Assembly (NCBI GenBank): GCA_951406725.2
Contig: OX597828.1
Span: forward strand, 68,076,001 to 68,140,000
DNA: 64,000 bases
Source: Octopus vulgaris
Lineage: Eukaryota
Reading direction: 5' to 3'
Of this stretch, positions 1 through 64,000 are shown piece by piece. The position numbers and the translations under genes were made by a program. Position 1 is the first letter of the stretch; every line of letters begins with the position of its first letter. The notes below the pieces were generated by a model, which was not told the origin of the DNA, did no database searches, and saw nothing but the letters and a program-made list of their open reading frames with translations.

Positions 1-9
1 GACTTTAGT

Positions 10-11
<2 letters not shown>

Positions 12-91
<80 letters not shown>

Positions 92-97
92 ATATAT
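12..97. repeat. (TA)n/(TG)n microsatellite
   Basis: direct reading. Confidence 0.95.
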
Positions 98-571
98 GAA
101 TTAAAGACCAAAATGGAAGCTTTGCCTTTACTTCCACAACATCAATATGTTGCCACAAAAACTTACGACATTAATTAAATGTGAAACGAATGTAGTTTTC
201 TGAATTTTCTGCCTAAGCGCTGATGTTCACTTCCAAAATGTCAAAGCTGTAGTGTACGACTGGGCACCAACTACTGCAGCTCAGATTTGGGTATTGGCTA
301 CCAAATATCTTTTTAGACCCATCATCTTATTTCGAATTTTTGACTTTCAGTTTTTAAAAATTAGTCTGACTCTTCTTCATTTTTTTATGGAGGAATTTTA
401 TATTTAACTAATTTAATTAGCTCCAAAATATTTCTTCTGTTCTTCTTTAATTCAATGTGTAAATCTATTACTATTTTTTTTGTTGTTGTTTCCATTTCTT
501 CCTGACTGTCTTCCCAACACCTAGGGCAAAGAAACTCGCTGTACACATTGATAGGCCATTAAGATAAACAG

Positions 572-666
572 GTAGAGCCTGGTGCAGCCTCCTGGCTTCC
601 CAGACCCCGGTCGAACCGTCCAACCCATGCTAGCATGGAAAATAGACGTTAAATGATGATGATGAT
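572..666 (+). mobile_element. RTE LINE 3'-UTR tail fragment ending in (GAT)n
   Basis: gagcctggtgcagcc...ccaacccatgctagcatggaaa..gacgttaaatgatgatgat; same tail follows RTE ORF at 14545-15263. Confidence 0.8.
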
Positions 667-798
667 GTGGCCATAAATTACCTTCGCAATTTGAAAAATT
701 CAGAAAAAACACTGAAAAATAAGGGTAACTCAGCAGAGTTTATTGGAAAGAAAAAAGTCGGCAAGTAAAGTTTTATCAGAAACATCAGAACGCTTTAA

Positions 799-1017
799 CC
801 CTTTCATTACCATATTTATTTTGAGATGCTCTGTGTTTCTTTCAGTTAATTTTAAATATAACAAAGAATTTAGTAAAATAACTTCGTTATCATTCAGCTA
901 GTATTAGAAACATAAATTGTGACTAAGGTTTGGTGGAAGATTTTAATTCAGAACTTATGAAAACAAGACATTTGTACTCAGAACCAGAAGGGGTCAGCCA
1001 GGTTGGTAATGAAAGGG
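799..1017. mobile_element. piggyBac-like MITE, family 1
   Basis: TTAA|ccctttcattacca ... tggtaatgaaaggg|TTAA; second partial inverted copy ~22109-22300. Confidence 0.8.
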
Positions 1018-1705
1018 TTAATGCGGGTTCCTCCGTTCATTGCAAAGGTTGATGGATGGATTTCAGCTTTAATAGATACAATAAATTGTAAATATAATTT
1101 ATGAATCCCCTATTGTTCAAGATGCTTTCATGCAGAGGGATCAGGATTTTGTAATGCCTTTCATCACAGGTCGGCTCAGTCAGGCTGACCTGGGCTAAAT
1201 TACAACTCGGAATTCTAAATATTTGTCTGTCTGTCTGTCTCTCTGTCTGTGTGCGTATGTAATACACACCAATCTGGACCATGCTAAAATAGATGATAAT
1301 GACATATTTATACATAATCAATATGTGTGCATGTTCGTATGTATGTGTGTGTGTGTGTGTGTGTGCGCACTCACACGCATACACAGATGATATAGATAAT
1401 GTAATGATAAGTAAATGTGTGTGTTTGTATGTGAGGGTGCATGTATATTATCATTTTAACATCCACTTTTCCATGCTTGCATGAGTTGGATAGTTTATTA
1501 AGGTAGATTTTATTTTTTATTATGACTGGATGCTTTCTTGTTGCCATCTCTCACCTGTTTCCAGGTAAGATAATATTATCCCATAACCAGACATGTTTTC
1601 TCAGAATATTGAAAATGAATGACACCGCTTGTATGACAGTGACACTCCTTTACTTGATATCTATACATGGAAACAGAAACGTGTTCACACATCACACACA
1701 CACAA

Positions 1706-1738
<33 letters not shown>

Positions 1739-1880
1739 GAAAGAAGGCAGAAAATGGAGAAATATTAATGAACAACAATTGACTTCAATTATCATTTATT
1801 AATTCAATACAAATAGACTGCATCCCATCTAACAGCTGTTTCTGCTTCCAATTGTTGTGTGGTATTGCCATTGATATGCT

Positions 1881-2155
1881 CATTACCAACGTCACCTTAC
1901 TGGCACCTGTGCCGGTGGCATGTGCAAAAGATTCGAGCGAGGTCGTTGCCAGTGCTGCCTGACTGGCCCTGTGCCGGTGGCACGTAAAAGCACTCACTAC
2001 ACTCTTGGAGTGGTTGGCATTAGGAAGGGCATCCAGCTGTAGAAACTCTGCCAGATCAAGATTGGAGCCTGGTGCAGCCATCTGCTTCGCCAGCCCTCAG
2101 TCAAAATCATCCAACCCATGCTAGCATGGAAAACGGACGTTAAACGATGATGACG
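1881..2155 (+). mobile_element. RTE 3'-UTR fragment inserted in left palindrome arm
   Basis: ATGCT duplicated at 1876-1880 and 2156-2160; empty site visible in right arm. Confidence 0.85.
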
Positions 2156-2380
2156 ATGCTAAAGATATTTATCATAGTTGGTAATGAAACCGATCTGAAA
2201 CATGGAGCTTCATCAGAGTGAAGAATAGATGAAAAAGAAGAGCCTGGAGAAGAAAAAGGAAAAGTTGAATAGGGTTGTAATCATACCATTTTGCTTGTGT
2301 GTCTTTTTGGAATCTTAATGTCACAAGCAAAATGGTACGATTACAACCCTATTCAACTTTTCCTTTTTTTTATTTATTCT

Positions 2381-2499
2381 TCACTCTGATGAAGCTCCAT
2401 GTTTCAGATCGGTTTCATTACCAAATATGATAATTATCTTTAGCATATCAATGGCAACACCATACAACAATTGGAAGCAGAAACAGCTGTTAGATGGGA
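2381..2499 (+). ncRNA. Putative minimal type I hammerhead ribozyme (Penelope-type)
   Basis: CTGATGA 2386-2392, stem II gctcca/tggaagc with long loop, GAAAC-AGCT-GTT 2480-2491; stem I imperfect. Confidence 0.5.
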
Positions 2500-2869
2500 T
2501 GCAGTCTATTTATATTGAATTAATAAATGATAATTGAAGTAAGTCAATTGTTGTTCATTGATATTTCTCCATTTCCTGTTTTCTTTAAATTTTGATTCTT
2601 GATAAACTCATGTTTATCCTTGTTTTATGAGCATAATATGCCTGCATATGTATGCCCAGGGTTAAACATAGGTAAGATACTGGTAGTATAATGGATACTT
2701 CTATCCCTTAGATGGTTTTTTTAACCTCTTATATAAATGTGTGTGTGCACTAGCATAGCTAGAATGTGTGCCGCCCAGGGCAGGCTTTCCATTTGCTGCC
2801 CCCAGACCCCACAAAAAACACATATTGCCTACAGCAGACCCAAAAGTGCTGTCCCCCACCACTAGCTGT

Positions 2870-3060
2870 GTGTGTGTGTATGTATACACAAACACATATG
2901 ATGGGCCTCTTTCAGTTTCTTTCTACCAAATTCACTCACAAGGTTTTTGCTGGCCTAGTGCTATAATAGAAGACACTTACCCTGGGTGCCATGCAGTGGG
3001 CCAGAGCCTGAAACCACATGGTTGCAAAGCGAACTTCTTAACCACACAGCCACACCCATA
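2870..3060 (-). mobile_element. tRNA-derived SINE family C, 5' part
   Basis: reverse complement of gtggctgtgtggtaag...gggcaagtgtcttct head. Confidence 0.75.
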
Positions 3061-3068
3061 ACTATATA

Positions 3069-3100
<32 letters not shown>

Positions 3101-3829
3101 AATATGATGTAATGATAAGTAAATGTGTGTGCGTGTGTGTGACATAATTGCTGACCATGGGAGTACTACAGATGTTGGTTAAAGATTGAGGAGCAGACAC
3201 AGCGGTTCTAAATTTAGACTAACTTTGAAACTATTTTCTAAGTTGGGGAAAAAGGAAAAAAAAAGCTATAAACAAAAAAAAAAAATTTATCACAAGTCTC
3301 GTGAAAATTTGTTTTTAATTTTCATTGCTATCATGAAACTAATTCCAGACATTGATAACGATTGTGAACCACATAGTGTCTTGTATTGTGCATTCTTTTC
3401 CTCTGACTGAGAACACTTTCCTCCCTCGCCCTCCCATCTGGACTAAGTCTTTTACTTGCACTCAATGTATTGTATCTGTATCAAACTACAGGAGTTGTGT
3501 GACAAGAGTCAAACATGTCAGACTGAGATTAATCATAGCATCCACTACACAGCACGTGAGCTAAACTGCTTTATGTGTTTAATCAGTTGAACGGAATGGA
3601 CTATAAACTGCATGGTCACAAGTTCAAATCTCACTATGGTCATTGTATTGTGTTAGAGAGCCCCTGTTAAGATATCTAAGCCTGCTTGCTCCAGAGTGTC
3701 TGACTGAACAATGATGATAATATAAATAGGTTTTGATTTATATTGAAAGGTTAGTCATGGATGGAAGACCATTGCACTATAAATGACATAAATGATCTTA
3801 CAAGACAATATCAGAGGCACTACTTGGCT

Positions 3830-4160
3830 ATTCAACCTGCTAAAAATAGCAGCAAAATTTATCTCAAATCATACTTTTCCTAAAGAAAAAAGTAAGGACA
3901 TACTTGATAATATAGTTCTAGTTACACTCTGCCAGAGAGAAAAGTGATTGTCATGGTTGGAATGACTGATCATAGGTCTGCTTGGTCAAGCTCAGCTTCA
4001 TGCTAAACAACAACATTTTTAGTCAACAATGGCGCTTGTATAGGATCAGTTAATCTTTTAGAAATCGCAGCCAAATCTCTCTCAAATCACATTCTGCTGT
4101 GTTAAAATAAGATGAGTGAAACGTCTTTGATCTGTTCAAGCAAAACTGACTTAATGTCAA
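3830..4160 (+). repeat. Abundant old repeat family E (gaaatagcagccaaat...gatcataggtctg...ctaaacaacaac), two copies
   Basis: same motif recurs at approx. 9840-10045, 12810-12985, 13180-13400, 13600-13780, 16570-16720, 33850-33990, 42430-42520, 48030-48250, 53640-53765, 54740-54890, 56710-56860. Confidence 0.7.
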
Positions 4161-4714
4161 CAACCTGAGTCTTAAATGCTGTGACAGACTTTGCAGGGGA
4201 AATTATGAGCCTGAGAATCTGAGTTGGGAACCTAGGGAGAATAAACACCTCGCCCCCAACACAGCTAAAAAAACCTGTATACCCACCAGCTCAACCCACC
4301 ACCCAAGCTCTTTACCCACTATCTTTATCTAACCTTTCCACCCATTACCTCCATGAAACACCTCCCGACACCACCACCACCTAACACTCCCACCAGTCAC
4401 CTCTACCCATTGGAGGTGAGTCATGGAAGTGATGGATCAGGGTGTCCACACCTCATCCCAGCACCTCTACCCTACACCACCACCCAACACCTCCATCCAA
4501 CACATCCACCCGACACCTCCACCCCGCCTCTCTGACACAATTCACTGGACCAACCACAAGGACTGCATTAACCAATGTTTTCTATTTTCTTAGTAAGACA
4601 ATAAGGTTGATTTGAGGAATATCTAGTTGCAGGTGGAATGACTCTATAAGGGACAGGATCTGTCCTATATTTTTTCCCCAGAGACATCAGTGTCACTAAC
4701 AGGAAAAGTCATAC

Positions 4715-4917
4715 CTATTTCTTTACTATCAACAAGGGGCTAAACACAGAAGGGACAAACAGATTAAGTCGATTACATCGACCCTAGTGTGTAACTGGTA
4801 TTTATTTAATCGACCCCAAAAGGATGAAAGGCAAATTTGAACTCAGAACTTAGCGGCAGACGAAATACTGCTAAGCATTTCGCCCAGCATGCTAATGTTT
4901 CTGCCAGTTTGCCGCCA
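4715..4917 (-). mobile_element. tRNA-derived SINE family B1
   Basis: reverse complement of ggcggcgagctggcagaaacgttagc...gagttcaaattcc...gtaaagaaatagg. Confidence 0.8.
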
Positions 4918-5109
4918 TGGAGAAGTCATACCAGGGGTACTGTCCCTCCATCTCTGAATCATCATCGACATTTAACATCCATTTTCTATGATGGTATGGG
5001 TTGGACAATTTGACAGGAACCATCAAAGCCAGGGGCTGCACCAGGTACTATACAAGGTGGTTGGCATTAGGAAGGGTATCCAGCCATAGAAGCCAAGCCA
5101 AAACAGGCG

Positions 5110-5462
5110 TTATCTTTTACTTGTTTCAATTGTTTGACTGCAGCCATACTAGGGCACCGCCTTGAAGGGTTTTAGTCAAACAAATTGGTTCTGGGATTTA
5201 TTTCTTAAAGCCTAGTATTTATCTTACCAAACTCCTTTGCCAAACCACTTGGTTACAGAAGATGTAAACATAACACGACTGGTTGTCAAGCGGTGATGGG
5301 GACGAACACAGACCCAATGTATACAACAGGCTTCTTTCAGTTTCCACATACCAGATCCATTCACAAGGCTTTAGTCAGCCTAAGGCTAGAGCAGAAGACA
5401 CTTGCCCAAGGTGCCACACAGTGGGACTGAACTTGGAACCATGTGGTTTAGAAGCAAGCTTC
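5110..5462 (-). mobile_element. SINE family C copy
   Basis: matches 31837-32270 in reverse. Confidence 0.75.
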
Positions 5463-5629
5463 TTTTATTCATTCAATTGGCCACAAGGGCCTTTCAAAGA
5501 AAGGAAGCTGCTGGCTGGACGTGGACATAATGAGATGACATGATTGATGATATGATGATAATGAGGGCAACAGCAATGCCCACCGATTGCTGTTGATCCG
5601 AGCACATAGTTCTTTATAAATACATATTT

Positions 5630-5765
5630 GAGGTAACAAACCTCTTACATAACAAAGCATAAAGGAGGCAATAAACCTCTTACAAGAAAGCCATTGTGAG
5701 GCAGTGAACCTCTTACACAAGTCAAAAAGCAATAAATCAATACAAATGAGGCACCAAGCCTCTTA
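5630..5765. repeat. Degenerate minisatellite (gaggcaataaacctcttac..)x4-5
   Basis: recurrent gaggc..aacctcttac units. Confidence 0.6.
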
Positions 5766-5904
5766 CTTTTAATTCATTATAAGTCTTCTAACCCGACTTG
5801 ACCTCTCGTCTTGGTCAAACACCTGGACGTTGTCAAGTTGGGCCGCCGGGGAAGGAGTTCATTATTCTGCACAGATCCGTCTCCCATATGACCTCTGCAG
5901 CCAC

Positions 5905-6133
5905 CTATTTCTTTACTGCCCACAAGGGGCTAAACATAGAGGGGACAAACAAGGACAGACAAACGGATTAAGTCGATTACATCGACCCCAGTGCATAACT
6001 GGTACTTAATTTATCAACCTCGAAAGGATGAAAGGCAAAGTAGACCTCAGTGGAATTTGAACTTGTAACGTAACAGACGAAATACGGCTACACATTTCGC
6101 CCGGTGCGCTAACGTTTCTGCCAGCTCTCCACC
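5905..6133 (-). mobile_element. SINE family B1
   Basis: full head-to-tail match; ccacct on both flanks. Confidence 0.85.
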
Positions 6134-6549
6134 TGTGAAGGCCAGTCAGGGTTCTCCGTGCAGGACAGAATCCCCTCCCTTCAGCCTTTCCTCTTAAACT
6201 TCTTGATGAAGTTTTCTATTGTCCCTCCCTTATGGAAGAGGACCACAAGCTCCTCCTCTACAGCATGGGAGGGATCTACAGTCTCTACCTTTGGTGGCAC
6301 AATTCCCACAGAAGGTACTTCGGGGACATGCCTGCAGTGTATCACAAACCGCCGGCAACGTCCCATTTTTCTTACCCCACAGCTTTGCCTGCACCTGGGA
6401 ATATATTATAAAAGAAGAAAAAAAAAACTGAAATTGATTTTATCAGTAACTGAACAACTGTGTGTTGTTTAGCCCCAGATCAGCTCAGATCATGCAGACC
6501 TATGATCAAATACATTCCATCTTTGACCATCCTGTCATTTTATATATAT

Positions 6550-6940
6550 GTAGCTTGCTAACCAACCACATGGTTCCGGGTTCAGTCCCACTGCGTGGCA
6601 TCTTGGGCAAGTGTCTTCTGCTATAGTCCCGGGCCGACCAATGCCTTGTGAGTGAATTTGGTAGACGGAAACTGAAAGAGAAGCCTGTTGTATATATGTA
6701 TATACATATATATATATGCGTGTGTGTGTTTGTGTGTATATGTTTGTCCCCCTAGCATTGCTTGACAACCGATGCTGGTGTGTTTACGTCCCCGTTACTT
6801 AGCGGTTCGGCCAAAAGAGACCGATAGAATAAGTACTGGGCTTATAAAGAATAAGTCCCGGGGTCGATTTGCTCGACTAAAGGCGGTGCTCCAGCATGGC
6901 CGCAGTCAAATGACTGAAACAAGTAAAAAGAGTAAAAAAA
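6550..6940 (+). mobile_element. SINE family C with internal (TA)/(TG) tract
   Basis: ggttccgggttcagtccc B-box-like head, tail gactgaaacaagtaaaaagag. Confidence 0.85.
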
Positions 6941-7915
6941 TAGATATCAGTATTCATATTATCCAATGAGTAAATTTCTTTTTGGGTGGTTGTGATTTGG
7001 AGGAAGTTTGGCTGCTCTTTCTAACCTTGAGATCGAGTAAACTTTCCATCAAAGACATTCTATCCGTGACCGTCAAGACATATAATTACATACCTGGGAT
7101 TACATTATTTAATATGCCCTCCTTTTTTTCCTAATATAATTTCAGGAGAATTTGGTTGCTCTTTCTAACTGGCCGGGCGACCACGTAGAGGGTCTTCTCG
7201 TTGACACGATGTTTATTTTAACAGTTATTTATTTTATTGTGTGTGTTTATTTTCTTTGCCTCTTAATGTAATCAACATGGAGTGTGTGTTATCAAGCCAA
7301 GCACTTCGTCGTTGTTATTATTAATTAAATTGCGAGGGGGAGGCGGGGAGGGAGACGGGGGACGTTGTACGTAAGTTACACATGAAACAATGTTAAAGTT
7401 GAAGATACATCAGAGAGGTGGGGAGGGGGAAAGTGTGTCAAAGAGATATGTTCGCTTCAAATGAGAGAGGGGGGAACAGAGGAGAGAGAGAGAAAGAGAC
7501 AGCGAGAGAGAGAGAGAGAGAAAAAAAAAGAGACGGCGAGAGAGAGAGAAAGAGAGGTGCCTAAAATAACGTTTCTATTTGACGTCATTTCTGATTGAAC
7601 TGATGAGAGACAAATGAAGAAATCTGATAGCAAACCATTCCAGTGGTTGGTTCTGGTGGGTTTTTACCGGTTGGTGTGTGCGTAAGAAAGGGTTGGCGGC
7701 GGCGGCGGCGCGAGGGATGACTGTCGTCCTTCAAATTGAGTTTTTGTGGATGAAAGTGTGTGTATGTATGTGTGTGTGAGAGAGAGAGAGAGAACGGGAT
7801 GACTGTTGTTAAACGCCAGGTTTAACTCTATTAAACCGAGATAATTTTAGGTCTGACAGCAACATGTCACCTGTTGGCTTTATAGACCAGATCTACTCCA
7901 TAATGTCATTACCTA

Positions 7916-8287
7916 TCTCTATATATAAACGGCAAAATGTCTGTCTGTCTGTGTGTGTGTGTCCTTTATACAAATCCACAATTTTTCAGTTAGAGGGCTC
8001 ACACTTTCTATGGTCATTCAAAACCGTCCAAGGGTGGTCGTGCACATCTTTACATTTCCCCAGTCAGCCAGCAAAGCCATTAAAAAATCATTAGAAGTTA
8101 CTTTTTTGTGAATTTTCTATCCAATACCCAATCAAAATGCCCGAAACTTGATACGCCAATTGAATGCCAGCTAGCTGTATGTGATTGGTCGGAGATTTGG
8201 ACAGTACTCACGTGTATGTGTGCACGCACGCAGCTGTATATGCATGCATTAGCACTATGACCCGGCGTTGCCAGGTCATAGTGCTAG
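7916..8287 (+). mobile_element. Non-autonomous Helitron, family H1
   Basis: A|TC 5' end (tctctatatataaacggc), 3' hairpin tagcactatgacc-ggtcatagtgcta and CTAG|T; second copy 38096-38479. Confidence 0.85.
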
Positions 8288-8639
8288 TAGCCTTTATACC
8301 AGATCCACTCCATACTACTGCTATAGTTTGTCCAAAAACTTCTGCCCTGATTTTATTGCAGTTATTTCACTTCCTTCGTTTTATATTTTAAGCACACAAA
8401 AAGGGAGTTTCTGTTGATTAATTACTTGCATAATCACAGTTGCTTGAAGTTTATCAGTTTACTCTACCAAATATGTAAGATCTTACTATGTTGTATATTT
8501 ATACTGCACTGACTGAAGGCCAATCTTGAACACGGAACCTTATGAGGGAGATGACAGAGGACTGAGGTATGTGCTGCAATGCTATACTCGAGGAGACCCA
8601 CGAGACCCACCCATCACAGCAGAATCGAGATCCTAAAAC

Positions 8640-8845
8640 CAAGGTGCTACAAAAAAAGCATTGGCATCGGTGCTGGTGCCACCTCTAATGATGGTGTCAC
8701 ATAAAAAGCATCCAGCACACTCTGTAGAGTGGACGGCATTAGGAAGGGCATCCAGTTGTAGAAAAAGCCAGAACAGACTAGGAAACCTAGGGGAGGCCCT
8801 GACCTTGCCGGGTCCTATCAAATCGTCCAACCCATACTAGCATGC
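8640..8845 (+). mobile_element. RTE 3'-UTR fragment
   Basis: ggcattaggaagggcatccag...ccaacccatactagcatg. Confidence 0.7.
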
Positions 8846-8994
8846 CGTTGTTGTCGTTCCTCCTCTGCTTCTGCTGCTGCTGTCGGGCTCCGTTACGTGT
8901 CGTCGGCCGCGCGATTCAGGGCGGACGAGGCGCGGCTGTTGCAGCGCTTCGCAATGATGACGGTCTTCTATAAATCAAATCACAAATGCTATTA

Positions 8995-9760
8995 GCATAT
9001 CCCATGAGAAAGTTGAAGATATTCTGCACAATGGACTTGGTATGATGAACAATTATGCTTGGTGGGTTCCACGTCTTCTGATACCCAATCAAAAGCAGGC
9101 TGATCATATCATAGGAATATCTGACTTTGAGGTAAATCCAGCTGGTTTCTTTGAATGTTGGGGTTCATGACTTTGAGCCAGAGACAGAGAGAGACAATTC
9201 ATGCAATTGAAAAACCCCTCCTCACTTGCTCCAAGGTCGCGTTTCATCTGCAGAGAAGGTTGTTGACCTCAGCTTTTTGGAGGATGCAAAAAGGCATTGT
9301 GTTTATTGGCCATCTTCAAAAGGGTCAACCGTCAATGGAGTGTACTATGCCAGCTTACTGAGGCACTTACAAAAAGAAATCAAGACCAAATGCCCAGGAA
9401 AACTAATGAAAGGGGTCTTGTTTCACTGGGACAATGCTCCAGCACTCAACTCCTTCGTTTCAATGGCTGCTGTGTATGACTGTGGCCTTCCCTATTCTCC
9501 TGATTTGGCTCCATCTGACTATCATCCATCTCCCGACAGGAAAAACACACTTGGCTGAGAAGTAACATCACAATGACGATGACATCATATCTGCTGTTGA
9601 TGACTTTTTCAAGCAACAGGATGAAAGCTCCTTCAACAATGGTGTCCAAGTACTGCAACACCGACGGAAGAAGTGTGTGGGTCTCAAGGGAGACTATGTT
9701 GAATAATAACCTTCATTTAGTCACATTCCATGAGAGAGTATCTTGGTCAGCTTATGATCC
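8995..9760 (+). pseudogene. Decayed mariner (DD34D) transposase
   Basis: WVPR-like motif, KGSTVNGVYYASLL, VLFHWDNAPA, PYSPDLAPSDYH; frameshifts and deletions. Confidence 0.88.
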
Positions 9761-10522
9761 CCATAGCTTTGAGAGAGAGATGACCTCCAACAATGCTGCC
9801 CACACACAAATGACAAGTCAAAGAAGTATTTACTAAGTTGGTCGACTTGTTATAAGTAGCAGTTAAATGTCACTTGAATCACAGTCCATTGTATTAAAAA
9901 GTGAAGCACACCAGCAATGCAGTATCAGATGAAGTATAAAAATTAAAAAAAGACAGGATGGTCACAATGGGAAACTTAAGCTCTTAGATCCAAAGATTAG
10001 GGCTGATTGTGACTGACTTGGGCCTAAGCAACAACAACAATAACAAGAATCAGCCATTAACTGAGCAGTGAAGATGTGCGTAGACACACACACACACACA
10101 CACACACACACTGAAATATTCTGTCTCTTCGCAGGATTCAGTTGTGAAGATGGGGGTAGAGAATTGGGTGTGATGGAAATAAATTTATTTGCTATTTGAG
10201 GATATTGGTAAAAAAGTATGAAAGTGACGTTAATTTAAGGCAATTTAAATAATTAAATCATGGCCATTATCATCATCATCATCATCTTTTTAACATCCGT
10301 TTTTCCACGCTTGCATGGGTCGGGCTGAATGAGTTGAGGCAGATTTTCTATGGCTGGATGTTTTTTTGTCACCTTCACCTGTTTTCCAAGTCAGATAATA
10401 TTTCCCTCGTGACCAAACAAACATGTTTTCACAGAATACTCCATTATGATAACACTTGTTGACAACTGTCACATGTTATTGAATCAAGGAGACAGCAACA
10501 CACACACACACACACACATGTA

Positions 10523-11797
10523 TTGGGTCATCTCATAGATAATGCAGTTTTTTTATACTTCTTTTATTTCTCAAAATTAAGAGAAACAAACTTCTTTTTT
10601 AATCAAAAATATACTCTCCTTCATTTTCTAGAATGCTCTCCCATCTATCTGGTAGACTTGCAAGACCCCTCTTCCAAAATTCACTTGTCTGTGACAAAAA
10701 ATAATCCTCCATTATTGTTCTCACCTCGTCTACAGAATTCATATTTTTTCTAACCATATGATTTTGAAGACTGCAGAATAAATGATAATCAGACGGGCAA
10801 TGTCTGGCAAACATAGTGGGTGGGGCATCATTTCCCATTTAAATTGCTCCAGCCATTGGAATGTCATCCTTGCTGTATGTGGCCAAGCATTATCCTGATG
10901 GAAGAACACCTTTTGTCTTGAAACCAAAGATGGCTATTTTGCTTCTAGCACTGACTTAAGCCCCTCAAGCTGCTCACAGTATATCATCTTTATCATTTGG
11001 TTTGGGTTTAAAAGTTCATAGTAGACTAAACCTTTCACATCTCACCAAACAAATAACAATACCTTACATGGGTGAAGACCTTCTTTAGCCTGGGGTGTCA
11101 GTGTTTCTCCTTTCCGTACCCACCGTCTTCAGTACTTGACATTTTAAAAAGAACCCATTTCTTGTCACCAGTCACTATTCAGTTCAAAAAAGGTTCATTC
11201 GCGAGATGTGAAAGCAAAGAGCACACATTCACTCTCCACATGCGATTAGACTCGGAAAGTTTGTGAGGAACCCAGTGACCGAATTTGCTGACTTTTCCAA
11301 TGGCACGCAGGTGTCGATGAATGGTTGAATAACCAAATCCAAGCTTCTCTGCTAGTTCTTCAACAGTTACAATGGGATTTTATTCTATCAGGGTTTGCAG
11401 GACGTCTTCGTTGAACTCTACAAATCTTCTAGGGTGAGGCTTGTCTAGGCTGTAATTTCTGGCTCGGAATTTCTGGAAGAACCATGGACACTGGCTTACA
11501 CTTGTTGTCCGATCCCCATATACTGCATTAATATTCCTTGCACTTTCCATTGCGTTGTTACCTTTATTGAACTCATAAAGCAAAATATGCCAAATATGCT
11601 CCTTTGTCACTTCCATTATAGCTTTGAAAAAATAATTGTTAAAATTGAATGCACTCTTCAAAACTTGCACTAAGAATAAGTACAAGGTAAAATTACTACC
11701 TGATTTTATAGCAAGTTGATGCAGGTAGTTTATCCTGTCCCCCTCCGACTTTTAGTTGATGCAATTGAAAAAGCAGCATTATTTATGCGATGCAGTA
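10523..11797 (-). mobile_element. Near full-length decayed mariner (DD34D), ~1.27 kb
   Basis: TA-flanked TIR ttgggtcatctcatagataatgc, HTH region HILLYEFNKGNNA, VTGDKKW, FHQDNAWPH, PSDYHLF; multiple frameshifts. Confidence 0.9.
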
Positions 11798-11959
11798 TCC
11801 ATTAATAAAGAAGTTGGGTGTCTGAAGAGTTGCCTATATTGCTAAAAATAATAACAGATATGGAACCAATGGTACCTTTCTGACCAGCCATAAACCAATG
11901 ACTACATAAAATACACACAGACACACACACACACAAAGCACTTTTTCAGTTTCTTTGTA

Positions 11960-12410
11960 TCAGTTGTGATACCAGTGCCGGTGGTACATAAAAGAACCAT
12001 CTGAACGTGGCTATTGCCAGCGCTGCCTGGACTGGCTTCTGTGCCAGTGGCACGTAAAAAGCACCAACCGATCGTGGCCATTGCCAGTCTCACCTGGCAC
12101 CTGTCCTGGTGGCATATAAAAAGCACCCACTACACCCACGGAGTGGTTGGCGTTAGGAAGGGCATCCAGCTGTAGAAACACTGCCAAATCAGCTGGGCCT
12201 GGTGCAGCCTCCTGGCTTCCCAGAACCGGGTCGAACCGTCCAACCCATGCTAGCATGGAAAACGGATGTTAAACGATGATGATGAAATCTACTCAAGGAT
12301 TTAATCAACTCAGGGCTATAGTAGAAAACATTTGCCCAAGTTGCCACACAGTGGAATTGAACCCAGAAACATGTGGTTGGGAAGCAAACTTATCATACAG
12401 CTATGCTTAT
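11960..12410. mobile_element. RTE 3'-UTR (+) abutting a reverse SINE C fragment
   Basis: tandem ggcacgtaaaaagcacc units, (GAT)n tail. Confidence 0.8.
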
Positions 12411-13802
12411 ACCTTATAAATGAATCTTGAATTAATTAGAAAGCTGTGATGAATAAAGTGTTGTTTGAAAAGCATGGTGGCATGTTTCTATCTCATGAGA
12501 CCTTGTCAAGGAAGCTTGATGTTACCAGTCATGAAAACCAAATAGTTAAGAGTGTGCTAACAATATAGTGGGTGAACAAATGTTAACATTTATCTCATTC
12601 ATCCTATCTGCTTAACTATTTATATTTCATGCAGAGGACAACTTCTCTCCCCCTCCAGTAGATAACCCTATTACCTTGACTTTTATCTGTGTTTGTTTTA
12701 CTCCCCCATTTTTTTGCGAAATGTTTAGTCACTTGAGAGATAAACAATTTATTTTCACTGACTCAAACAATTAATGAGCAAATAAAGGCTTTGTTCAGAT
12801 TAGTTGCTTTGCTAGAAATAGTATTCAAATCTACTCTGCATTACATCGCAGTGTCTTAAAGCATGGATTTACTGGATTAATAGTCCTTAGTTCTCAGCAC
12901 ATTAAAGAGATAAGATGGTCACAGTTGGAATGTCTTTGCTCATAAATTTGCTCAGCCTGGGCTGACCTGGTGCTCAACAACAAGAACCAAGCTGTGGGGT
13001 TAGGTACCATAAGGCTGTGTGGTCCTTACTGTAGACATCAGCAACACTGTAAACTAAGCAAGTGTTTTATCAACTGATTTCAACTCCCTCCTTGGATGTT
13101 TACCTTGGAAAGGGATGACCTCCACACATTCACAATTCCAACATACAATTAGTAGAGAAATCCTATGAGGTTGTCATTTGACCTTATAGAAATAGCAGCC
13201 AAATCCCCTTCAAATCACATGCAGCTGCTTAATTAAAAAGAAGGACACATCAGGTATTGTAGACTATACTGTGTTTGACTAAGAAATATGGGATGGGCAA
13301 GACTAGAACGCTTTTGGTGATAAACCGGGTGGATCAGTTAAACAACACCACCAGTACAGACCTGGTTGATTAGGCCTGACCTGGGGTTAAACAGCATCAA
13401 TCATAATCTCTGTGTAAAAAGGAGCAACTTCAACATCAGAGAATCACTGAGGTATACAAATGGTGTATACAGTTGTCCCAAATGACTGAGCTAAAGTGAT
13501 GTCATTGAACAATGAATCATAACGTTGAAGGTTCATATCACTTCAGCCACTCACCACAGTCTTCCAGGGACTTGTTTTACCTATAAACAAGTATCACATT
13601 GTGTTGTATGATGAAAGAGGTTCCAGCCATGATCATCCAGACATTTTTTTAAACATAGCTTATATACTAAAGGATTACATTATTTAATGTGCTTATTTTC
13701 AAGACATCAGGAAGTGATTTGGCTGCTATTTTGAGTAGGTCAAGTGGCCAGATAGAAGCTCTGTCATTGACTTGTTGGTTCATCATTGTAGCATTATATA
13801 TG

Positions 13803-14165
13803 TTTCTTTATTACCCATAAGGGGCTAAACACAGAGGGGACAAACAAGGACAGACAAACGAATTAAGTTGATTACGTTGACCCCAATGCATAACTGGTAC
13901 TTAATTTATCAACCCCGAAAGGATGAAAGGCAAAGTCGACCTCGGCGGAATTTGAACTCAGAACGTAGCGGCAGACGAAATACCTATTTCTTTACTACCC
14001 ACAAGGGGCTAAACACAGAGGGGACAAACAAGGACAGACAAATGGATTAAGTCGATTACATCAACCCCAGTGTGTAACTAGTACTTAATTTATCGACCCC
14101 GAAAGGATGACAGGCAAAGTCGACCTCGGCAGAATTTGAACTCAGAACGTAACGGCTGATGAAAT
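13803..14165 (-). mobile_element. Two tandem 5'-truncated SINE B1 copies
   Basis: unit repeated at 13803-13982 and 13983-14165. Confidence 0.85.
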
Positions 14166-14544
14166 AACACCTGTTTCCATAATTTGCAGTGCTCAGTTTA
14201 AATCCTGCGGAAGGTAACATCAACCCTGCATCCTAGCCACAACCACTGTTTTCACTTTCCAGGAATTTCTGAAGATTTTTTACTCAAAATACAGAACAAA
14301 AGTACTAAGAGCAGTAATGTGTATCAATACTAACTTGCTTCCATTCAAACATGCTTCAGGAATATTCCAACCTATAAGAAAGTCGTTTCAATGTATTTTG
14401 TTGTGGAGAAAATTTCTTGCTGAAGACAGTGTGATAAGAAGCTTGTTACTACTTTTCAACCACATGGGAGCAAGTGTCTTCTACTATAGCCTTGGGTTGA
14501 CCACAGCCTTTGAGTGGAGTGGATTTGCTAGATGGAAACTGGAA

Positions 14545-15263
14545 TAAGCCCATTGTATGTGCAAGAGAGACGCTTGCACTGGTATGGTCATGTGGCGAGA
14601 ATGGATGAAAATAGGTGTGTGAAAATGTGCCACACCCTAGCAGTTGAGGGAACCTGTGGAAGAGGTAGACCCAGGAAAACCTGGAACGAGGTGGTGAAGC
14701 ACAACCTTCGAACTTTAGTTTTCACCGAGGCAATGACTAGTGACCGAGACCTTTGGAAATATGCTGTGTGCGAGAAGACTCGACAGGACAAGTGAGACCA
14801 TAACCTGTGGCCTTTACCTGGGATGTAGCCAGTCCACTTATGCATACCTTTCCTCCTTGGGACACAAAACTCTGCTTGCGAAGACCTGTTGAGGCAAGTG
14901 AAATCAAAATCGAAATCGATCAAAAATCAATGGAAATTGTAGTTGTGATACCAGTACTGGTGGCACGTAAAAAGATTCATCCGAACATGGCGTTGCCAGC
15001 GCCGCCTCGACTGGCCTCCGTGCTGGTGGCACATAAAAAGCATCAACTGATCCTGGTTGTTGCCAGCCTCACCTGGCCCCTGTGCCGGTAGCACGTAAAA
15101 GGCACCCACTACACTCACGGAGTGGTTGGCGTTAGGAAGGGCATCCAGCTGTAGAAACACTGCCAGATCAGACTGGAGCCTGGTGCAGCCTCCTGGCTTC
15201 CCAGACCCCGGTCGAACCGTCCAACCCATGCAAGCATGGAAAGCGGACGTTAAACTATGATGA
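14545..15263 (+). mobile_element. RTE LINE 3' end (ORF C-terminus plus complete 3' UTR)
   Basis: RRLHWYGHVARM...GRGRPRKTW..VKHNL, typical RTE C-terminus, followed by tandem-unit UTR and GAT tail. Confidence 0.9.
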
Positions 15264-15904
15264 TATATATATATGTGTGTGTCTGTGCTTGCCTCCTGCC
15301 ATTGCTTGACGACTGATGCTGGTGTGTTTATGTTCCTGTAACTTAGTGATTTTGCAAAAGAGACCGATAGAATAAGTACTAGGCTTACAAAGAATAACTC
15401 TTGGGGTCGATTTCCTTGACTAAAAACTCTTTAAGGTGATGCTCCAGCATAGCCACAGTCAAAATGACTGAAATATGTAAAAGAATAAAAGAGTAAATAT
15501 AAATACACTGAGTCATTTTGCAGTGTTCCCTAATCCGGCCGGTGGATGCATGCATTTCAGAGTGGTTGCCTCCTCTTCAGCACTGCAAACCAACAAGACA
15601 GGTGTGTTTACACCTGTTTACTGTGAGAAATTTTCTCTGTCACAAAATAGTGATTGGATATTTTCTTATGGGTTCAAATATGCTTCAAGTATATTTGAAC
15701 TGGTAACAAGTTTGTCTTTATTTAAAGGGTGACTCAACACCCCATGGTGTCCCACAGTTCCACACCAATCCCAGAAATCAGTAACAGTAACAAAAATTAC
15801 TTTTACTTCTTGTTCAACCCCACAAACTGGTTCTTAATTTTATTGACCTTGAAGAAATAAAAACCAAAACTGACCTCAGTAGGGTTTGATCTCAAAATGT
15901 AAAG

Positions 15905-16420
15905 AGTCACGCTGGTGAGACCCATATTGGAATACGGGATTCAAGCTTCTTCTCTTTATCTCCTCAAAGACATACATCATCTCGAAAGAGTCCAGAAGCT
16001 GGCTACCCGCATGGTTCTTGATCTCAAGCATTTGTCTTATGAAGAAAGGCTGAAGACGCTCGACCTTTATTCTCTAGAAAATTGACGACACCGTGATGAT
16101 CTCATTCTTGCCGACAACATCATAAGCGGAAAGTGCAACCTCTCAAAAGAGCTGTTCTTCACTCCTGCTCCAGAGTGTGGGCTGCAGGACCACTCCGAAA
16201 AGCTCTATCTACGACGATTTCATCTCAATCAAAGGAGAGGGGCTTTCTCTCTCCAGGTTGTGGATCCGTGGAATAAGCTACCGGATGAGATAGTGAAGAT
16301 GCCGACAACCGCTCGGTTCAAAGTCTCTCTTGACCAGAAATGGCCTGAACTCTTTGTATGGCCACCCTCCCTGTCTCCCTACATAGCCTTGCTTTTGCTT
16401 TTTGAACCAATAAAAATTGA
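15905..16420 (+). mobile_element. CR1-type LINE 3' ORF fragment
   Basis: LVRPILEY...LERVQKLATRMV..LSYEERLKTLDLYSLE...WNKLP. Confidence 0.85.
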
Positions 16421-16734
16421 ATTGAAAAAAAAACTTCTGTCAGGCATTTTATCCAACACTCTGCCAGTTCTGCCAAACACAATACAGTGAAACATGTAAT
16501 AGCTGTGTAAATGCTGTGTTTCTCAACATAACATTCTCTTCTAATTGTGAAGAAGAAAAACCTGTAGTTGGCCACTCAACTTGCTAAAACTAGCAGCTGA
16601 ATTTCCCTCAAATTACACACTTCAAAACAATTGAAAGCCCTAGGACTACATTAGCCAATGCATCTTGTGCCTCCATGTGGGTTGCTCAGTAAGACAGAAA
16701 TAGCTGCTAAATTTCCTCTCAGTCACACCTGAAC

Positions 16735-17040
16735 AGAAAACAGCACAGCTCCCATGACTTTCACAAACATTTTTTCAAGCTAAGAGTTGCTGAAGCATGG
16801 AACAAACTGCCGGCATCAGTTGTTAGTTGTCAGAGCACTGCATCCTTCAAAACTTCCATGCTTCCTGAGATTTGCCAACACTACACCAGATTTTCTCCCC
16901 TCCATACACACACAGGCATGTATCTGACTCATACATTGTTCACATCCCAGACATTTGTACATTACTGCATATGCTTTATATGCACTTTTGACAAGTTATG
17001 GTGCACCTGAGCACTGTTTACAATAATTTCATTATTATTT
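16735..17040 (+). mobile_element. CR1-type LINE 3' end, family 2
   Basis: LRVAEAWNKLPASVVSC..SFK plus UTR ending aataatttcattattatt; also at 21740-22108, 23340-23565(-), 44515-44958. Confidence 0.85.
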
Positions 17041-17329
17041 ATCTTTTTAAAAAATAGATAAGACATTATCCTGGGTATGTTGTTGCTGAAATAAAATTAA
17101 GATAGGATGGTCATGGCTGGAGATTAAGCAAGAGCAACAGCAACCAGTGTCATTGAAGAATACCAACTTGGAATGTTGAGGAATACCAATATGAACCTGC
17201 TATAAGACATTAATATATGATAGGAGGGGTTGGCAAGGCAGGAATGGATTATCTGAAACTATCGTTAGCAGAGACTTTCTAATGACTTAATTATATCCAA
17301 ATAGACAAATATTTATGTATCTTTTTATA

Positions 17330-17745
17330 TACCTTTCACTTGTTTTAGTCATTAGACTATGGCCATGCTGGGGCACTGCCTTGAAGAACTTTTCATCGAA
17401 TGAATTAACTCCAGTATTTATTTTCTTTCATTGTCTAATGCCTCATATTTATTCTTTGTCTTTTTTGCTGATCCACTAAGTTACAGGGACGTAAACACAC
17501 CAACATCAGCTGTGAAGCAATGATGGGGGACAAACACACGCACAAAGAGACATGCATACACACACACACACACATAGATATATAGATAGATATACACTGG
17601 GCTCCTTTCAGTCTGTGTCTGCCAAATTCGCTCCACTTCTAGGGATCAAGGCTACAGTAGAACACTTTCCCAAAGTGTCACACAGTGGGACTGAACCTGG
17701 AACCCTATGGTTGGGAAGCAAACGTCTTTCCACGCAGCCACACCT
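17330..17745 (-). mobile_element. SINE family C copy (diverged)
   Basis: reverse match to family C. Confidence 0.7.
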
Positions 17746-17974
17746 ATATATATACGTGTGAGTGTGTGTATAATATGCACACACAGTACAATGTATGTAT
17801 GCTTAGCAATTGATTAATCAATCACCATCCCTACCTCCCCACCTCTCCACACCCACCCTCCAATCATTCATCTACCATCTCGATTGATTGATATACTTCC
17901 TGAATGAAAACTCGCTTTCATTTCACTCAAGACAAGCAATAAAAAGAGCTTTTAGAACGAAAACCATCTCTGTT

Positions 17975-18300
17975 TGTCATCATCATTATCATCTTCATCA
18001 ATCAGCATCATCTTCACCCCCCCCCACCACCACCACCATCATCAATACTACCATCATCATCACCACCACCATCATCACCACCAACTACCTTTATCACAAT
18101 CGTCATCATCATCACCACCACCATCACTACCATCATCACGACCCACTACCATCATCACGACCCACTACCATTATCACAATCATCACCACCACCATGGCTA
18201 CAACAATCACCCCCCCCTCCATTCTTGTAAACCATTCTGCTACCAGCAGCAGTACCATCGTTACCATCCTCATAACAAAAACCACCACCCATCACGAACA
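17975..18300. repeat. (CAT/CAC)n low-complexity tract
   Basis: direct reading. Confidence 0.9.
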
Positions 18301-18477
18301 CCGCAATTACAACCGCGCTATTTTAATTTCTATATCCTATACACAAACTGTAAATAACTCAGAGCAGCAACACACACACATAAATAAAATGGAAAAATAG
18401 CAGAGGTGGTGGTTGGGGGTACAAACAACAAGAAATGTAAATAAAATTAGAGCAAATGTATACATATGAATGCGTGT

Positions 18478-18527
18478 TTATATATATATTATATATATAT
18501 ATAATTTTTCTAATATTTTATATAATT

Positions 18528-18562
<35 letters not shown>
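18478..18562. repeat. (TA)n microsatellite
   Basis: direct reading. Confidence 0.9.
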
Positions 18563-18754
18563 GTTATAAATAACATGAAGACAAGTTAAAAAAACAAACA
18601 GTGTATTAGATTAATGCTCAGGTAAAATAGAAAGAGAAGTCTGTTTTGAGTGCATGGCTCTTTCTGCAGAGAGAATAGATAAGTGTGTGTGTGATTAAAT
18701 GTATATGTATGAATAGGCAGCATGTGTTTTATATGAACACTCATGCGTATATGT

Positions 18755-18790
<36 letters not shown>

Positions 18791-18955
18791 TTGTGTGTGT
18801 GTGTCAATGCAATATGGCTGATGCATGGAGAATCAGATGAATAAGACTAAAAAGTTTGAATAAAATTTATAAAAACCAATATCAAGACTATGAAATATAA
18901 GAATTCACTATTTATAGATTAATGTCTGTGTGTATGTATTTATATATCTGATCAT

Positions 18956-18990
<35 letters not shown>

Positions 18991-18992
18991 CT

Positions 18993-19260
18993 TCATCATC
19001 GTTTAAAGACCGTTTTTCATGCTAGCATGGGTTGGATGGTTCGACCAGGGTCTGGAAAGCCAGATGGCTGCACCAGGCTACAGTCTGATCTGGCAATGTT
19101 TCTACAGCTGGATGCCCTTCCTAACGCCAACCACTCCAAGAGTGTAGTGGGTGCTTTTTACGTGCCACTGGCACGAGGGCCAGATCGGATGGTGCTACAT
19201 GCCACCAGCACAGGAGCCAATCAAGGCGATACTGGCATCGGCCATGCTCGGATGGTGCTC
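18993..19260 (-). mobile_element. RTE 3'-UTR fragment
   Basis: catcatcgtttaa...gatgcccttcctaacgccaaccactcc. Confidence 0.85.
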
Positions 19261-21739
19261 TGCAAGTGCATATACATGTGTGTGTGTGTGTGTGTGTGTA
19301 TGTGTGTGCATCTGTGTGTGGTTTAAACCATGAAGGAAACCAAACGGTTCAACTAGAGAGTATATAGACTAAAGGACATAAATAGCTGTAGGAAGGGGAA
19401 ATTGGTTATTAAATATATTATATAATGCAAATTATTTATATACCTTGCTTTCTGCGTTTTTGTGTGTATATATCATATATGTTCTGTATGGTGTGTGTAA
19501 ATGTATCTACATCAGCAATGAGTATTCAGATAAATTCATGTTAAGAAGAAAGTCAAATTTAATTGGTATGGAATCAAACTAGAATCACAATCAAATTTAG
19601 TCTTCTTTACCAGAAATTGGCTTCAAATATTTTTTATCATTAGTGGCTGTGATAGAGGTGTTGGTGGAGGGGATTGCAGATGGGGTGGATGGAAGTAAGG
19701 CTTGCAGGGGCCGGCGGAAGAGGGACAGGGGCATGCGTGAGCAGGAAGCACGTGTGGTCAATTCGAGCAGAGACGGCAGAGAGGCAAGATGTGTTTAATT
19801 CGTGAGAGTGACCACTGGTTTCGCCAAGGTCAACAGGTAAGGCCTTTTGTATTTCTTTCTCCCGTTTGCTTCTTTTTCTGTTGTCCTTTTCCTCCATCAC
19901 ACTACAGAGGGCATGGGAAAAGGGGACTTGCCACAGGTACTGTTCTTGATCAAATTAATTTCATAATATATGCTGTGCTCCCAGAACTTTGCAATGTGAA
20001 AGGGCCCTTTAGTTTGCCCTCAATAAGAACTTACTTTGCATGGGAAAAAGATACATGCAATACATGGGTTTTATTTGTCAATGGAACTTAAATAGGTGAT
20101 GATGACTGTCTTGGAAAAGATCACCACAAGATGGTTTCCAAACCTTAGTTGGATGGCACAAATTGACAACAGCCAGATAGGTCCCTGTGGCCTACTTCTG
20201 ACCAACTCATTTAATTCATACGCACAGTTTTGAGGTTCTACAGTTCAGTAAAAATCCATCCAATATGTCATTGAGGCATCTGACACAGCAAGGTTTGCTC
20301 TGATAAAGTTAATCTAATTTCATCTAGGACGAGGCATCATCATTAGGCTTTTTCCTCTTTCCCCTCCATGAAGATACTTCAACATTCAACAGCTTGCTGC
20401 CCACTTACTTAACACTAGAAGGACTGAGTGTGTCAACGAATGCATTTTGAAATTTTAATTGCACACAATTCTAAAATTATTGGAGATTTTGACATCATGG
20501 TGCTTGACTTTTCATAGTTTTATAACATCTGTAAACACTATAAATTATAGGTTGTTTGCACCACTGGTAAAAAAAAAAATAATAAATCGCATACTACGTA
20601 TAAGGACCACATGCATTAATTGCATATTGGCAACTTTTGAAAATTGCACCTGCTTTTTTGACACATGTGACACCATTTTAGATATTCAGTAATTGCATGA
20701 ACTTTATAGTTCACAAAACAAAACTGCGGTTTAGTCAGAACAAAAGGAAATTAACAGGAGCAGTAAAACAGGTGAAACTAGTCCATGAAACTGTGGTTTT
20801 TGAAAGCCAAAGAGAAGCCGACCGTCACACTTATATATCATACCAATGCAAAAAAATCAAAGTCTATTTTTGTTTTGATTACTTTACATCAACTCCGCTC
20901 ACAAAGCTTTGGTTGGCCTGAGGCTATAGTAAAAGACACTTGTCTAAGGTACCATGCAGTGGGACTGAACCCAGAACCATGTGGTTGGGAAGCAAGCTTT
21001 TTATCACACAACCACGCCTGTGCCTATAATAGTTTTCTACCCCTCTTCACTTTTCCTTTCAAATTGAAAAACATCTTTGCAATTAATTGAGATTCTGGTC
21101 CTTCTAGTGTTTATGGCCAATCGGTTTACTTTACTGAAACAACAAATACGAAGCCCGAGTGACAATATGGTTACAGCCTTTTACACGCTGTGCCAGTGTA
21201 ACCTCTTTACAAAACCATTGTTGAACCATCAGGTGCTGCCATGCAAATACATGGAACCAGAAGTGATAGAGACAAGGAAGGCAAGGAGCCTCTGTTGAAA
21301 ACCAACTCAACAGAAATGTTGTCAATGTAAGAGAGTATTCCGTGTATGCCAATCAACAGAAATGCTTCTTCTTAGGACTTCTCTCCATAAAGTCCAAGGT
21401 TTCAGTTCATTTCAAGATCTTCAAATAGTCAATAGGGAATTGTGTCCCACCTGCTGAGAGAGTAGGGGCAGAAAAGGCTTTATACATGGTTTGAGGGAGA
21501 ACAGTCATCATCATGATCATCGTTTAATGTCCGTTTTCCATGCTAGCTTGGGTTGGACGGTTTGACTGGGGCCTGGGAAGCCAGGAGGCTGCACCAGGCT
21601 CTAGTCTGATTTGGCAGATATCAAAGAAAATCAACCCAAACTCCCTGGGAATGATGGGATAGTCAGTTGTTTTTTTACAGAGTATAACAATATAAAGCTG
21701 GAATTTTTTTTTTATGTTACTGGTGAAACTGAAAAGATA

Positions 21740-22108
21740 TTCTTGATGAATATTCTGAACGCCTCACTTCCCTGGGCACGGACACCTTGAAACTCCAACA
21801 TCTGGCAACTAATTTGGCAGACACCCATAAAATTATTAACCATCTTACAAACAACAACTCTGAGCACCTTTTCAAACTCCACCTGTCTAACACCCGTGGA
21901 CATGTTTACAAAGTCACAAAACAGCACAGCTCGCATGACTTTCGGAAACATCTTTCCATGCTAAGAGTTGCTGAAGCATGGAACAGACTGTCAGCATCAG
22001 TTGTTAGTTGTCGGAGCACTGCGTCCTACAAAACTTCCATGCTTCCTGAGATTCGCCAACATTACACCTGATTTTCTCCCCTCCATACACACGCAAGCAT
22101 GTATCTGA
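21740..22108 (+). mobile_element. CR1-type LINE 3' fragment
   Basis: DLADTHKII-like, NTRGHVYKV, RVAEAWNRL. Confidence 0.85.
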
Positions 22109-22645
22109 CTCTGGCTCTTTAATACAATTGTCTGGTTTTCATAAGTTCTGAACTAAAATCTTCCACCAAATCTTAGTCACAATTTATGTTCCTAAAACTA
22201 GCTTAATGATAGCGATGTTATTTTACTAAATTCTTTGTCATATTTAAAATGATTGGAAGAAACACAGAGCAACTCAAAATAAATATAGTAACGAAAGGGT
22301 AAAACAATGTTGGTCGTGCTGAAGTGTCTAGTTTTACATATATTTCAGATGAACATCAACCACATTAATCTTGCATGTGTTGCAGAGTTTTCCAAGGTCA
22401 TTGGGACAACCCATTTATTCCTGATTAAACCACAATAAAAACAAACAAAATATTTTTGTGAAAAACTGTGTATTTGAAGAGAAATGCCCGTAATGGGGAA
22501 CTGAATCAATGTCACTGACTCTGGCCTTGTTAAGGAGCTCTCTGTTCTTTCTTAGATTTATTAATGATAAAAATTTATCTTAAGCATATTTCGTTTTTGG
22601 ATTTGGTTTGCAAGGTTCTTGATATGAGTTCGTGTGTTGAAGCAT

Positions 22646-22899
22646 ATTCTGTTGTGTCTGGTGAGAGTCATTTTCTTTTTGTGCCTTATTATGTAACATT
22701 ATGTAACCGGTAAAATTTCCACTTTTTTCTTATTTTTATTTTCCTAAAATTTTCGTTGCAGAGTCAAAACTATTGAAAAGGTTGCAAGATGTAACGGAAA
22801 TTTTAGGAAAATAAAAATAAGTTAGTGGAAATTTTACCGGTGAATGTGTTATATTATAAGGCACAAAAAGAAAATGACTCTCCCCAGACACAACAGAAT
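22646..22899. repeat. Foldback palindrome (arms 22646-22760 and 22790-22899)
   Basis: attctgttgtgtctgg..gagagtcattttctttttgtgccttat versus ataaggcacaaaaagaaaatgactctc..ccagacacaacagaat. Confidence 0.85.
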
Positions 22900-23339
22900 T
22901 ATCTTAAGCAGTTATCTCCCTTATATTACTCTTTAAACCTGTTTCAGAGTTGTTTCCCTTTGTTAACTTGCTCTCCTATTTTTTTTAGTGGGAAACATTT
23001 TAACTTTTTTTGTTTTTTATACAAGCAGCCACCTCCTTTATTACCTTTTGGTTGTATATTTGTGTGGGAGTGATAGCGATAGAGAGAGAGAGAGAGAGAG
23101 AAAATGTTTCCTTCATTTAGATTTCCTCCACCCGAGAGGAAACATGTCGGAAGTAAAAAAAGATTTTTTGCTGTAAATATTATGAAAATGCAAAGAGTAA
23201 GATGGGAAATGTTGTACATGTTTATATGTAAGGAAATATGTTTGGTTCATAGACACACACACCAATACACACACACACTGACTTGTACATAGAACTGTAT
23301 GGAGTGTGTGTTGGTTACAGTATATTAATACTCGACAGT

Positions 23340-23565
23340 TATAATAATAATAATAATGAAATGATTGTATACAGTGCTCAGGTGCACCACAACTTGTCAA
23401 AAGTGCATATAAAGTATATGCAGTAATGTACAAATGTCTATGCTTGCGTGTGTATGGAGGGGGGGAAATCAGGTGTAGTGTTGGCGAATCTCAGGAAGCA
23501 TGGAAGTTTTGAAGGATGCAGTGCTCCGACAACTAACAACTGATGCCGGCAGTCTGTTCCATGCT
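23340..23565 (-). mobile_element. CR1-type LINE 3' end
   Basis: reverse complement of 16790-17040. Confidence 0.8.
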
Positions 23566-24311
23566 TTGTTATCATCGTTGCCGTCAACATTTAACATCTA
23601 TTCTCCATGCAAGCCATCCATGTTGGATGACTTGACAGGAAATGGCAAGGCAAAGGGGCCACACCAGGTTCCATAGTCTGTTTTGGCTTGGTTTCTACAG
23701 CTTGCAGCCCTTCTTAATGTCAGTCATTTACAGAGTGCACTGGGTGCTTTTTTGATGGCACCAACACCTACACCAATATGTTTTATGTGGTACCTAGGTT
23801 TAAGGATCCGGAGCAGTTTTGATGGCAGGAATGGGAAAGGCATAAGAAGTCAGTGTTGTGGATGATGAATGATTTTGAGTATAGGAGGACACACAAAGAG
23901 GAGGATAAGGTTAACAGACAACCCCACATGTGGAACGACAGGATTAATAATGGTACACATGTGGGAGAGGACAGAGTTAAGTAAAATTAATCCCAATACA
24001 TGACTGGTACTTTGTTTCATCAAACCTGGAAAGAAAAAAGCAAATTTAACCCTGGAGATTCATCATCATCTAATGTCTGTTTCCCATGCTGGCATGGGTT
24101 GGACAATTTGACAGGAGCTGACCAGCTGAAGGCCTGTTCTGTTTCCCTGTCTGTTTAGCATACTCTCTGTGGGTCCCAATATTTGTAGGTCCCTGTGAGT
24201 CCCAACGTCTGTAGAGTGTGATGATTTATTACTAAAATCGCACAAACAAGCTATTTTATTTGTTTCTTCAAATCAATTCTGCCACAAAACCAACCTTCAG
24301 TAGTGTATATA

Positions 24312-24650
24312 TCATCATCATCGTTTAACGTCCGCTTTCCATGCCAGCATGGGTTGGACGATTTCACTGAGGGCTGGCGAACCTGATGACTGCACCAGGC
24401 TCCATTCTGATCTGGCAGAGTTTCTACAGCTTGATGCCCTTCCTAATGCCAACCACTCTGAGGGTGTAGTGGGTGCTTTTATGTGCCACCAGCACGAGGG
24501 CTAGTCAGGCAGTACTAGCAATGGCCATGCTCAGATGGTGTTTTTTATGTGCCACCTGCACAGGAGCCAATCCAGCGGAAGTGGCAACGACCTCGCTCAA
24601 ATATTTTTTCATGTGCCACCAGCACAAGTGCTAGTAAGGTGACATAGGTA
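24312..24650 (-). mobile_element. RTE 3'-UTR fragment
   Basis: tail and tandem units in reverse. Confidence 0.85.
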
Positions 24651-24696
24651 GTACTAGTAAGGTCACACACACACACACACACATATATATATACCC

Positions 24697-25210
24697 ATAA
24701 ATGAAAGGTTTAGTCCACTTTGAACTTTTAAACCCAAACCAAATGATTACAAAGGAAATCTACTGTGAGCAGCTTGAGGGGCTTAAGTCAGCACTAGAAG
24801 AAAAACGTCCATCTTTGGTTTTAAGACAAAAGGTGTTCTTCCATCAGGATATGGCTCAGCCACACACGCCAACGATGACATTCCAAGGGCTGGAGCAGTT
24901 TAAATGGGAAACAATGCCCCACCCACCATATTCGCTAGACATTGCCCCTTCTGATTATCATCTATTCCGCAGTCTTCAAAATTATTTGGATGGAAAAAAT
25001 ATGAATTCTGTAGACGAGAACAGAACAGTACTGGAGGAGTATTTATCATCACAAACGAGTGAATTTTGGAAGAGGGGCCTTGCAAGTCTACCAGATAGAG
25101 CATTGTATAAGATGAAGGAGAGTATATTTTAGATTGAAAAAGAACTTTATCTTAATTTTGAATAATAAAAGTATTATAAAAAAACCGAATTATTTCTGGG
25201 ATGTCCCAAT
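24697..25210 (+). pseudogene. 3' half of mariner (DD34D), same family as 10523-11797
   Basis: FHQDMAQPH...HPPYSLDIAPSDYHLFRSLQN, right TIR gaattatttctgggatgtcccaa|TA. Confidence 0.9.
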
Positions 25211-25577
25211 ATATATATATATATATAAATATATATGCCAATATGTTTTATAGTGTCTCCTTTTTTCATGCTTCATTTATGTAAATTATATTTCTTGTAA
25301 ATTTTCAGAACCAGCCCAAGGATGGTAATAAGCACAAGCATGTATGTATGCACACACACACACACACACACCTATAAATACACATTTTCATACAAACAAA
25401 TATATAACATACCTCTACAGTTTCAGTCAACCAAATTCTGCTGAAAAGGAGTTGGTCAACCAGAGACTGCATTGGAAGATACCCTCCCAAGATGATGTGC
25501 AGCAAGATTGAACCTGGAACACAAGGTTGTGAAGCAAAATTCTTAAGCACACACCTACATTTGCACCAGTGTATATA

Positions 25578-25798
25578 TGTATAAGTTCATCAAAATTTAG
25601 ATTCAGATGAATATGGTACTTAAGTTAAAGGCATCAGAATTTTATATGGTATTATCCATATAAATCAAAAGGGGTGATTATAATCAAAATAAGCAACAAG
25701 GATATCCAAGGTAGAGTAGTACAATTGTTTCATGCTACTTCATTTTATTAAGCACTGTAAGTATTACGTCAGTTTTAAAATGTCGAACAGTCTTCAGC

Positions 25799-25801
<3 letters not shown>
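25578..25801 (-). mobile_element. Penelope-like pLTR fragment, copy 1
   Basis: near-identical to 38927-39150; flanked by microsatellites; carries hammerhead motif. Confidence 0.65.
25716..25801 (-). ncRNA. Putative minimal type I hammerhead ribozyme, copy 1
   Basis: gtgg-CTGAAGA-c-tgtt..loop..agca-t-GAAAC-AATT-GTA-ctac. Confidence 0.6.
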
Positions 25802-25856
<55 letters not shown>

Positions 25857-25860
<4 letters not shown>

Positions 25861-26530
25861 GTATTTGGGCTAAATTTGATGGTTTGCATAAATGGAAAAG
25901 AAAACACAACATCCTATCAAAAAATGTCAGCTCGATTATTGCTGGGAGATAACAATTTATCCAAAGTTGCTGCCCTCACTTTCCAGCACAGCCTCAGGCA
26001 GGTTCCAGAACCTGGCACATGTGTTTCTCACTGTGTCCTTAGGAAGATCTTTGAATACCTTGATCTTGACCATCTGCTTGGCCTTGTTGTTGCACGCATT
26101 GCAGTTGATGTCTTTCTCAACTGCACCCCACACATAGTAATTGCTAGGCCAGAATTACAAGGAATTAGGAGGCCATAAGTTGGGGTTGGTGAACTCATAG
26201 AAATTCTCCAACAATCACTTCTGACTCTTTCCTGAGGTGTGGCAAGGAACCAAATCTTGCTGCTACACATTTAGCCTTCAAGCAGCAACCACCTCCTGCC
26301 AAGGTTTCACTGCAGTCTCCAACAGCTTCAGATTATCACCTGAATTGAGCCTAAGGTTTGTTCAAAGATGTCGGCTGGCATGATGTCACCCTCACTGGGG
26401 ATACACCCAAAGACTATCATCACGGTTTGAGGGAATTTGATTTCCATGATGCATGGGACAACACATGTGTTGTAAGCAAGCCACCTGTTGTTCTCGGTGT
26501 TGTACATCTGGTCCTTCTTTTCATCTGAGA
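25857..26530 (-). pseudogene. Decayed DD37D (maT-type) Tc1/mariner transposase
   Basis: FSDEK, QQD..PCHT, LWPPNS..YYVWGAVEKDIN; 37 residues between second and third catalytic positions; stops present. Confidence 0.8.
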
Positions 26531-26784
26531 GTGTGGGGATGAGGTGAACAGAATTAAATGGTCAGTGACGTCAATGGCTGAGAAGAGTGAGTGACGATGT
26601 GGGCTTCTTTGGCGTCAGGCAGTGGGAGTGGACAGATGTGTGTAGATATGCAAGCTAGGAAGGGTTGAGCACATCTCGGATTTGACCCAGCCAAATAGTC
26701 GACACTGAGAGGTAGATGAAATATATTACAATTTCATATGTCCTAATTTTGCATGTTACACTGTCATATACCATAACCATGTGT

Positions 26785-27014
26785 GAAGGTGGCGAGCTGG
26801 CAGAAACGTTAGCACACCGGGCGAAATACGTAGCTGTATTTCGTCTGCTGTTACGTTCTGAGTTCAAATTCCGCCGAGGTTGACTTTGCCTTTCATCCTT
26901 TCAGGGTCGATAAATTAAGTACCAGTTACGCACTGGGGTCGATGTAATCGACTTAATCTCTTTGTCCTTGTTTGTCCCCCTCTGTGTTTAGCCCCTTGTG
27001 GGTAGTAAAGAAAT
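26785..27014 (+). mobile_element. Full-length SINE B1 with 19-bp TSD
   Basis: atataccataaccatgtgt at 26766-26784 and 27015-27033. Confidence 0.92.
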
Positions 27015-28952
27015 ATATACCATAACCATGTGTATCCCAGGTGTATATGACCTAAATCTTGTATTTTACTATTTTTTATTTTACAGTTTTCTAAGTTACA
27101 ATCTGGTATGTCACAATTTTTACTATTCATGATATTCAACTTGTGAAAATTTGTAAATTTCTCTACAAAGAAAACCCATTAGTCTAAGATCTTTTCAATT
27201 TCAATGATTCCTGATTTGTGATAATGTTCAAAATGTTTTCCATGTCCCAGCCTATGATCTTAAGTCAAAAGACATTTTATATTTGGTGTGATTTAGTCAT
27301 TTCCTAATTAGTATAAATTGTAATTGCTCTGATGTTTTTATTAATTGATTCGGTTGTATGCCACTCTGGTTCTGTTGTTTTTGATAAGTTTTAAACTCAT
27401 TCAATGTGAAGATTTTCAAAAACACTTAAAAAAACAAAAGTTTTTAGAAAATATTTCCAAACTCTTTTCTTTTTTTCAGAGAATTTTGAAGTTATCATCA
27501 TTTAAAAAATATATCTTATTTGCTCACCATTTCTAAAGTTCATATTACCAGACATGTTAGAATTATTCGAACATATAAAAAAACGGTGTCCTCCAAGACA
27601 GGTTTGAAAAAATAACAGTTTCACAACCGGTGTTATGATATAAGACATCCTGGTTTGAATAATTACAACAAACTGGACTCTACTAAAGACACCCAAGGAC
27701 CAAGTGCAGCTGATAAACCAGAAGATGAATTAGATCTCTGTTTCATGATGTCTCTTATGAACACAATCAACAATAGAAATTTTTAAATGAAACTTATTTT
27801 GTTGAAGTTTTATTGATTCTGAACTTAAAAGTTTTAAAATTTCCTCATTTCCAACCAGAATAAGTTCCAAAAATATTGTAATTGATTTTAGAAATTATAA
27901 TTCAGTTTTCAGAACTTTACATCGATAGAAAAACAGAAAATTCTAGCACTCTCAGTTTTCAAGCTTTTACAATGCTTTGATATTATTTTCACAGTTATTT
28001 TCTTCCTTTTATAATTTTAAAAGTGATATTTTCTCATTTTCATGTTTCTAAATATGTCAGTATTGATAAACTTCATTTTACCATCTCTGTTGTAGAATTC
28101 TTTGAAATGTAGAAATTTTCAATTTTTCATGACCCTGGACCTTTTTATAATAAAATTGAAAATTTCTATAATTCTAAGAAATACTTGAATTTGTCCTATT
28201 TTCTTATGATCTGTAATGTCTGTGATCCTGAGACATTGAGACTTATCACAATTTGTCACTATTACACTGCACCACACACAATTTCTTATGATGCCCACCC
28301 CTTAAGACGTGTCACAAATGATCACTGCATTCCTCCACCTTCTTTAACCCCCAGGGTCCTGGATATACCACAATTACCCATAATCATTCTCTTAAAATTG
28401 TTGATCTTGAAATTATTTTAAATGTTGATATTTTCAAATTTAAACAATTTTTTTTTCAGCTGGTATCTATCATACTTTGCTAATGTTTGTCATTTTTGAA
28501 AAATATTAAGAATTTGTTCTAAGTTATTAAGTATTTCAAATGTTCCATACTAATTAGAATTTATCATTAAATTCTCTTGAGTGTAGATATCATTTGAACA
28601 TTGTAAAATACTAATCAATATTGACCTTTATATAATTATAATTCTAAGAAAGAATTGGTTTCCTGAGGGAAATCCAGAGAAGAAACTGTGCAGCAAGTAT
28701 AGTTGGCTGTGTGGTTAACAAGTTGGCTTCACAACTACATGGCTCTGGGTTCAATCCCACTGCATAACATCCTAGGATAGTGTCTTCCCTCTTAGACTCT
28801 AGTTGACCAATATCTTGTGAGTGGCATCTGGGGGACAGAAATTGTGTGGCAATCCACACCTAGATGGACATTCCCATATCCCTTTTGCCATCAGAAATGC
28901 AGTAAGCCATTGGAAAGTTATGGTCACTAAATGGTGAACTTTTCTGGTTTAA

Positions 28953-29171
28953 CCCTTTAGTGTTCTGATTATTCAATCAAACATAATGCTTATTGATTCA
29001 CATTGATTTTAATTAATCAAGCATTATTTCATATCTTCAAGATCTTGATGGTGTAATTACTTAATGTAGAATAACATTGTAGGGTAGTTGTGAGAGCCTG
29101 GATCTGGTCAGTTTGAACATAAAATAGATTAAATATTTTGGCCGGATATGACTAGTTTAAATACTAAAGGG
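28953..29171. mobile_element. piggyBac-like MITE, family 2
   Basis: TTAA|ccctttagt ... actaaaggg|TTAA; second copy ~31757-32418 split by a SINE. Confidence 0.8.
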
Positions 29172-29385
29172 TTAAGTTCACAAATTGAATGTATCATAAT
29201 GAATAAAATACAATATATGCATAGATATTATTTCAAATATATTGATATTTACAATCTGTCTCTCTCTCTCTTTATATGTATATATACACTTTTATTAAAG
29301 TTGAATAAATCTTCACAAACTGTTCATTGGACAGATGTGATCATACTTCATTCAAAAATTTTGTGAGTTGAGTTCCATTTTCCAG

Positions 29386-29448
29386 CTGTTCCTTCTTCCT
29401 CTTAAGCCGTGAGATACACAATTGGAGCAATATGATCACAACTGTCAG
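29386..29448 (+). CDS. Candidate upstream SMYD exon (63 nt, phase 2/2; in-frame ATG at 29432, MITTVR)
   Basis: ttttccAG acceptor and AG|gtaaca donor; phase fits exon 29654; no SMYD-like residues. Confidence 0.35.
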
Positions 29449-29653
29449 GTAACAGTTTGTGAAGGTTTTTTCAGCTTTGATTAAAGCATATTACTTTACC
29501 TTCAGTATTTGAGTACTATTTTTATACCATACTTGTTTTGTGCTTACTCGTGTGTGTGTGTGTATACACTCACACACATCCACATATAAACACATGCATA
29601 TGTACACACACACATATACATAATATCACAAGTTTTCTAAATTTGTTGTTAAG

Positions 29654-29717
29654 GTCTGACCACTTGGAAAACTGTCCTGGATGTTCCCTTCTTTGGTACT
29701 GCAGTCCAAGCTGTAAG
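29654..29717 (+). CDS. SMYD3: SMYD3-like exon, MYND finger (SDHLENCPGCSLLWYCSPSCK)
   Basis: ttaAG|...AAG|gtaggg, 64 nt, CxxC...YCS..C pattern. Confidence 0.9.
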
Positions 29718-32700
29718 GTAGGGTTTTTACTCAGTCTTGTTTGTCTCACTTCTCTGCCATCTTCCCCAAAAAACAGTCCAGCCCCAGAACATCACAATCT
29801 TCCTCCTTTCACAATACTAAAAGCAATTTATTCTCTTTCCCTAATGTTCTTTCACATAACTTTGTTAATCCTTGAAATACCTGTCACACCTTAATGATGG
29901 ACTTACATTTCAGTTGAAACCTTGATGATGATGATGACGATTTTGCCACAAGGGCATATCTCCAAAGGTCTTGGTCATTTATCATTGCTTCTGTGATGCC
30001 CAGTGTTCGAAGGTTGTGCTTCACCACCTCATCCCGTGTCTTCCTGGGTTTCCCTTCTTCCATAGGTTCCTTTCAATGTTAGGCTGTGACATTTGTTCAC
30101 ACAGCTGCCTTCATTCATTCCCAACATATGACCCTACCAGAGCAGTCGTCTCTCTTGCACACCACATCTGATGCTTCTTAGGTCCAACTTTTCTCTCAAG
30201 GTGCTTACACTCTGTCGGGTATGAACACTGACATTACACATCCAGCGGAGTATACTGGCTTCATTCCTTGCAAGCTTATGCATGTCCTCAGCAGTCACGG
30301 CTCATGTTTCACTACCATATAGCATGGCTGTTTGCACACGTGTCATACAGTCTACCTTTTACTCTGAGTGAGAGGCCCTTTGTCACCAGCAAAGGTATGA
30401 GCTGCCTGAACTTTGTCCAGGCTATTCTTATTCTAGCAGCTACTACGCTCTCAGAGCATCCACCTCCAATACTAACTTGGTCACCTTGGTAATGGAAGCA
30501 ATCAACTACTTCTAGTTTTTTTCAAAATGGAATGTGATGGAATCTGTTTTCTGTACATCTTTGGTGTTTATTGCCCCGGTGCATCTGCCACACACAAAAA
30601 CTATCTTCCCAGTTAGCCTTTATTTGATATTGCTGTACCTCTTATGTGGCCATAAATTACACCAGGCACATCTTATGGAGTTTCTACCTATGCCTTTTCT
30701 ACAGATCAAGCAGGGCCATCTACCTGATGACATTTGTGATTTGTCTGCCTTTCTACTTAGTAAGATTTCGGTTTTTGCTAGATTGACTCTAAGGCCCTTT
30801 GATTCTAAACCTTGCTTCCACACCGGAAACTTCTTCTCTAGTTCTAGTAGTGACTCAGCTATTAGAGCAAGGTCGTCAGCATAGAGGAGCTCCCAGGGGC
30901 AGCCTGTCTTGAATTCCACTGTTATTGCCTGGAGGACTATGATGAATAAGAGGGGGCTGAGGATTGATCCTTGGTGAACCCCTGCTTCTACCCGGAATTC
31001 TTCACTGTACTCATTTCCAACCCTCATCTTACTGACAACATCCCTGTACATGGTTTGAATTATAATGTCTCAAGTGTTTTGTGAAAGGGAACAAAGGTAA
31101 ATGATATATCTGTTATCTCTTCAGGAAATGGATCTTGATGTACATAGAACTGAATGTCTTTGCTATCAGAACCAAGGTGATCCAGTGTTGCCACCATCAG
31201 ACATCAGAATGGTATTGCGACTGGTTATCCGATGGCAGGTATGTGATTTCTATTTCTTCCAACAATATTTAATTTAGCTCCCTGATATTCCCTGTGGAGT
31301 TTTTAGACCATTTCTTAGACCATGTCTGTTTTCAGGCTTTAGATGTTAGGATAACTTGAAACCTTGATGTACCGACCACTGGGTCGTAGTGTCTACCACC
31401 ATCCCAATCTCAGAGTTCCAACAAAGGTTACTGGTGCTGTACTTCCTTTTTCTCACTAATAAGATCTGCTGCCACTCACTCTTAGCCTATACCTTGTGGT
31501 TTTAGGAGGCCAGTGTCACAAGAAGACACCTTCTCAGCCTTGTCACCCTTAACCCAGTGAAACATTCATGATGTAACTACTTAAAGGAGATGGGGTTGTC
31601 TATGTGTTTGATTGCTGTTTTGGTAACTGATTCCTGGAAGAACAGCTGGTGAAGTTGACTTTCACAGAATTTGGACCAAGAACCCAGAGAACTAGAATTA
31701 CAGTAAGACATTCTATGTGACCCCTTAACAACCCTATTTACCATTTTATACCTTGACCCTTTATCGTTCAGATTACTCTGTCAAATATAATGCTTATCCA
31801 ATTAGATTGTTTTTAATTAATCATACATTAAACATAGGAGTGGCTGTGTGGTAAGTAGCTTGCTTACCAACCACATGGTTCCGGGTTCAGTTCCACTGCG
31901 TGGCACGTTGGGCAAATGTCTTCTACTATAGCCACAGGTCGACTAAAGCCTTGTGAGTGGATTTGGTAGACGGAAACTGAAAGAAGCCCATCATATATAT
32001 GTATATATATATATATAAATGTATGTGTGTGTATATGTTTGTGTGTCTGTGTTTCTCCCCCCAACATCACTTGACAACCAATGCTGGTGTGTTTACGTCC
32101 CTGTAACTTAGCAGTTTGGCAAAAGACACCGATAGAATAAGTACTAGGCTTATAAAGAATAAGTCCTGGGATTGATTCGATCGACTAAAGATGGTGCTCC
32201 AGCATGGCCACAGTCAAATGACTAAAACAAGTAAAAGAGTAAGAGAGAGAGAGAGAGAGAGTAAAAGAGTATCTCATAACTTTGAAATTTTGATGATGTG
32301 ACTGTTTATATTTACAATGACATTGTAGGGTAGGTGTGAAAGGCTTGATCAGGCCAGTTTGAACAATAAAACAGGTAGATTATTTTGGTCAGACATGGCT
32401 GGTTTAAATGGTAAAAGGTTAAAGTTCTTAATTAATGCAGATATTGGTAAGTCTGGTGATAAAAGTGTTTTTTTGTTTTGTTTTGGCCAGAACAAAGACT
32501 ATTGTAAAGAATTTGTTGAAGACCCAATGTGGAAAAGACAGTTCCTTGAATTAATGTCACGTATGTAGTTATTTACTCTTTTATTGGTTCTACTCACTGA
32601 ACTGGGGCCATGTTGGAGCACTACCATTATTTAATAATTTTTATGTAAATTTTGTTTCCTTTATTAACAAAATATTTTCATTTTCATAAAATTTTGATAT

Positions 32701-35700
32701 ATTTTTTTTATATATTAAAACAATTATTAAACAAAAATATATCTTATGATTAGTCTTTCTCTTTTCTTGTCTTCTATGCATATTTCCCAGCCAATAACTA
32801 GTAATTACTTTTCATCATCATCATCGCTTAACGTCTGTTTTCCATGCTAGCATGGGTTGGATGGTTTGATCGGGGTCTGGGAAACCAGAAGACTGCACCA
32901 GGCTCCAGTCTGATCTGGCAGTGTTTCTATAGCTGGATGCCCTTCCTAACGCCAACCACTCCGTGAGTGTAGTGGGTGCTTTTTACGTGTCACCGGCACA
33001 GGTGCCAGACGAGTCTGGCAAACAGCCACGATCGAATGGTGCTTTTTATGTGCCACTGGCACGGGGGCCAGGCAAGGCTGGCAACGGCCACGAACGGATG
33101 GTGCTTTTTACGTGCCACCAGGTTAAACAATTTTGTTTTGGTAGAAAACTAATATGCACAGCATTCCTCCTCTAACTACATTATATTTGCCTATAGTAGA
33201 AGACCTATGTATAAGTACGATAATAGAGATTTAAAATCTGTTCCAGATTATCAGGAATTGAAACAAAGTGGTGTCAAATTCAATTTAACTTATTTCCATG
33301 ATGTGGTTGGAAAGACTCTTGAGTTACCCTCGGATGAAACTATATTTGAAATGTATGGAAAAGTGAGTTTTACAATCAATTTCATCACTTCTGTTTAACA
33401 CTGTTGTTATTGTTACTATTGTTGTTGTTTCTGCTGCTGTTGCTGTTGAGCGTAGCGGTCTTCGTCCCAGAGTGGGAGAAGTCCAAAACGTGGTCCTTTG
33501 CTATTTGTAAGACCCGCAGAAGAGAAAGCAGGTCAACCCCCGACACCGAGAGCATCGACGGATGGATGAATGCGCATCCAGGCTCAGCGGTTGCGTAGGA
33601 AGTCGGGGACAGGAAACAGGAAGAAAGAGTGAGAGAAAGTTGGGGTGAAAGGGAACAACAGGGGTCGCCGCCAACCCGTGCCGGAGCATCGTGGAGCTTT
33701 AGGTGTTTTCGCTCAATAAACACACACAATGCCTGGTCTGGGAATCGAAACCGCGATCCTCCATCCGCGAGTCCACTACCCTAACCATTGGGCCATTGTG
33801 CCTCCACTTGTTGTTTCTGCTTCTGTTACTATTGTAGTAATAATGTTGTTGTTTAGCCCAAGGTCAGATTAATTAAACAAACTCATGGTTAAAAGTATTA
33901 TAGAGTCCTTTATATTTTTAAGACTTGTGGATGTGATTTAGCTGACATTCCTACTTGGTCAAGCAATTGCATAGAGGGCAGAGGGCGCTTTTTTTTTTGT
34001 TGGCTAATTGAAGTTATTGTTAATGAGGTGGTGTTGGTGATTGATGGCCTGGTCAATCTGGTGCTGGAGCAGTTGTTTTCCTTGTTGTGGTTATAGTTGT
34101 GGCTGTTGTTGCAAGCCATTTATATATTCCTGATTCTTGCTCTTTGACTGTTTTGGTCATATTTTTGGCACTACGATATAACCATCAACATATATATTTC
34201 TTTACTACCCACAAGGGGCTAAACACAGAGGGGACAAACAAAGACAGACAAAGGGATTAAGTCGATTATATCGACCCAGTGCGTAACTGGTAATTAATTT
34301 AACGACCCCGAAAGGATGAAAGGCAAAGTTGACCTCGGCGGAATTTGAACTCAGAGCGTAATGGCAGACGATATACGGCTACGCATTTCGCCCGGCGTGC
34401 TAACCATCAACATAGCCAACATATGATGGAACCACCAGACAGAAGTCTCAAACTAAACTAAAATATGGCAGCAGCAGAAAACCTAAACACAGAAATAAGT
34501 ATACAGCCTCTTTGTTTTTTTTTTGTTTTGTTGTTTTTTATCTTGAAGGAATTCTATTTTGCTGTTTATTCCAGATGCTTATTAACTGTTTTGCAATTCC
34601 TGATGAAGATTATACCCTCTCTATTGGAACTGGAATTTATCTGAGGTAAAAATCAAGTAATCTTATTTGATGCTTAGAGCTATAATTAATTATCTGTATT
34701 GATATTGGAACATTATTTAATTTTTAAATTCCTCTACTGCAACTGTTGGGAAATCTTCTTCTGCTACATAGAACCACAATTCGAATTATGTTCTTGCTTT
34801 GCCCCACCCCTCCAAATAAGAACTAAGCACTCTTCTTTGCAAGAAACTTAGTTTAGCTTCATTTTAAAAAGAACTTCTTGTTAGCATCATCATCATCATC
34901 ATTTAACGTCCGCTTTCCATGCTAGTATGGGTTGGACGATTTTGACTGAGGGCTGGTGAACCAGATGACTGCACCAGGCTCCAATCTTGATCTGGCAGAG
35001 TTTCTACAGCTGGATGCCCTTCCTAACACCAACCACTCCGAGAGTGTAGTGGGTGCTTTTACGAGCCACTGGCATGGGGGCCAGTCAAGCGGTACTGGCA
35101 ACGACCTCGCTCGAATCCTTTTACACATGCCACCAGCACAGGTGCCAATAAGGCGACGTTGGTAACGATCACATTCGAATAGTGCCCTTTTACGTGCCAC
35201 CGGCATGGAAGCCAGTTGGTTGCTCTGGCAACGATCATGCTCAGATGGTGCTCTTGGCACCTTACTTGCATGGGCACAAGTGCCAGTAAGGTGACGCTGG
35301 TAACGATCACACTCGAATGGTGCCCTTTTATGTGCCACTAGCACAGAAGCCAGTTAGCTGCTCATGCTCGTATGGTGCTCTTTGCACCCCGCTAGTACGG
35401 GTGCCAGTCATCGAATTTGATTTTGATTTCTCTTGCCTCAACAGGTCTTCACAAGCAGAGTTTAGTGTCCAAGGAAGGAAAAGGTACGCATAAGCGGGCT
35501 GGTTACGCTCCTGACATGGGCCACAGGTTATGTGTTTCTATTTGTCATGTATTCAGAGAATTTCTTTGGATATTTTTGTTGCTATGGTTTTCATGCATCA
35601 TAGCAATAATATCTCAATTGGTGAGTTAGAATTTCATTGGTAAATATTTATTAATGATTGTTGTGAATGGCTGTCACTATCATACAGTGTCATTCATTTC

Positions 35701-38700
35701 CAATATATTGGTTTCAAATTTTGGCACAAGGCCAGCAATTGCAAGGGAGGAGTAAAGTTGATTACATCGACACCAGTATGCAACTGGTACTTATTTCATC
35801 AACCCTGGAAAGATGAAAGGCAAAGTGAATCGTGGAAGAATTTGAACTCAGGACATGGTAACAGATGAAATGCTGCTAAGCATTTTGCCTGGCATGCTAA
35901 TGATTCCGCCAGCTTGCCACCGTATTCATTTCCAGTATTTTGCAAGAACATGTCTAACACTGGAGAAATATTACTTTGCTTGGAGACAGGTTGGCATCAG
36001 GAATGGTATTTGGTAATAGAAAATCTGCTTCTATAAACTCCATCTGAACCAAGCAAGCATGGAATATTTGACATTGAAATGACGAGGTGATGGTTTAATT
36101 AGAGAAAGAAAGCTTTAGATTTGGAGGAAATAAACGGATACTAGCAGCATAGCCCGGTGTTGCCCGGGTATGTAAGAGCCCCTAGTAGGCAACAACTAAT
36201 CCCAATCTAGTCCTTTCCCTCTAGGGAACAAAGGCACATGTGTAGGTTGCAATGTCTTCTCTTCACTCCCAAATAACTATCAAACAGCTATCGATAATTC
36301 AACCCAACCAATTCCTACCAGGAAGAAATTACATTTGAGACTTTACCCCCAACACTTCTGCTAATAGCTGCTGCAGCCACAAGTTATTCGAATACTTTTT
36401 TTTGTTTAAACTTTCTTTATAACTACCACCCCAAACGTTTTACCTTAAATTTTTGACGTACCCTAAGGGTCCTCAGACGCTACTTGCAAACTCTTGGTTT
36501 ATTATAAACCACTTTTGTCGTGTGCACCAAAAAACCTTTTCCATTCGTTTGTTCAGTTTGGTCACTTTTGACTTTTTCGTTGTTGTCACTCACATTGCTG
36601 CCCGCTTTTTTGCCATTTTTGTACATTTTTATACATTTTGGGATACTTACCCTACGTGTTCCAAGAGTTAAAAAGGTCGAGTTGCGTCTCCTAGACAGTC
36701 TGTGGTTTGTGTTTAATACACAAATCGGTTTGCTATGTGTGCCACATAGGATTTAATTAACCGATTTTTTCCAGTAATAAAGTATCCTATTGGAATAAAA
36801 AGGGCCATATAGCTCCTTGGAGCAGACATGATGCTCGCTTAGAATTTTTTAAAAAATTCCTGCCAATTTGTGAAAGATATTGTTGAAAATATGTCATCTT
36901 GAATTTGAACGCGATTTCCCAAAATGGCATGATTTTATCGATTTTTTCTGATGGTAAGGTATTGCATGGAAAACTAACATCAGAATTAAGTTTCTTAGGG
37001 TAACATTAAGCTTCACCATGATTTTGGTGAAAATCGATTGCAAGTTGCGAAAATTACAATAGAAAATGTGTTGCATATAAAAAGTTGAATTTATCGATTT
37101 TTTTCAGAACTGAGGGAACTTTTCAAAATTTTCGCTGCGTTAGTTTCGAATTATGACATTGGCCTATGTGTATGTCAAATTTTATCAGAATCGGTTGAAA
37201 GCCGTGGTCAGGGTGAGGGTACAACCTGACAGACACACAGACAGACAAACTGCCGTTTATATATAGAGAGATTTCCATGTTGTCTGTAAACACTAACAAT
37301 CCAAGGGATTGTGATTGGGATTTTTACTGGGATTTTCCAATTCCGAGGAGGAGTGGAGTGCATCCCTGTAGTGATGTATTCACTAGTGAATGACAAGGAT
37401 TGAAAAAAGAAACATTGATTTATTGATATATTCTAAATACTTTTTTATATTGTATACTGAGAGGTTTATGTGGAGGATGTTATTACTGTAATAAGAGTAA
37501 ATAAAAACAGAATTGCAGTGATGTCTTTGCAAAACAAAAGCATAAATACTCTGAATGTGTCACTGGTTTCTTGTTTATGATAGTAACACTGACAAGAAAA
37601 TATCTGTGTACCTTGGGCAAAATAAATACCACCAGGTATTTTTTCACTCTGCTTTAATTTATGGATAATGTGGTTGTTTTTAGTCTCCCTCACCAATGAC
37701 ACTAATGTCCAACCTGAACATCTGTCGGTCAGTGTCTGCAGTAAATATATGGACAGGGAATGAACCGGAGTAGAGTTCAGGTACTTGCAACGGAATGGTC
37801 ACCTTTTGACCAGCTAGAGTCTTACCTTCACTACCCTGAGTGAGATCTGCAAATCAGTGCCTTAGGGAAATTGTGTTTACCGATAAATATTAGACAAACT
37901 GAAAAGAATACATTTTTTTTTCTGTTGCAGTTCCTCCAAGATTGACCACAGTTGTGTTCCCAATGCTGTTATGACTTATAATGGTACGGAACAGTTTCTG
38001 AAAGCTCTAGAATATATTCCTGAACCTGAACCAAACAAGGTGAGTAATGAGGGAAGAGGAACCAAAAAAAAAAAAAAAAGGATACAAATCATTTATCTCT
38101 CTCTCTATATATATAAACGACAAAATGTCTGTCTGTGTGTGTGTGCGCGTGTATCCTTTATACAAATCTACAATTTTTAAGTTACAGGGCTCACACTTTC
38201 TAGGGTCATTCAAAACCATCCAAGGGTGGTCGTGCACATCTTTACATTTCCCCAGTCACCCCGCAAAGTCATTAAAAAATCAATAGAAGTGACTTTTTTG
38301 TGACTTTTCTATCCAAAACCCAATCAAAATGCCCGAAACTTGATACGCCAATTGAATGCCAGCTAGCTGTATGTGATTGGTTGGAGATTTGGACAGTACT
38401 CGTGTGTATGTGTGCATGCATGCAGCTGTATATGCATGCACTAGCACTATGACCTGGCGTTGCTGGATCATAGTGCTAGTATGATTCTAAATTGTAAAGA
38501 TAGACTGAGATCTAAGAACAATAGAACCGGTAGACTATTGGCTAAGTGAAAGAAAATCTTTGTTAAGAGAGACTGTCTTTCACTTGAGGACATAACTTAA
38601 ATTCTGCATTATTTTGAAGGATCTTTTTTCATTTTGTATTAATGTAGGCATGTAATTTATTTGTTATTAAATATAGTAATATAAATTATTTACAAGTTTT

Positions 38701-39291
38701 TAAGTTTATGAAATGATTTGTCATGAAATTAGAATTTTCTTATTATTAAACAAGATTTCATCAAACTATTTCCCTGTCATTTATAGCTTACACACTCCTA
38801 TTTGTTTTCTCCTGTATCAGTGAATATATTCAATATGTTTTGTTGACTGATACACTAAAGAGCTTTTTTTATAAGTACTACCAGAATACTTGAATCTATA
38901 AATTGTATCTTAAATTTACATATATATGTATAAGTTCAGCAAAATTTAGATTCAGATGAATATGGTACTTAAGTCAAAGGCACCAGAATTTCGTATGGTA
39001 TTATCCATATAAATCAAATGGGGTGATTATAATCAAAATAAGCAACAAGGATATCCAAGGTAGTGTAGTACAATTGTTTCATGCTACTTCATTTTATTAA
39101 ACACTGTAAGTATTACATCAGTTTTAAAATGTTGAGCAATCTTCAGCCACCTTTAGAAATTTTCCAATCAATCGGACAATGCACATTCTTATCCATATTT
39201 CATTTGCCAACATCATAAAGGGGGTAGATATACAGACAGAGAGGTTGATTTCATTCTTAAGAACAGGATAGTAGTATATTCACTCTCTGAC

Positions 39292-39341
<50 letters not shown>

Positions 39342-42300
39342 AATATATTTACTCACTAACACACACACACACACGCACATATATATGTATGTAAGTGTCT
39401 GTATATATGTAACCTAATGTATGTTTATATCTATACATGTAATTAATGTGTGTTGTTTGTTTTCTTCTATAGATTTTCATTAGTTACATCAACACTGACA
39501 GACCAAGTTGGATCCGTAAAGATTTCTTGCGAAACAACTATTACTTTGACTGTTCTTGTGCTAATTGTAAAGAAACTAAACGTCTTGTAAGTAACTTTTG
39601 TCTTGTTTATATATATATATACACACAGGGTGTCCATAAAGTCTCTTTACAATTTTAAAATTTTATTACAAAGGCAGTTGACAAGATATCTTGACCAGAT
39701 TTGTTTTATTGTAATAATTGTTTATTAAAGTTTATTACCTGTTCTTTAATATACCTCAATATGGGAACCATTAGTTGCGTGAAGCACATCAAGACGGTTC
39801 TCGATTTCTTGCCATGTTCGCTGTAGGATAGCCTCATCAACAGTGGCAATGGCATTACGAATCCTTTGCTTCAAGTCAGCAATGTCCCGTATCTTTGTTT
39901 GATACACGATATCTTTTAGAAGTCCAAGGGAGTGATATCTGGCGAACGCGGTGGCCATGGAATTGGCCCATCTCTTCCAATCTATCGGTCTGGAAATGTT
40001 TGATTGAGGAACTGACGAACATGCCGTCCCCAATGTGGTGGTGCACCATCTTGCTGGAGGATGATGGTTGGTTGTAAATCAATCAGTTGTGGTGCCACAT
40101 ATTCGGTCAGAAGGTCGAGGTAAACATCTGCAGTAATTGTTGCCACATTGAAGAAAAATGGACCAATTATTCGATTGCACATGATTCCACACCACACATT
40201 CCCTTTTGGACTATCCCGTTGAAGCACCCTAGTCACATGGGGGTGTTCTGATCCCCAGATTCTCACATTGTGTCTGTTTAATTTCCCTGAAACATGAAAA
40301 GTCACCTCATCACTAAAACAAACTCACTTGAGGAATGCTTCATCCTCTATTTATAGGGGTTCAGTGAATCAGTTCCCTTCCATCAACAAAGTATCTGAAA
40401 CACATAAATTTAATATCGATAAAAACTTTAATAAACATTTATTAAAATAAAACAAATCTGGTTAAAATATCTCATCAACTAACTTTGTAATAATTTTTTT
40501 AAATTGTAAAGGGTCTTTATGGACACCCTGTATATCTTTTATCTTTTACTTCTTTTAGTCATTAGACTGTGGCTTTGCTGGGGCACTGCCCTGAAGAATT
40601 TTAGTCAAACGATTCAAACCCCCAGCACTCGTTTCTAGTAAAACTTAGTATTAATTCTTTTGGCCCCTTTTGCTTAGCAACTAAATGACGGGGACACACC
40701 AATGCCAATTGCCAAGAAATGGTGGAGGACAGACACAGACACAAAGTAACATACACACACACATGCACATGTGTAACTGTGTGATAAGAAGCTTGCTTCC
40801 AACCACATGGTTCTGGGTTCAGTCCCACTGCATAGCACCTTGGGCAAGTGATGATAACTATGGTTGTGATTTTTAGAGAGATCATCATCCTGTTACATCT
40901 ATTTTCCTTACTAGCATTGACTAGATGCATCATCACAGTCCAAACCAATTTTTATTCAAAGTCACTGCCTCTCCAAGACAGGTTGGTGAACACATTTTGC
41001 CTGTGCCTTCCGTTTTGGTTTTGTCACAGCTTGATGGCCTCCCTATCACCAACCACTTCACAGAATGTACAGGTTGTATTTTATTGTGGCACCTGCATGA
41101 GAGTTGTTGTCATGCCTTGAACAAGACTGAAGGGTCCTCTCCACTTGATGTCTCTTCCACTTCACAGAGTGTACTGGGTAATATGTTATCATGGCCATCA
41201 ACACTAAGGAGGTTGCCAGGCGGCGAGCTGGCAGAAACGTTAGCACACCGAGCGAAATGTGTAGCTGTATTTCGTCTGCCATTACGTTCTGAGTTCAAAT
41301 TCCGCCGAGGTCGACTTTGCCTTTCATCCTTTCGAGGTTGATAAATTAAGTACCAGTTACGCACTGGGGTCGATGTAATCAACTTAATACATTTGTCTGT
41401 CCTTGTTTGTCCCTTGTGGGTAGTAAAGAAATAGGTTGCCATGTATTCTTTAAAACTCTCAGAGTCCTCACCACCCTGGGACGAGTTGTTCATGAGTTTA
41501 GAGCCTATCTAGTCTTGCTGTAGGATGTTCTGTTATTGGTTTCACATTTTGGCACTAGGCCAGCAAGTTCAGGAGATGGGGGTTAATCGATTACGTTGAC
41601 CCCAGTATATGACTGGTACCTATGTTATCAACCCTGAAAGGATGAAAGGCAAAGTCAACCTTGGTGGAATTTGAGCTCAGAATGTGAAGACAGACGAAAT
41701 GCCACTAAGCATTTTACCCAGCATGCTAACAATTCTGACTTTTCTGAATCATGTTTTGAAGGACATTAGTCTACATGAAAAATCAATCTGAAGCTTCAGC
41801 ATAGTTTCCTATCCCGGAGGAGTAGTATCTCTCCACTATATTCTGCTCTTCATAAATTCAGATAAACTCCATTTTTTTTAATGATTACAACAGATAAAAA
41901 TAATTATAATGAAATAACTTCGTTTATGTTTATTTGTTTTTAAATTTCAATTGTTTTGGAAAGTAAGTGTGGACCTAAGAGTGCAATAATTTCTGATTGA
42001 AGGATCGCAAACAGACCAGTGTCCATTGTCCAAATGTTCAGTGTTCTGGTTTCATTGGAATCAGCTCTAATGATGGTAAGTTGCTATCTACTTTTCACAT
42101 TCGATTTACCAATGTCATGAATATATGTTTCTTTCTTACCCACAAGGGGCTAAACATGGAGGGGATAAACAAGGTCAGACAAACGGATTAAGTCGATGAC
42201 ATCGACCCCAGTGCGTAACTGGTACTTAAATTTATTGACCCCTAATGGATGAAAGGCAAAGTCGACCTCGGCGGAATTTGAACTCAGAACGTAGCAGCAG

Positions 42301-45300
42301 ACGAAATATGGCTACGTATTTCACCCGGCGTGCTAATGTTTCTGCCAGCTCGCCGTCTTTTCCAGCTCACCACTGGAATATATTTCCATGTTACTCACAG
42401 AAACATTAATATCTTCAAATATCTAAAGGAATATGTTGTCGTTTAACTCCAGGTCAGTCCTGATCCAGTAGACCTATGACCAAAGGTATTCCAGACATGA
42501 CTATTGTATTTTTTTTTTCCAGATGTAAGCTAAGGACACATAAGAAATTCCATAAGATGCACCCAGTGTAAGAGGTGCAGCAATATCAGAGGAAGGTTAA
42601 CAGGGAAAATAGCTTTTGTGTGTGGAAGATACACAGGTACAATAAACACCAAAAATGTACAGAAAATAGACTCCATCAACTGCTGGTAGGGTAAGCTAGA
42701 GGTAGTAGATAGCTTCTGTTACCTAGGTGACCAAGTTAGTAGCAGAGGTGGATGTTCCAAGAGTGTAGCTGTGAGAATAAGAATAGGCTGGGCAAAGATC
42801 AGAGAGCTTCTACCTCTGCTGGCAACAAAAGGCCTGTCTTTCAAAGTGAAAGCCAGATTGTATGATCCTGTGTGCGAGCAGCTATGCTACATGGCAGTGA
42901 AACATGGGCTGTGACAGCCAAGGACATGCATAGGCTTCAAAGAAATTAAGCCAGCATGCTTCGCTCAATGTGCATCTTCAATATAGTGTAAGCATCTTGA
43001 GACAAAAGTTGGGCATAAGAGGCATCAGATGTGCTGTGCAAGAGAGATGACAGCTGGTATAGTCATGTGATGTGTATGGATGAGGACAGCTGTGCAAAGA
43101 AGTGCCAATCTTTAACTGTGGAGGGAACCTATGGTAGAGGTTGACCCAGGAAGATATGGAATAAGGTGATGAAGCATGCTCTTCGAACAGTGGGCCTCAC
43201 AGAGGCAATGACTAGGGACTGAGATCTTTGGCAATATGCTGTGCTTGAGAAGATCTGTCAAGCTGGGTGAGATCATCGTTCTGGCCGATGCTGGTGTCCC
43301 ATAACTGGCACCCATGCCAGTAGCATTTAAAAAGCACCTTTTGAGTGTTGGACTTCACAGAGACAAAGTGGCTGATGCCGGTGGCACGTGAAAAGCCCCT
43401 TTCAAGTGTTGAGCCTTACAGGGGCAATGATGAATGACCGAGACCTTTGGTATTGTCATGCTTGACCAGAAGACCCATCAAACCAAGTAAAACTGCAGTC
43501 GTAGCAGATACTGGTCATGTGAATGGCACTCGTGCCAGTGGGACGTAAAAGCACTCATTACTTTCTTGGAGTGGTTGGCATTAGGAAGGGCATCCAGCCA
43601 TAGAAACCATGCCAAATCAGACTGGAGTCTAGTACAGCCTTCTAGCTTACCAGCCCTGATCAAACTGTCCAACCCATGCCAGCATGGACAATAGACGTTC
43701 AATGATGATGATAAGATTACATTTTCTGATATATCCTGCCATTTTAAAGACAGTAGTGTCTCATTTAAGGAATATTTGGCAGCTATTTCTAACAAGCTGG
43801 GTGACCACATAGCTCTCTCATTGACTTGAAGGAACATCTTGAAAGTAGCTGGCATATAACTCTTGTTTTATGACCTTTAGCTGAGGAGAGGAAGTTCTGA
43901 CACAGAGTGAGGCGCCACTATATCACAGAAAATGTTCCCAGTGTCAGTAACTACCATTTAACCACTATGGCTTGGAATCCAAGGCTTTATTTAGCTGGTA
44001 GGGCTTTGTTGATTTCTACCTTACAAGGCTTTACTGGAAATATCTAGAATTGTAAAATATAAAGGATGGTATGAAGAAGAGGAGAAATTGTTGTGAGGCT
44101 GAATCACATGGTTTGAGTGTTTACAACAGAGAAGCAGCATCCATTGCAGGGGCAACAGGAAGAAAGAATGGAGAAGACTCTGCAGTGTTGCTGTAAAAAA
44201 TAAGGGTTAAATTTAGATTAAATCAATATTTCTGTTCATCTTTTGATATTTCCCAGGAAAGGAATTCTTCATGTTACCATGTTCTGTCTGTGGTTTAAGA
44301 GATGACAGCTCTGAAATTTTAGAAGAAACCAAAACACTGTGGACTTTTGGGATTGAAAAGATACAAGAACTTCGTGAACTTGATAAATGTAAAGGTATGT
44401 ATAACGACACGAGTGTACTGATGTTGTTTCTAAGTGCTAAAACTACTTTCAAAGTCTTCTGAGTCCAAATTCCTGGATATTGGCATAAAACCATAGAACA
44501 GAAATACTTATGGTTATATTCTGAACGTCTTACTTCCCTGGGCACGGATACATTGAAACTCCGTCTGGCAGCTGATTTGGCAGACACCCATAGAATTATT
44601 AACCATCTTACAAACAATAACTCTGAGCACTTTTTTAAAATCCATCTGTCTAACACCTGTGGACATGTTTACAAAGTCAGAAAACAGCACAGCTCCCATG
44701 ACTTTCGGAAACATTTTTTAACGCTAAGAGTTGCTGAAGCATGGAACAAACTGCCGGCATCAGTTGTTAGTTGTCGGAGCACTGCATCCTTCAAAACTTC
44801 CATGCTTCCTGAGATTTGCCAACACTACACCTGATTTTCTCCCCTTCATACACACAAGCAAGCATGCATCTGACTTGTACACTGTTCACTTCCCAGACAT
44901 TTGTACATTACTGCATATGCTTTATATGCACTTTTGACAAGTTGTGGTGCACCTGAGCAAAAATATACTAAAATTTATGGGACATTTCATTTATGGGACA
45001 TTTTGGTGTGTTATATACAAAATACACCACATACATATCATTGTCATCGTTTATAACATCTACTTTTCCATGCCTGCATGGATCAGAAGGAATACTCTGA
45101 ATAATTACTTTGCCTTTGCCATCTGTTATATGAAATCTTATTTGCTTGGTGTGTGTGTGTGTCCATAAGGTTTAAAAATACAGGCAGATATCTAGAAAGT
45201 ACTCAGTGTTAAACAAATTTGGTTGACTATGTCTCACAATCAGATATCTATAAATGCAAGTACAATTAATATCCAAAGTAATTCTTCGTGTATGATAAGC

Positions 45301-48300
45301 AAATCCAAAAGTAGCATTGTCGGATAAATGTGAATAGTATTTAAAATTATTGATTCTCTAACGAGCATCGCTGACAATGGACCTCTCCTGTACTCACTCT
45401 TGTTAGATTATGAAAACGAGTTGCAGCTAGCAGAAGAAACACTTACCATTCTCAAAGAGACCAGAATTCACGATACTAACTTGATTTATGTTGAAGTAAT
45501 GGAACTTGCTAAAGAAGCTTGTATTGAATTGAGACTTTGGTCAAAGGCAGCACATTATGGCAACAAAGTTTGGCCGCAGAGAATGTAAGTAATTCTTTTA
45601 TTATTGCTAACCAAACTAGAGAAACTAGAAGAGTCATCACCATCAATATATACATATATATATACCTTTGGCATAGTTCTCAGGCAAGAATCAGTGTGAC
45701 AAAGTTGGCACCAGAAATTATAGGATACTGGCATGGCCAAGTGGTTGGTTCAAACGCTCTAATTGCTGACAGTAGACTTGAGCATTGATTGTTGCATTAG
45801 ATGGTAACAATTCAAAGTAAATTACTCCTTTGCAATCCCACCAGATAGAGAGGAGAACCTTTTTCCTCATGAAGTTCCCTTCTCGGTTGTGGTTGAGCTT
45901 TTTCCCTTTTACCAAGTCACTGTTTACGATGTTTAACATTTCTATAGAAGATCCATTTTTCATTCCCAGTCACAAGTCTATTCAAAAAGGGTGAAATGAG
46001 AGCAGATGTCAACTTGGGATATGCGGTTGCTTTCGGACAATTCATGAGGCACCCATTTTCCAAGTTGACAACGAACAGTTGTATGGTTTGAACAAAGCTT
46101 TATTGCCAATTCTTTAACTGATAATGCAGGATTTTCTTCAAGTAATGCCTCAAGGAACTTATCATCAAACTTAACTGGAGTCCTGTTCGATCTTCATCTT
46201 CAAGGCTGAAATCTCCACTTCTGAATTTTGCAAACCATCTTCTGCAAGTTCTTTCATTGAAGCATTCTTTTCCATAAACTGAGTGCATGTTTCAAGTAGC
46301 TTCAGCTGCAGAGTTTCCTTTTTTGTACTCATAAAGCATTATGTGCCTCAAATGCTCTTTGGATACTTCCATGTTAGAAAGGGTTTTAATCAAAGAAATT
46401 TTAATTCTATTATTCTGCAAAATAATATTTAATTAACTTATGGGATGACCTGATATATTACCAAATATCCAAATGTATATTTTATTTTTCTCATCATGAT
46501 TTCTTATATTTTATGTTTAATTTGTTTTTTCTTTATTTTCTGTTTTCCTTGGTGGGGGAAAAAAGGCAATATTTTGAACATTCTGACTTCAGAGTTGGTT
46601 TATTGCTGTATGAATTAGGGAAGTTGTATCTGAACGCCATGGAAATTGAAAATGCCAGAGAAATATTTAGAAAGGTAACTTTTGTTTTTGTTTCATCTTT
46701 GAAGATCATCATCGTTTAATGTCCGTTTTCCATGCTAGCATGGGTTGGACGGTTCGACCGGGGTCTGGGAAGTCAAGAGGCTGCACCAGGCTCCAGTCTG
46801 ATCTGGCAGTGTTTCTACAGCTGGATGCCCTTCCTTACGCCAAACACTCCATGAGTGTAGTGGGTACTTTTTACATGCCACCGGCATAGGTGCCAGGGGA
46901 GGCTGGCAATAGCCACGATCGGTTGCTTTTTATGTGCCACCAGCATGAGAATTTAAAAGGGAGTCAATTTAATCCACTGATGACATCACGTCTGATTTTC
47001 AATATCAACCCCTACTAATTCTACTCTTCGTTCTTTTTCTCCTTCTCACACCTAGTCTGGGCCCTTTTTGTATATTACGTTTTTTGCTCTGCATTCTCAT
47101 CCCATCCCATTTCAAATCACTTGGATTTGGCTGCAAACTTTCACCATCCTTCCTTCATAGTCTCACCTCACACACTACCCATACCACCTCTTATTAACCC
47201 CACTACCTTCACATTTCTTCCTTTCTTCATTCATTTTGGCACAAATCGAAATCGATCAAAAATCAATGGAAATTGTAGTTGTGATACCAGTGCCGGTAGC
47301 ACGTAAAAGAACCACCCGAACATGGCCGATGCTAGCGCCGCCTAGACTGGCCTCCGTGCCAGTGGCACATAAAAAGCTCCTACCAATCGTGGCTGTTGCC
47401 AGCCTTGCCTGCACCTGTGCTGGTGGCACGTAAAAAGCACCCACTACACTCTTGGAGTGGTTGGCGTTAGGAAGGGCATCCAGCTGTAGAAACACTGCCA
47501 GATCAGACTGGAGCCTGGTGCAGCGACCTGGCTTCCCAGACGCCGGTCGAACCGTCCAACCCATGATAGCATGGAAAGCGGACGTTAAACGATGATGATG
47601 ACAATTTCCTCAACCCACCTTCTCTCTATTCTCTCTTTCACCTCCAACAACTTTTCTATTTATTATTTCTTTGGTGACACAAACATTCACCATCATTTTC
47701 TTTTAACTCAGTAACTTACTATTTCTAGTTAGTTTTATGACATTTCCTGTATTTGAACTGTTAACAATAACTTTATTTTTTTTTTTTTTTATGCAGATAG
47801 CATTTTAGAGTAGTTTATACAAAACCAATCTAAAATTGACTTATTGTCATCACTACTTCAGCAACTACAATAAAGTTTGTGTAGCTGAGGAGGTACGCAT
47901 AAGACTAAAATATGTCTGTGGTTGTCTCCCATGCTTCCTGAAAGGAATCAGGAGAATGGCTAATAACATATCTCATGTTGGCAGCATGGAAATAATGTTA
48001 TGATTTTGTTTTGGTTGTTGCTGTTGGTCATTCCAAAAGTGACCATCCCATCTTTTTAAACAAATAGTCTAAGACTACATTATCCAATTATCCTCCTTTT
48101 TTTTTAAAGATGGCAGAATGTGATTTTAGGGAGAGTTGGATGCTGTTTTTAGCAGGTCAAACAATGATTGCCATTGTTTAGTTGTAGCTCAACCATGATT
48201 CAGGAGATCAAAAAAATGCCAGCTGTGACCATCTTGTCTTATTTCCCTGGCATAGCTGTGAGGTTTCAGGTTCAATCCCACTCCACAGCACCACAAACAA

Positions 48301-49236
48301 GTGTCTTCTGTAACACCAGAATGACCAATGCCTTGGAAGTGAATTTGGTAAACAGAGACTGGAGGAAGCCTATTGAACGTGTGTGTATATATATATATAC
48401 ATATTCATTCATGGGTGCGTATGTACATGATTGTTGACATTTTACAGCTTTTAGTGAAATGATGGCACTTAAAAAGCACCATCCGTACGTGGCCGATGAC
48501 ACGTAAAAAGCACCAACCAATCGTGGCCGTTGCCAGCCTACCCTGGCAACTGTGCTGGTGGCACGTAAAAAGCACCCACTACACTCACTGAGTGGTTGGC
48601 GTTAGGAAGGGCATCCAGCTGTAGAAACACTGCAGATCAGACTGGAGCCTGGTGCAGCATCCTACCCCGGTCGAACCGTCCAACCCATGCTAGCATGGAA
48701 AACAGACGTTAAACGATGATGATGATCTGATGTTCACATTCCTTGTTCAAATTATGACCAATTGCTCTGTGCTTTTAAATGTATGGAATAAAAATATCTG
48801 TTACTTGAAAACGAAGTAAAGGTTGGCAGCAGGAAAAGCATCTAAGTGTAAAAACCTGCCACAAATCATACTAACATAACAAAAAAAAAACATTAAATAA
48901 ATGAACATAGTAGATAATGTAGTCCTTGATAAATTGTCTTTTACCAGCAGAATAAAATTTGGCTGCTATTTCTAGCAGCTAGAATAATTGCACAGAGGCT
49001 TGGGCAGTTTTGTTCCAAAGCCAAAAGATATCTTGCAGTGATTCACTAAATGTCTCTCTTTTTTGCAGGCCAGCACCATTCTAGGAACGTATCATGACAA
49101 GAATGACTTTATATTTAAACAACAACAAATTCTTCAACAATATTGCGAGACATTTGATTCCAATTTACAACTTTCCTTGGAAAATGCAGCACCAACTCCC
49201 TGCACACCTGACCACAAATCTCTTAAGAGTCATTAG
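29654..49236 (+). CDS. SMYD3: SMYD3-like SET and MYND domain lysine methyltransferase, join of 12 exons (29654-29717, 31125-31238, 32491-32560, 33247-33362, 34575-34645, 37931-38039, 39473-39586, 42003-42075, 44257-44394, 45407-45584, 46566-46674, 49069-49236); 5' end unresolved
   Basis: All introns GT-AG with matching phases; 1324 nt join open to TAG. Encodes MYND part CPGCSLLWYCSPSCK..HRTEC, SET motifs INCFAI, IGTGIY, DHSCVPNA, IFISYI, post-SET YYFDCSCANC and a TPR-like C-terminus (VGLLLYELGKLY). Confidence 0.9.
29960..31050 (-). mobile_element. RTE LINE reverse-transcriptase fragment in SMYD intron
   Basis: GVHQGSILSPLLF, ELLYADDLALIAES, GLRVNLAKTE; frameshifted. Confidence 0.92.
31125..31238 (+). 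CDS. SMYD3: SMYD3-like exon (EMDLDVHRTECLCYQNQGDPVLPPSDIRMVLRLVIRWQ)
   Basis: tcttcAG|...CAG|gtatgt, HxxEC end of MYND plus start of SET-I. Confidence 0.9.
31837..32270 (+). mobile_element. Full-length SINE family C nested in a family-2 MITE
   Basis: ggagtggctgtgtggtaagtagc head; MITE halves on both sides. Confidence 0.88.
32491..32560 (+). CDS. SMYD3: SMYD3-like exon (NKDYCKEFVEDPMWKRQFLELMSH)
   Basis: long T tract, ccAG acceptor, C|gtatgt donor; F.EL.SH motif. Confidence 0.85.
32812..33120 (-). mobile_element. RTE 3'-UTR fragment
   Basis: (CAT)n tail, tandem units. Confidence 0.85.
33247..33362 (+). CDS. SMYD3: SMYD3-like exon (YQELKQSG...TIFEMYGK)
   Basis: ttccAG acceptor, AAA|gtgagt donor, phase 1 to 0. 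Confidence 0.85.
33440..33807 (-). mobile_element. tRNA-derived SINE family D with (CAA/CAG)n tail
   Basis: - strand gtggaggcacaatggcccaatggttaggg...ggtttcgattccc (A/B boxes); CpG-rich body. Confidence 0.75.
34195..34400 (-). mobile_element. 5'-truncated SINE B1 with TSD taaccatcaacata
   Basis: duplication on both flanks. Confidence 0.85.
34575..34645 (+). CDS. SMYD3: SMYD3-like exon (MLINCFAIPDEDYTLSIGTGIYLS)
   Basis: SET core N.F.I and G.G.Y motifs; canonical splice sites. Confidence 0.92.
34884..35530 (-). mobile_element. RTE 3'-UTR with expanded internal tandem array
   Basis: about five ~65-70 bp units. Confidence 0.85.
35710..35922 (-). mobile_element. SINE family B2 (same head as B1, different tail)
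   Basis: tail reads ggtttcaaattttggcacaaggccagcaatt on +; also ~41538-41740, 55885-56335, 58003-58215, 59835-60037, 60405-60622. Confidence 0.8.
36141..37271 (-). mobile_element. Non-autonomous Helitron, family H2 (~1.13 kb)
   Basis: - strand A|tctctctatatataaacggc 5' end; 3' hairpin cccggg..ccggg and CTAG|T. Confidence 0.8.
37931..38039 (+). CDS. SMYD3: SMYD3-like exon (SSKIDHSCVPNAVMTYNGTEQFLKALEYIPEPEPNK)
   Basis: SET (N/D)HSC.PN motif; ttgcAG / AAG|gtgagt. Confidence 0.92.
38096..38479 (+). mobile_element. Non-autonomous Helitron H1, copy 2
   Basis: near-identical to 7916-8287. Confidence 0.85.
38927..39290 (-). mobile_element. Penelope-like pLTR fragment, copy 2 (longer)
   Basis: duplicate of 25578-25801 plus ~140 nt, set between (TA)n tracts. 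Confidence 0.65.
39065..39150 (-). ncRNA. Putative minimal type I hammerhead ribozyme, copy 2
   Basis: gtgg-CTGAAGA-t-tgct..loop..agca-t-GAAAC-AATT-GTA-ctac. Confidence 0.62.
39473..39586 (+). CDS. SMYD3: SMYD3-like exon (IFISYINTDRPSWIRKDFLRNNYYFDCSCANCKETKRL)
   Basis: catalytic ISY tyrosine and post-SET F.C.C..C; tatAG / gtaagt. Confidence 0.92.
39626..40530 (-). mobile_element. Internally deleted DD41D (rosa-type) Tc1/mariner element with ~110 bp TIRs
   Basis: TIR cagggtgtccataaag / ctttatggacaccctg; FSDEVTFHVSG, QQDGAPPH, WPPRSPDITPLD with 41-residue spacing; one internal stop. Confidence 0.9.
41219..41434 (+). mobile_element. Full-length SINE B1, TSD aggttgcca
   Basis: duplication on both flanks. 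Confidence 0.88.
42003..42075 (+). CDS. SMYD3: SMYD3-like exon (DRKQTSVHCPNVQCSGFIGISSNDG)
   Basis: gattgaAG / G|gtaagt; phase 0 to 1 fits both neighbours. Confidence 0.82.
42127..42357 (-). mobile_element. SINE B1
   Basis: family match. Confidence 0.85.
42540..43712 (+). mobile_element. RTE LINE 3' fragment with UTR
   Basis: VDSFCYLG, RIRIGWAK, MLHGSETW motifs then UTR and GAT tail. Confidence 0.88.
44257..44394 (+). CDS. SMYD3: SMYD3-like exon (KEFFMLPCSVCGLRDDSSEILEE...ELDKCK)
   Basis: tcccAG / G|gtatgt; phase 1 to 1. Confidence 0.85.
44515..44958 (+). mobile_element. CR1-type LINE 3' fragment
   Basis: ADLADTHRII...RVAEAWNKLPASVV. Confidence 0.85.
45407..45584 (+). CDS. SMYD3: SMYD3-like exon (YENELQLAEE...HDTNLIYVEVMELAKEACIELRLWSKAAHYGNKVWPQR)
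   Basis: C-terminal TPR-like helix pattern (AC I.L..W..A..YG); tgttAG / gtaagt. Confidence 0.9.
45727..46455 (-). pseudogene. 5' portion of a decayed mariner (second subfamily)
   Basis: RTCRRWFAKFRSGDFSLED, KKVLLSIWWDCKGVIYFELLP; TIR tatcaggtcatcccataag. Confidence 0.88.
46566..46674 (+). CDS. SMYD3: SMYD3-like exon (QYFEHSDFRVGLLLYELGKLYLNAMEIENAREIFRK)
   Basis: GKL motif of SMYD C-terminal domain; 109 nt; AAG|gtaact. Confidence 0.88.
46705..46947 (-). mobile_element. RTE 3'-UTR fragment 30 nt after SMYD exon
   Basis: family match. Confidence 0.85.
47240..47601 (+). mobile_element. RTE 3'-UTR fragment (inverted relative to 46705-46947)
   Basis: family match. Confidence 0.85.
48460..48725 (+). 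mobile_element. RTE 3'-UTR fragment
   Basis: family match. Confidence 0.85.
49069..49236 (+). CDS. SMYD3: SMYD3-like last coding exon (ASTILGTYHDKNDFIFKQ...KSLKSH*)
   Basis: ttttgcAG acceptor, A..IL...H motif, TAG at 49234-49236. Confidence 0.85.
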   Translation, partial: ASTILGTYHDKNDFIFKQQQILQQYCETFDSNLQLSLENAAPTPCTPDHKSLKSH

Positions 49237-49384
49237 GTAAAGTAAAATAAAATGAAGATCAATTATAAAATGTCAAAATTAATGAGATCATTACAAGAAA
49301 AAGAAAAAGTTTACGATGTGAAGTTTTTGTTTTGTTTTGGTTTTTCTTCTCAGAAACATTTGCAATATCTTGAAAACATTATTA

Positions 49385-49730
49385 GCGAGGTCATTGCCAG
49401 TACCGCCTGACTGGCCCCCCCGTGCCGTGGCATGTAAAAGGGCACCATTCGAGCGTGATCGTTACCAACGTCGCCTTACTGGCACCTGTGCCGGTGGCAT
49501 GTGTAAGATTCGAGCGAGGTCATTGCCAGTATCGCCTGACTGGCCCCTGTGCCGGTGACATGTAAAAAGCACCCACTACACTCTCAGAGTGGTTGGCGTT
49601 AGGAAGGGCATTCCAGCTGTAGAAACTCTGCCAGATCAAGACTGGAGCCTGGTGCAGCCATCTGGTTCACCAACCCTCAGTCAAAATCGTCCAACCCATG
49701 CTAGCATGGAAAGCGGACATTAAACAATAA
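49385..49730 (+). mobile_element. RTE 3'-UTR fragment
   Basis: family match. Confidence 0.85.
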
Positions 49731-49744
49731 GATGGTGAAACTGA

Positions 49745-50135
49745 CAGAATCGTTAGCAAGCCCGTGGCCCTCAACATGTCGGGTGGAAACCTCCAGTTGT
49801 CTTCCACATCATGTGATGCTATATCCCCCTCTATTTTGTCAAAAGCTTCAAGTAATACGTCTCTAAATCTCTGTCCATTTTCAGGATCTTTAAGCTTCCA
49901 GACCCTTCTCCTCCATGCTGGTCGTCTTCTGGGCATCCATTTAGCCCCAATCCTGAAGCTGTTAACTACAAATCTATGTTGTGGGGTGCATTCTTCACCT
50001 GGGAAGGTTTTGGCATTTATAAGTAACCATCTTTCCCGTTTCCTGGCAAGGATGTAGTCAATTTGACTAATGTGTCTACCAGATCGGTAGGTGAATAGGT
50101 GACTGGCAGGTTTCCTGAAGTTAGTGTTATTCTGT
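49745..50135 (-). mobile_element. RTE LINE AP-endonuclease C-terminal fragment
   Basis: NTNFRKPASHLFTYRSG..SQIDYIL..PGEECTPQHR. Confidence 0.88.
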
Positions 50136-52277
50136 AATAAGAGTTGGGCAATGAAAAACATATTAATGCTTAGGAGACAACAGGGCCGATCTATTGGCCA
50201 AGAAGTCGAATGACAAAGAAAATTGTATTAGTTCATTCAATTTCCTACAAGAATATAGTTTTATATATGAAAAGTAATAACTTTATTTTTTATAATTTTT
50301 TTTGAAAAATAAGTGCATGCCCTCTGTAGGACTTGTGAAAAGGGCTCCGTCTTCTTGGCACTGAAACTCCAAATGAGGCTCTGTCTCTAAAGGGTGAATA
50401 AGTAAGAATTCCACGACAGCACAAAGAACACAGGACAGGGTAAATAGAAAACACTCAAATCAACCCAATTTGAAATAGACTGGCTTTATTTAAGGGTGGT
50501 TTTTGCAGGGTATTAGGGTGTCTCTTTCTCTCTAAAATAGTCATTCTTCTCTCTCAGATCCTTCAGTTTAGCAAAACAAGTACTGTTCTATCCTTTTCTT
50601 ATTTTTTTAACTATTAGTTAGATTACTCTGTGTAAAAATGTATATGTGTATATAACTCTGTGTGTATGCATGTCTGTGTGCACATGCATTTCCTCACTGC
50701 ACATAGCAGAAGTTACTTGAAGCTGATCTTTTTCTCCATTGCTATTCAGGTCCTTGTTTTCAGTTGCTGTGAAAATACAGAAACAGCAAGAGAAGTGTTA
50801 CTTTCAAAGAAATATATTCATTTGTTTTGACACTTCTTTTTTCCATGCTGGCATGGGTTAGACAAAAACATTATTGAGACATTGTTTTGCAGCTGGATGC
50901 CCATCCAGTCTCTAACCCTTACCTGATTTTCAAATACAGGAATATATATACGTTATATGTATGTATACATACATTAATATATACACACTCAACATTTGTT
51001 GTTTAGTTAGATTTAGCCAGTAGGGTCTTGGTCGTGACTACTAAACATTGCCTCTACACTTTATTGAGGTCAAGCTAGGTCAGGGGAGAGCCACATACAT
51101 AGAGGGCCTCATTAAAAAGTGTGACTTTTACTTTCTTGACCAATCTTAGTTGTGAGGCAGTTTGACCCGGTCGAGGCAAAGGGGGGCAACTGCCTTCATC
51201 ATAGTCTTGTCATGGAATCCATCTTCAAGATGACAAAAGTGATAAGAACAGGTTGGTTGGGGAGAAAGAGGACAGGCAAGCCTGGCCCTTGGGGCACTAA
51301 TCCCTTTCAACTGCCATATGTCCCAGCATTCATGTGTCTTGCTACATGTGGCAAGTGGTAAACCACTTTGGAGTGAAAGCAGTCTGTTTCTACTGCTACA
51401 CTTTGCATCTGGTCTTGCCAGGAAGTTTGATGTCCAGTACGACAATTTGTTCTAATATCATGGATAGAACTGACTAGTCTCTGTGGTCTGGTCTATGTAA
51501 TATATATATATATATATATATATACATACACACATACATACATACATATACATGCACACACAAACATACATAGAGTAAAAAGCGATAGACCTGTGACGAT
51601 GATAACAGTAGGCAAGAAACGAATTTAGATAAAATAATATTGAAGGTAAAATTCAGTTTTTGGGGGGTTTGTTTTTAAAAGACAAATAGTTAAAAATAGA
51701 AAAAGAATCACATGTTCTGCTGGTAGAGAAAACTGAAGAATAGTTTGGGGTGAGCATTTGGGTGTGAAATGTGAGAGGTCAAATGTCACAAAAAGAATAA
51801 ATGAAAGTTTTAGTTTTAGAGATAATCCATATAGGCACACATCACGCAACCCACATACATACACACACACACAAACATACATACAGGTCTCACACACACA
51901 CACATCTGTTCTCCTTGCATGTCATAAAAGAAGCCAGTCCCTTCAAAGTCTGAGAGGTGTGTTCCAAAATCAGCTGCAGAAACTAAGATTATTTGTTGTT
52001 GTAGTTGTTCACCATATGGAGACTGGAACTGTTGAAGACAACCATCCAGTAAATACCGTAAAAAAAAAAAAAAAAAAAAGAGCCAACTTCAGTCATTTTC
52101 TTCAGATTGTCACCAAATTCTCAAAGATGTCAGAAGAAGGTGAAAGAACGGTGTAAAAAAAAATTATTTAAAAATATTTTCAGATTTCTTTCATTTATGT
52201 TCCATTTACTTTGTTTTCTGTCAGTGTTGAAGCAGAGGAATTTAATGTCTTTGATTTAGTTCTTATTATTAAGTAGA

Positions 52278-52338
52278 TTACCGAAAGAGGCGGGCAAATT
52301 CTTTCACAGCATTGCACACTTGTTTTACAGACTCCGCA
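52278..52338 (-). CDS. TNPO3: TNPO3 last coding exon ([20 protein letters not shown])
   Basis: ttgcAG acceptor, conserved C-terminus, TAA stop. Confidence 0.93.
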
Positions 52339-55300
52339 CTGCAAATTGGAGAAACGAAAATGTAAAATATTAAAAAAGGCATCGAATGAAATTGTGATGG
52401 AAGATTTAAGAAAAATTATTTTAACTTTTAGACAAGAAATGGAAAAACAAAAAACACAGTGGCAGAAGTGTGACAGATTTGAACTCAGAACACAGGGGTT
52501 CCAGATAAACACTTAAAGTCTTGAAGGACATTCTATTATAATAAAAACAAGGGAGATATGGGTTTCTCTACAATGATGTGAGTAATTTCATTTCTGTAGT
52601 TTTAACCAAATTGGTGCATCAATATTTTGAGTTCTCTTCATTTAGGTAAAGAAGAATATAGTTTATGTCCAACCGAGGTTAATCTGTGGAAGAGGTAGAC
52701 CCAGGAAGATGTGGGATGAAGTGGTGAAATATGACCTTGAGATGTTGAGCCTCACAGAGGTGATGACAAGTGACCGAAACTTTTGGTGATTCCCTGTGCT
52801 GCTGAAGAAGGCACATGAAGCCTAGTGAAATCGTAGGTGCGACCAGTGCTGGTGACACAAGAGGCACCTGTGCCAGTTACACGTAATAGGCACCCATGCT
52901 GATGACACGTAAAAGACACCAGTATACTCTGTGGAGTGGTTAGTGTTAAGAAGGACATCCAACCATGGAAACCAAGCCAGGTGCAGCTCTAGTTTACCAG
53001 CCCCCAGTCAAACCATTCTATCCATGCCTCTATGGAAAACGAATGCTAAATGATGATGATGATGAAATAAGGATATTTCACTCTTGGAGTGGTTGGCGTT
53101 TGGAAGGGCATCCAGCTGTAAAAACTCTGCCAGATCAAGATTGAAGCCTGGTGCAGCCACCAGGTTCGCCAGCCCCTCAGTCATTCGTCCAACCCATGCT
53201 AGCATGGAAAATGGATGTTAAACGATGATGATGAGGATTCTGAGAATAGACACTTTTGAAGGGTTTTCTCCAACATCACCAAAGTCCAAAAATTATAACA
53301 AATAAAATGAAACCATCAAGAATGTTATTCCATTTCCTGAGCCACTATTCTACTGAGCCAAATTCTTGTTTTATTCACTTAGCACTACAGATTTCAGTTT
53401 GCCTGGCTGACAAAAGGTGCCACCCCTTGCTTCACAGCTGAGTGGTTAACAGCAGGAAGCAAGTACAGACACCAAAGCATGAAATCAATTACTCAAAATA
53501 ATATGCAAATGTACAAATTTATATAAAAAAAAAACAATTCTAATAAGGAGAGTGGATGAAAAGCAGAAAGGAAGAAAAAAATGTGTTTAGGAACACACAC
53601 AAACAAGCTAATGAAGGAGTCTCATACAAAGCAAGACATAACAGCTGAATGCCCCCGCAAATTACATTGGACAATGTAGTGACTGATATAAAAATGGACC
53701 AGTTGGTCATGGTTGGCACAAGGTCGGCTTGATCAAAGTTGACCTGGGGTTAAAAAGCAACAACACACAAAATAAATAACTGACTAAAATCTTACCTTGT
53801 AACAGCTTTATGAAATTCTGTAAGCTGTGTATGGGTGGCCGTAATGGTACCACCACTGCTCTCAGTTGGTAAAGATTTTAGTGTAACTTCCAGCCATTGA
53901 CAGAAGGTCTAGCAGTAGAAAACAGCAAAGAGAAAAATAGCTTAAAAAATAGAAAACAATAATAATTTTCATCAACAACAACAGCTTTACTTCAGTAACA
54001 TCATGAAATATTTTCTTCTCATATGTCAATCACTGGGATTAGAACTCAAGAGCTAAAGTATTTCGGCTGGTACTCTATCTATGATACCACACTCTCAATG
54101 GCGCCAACAAATTTGGGATTCTTGATATCTCCATATTTTCCATTGAAAAACCTTTAAATTCGGAATCACTGCTTGATAGCGTGAAACTCCTATCCATTCT
54201 CAAAGTTGAATACAAAAATCGACGCCAAAAAAATGTGGAAAAAATCTTCCAAAATTCACTGAGTTCAGATATCACATCAAGTAATGTCAGATACTATAAT
54301 TCAACTATCTACAAAGTGAAATCACATATTTTCACAAATGTACTAACAAGATTTGTGCTTAAATTCACATTTAAATAACAATGGGTACTCTCGGCCGGCT
54401 TTGGCCTGGTTGATCTTATGAACCAAAATATTTTTCGGCCAGCCACGGCCAGGTTAGTATCGAAAGGGTTAGGAAGAGCTAAAGATTGAACACAAATGCA
54501 GGATTTTTAAGTCTCTGCACCACTGCTAATTGTTGACCTTAATTAGGTTAATTTTTCTTTTTGAGAGAATTCAAGCAAGCCTCCTTATTTGGCAGGCCTG
54601 TAGGTGGTGCTGGGGGGCTGGTTTTTAAATTTTGAAAATGATTAAGTATCTACCCTCAAAGAAATCAGAAACAGGAAAAACAAACCTACAAGTTTGGCTC
54701 CTTAAAACAAGGAGGCAGCCAGTATATGACCGCATCACCTAATAGAAATAGCAGCCAGATCTTCCTAAAATTACTAAAAGAAGAACATACTGGATAAGTA
54801 ATTCTAGATGTGCTATAATATAAAAATGGTTATGACCAGAACATCTTTGGTCCTACGTCTGCTTGAGTGAGGCTGAACAAGAGCAAGATAAAGGAGAGCA
54901 ACTGACCGGTCTGTCGAAGAGCATCAATTCGTAGATCACATCAGCAACGTCTGAGACCATGTAAGTAGGAAGACAATAGACAGCCGTATTGAGGAGAGAG
55001 TGCACTAGTGTTTGGCCATGTTCTCGTAGTAAGTCTTCGACTAATGTGCGTCGTGTCTCAAAGTCATCTTTATGCTGAAAGAAAAGGAACAAAAACAGAC
55101 TCATATATTTAGATAGCATTTAGTAATATCAGTTATATAATAGAACATTTCACACATGTACATATATAGCAACCACGACATCATGTAATAGTTGTAAGCA
55201 TGGGTCACCATGATACAAACAGTGTCTTTTATTTCCAATTTTCTGTCTGGTCATGAGGGAAGTGACAGATACTGGTGTCACACAAATGGCACCCATGCTG

Positions 55301-58300
55301 ATGGCATGTAAAAGCACCCATTACACTCTCAGACTGGTTGGCATTAGGAAGGGCATCCAGCCATAGAAAACCATGCCAAATCAGACTGGAGCCTAGCACA
55401 GCCTTCCAGCTTACCAGCGCTGGTCAAACCGTTCAACCTATGCCAGCATGGACAATAAATGATGATGATGTTTTCACAGCAGATGTCAATAACGATGCCG
55501 TCTACATGGTGACTGGACTTACACAGCATATCAGACAATGAAATAACACACACACACATAATGGGTTTCTTACAATTTCCATCAACCAGTTCCACCTACA
55601 AGATATTGGTTGACCACAGCAGAAAGAAAGCAGAAACATGTGGCTGTGAAATGGATTTAATCATAGGACTATGCCTGTACCAGTAAACAGTAGACTTCTT
55701 ATCCAGATGGTCATACTGTCCTGCCAGCCCAAGGAGTATTTTCCCCAGCCTGGTTCACTTTGACATTTCTGCCTTTCAAAAAAAGGTTAAAGGTCATATT
55801 AGATAATGCAATCATAGACAATACTATAAATAGCAAAACTGGATCCCTTTTAATCATAAGTCTGATTAAACAGGACTAATTAATGATGATTTCAAATTCT
55901 GGCACAAGGCCAACAAGTTTGGAAGAGGGGCAAGTACAATTACATCAACCCCAGCGCTCAGCTGGTATTTATTTTACGAGCTGGCAGAATCGTTAACAAG
56001 GTGGACAAAATGCTTAGTGGTATTTCGTCTGCCGCTACGTTCCAAGTTCAAATTCCGCCAAGGTCGACTTTGCCTTTCATCCTTTCGGGGTCGATTAAAT
56101 AAGTACCAGTTATGCACTAGGGTTGATGTAATCAACTTAATCCGTTTGTCTATCCTTGTTTGTCCCCTCTGTGTTTAGCCCCTTGTGGGTAATAAAGAAA
56201 TAGGTATTTATTCTAATAAACCCAAGAGGATGTAAGAAAAGTCAACCTCAGCAGAATTTGAACTCAAAACACAAAGACGGACAAAATATTGCTAAGCATT
56301 TCGCCTGCCATGCTAACAATTCTGCCCGTTTACCACTTTGGACTAATTAAGAATAAAGGTAATAATAAAAACAGCAGTCATAATAATAATTAATAACAAT
56401 AATAATAAATAAAAGGATTTTTTAAAGTAAAATATTTGACTTACTTCTTTTGCTGTTGCACAGTTAATTAAATCTTCAAGAAATTTCATCACAGATGCAT
56501 TAGCATCTCTGTGATCAAGAGAACATGCTGCTATTGAACAGCAGAGAATAGCCTTAGACATCTGACACTGTAAAAAGGCAACAGGTGCTCTCTGCACGAA
56601 CCTGAAACAGAATGGAATCATGTGATACAATGAAACAACACAAATTTGGGAATAATTACAAAAGGGTAGTATGATTTATCTGGCTACAGGGGTCTACCTA
56701 GGTCCTCAAACTGCTAGAAATAACAGTCATCTCTTCCTCAGTAAGTGATATTGGGTCCTAGACATGCTTCTAAAAAAAAAAAAGGCAGAATAGTCGTGGT
56801 TGGAACACCTCAGATCATAGGCCTGCAATGTCAGTGTTAGCCTGGAGTTAAACAACAATAACCATGAGTTTGTTTGTGTTTTGTTGTAAAAAGTGTTTTC
56901 AAAGTGAGGGACAGAAGAATTCCAGGGAAAATAAAAGACAAGGGTGTGCGGTTAAGAAGGTTATTTAGCAATCTTGTGGTTCTGGGTTCAATATCAGTGT
57001 ATGATACCTTGAGCAAGTATCTTCTTCAGCAAGTCTTTCAGCAACACAAGTTTAAAGAATGAAACCAGTTAAACAGGAAACTGTGTGGAAGACTGTCAGA
57101 GGGGCTACATGTACTGTGTAGTGGCCCTTATCCACTGCCCAGTTTTCCACCAACTCTATCACCACCTGTCAGAAGGATTGTACCTTTTGTTGTGTAGTGA
57201 ACTTCATCCACTGCTCAAGTCTCCAGTCTGTAGACCACTCTATCCTACTGCAGCAGCCCTAAGAGTCGTGGTTTAAGCGCCTACCCCTCTCCAACCCTTT
57301 CTTCTTCATTAGGCCCTACAATAAAAGGGTCAAGGCTGTCGTAACCCTTCCTGCTTGAAACCATTAAGAATAATTAAAAGTTTTTCAGAGAGCAAACCTG
57401 AGGCAAAGACGAAATAAGTCGTCGACAGTGTCAGGATGGTTGCGAAGACCATTATGTTCTTCAAGTTGTTTGAAGGCCGGCGTACAAAATGCCTACAAAA
57501 CAAAAAAAAAAACAAAACACTGGGTAAAATACATATTGAAAAAAAAATTAATAAACAAAATGGAAATAACCTGAAAGTTTGTAATTTCTTGCAAAAGAAA
57601 CAAATGAGAAAATGGTAGCATCATAAGTAAGTTAAAAGAGACATGGTTGTGAAGTAAGTTTGTTTCACATGTATATTCATGTAGGATTCAATCTGCCAAG
57701 AGTCATGGAGATTTAGAAACTATTTACTTCATGTTAAAGTTATCTTCAAACAACGCATTCATTGAAACTGCAAAAATGGTCAGGGAGTATGTAATAACTA
57801 GCAATAAAAAAACTAGAACAATTTCAATAAAATATCGAGTTTGTTGTCCTTACTTGCAGCATATTCAATAAACCAGGGACACAATTAGGGTCTGTGCCAT
57901 ATTCATCAACTAAAATACTTCCAAGATAAAGAAAACAGGAGTGTTGATGGACTTGATACAGAGTAACCATCTGCAAAGGGAGAAAAAAATAATTAATAAT
58001 AATGGTTTCAAACTTTGGCACAAGGCCAGCAATTTCAGGGTAGGGGTTAAGTCAATTACATTGATCCAGTGTTCAACTAGTACTTACTTTACCGACCCCA
58101 AAAGGATGAAAGACAAAGCTGACCTTGGTGGAATATGAACTCAGAACATAAAGATGGACAAAATACTGCTAAGCAATTTGTTCAATGTGATCACAATTCT
58201 GCCAGCTGGCCACCTTATTGATGATGATGATAATAATAATAATCCTTTTGCCGTTTTAATAGCAACCAAACTGAAACGACTCATTTAAATTTTATCAAAG

Positions 58301-61300
58301 TCTTTAACGAATGTTGTGAAATTTGGCAAACAGCAATAGTGAAAGTCAGAAATAGTTTAATTAATGCCCAAATATAATTAGATTGAAAATTAATTGTACT
58401 ACATAAGTTGTCTATTCATTAGAAATGTCTTGAAATGGTTTTAGGCTAGAAAATCAAAGCATGCAGATGGAATTAACAATGAAATAACTACTGCTTTAAA
58501 AGACAGTTAGGATCTGATGGTCCTTAGGAACAAAAAAAAGACTCTTACCTGAGTTACTAATGGTTGTAAAACAGATGCCGAGTTCTTACCAAGACAACGA
58601 ATGGCAAAGCGAATACAGCGACAACATCGTTCCACAATACGGACATCTGATTGGTATTTATCACAAGCTTGAGACAGAACTGGAAATATCTGGTTTCACA
58701 AATGAAACAATAAAGAAAAATAACTCAGTATCGGTTTTCACACACATAAAAGTCATCACTGTTTTAACATCTGCTTCTGCATGCTCGCATGGGTCAGACA
58801 GAATTCACTGATGCAGACTTGTCTACGGGCAGATGCCAATTCTGTTGCCAACCCTAACTTGTTCCCAAGTAATATTTCCTCATAACTGGACAGATTTTTC
58901 ACAGATGACTGGAAACAAACACATTTCGTATGATGGTGTTACCTGTAACAAGTATCGTACAATATTGAGACAAGGAGACATAAACGCAGACAGATATTAC
59001 ATGACAGGCTTCTTTCAGTTTCCATTTACGAAATCCACTCACAAAGTTTCAGTTGGCCTGTGGATATAATAGAAGACTCATACCTAAGTGCCATACAGTA
59101 GAACTGAACCTGGAACTAGACTAGAAAAGCAAACTTCTTAACCACACGGCCACACACACACATATGTATAAGTGCAGGTATGACTGCGGGTTAAGGGAGT
59201 TTGCTTTCCAGCCACATTGCTTCAGGTTCAATCCAACCGTGTTGCACCTTGGGCAAGTGTCTTCTACTAAGGTTCTGTGCCTTCTGAGTGAATTTGTGAG
59301 TAGATGGAAATCGACAGAAGTCCATTATGTATGTGTGTATGCATCTGTGTGTCTCTTTGTCTTTACATTGTGTGATGGTTGTAAATGAATGTCATTCATT
59401 TCCGATATTCTGGAAAAACATGCCTGGCCATGGAGAAATATTCATCTTGCTTGGAAACAGACAAAGGACATCAGGCCACAGATTAACTACCTCAATAAAT
59501 TTCATCTGACCCATGCAAAAGCATGACAAAGTGGACGTTAAAATGATGATGGTTATATATATATGTATATTTCATCATCATAATGTAACATCTGTTTTCC
59601 ATGCTGGCATGGGTTAGACCCTTTGACTAGAACTACTAAGCAGAGAGATGCACCAGGCCCCACATCTGTTTTGGTTTGGTTTCTTCTGTTGGATGCCTTT
59701 CCTAAGGCGACCACTCCACAGAGTGTACCAGGTATCTTTAACATGTCACCGGCATGGGTGCTTCTAACGTGTCATCGCCATGGGTGCCTTTTATGTGCCA
59801 ACAGCATGGGTGACACTCATGTGTGTATAATTATTGGTTTCAAATTTTGGCAATTTCAGTGGGTGGGGCAAGTCAATTACATCAACCTCAGCGTTCAACT
59901 GCTACTTATTTTATCGACCCCGAAAGGATGAAAAGTAAAGATGACTTTGGCGGAATTTGAACTCAGAACATAAAGGCAGACAAAATGCTGCAAAGCATTT
60001 TCTCGGTGCGGTAACAATTCTGCCAGCTTGCCACCTTAATACGTGTATAATTATTAATCATTATCTGTGTTACTGATGTTACACTTATAAACTACTTAAC
60101 ACCTTTTCCTCAAAAGCTGACCCCAGGACAAAAGTATATTACCCCACACTGGACCTGAAACTCAATAAATCATCACCTTTAGCCAGAAGTAGACATTTCA
60201 CAATTATTAAGGCCAAGATACAATTTATTACATTCAATAACAAAGACTTGTCCAACACCTTCATGGAAATTTTAATCCTTTTTTTTTTTCAAAGAAAATT
60301 TATGAGAAAACTAAAATTTATGAGAAAACTAAAACTAAAAAATTTATGAGAAAACTAAAACTAAAAAATTCAGTAAATATTTCTATTTCATTCAATTTTA
60401 TATTCCTTTCAAATTTTGGCACAAAGCCAGCAATTTTGGGGGGAGGGGAGGGTAAGTTGATTACATCGGTCTCAGCATTCAACTGGTACTTATTTTATTG
60501 ACCCCAAACGGATGAAAGACAAAGTTGACTTTGGCAGGATTTGAACTCAGAACTTGAAGATGGCTGAAATACCACTGAGTATTTTGCCCAGCATGCTAAT
60601 GATTCTGCCAGCTCGCCACCCTTGTAAATTCATTAATACTAATTATTATTAAATGAGAAAATATGTGTTTACCTCCTGAATGACAGACTGGCAAGGATGA
60701 GGTTGGCCATTTGGAACAGATGGGTTAAGATGTCTGTTAATAAAATAAGAAAGCAATTAGTAAGACACTCTTAACAATTTCAGTAGGAAATAAAGAATTA
60801 AAAAAATTGCAACTTTTGTAGAATAAATCAGCCGATAAAGTTGTCCATTTTGACCCCACCTCAGTAGCAAGTCAGAAACCACCACTTTCCTTCTTGACAC
60901 TACATTCAAACATTCTAGAAGCTTTCAAGGCATCTAACCTTTGTCACTATAAAGACAAAGTTGGGAACTTTTCGGTTTGAATGGCAGTTTTTTCTAGCGG
61001 TGTCATATGAAATTGTCACCCATAATTATGACCCTAGTATCGATCTATTGCATTTCAATCTATTTTAGGGTTAGGGGTGGGGGGAAGGGTATCTTTTGTT
61101 CTTCACAAATGTAAATAAACCTAATCTGTTTCTTAAACGAGGGACATATTCATACGTCACAGAATGTTTTTTTACCTCAATGGACGTCAGTGATTGGTTG
61201 AAATTAAAGAAATTGAAGAAAAAAAAACAACAAATATCTTACAAACTATAGAATTTTCTCAATAAAGCCAAGAGAAAAAGATGTTTTATAAACACATTCT

Positions 61301-63940
61301 ACCAGTATACGAAGTTTAAAAGTGTTTAGTTACCTAGAAATTATGTTAAGAACTGCCGTTCAAACCGAAAAGATCCCAAAGTTGTAATAAAAAGCTGTTT
61401 TAAACACTTAATCAGAGAATGTCTGCAAAATGTCTGGATTCCATGGCAATCCCAAGCAGAAAATCAGACAAGGTCTCCTACACTCTGTTACTCAGGTTTT
61501 GTCACTCACGCCATACCTAAAGTAATTAGAACATCAGACGAGACTGTCACACTCTCTATGCATCTCTTTCTCTCGAATGCTTTGTTACTCACAGAAGAAA
61601 TCATAACGAGTTAAAGGACATCTTGTAATAACAAATTTGTCATCCACAAAGAAAGCTTAGCATAAACAACACAACACACACACATCCTTATTGCATGTAA
61701 ACAGGGAATTTTTATGCTGAAAATACTGTATTACCACTGTATCTTAATGGAGTCATCATGCCCACACTGGCTTTATTGCATTTCTTATACTATTATATAT
61801 CAGTCAACTAGTCAACCATTTAACCAATTATTTGCATATTTCACTTTCTTTAATGCTGTTCTTATCTATAGACCGTTAACTGAGGAGCCACCAAGCTCCA
61901 GTTAAAAATACTAACAAAATTAAAATATTAAAAACTACAAGAATTCATCAGTTCGTATTAAGGTCACTGTCCTCCTTGAGGAGTTCAAGAACCCCATTTT
62001 GCTCTTACATTTCATTTTTAGCTGGGTTCCTAAGGTTGGCTGGCCTTCCTAACACTAAATCACCTCACAGAGTGGATGTCCTTCCTACCATCAACCATTC
62101 TGGATACATTATATTGATGGAATACCTTATATTGTGACATTCACACTTGACAAGATTTAACATATGTAGATGGCACGTAAAAAGCACCATCCGTAGGCAG
62201 CCGATGCCAACGCCACCTCGACTGGCTTCCATGCTGGTGGCACATAAAAACCACCAACCAGTCATGGCCGTTGCCAGCCTCGCCTTGCTCCTGTGCCGGT
62301 GGCACGTAAAATGCACCCACTACACTCATGGAGTAGTTGGCGTTAGGAAGGGCATCCAGCTGTAGAAACACTGCCAGATCAGACTGGAGCCTAGTGCAGC
62401 CTTCTGGCTTCCCAGACCCCCGGTCGAACCGTCCAACCCATGCTAGCATGGAAAACGGACGTTAAATGATGATGAGATCTGCTAAAACTATATAAACCAG
62501 TGAGAGTTCAACAGATACAGTCTGAGACTTTAGAAATCATTGTCACTCTGTCGTTGATTTTATAAAAGTAGTTGCTAGCTTCTGTTACCAAGGGGACCAA
62601 ATTAGCAGTGCGAGTAGGTGTTCTGAAACCATAGTAACCAAAATAAAAAAAACTGGTTGGAGAAAGTTCATGAAGCTGTTACTCCTGCTTGCAAAAAAAG
62701 AGCTTCACCATCAGAGTAAAGAGCAGACTGTAAGATGTGTATGGATGATGACAGCTGTATAATGAAGTACTGACTGGGATATGAGGAAGGTGGAGGCCCA
62801 GGAAGGTACGGGAGGAGCTGGAGAACAATAACAGGAAATACAAAAAGGCTGTTAATTTATCAGAGTCACGGATTAAATTACCTGAAAATTGCTGCTAACC
62901 CATCCAACCAAAGTGTTGGGTCATGGCTACTGCCTTGCTTTACATTGACCTCTCCTTCATTAATTAGCTGCAATAATTTAATAGAATCATTTTAATAATT
63001 ATCACAAAAAATCAGTAACAAATGGAACATAATTAAAAATAAGTGGTGTTGTAGAAAGTCTAAGAAGGAGTGGAACATAATTTTGTATTTGTTTCCCCTT
63101 GCTGACACAGACTGGACTACTCTGACAGCATCTGGACATTTGTAGTGGACCTTCTGATAACAGAGGAAGCCAACAATCTTAGTTATTATAGTATTTTTGT
63201 TTTTTGATGTGGTTTTTTACTGCTGGACACCAATCACTTTATAGTGTGGCCTGGGAAAATATTATCCTAGCACCACTACTAAAGATGGTGCCTGTATCAA
63301 GATGATGAAAAATTACTCCCTGCCTCTTTTTACTTGTCTTGTATCTTGTGAAATTCAGGTCTTCTCTCTTCTTTCTGTTTTTTTTTATAGCAATATAAGG
63401 ATTTTGCTTTATTTCCTGGATATTTCATAATCTATTCTGACCTGAGACTAAACAACAAGAACTAGTTTCAGAGGGCGGTGATGACATGGTAGGTAACAGC
63501 AATGGCAACCAGCGGCAGCAGTGCCACCACCACCATCATCATCCTCATGAATACTGCTCTCAACAACTGGGCTGAATTCTCTTTCATTGGATCTCAGTGG
63601 GTGGACAGCTGGACCAGTGTCTGCTACATTAATACAGACATAAAATACCTATTTCTTTACTACCCACAAGGGGCTAAACACAGAGGGGACAAACAAGGAC
63701 AGACAAACGGATTAAGTGCATAACTGGTACTCAATTTATCGACCCCGAAAAGATGAAAGGCAAAGTTGACCTCAGCGGAATTTGAACTCAGAACGTAAAA
63801 TATGATGAGAGAGAAGACGTAGGAAAGGAGGACATCATCACACTTTACCTTATTTAATGGAGTTAACTGAAAAGAGCACAATTTCTTCAATCCTTCTCCA
63901 ACACTTTCATACGGTAATTGAGTCAAGATGGTTGCAGTTC
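52278..63940 (-). CDS. TNPO3: Transportin-3 (importin-12 / transportin-SR), last 10 coding exons (63849-63940, 62882-62967, 60673-60733, 58549-58689, 57854-57970, 57398-57492, 56445-56601, 54907-55074, 53796-53908, 52278-52338); 5' part outside window
   Basis: Phase-consistent GT-AG join of 1091 nt with TNPO3 signature peptides [66 protein letters not shown]. Confidence 0.95.
52680..53233 (+). mobile_element. Two RTE 3'-end fragments in last TNPO3 intron
   Basis: GRGRPRKMW then UTR; second tail 53080-53233. Confidence 0.8.
53796..53908 (-). CDS. TNPO3: TNPO3 exon ([37 protein letters not shown])
   Basis: conserved peptide, AG|gtaaga donor. Confidence 0.93.
54907..55074 (-). CDS. TNPO3: TNPO3 exon (HKDDFETRR...[23 protein letters not shown])
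   Basis: conserved peptide, tttcAG / gtcagt. Confidence 0.93.
55977..56203 (+). mobile_element. SINE B1 nested in oppositely oriented SINE B2
   Basis: ggtatttatt on both flanks; B2 halves at 55885-55975 and 56204-56335. Confidence 0.82.
56445..56601 (-). CDS. TNPO3: TNPO3 exon ([11 protein letters not shown]...[25 protein letters not shown])
   Basis: conserved peptide, gtaagt donor. Confidence 0.95.
57398..57492 (-). CDS. TNPO3: TNPO3 exon ([32 protein letters not shown])
   Basis: conserved peptide; weak AG|gtttgc donor. Confidence 0.93.
57854..57970 (-). CDS. TNPO3: TNPO3 exon ([39 protein letters not shown])
   Basis: conserved peptide, canonical sites. Confidence 0.95.
58549..58689 (-). 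CDS. TNPO3: TNPO3 exon ([47 protein letters not shown])
   Basis: highly conserved peptide, CAG|gtaaga donor. Confidence 0.95.
60296..60370. repeat. Short tandem repeat (aaaatttatgagaaaacta)x3
   Basis: direct reading. Confidence 0.85.
60673..60733 (-). CDS. TNPO3: TNPO3 exon ([20 protein letters not shown])
   Basis: NGQ.HPCQ.VIQE motif, 61 nt. Confidence 0.92.
60963..61377. mobile_element. MITE with ~27-bp TIRs and 6-bp TSD AAAGTT
   Basis: gggaacttttcggtttgaatggcagtt / aactgccgttcaaaccgaaaagatccc; internal ttagggttaggg. Confidence 0.85.
62165..62474 (+). mobile_element. RTE 3'-UTR fragment
   Basis: family match. Confidence 0.85.
62882..62967 (-). CDS. TNPO3: TNPO3 exon ([29 protein letters not shown])
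   Basis: DPT.WLD.LA.IFR motif, canonical sites. Confidence 0.92.
63648..63797 (-). mobile_element. Truncated SINE B1
   Basis: family match. Confidence 0.8.
63849..63940 (-). CDS. TNPO3: TNPO3 exon ([31 protein letters not shown])
   Basis: ccccaAG / AAG|gtaaag on - strand. Confidence 0.9.
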
Positions 63941-64000
63941 CTTGGGGAGAAAATGGGTAAAAAAAATTGTTAGTTAACAATAAGTTCAACCACTGGCAAA

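What the first reader, a model, noticed from the sequence alone, without database searches (positions are those of the whole stretch)
25716..25801. Hammerhead ribozyme motif, family 2, copy 1 (minus strand)
Minus strand: gtgg CTGAAGA c tgtt [~50 nt loop] agca t GAAAC AATT GTA ctac. All core nucleotides are present, stem I gtgg/ctac pairs, the cleavage triplet is GUA and loop III is palindromic (AATT). The sequence is unrelated to family 1 but the architecture is the same, including a mismatch at the base of stem II and an enlarged loop II. The ~225 bp repeat sits between microsatellites and ends exactly at stem I. It may be a non-autonomous ribozyme-bearing retroelement (pLTR or retrozyme-like).
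Basis: partly seen in the sequence, partly recalled or inferred. Interest (0 to 1): 0.7.

Follow-up and report, generated by a model that had tools for sequence, protein, structure and literature searches.

The report
Long-armed hammerhead in Hydra-clade retrotransposon
This is the broken-off, mutated tail of a protein-coding Penelope-like jumping gene that carries a predicted self-cutting "hammerhead" RNA, a known pairing, but here one arm is predicted to fold as a 59-base hairpin holding a conserved A(A/T)TAAA that may act as the element's poly(A) signal.

Summary
The motif is real: intact core, cut predicted at 25720/25719, 0 of 100 shuffles. It is not a non-autonomous ~225-bp element. It is the 5'-truncated 3' end of a protein-coding Hydra-clade Penelope-like element (RT + GIY-YIG) inserted in (TA)n; other copies run more than 3 kb further upstream. 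Hammerheads with this U·U base and short stem III are published for the clade.

The 'enlarged loop II' folds as a 59-nt hairpin; published Hydra hammerheads have 12-26 nt there. Across related families, stems I, II, III and the apical helix covary (9 of 19 pairs; covariation score beaten by 0 of 500 shuffles). Inserted copies decay neutrally. All nine families keep AWUAAA inside this arm, 23-26 nt before the cut, and a GU-rich block after it, as in a poly(A) site. Support for that role is modest: no poly(A) tails were seen, and some conserved 6-mer arises in 251 of 600 null simulations.

The genome holds 7,785 exact matches of this lineage. This copy is probably dead, and cleavage is untested. 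This scan noted the same long-armed, AWUAAA-bearing hammerheads earlier on other DNA of this genome. Verdict: new variant of a known kind.

The parts
25572..25801 (-). 5'-truncated 3' end (pseudo-LTR portion plus 'tail') of a Hydra-clade Penelope-like element
   Evidence: 94.8% over 230 nt to window copy 2; 1,793 first-look candidates, 40 scored, 93-96% apart from the self match; continuous with RT/EN in longer copies
25798..25801 (-). Stem I, 5' strand (GUGG)
   Evidence: sequence; covaries across families
25791..25797 (-). Catalytic core CUGAAGA
   Evidence: sequence; invariant except N7 in 11 representatives, most of them picked by a core pattern
25732..25790 (-). Extended stem II (59 nt): basal helix, middle helix, apical hairpin; four substitutions in this copy (25790, 25787, 25768, 25752) weaken it
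   Evidence: predicted -7.7 kcal/mol here versus -12.8 in copy L061; differences from the medoid copy L002; covariation
25744..25749 (-). AAUAAA inside the 3' strand of stem II, candidate polyadenylation signal (function inferred)
   Evidence: AWTAAA in 9 of 9 families, 23-26 nt before the cut; the only shared 6-mer in stem II; 7,131 pattern hits with it against 7,785 for the general pattern
25720..25731 (-). GAAA, stem III with palindromic loop (ACAAUUGU) and cleavage triplet GUA; cut predicted between 25720 and 25719
   Evidence: sequence; self-duplex -6.4 kcal/mol; AAUU/GAUC exchange between families
25716..25719 (-). Stem I, 3' strand (CUAC)
   Evidence: sequence
25691..25698 (-). Invariant UGUUGCUU block about 20 nt after the cut (GU-rich downstream element or RT-binding site; inferred)
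   Evidence: shared by 9 of 9 families; coordinates
25679..25683 (-). First common 3' end of insertions (...UUUUGAU|UAUA), about +40 from the cut; likely RT start site 1
   Evidence: 9 of 30 hits end at query position 124 and 2 at 123
25572..25584 (-). Second common 3' end (...GAACU|UAUA), about +140 from the cut, merging into (TA)n; likely RT start site 2
   Evidence: 11 of 30 hits end at query positions 230-232; sharp end before (TA)n in the loci
25802..25857 (.). (GT)n/(AT)n microsatellite at the truncated 5' junction
38921..39295 (-). Second copy of the same family in the window, about 145 nt longer at the 5' side; hammerhead at 39065-39150
   Evidence: (as L012)

Best explanation
The motif is a type I hammerhead sequence in the 3' end (pseudo-LTR) of a protein-coding Hydra-clade Penelope-like retrotransposon, and this copy is a 5'-truncated, mutated fragment of a parent in which the motif likely self-cleaves at GUA as a dimer. 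Shown: the element anatomy (ATG about 185 nt after the upstream hammerhead in full-length sister copies, RT, CxCX5C linker, GIY-YIG, about 1 kb UTR, hammerhead, two fixed 3' ends at TATA, insertion in (TA)n, 5' truncations and inversions), the invariant core, and covarying stems. Inferred: tandem transcripts bring two hammerheads together through the palindromic stem III and cut slowly or with help from the element's protein. The endonuclease nicks (TA)n, and RT starts internally about 40 or 140 nt downstream of the cut on RNA that is uncut or re-ligated there, which gives truncated pieces like this one. The long stem II is a selected hairpin that also carries AWUAAA, likely the element's poly(A) signal (about 40%). 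This particular copy likely does nothing.
For: Anatomy. Copy L061 carries DKT, GLYRDD, CNCRIRSKC (CxCX5C), CKLC and CIH around E/N and no CCHH. It aligns at 32-39% in four pieces to a full-length homolog, P0003. These match the Hydra-clade definition in PMC8557442 section 11. A sense hammerhead follows the endonuclease in 16 of 30 close loci and 20 of 40 more distant loci. Of 30 loci holding the RT N-terminus, 10 have an inverted and 7 a direct upstream pLTR piece; ATG lies 180-187 nt after the cut in 4 of 6 full-length copies printed.

Selection. In 11 representatives, 90.9% of cells are paired and 9 of 19 pairs change on both sides; 0 of 500 shuffles reach the covariation score and 7 of 500 the pair count; slid controls give 26-49% paired. 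The lineage pattern has 7,785 hits versus 2 for the control. U·U at the base of stem II is in 14 of 26 Hydra rows of File S2 (counted by eye).

Template. Of about 1,424 family 20-mer hits, 6 break at the cut site versus 16 at a control site 12 nt upstream, and the six are rearrangement junctions. This fits an uncut template and internal RT starts, as shown in vitro for an anole PLE (PMC11167929).
Against: No cleavage assay. The full monomer fold is weak in the focal family: stem I pairing probability is 0.07 in this copy, 0.18 in the medoid and 0 in copy 2, against 0.98 in another family. Whole-motif folding z-scores are +1.7, +0.25 and -0.05. The covariation shuffles ignore relatedness, the structure was drawn from these sequences, and most representatives were chosen with a core pattern. 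No full-length, direct-pLTR or intact-ORF copy of the focal family itself was found; the direct pLTRs are in sister families. Pfam gave no RT or GIY-YIG hit and no tree against reference PLE clades was built. For the poly(A) role, no A-tailed loose end showed among the rows printed, and a conserved 6-column block of any kind arose in 251 of 600 null simulations. The two truncation patterns differ in capture rate, so that comparison is rough.
Confidence: 0.8

Rival explanations
1. The hammerhead fold is kept mainly as a scaffold or binding handle for the element's RT/EN protein. Cleavage is marginal or dispensable, and AWUAAA is a protein- or tertiary-contact motif, not a poly(A) signal.
For: Insertions are templated across the cut site. 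In the anole PLE, hammerhead mutants did not affect insertion and no RNA-seq reads ended at the cut (PMC11167929). PLE hammerheads cleave weakly in vitro (PMC4209133). One sister family has two U·U mismatches at the base of stem II. Unrelated long-arm families in the loci mostly lack AWUAAA in the arm.
Against: Every catalytic nucleotide and the cleavable triplet are kept across families only 51-93% alike, with a palindrome preserved by a two-sided change. The hexamer varies only at position 2 (A to U, twice independently) while its pairing partners shift.
Confidence: 0.14
2. A non-autonomous ~225-bp retrozyme-like element that spreads as small circular RNA.
For: A short piece between microsatellites with a type I hammerhead; no RT/EN similarity in the window itself. 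Tandem hammerhead repeats of other families do exist in this genome.
Against: 5' ends are scattered and run into UTR, EN and RT. No head-to-tail short units were seen in the 60 family loci; the extra hits there are inverted or rearranged pieces.
Confidence: 0.04
3. This copy was domesticated by the host (for example a cleaving or poly(A) element in a host transcript), or the motif is a chance match.
For: The core is intact in this copy, and a same-strand partner lies 13 kb away.
Against: Chance is excluded. The copy has 9 differences in 231 nt from the medoid, 4 of them in stem II, in line with neutral decay.
Confidence: 0.02

Closest known systems
Hammerheads in pLTRs of Hydra-clade Penelope-like elements (Craig et al. 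2021, PMC8557442; seen: abstract, passages, sections 3 and 11, supplement search and part 2 of 59 with File S2)
   Same: C-terminal GIY-YIG without CCHH, CxCX5C linker, DKT, (TA)n targeting, 5' inversions, tail; type I hammerhead with 4-bp stem I, frequent U·U at the base of stem II, short self-complementary stem III. The clade includes Hydra-1_Obim from Octopus bimaculoides.
   Different: The stem II span is 57-60 nt here versus 12-26 nt in the 26 Hydra rows (loop 3-10 nt), and AWUAAA lies inside the arm. The 3' UTR is about 1 kb, and the tail about 100 nt versus the 30-40 bp quoted. The listed Hydra-1_oBim hammerhead is a different, short one.
Metazoan PLE hammerheads (Cervera and de la Pena 2014, PMC4209133; seen: parts 1-2 of 4)
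   Same: pLTR location, palindromic helix III, proposed dimer action, covariation between families, decay within genomes.
   Different: Helix II there is 'larger than usual' at 7-8 bp, with a conserved G10.1-C11.1 pair; here it is a three-segment rod and the focal family has U·U.
Poseidon PLE of Anolis carolinensis (Frangieh et al. 2024, PMC11167929; seen: parts 1-2 of 4)
   Same: Two RT start sites defining the tail; unprocessed RNA as template; AT-rich targets.
   Different: Another clade; its ORF starts within the hammerhead, whereas here ATG is about 185 nt after the cut.
Animal non-LTR retrozymes (Cervera and de la Pena 2020, PMC7229834; seen: passages)
   Same: Type I hammerheads with weak helix III; U·U base in axolotl HHR_Amex2; very high copy numbers.
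   Different: Retrozymes are non-coding 150-450 bp tandem repeats; this element codes for RT/EN.
HIV-1 polyA hairpin (PMC2645353; seen: search listing with the start of the abstract only)
   Same: Functional analogy only: AAUAAA held in a hairpin that is present at both ends of a terminally repeated transcript.
   Different: No ribozyme, no homology; a role for the hairpin here is untested.

Membership tests
Type I hammerhead ribozyme | Core CUGANGA, GAAA, NUH | tested here: met
Type I hammerhead ribozyme | Stems I, II and III supported by covariation | tested here: met
   9 of 19 pairs with two-sided change in 11 representatives; controls (relatedness not controlled by the shuffle)
Type I hammerhead ribozyme | Match to an Rfam hammerhead model | tested here: not met
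   no hammerhead family among 36 matches at E<=1; the long stem II likely explains this (inferred)
Type I hammerhead ribozyme | Loop I-loop II tertiary contact | not tested
   no closing stem I extension analysed
Type I hammerhead ribozyme | Self-cleavage | not testable with these tools
   needs an in vitro assay; only contigs were available
Hydra-clade Penelope-like element | Single ORF, RT followed by C-terminal GIY-YIG | tested here: met
   broken ORF of L061 aligned to full-length P0003; domains read by motif, Pfam gave no hit
Hydra-clade Penelope-like element | DKT motif; CxCX5C linker; no CCHH; CxxC and CxH around E and N | tested here: met
   against section 11 of PMC8557442
Hydra-clade Penelope-like element | N-terminal RWK motif | tested here: inconclusive
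   sister families read IRWIT or IRWKT; N-terminus of the focal family not recovered with certainty
Hydra-clade Penelope-like element | (TA)n insertion, pLTR, 5' inversion, tail | tested here: met
   (direct pLTR seen in sister families only)
Hydra-clade Penelope-like element | Placement in an RT phylogeny with reference clades | not tested
   reference proteins not on hand as stored sequences
Non-LTR retrozyme | Non-coding 150-450 bp tandem units | tested here: not met
Cleavage/polyadenylation site | AWUAAA 10-30 nt before the end and a GU-rich element after it (geometry recalled, not from a call) | tested here: met
   9 of 9 families
Cleavage/polyadenylation site | Poly(A)-tailed RNA ends at the site | tested here: inconclusive
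   none among the loose ends printed for contigs of 5 guessed-RNA runs; contigs cannot show ends

The most novel reading that the evidence does not exclude
In this lineage the poly(A) signal has been built into the ribozyme: AWUAAA sits in the extended stem II, so CPSF cleavage and hammerhead cleavage aim at nearly the same bond. Folding of the arm would hide the signal (read-through, template or circle RNA, and no premature stop in the upstream pLTR), while unfolding would give the translated mRNA: a ribozyme/poly(A) switch that sorts mRNA from retrotransposition template.
Probability: 0.3. Interest if true: 0.7.

Novelty: new variant of a known kind. Interest (0 to 1): 0.42.

Why it matters
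The role of hammerheads in Penelope-like elements is stated to be unclear (PMC8557442). A lineage with young, near-identical families, a long covarying arm and an embedded poly(A)-like signal gives simple constructs to test whether cleavage and polyadenylation compete. It also shows that descriptor searches with short stem II miss most hammerhead-like motifs in this genome: about 65,900 core-pattern matches above control, 76% with a stem II span over 38 nt (stems unchecked, bins may double count). The axolotl figure is 126,247 (PMC7229834). The single copy in the finding is an ordinary dead fragment.

Tried and rejected
Rfam: no hammerhead hit; the microRNA hits are microsatellite or inverted-repeat artefacts. 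Pfam: no relevant hit for the ORF pieces or homologs. The homolog search scored only 7,992 candidates and returned 4 proteins.

RNA evidence: no RNA holder on record was listed, only guessed-RNA contigs. Laying 5 of the 24 listed runs showed cover across the cut site and no poly(A) loose end among the printed rows (95 rows not shown). This is no evidence either way.

Enrichment of 5' ends at the cut site: not found. An intron-split start codon was considered and dropped, because ATG is present in frame. Naiad clade was rejected because the endonuclease is C-terminal. AWUAAA as a general feature of Hydra hammerheads: about 8 of 26 File S2 rows have it in the flanks (by eye), near chance for AT-rich DNA.

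Searches had scan bugs, and the focal-versus-medoid list was out of register (redone). Family majority rows used only the 9 clusters with 3 or more copies (122 of 141 copies); 19 copies in 16 small clusters were left out. Lünse et al. (PMC5785218) is not held and was seen only as cited in PMC6765202; it, its supplements and the unread parts of the Craig supplement may describe long stem II variants.

Full report
Observation. The motif is at the stated place on the minus strand, with an intact core and the cut predicted between 25720 and 25719. The window holds one more copy, at 39065-39150; the strict motif appeared in 0 of 100 shuffles. The two copies share 230 nt at 94.8%. Rfam does not detect the motif.

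What it is part of. The genome (2.8 Gb) gave 1,793 first-look candidates, of which 40 were scored, at 93-96% apart from the self match. It is likely an Octopus species; this is inferred from a homolog labelled Octopus sinensis. The 3' end is sharp and merges into (TA)n, while 5' ends are scattered. Walking upstream led to copies more than 3 kb long. [quoted passage not shown] These are the diagnostic features of the Hydra clade of Penelope-like elements in PMC8557442 (section 11). Pfam did not recognise the domains, so the assignment rests on motifs and on 32-39% alignment to an unnamed full-length homolog. Among 30 loci with the RT N-terminus, 10 have an inverted and 7 a direct upstream pLTR piece. 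In full-length sister copies ATG lies 180-187 nt after the upstream cut in 4 of 6 printed. The finding is therefore a 5'-truncated pLTR fragment, and ending at stem I is incidental.

Is the hammerhead selected? Within the family, no. In 30 copies picked without regard to the hammerhead, the core differs from the majority at 4.9% of cells, the rest of stem II at 5.1% and the tail at 5.4%; 13 of 27 copies have an intact core. Between families, yes. A sense hammerhead follows the endonuclease in 16 of 30 close loci and 20 of 40 distant loci. In 11 representatives, 9 of 19 pairs change on both sides and 90.9% of cells pair, against 26-49% for slid controls; RNAalifold recovers stems I and II and the apical helix. 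Caveats: the shuffle ignores relatedness, the structure was drawn from these sequences, and most representatives were found with a core pattern. A lineage pattern gives 7,785 hits versus 2 for the control; the focal family alone has 1,424 exact 20-mer hits.

The long arm. The 59 nt between CUGAAGA and GAAA fold as an interrupted hairpin: z -2.7 in L061, -1.7 in copy 2 and only -0.6 in this copy, and z -1.1 to -4.3 (mononucleotide shuffles) in nine family majority rows. File S2 of PMC8557442 lists 26 Hydra rows with spans of 12-26 nt; 14 have the same U·U base (by eye), so the mismatch is ordinary for the clade and the length is not. Long stem II has a precedent in spike-moss PLE-X hammerheads, flagged there as deviating. 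Five literature searches listed no paper that, from title and abstract start, describes long-armed cephalopod hammerheads or a poly(A) signal inside one; Lünse et al. could not be read. Genome-wide, the core pattern gives 17,309, 41,025 and 12,042 hits for spans 8-38, 39-69 and 70-100 nt, against controls of 1,542, 1,650 and 1,281 (stems unchecked).

AWUAAA. All 9 families (51-93% alike) keep AAUAAA or AUUAAA 23-26 nt before the cut and UGUUGCUU about 20 nt after it. It is the only 6-mer with at most one two-fold position shared in the arm; position 2 changed A to U twice, and flanking columns changed 1-5 times. The pattern requiring it gives 7,131 hits against 7,785. The geometry matches a cleavage/polyadenylation site (recalled). 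Against: a root AAUAAA stays AWUAAA in only 16 of 3,000 simulations, but some block this conserved appears in 251 of 600, so the support rests on the identity of the motif. Most unrelated long-arm families lack it in the arm, and no A-tails were seen in contigs.

How it likely works. Insertions end about 40 or 140 nt downstream of the cut, at TATA, and run through the hammerhead. There is no excess of 5' ends at the cut (6 versus 16 at a control site). The template is therefore likely uncut or re-ligated, with RT starting internally, as shown for an anole PLE whose hammerhead cleaved only with the element's protein (PMC11167929). The 8-nt palindrome can self-pair (-6.4 kcal/mol), in line with the dimer model (PMC4209133; PMC6765202 passages). 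This copy has four substitutions in the arm and a stem I pairing probability of 0.07, and no ORF nearby, so it is probably inert.

Earlier notes. After forming this reading I looked up the scan's notes. Several follow-ups on other DNA of this genome reached the same view, including the embedded hexamer. They are unchecked AI notes and are not counted as support.

Verdict. A real hammerhead motif in a known setting, with an unusually long, conserved stem II and a testable poly(A)-signal idea. New variant of a known kind; interest 0.42.

Noticed in passing
The MIR8562 Rfam hit is its inverted-repeat junction.
   Followed up: partly
G000 genome-wide: About 65,900 type I core-pattern matches above control, 76% with a stem II span over 38 nt, from many unrelated families.
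   Followed up: partly
G000:C1:10836774-10838643 and C1:5011305-5012441: Head-to-tail hammerhead repeats at about 594-nt and 534-nt spacing, retrozyme-like, from other families.
   Followed up: no
L153, L098, L118 family (cluster c1): A very young sister family (98% identity, many identical motifs) with the most stable predicted hammerhead fold; the best candidate for assays.
   Followed up: partly
L148, L150 family (cluster c21): A sister family whose majority row has two U·U mismatches at the base of stem II, which would likely weaken cleavage.
   Followed up: no
L061, L064, L084 ORFs: A long asparagine-rich low-complexity stretch between RT and the CxCX5C linker, also present in homolog P0004.
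   Followed up: no
window 24701-25129 (+), about 25900-26400 (-), about 39660-39900 (-): Decayed Tc1/mariner-like transposase pieces (label recalled from motifs, not from a call) lie next to both hammerhead copies.
   Followed up: no
L062 3627-4670 and 5261-9900 (oriented minus frames): A 348-aa open mariner-like transposase frame and a LINE-like element lie in or beside a long copy of the family (labels recalled).
   Followed up: no
window, repeat families D2, D5, D7, D9, D10: Many dispersed SINE-like repeats at 60-95% identity.
   Followed up: no
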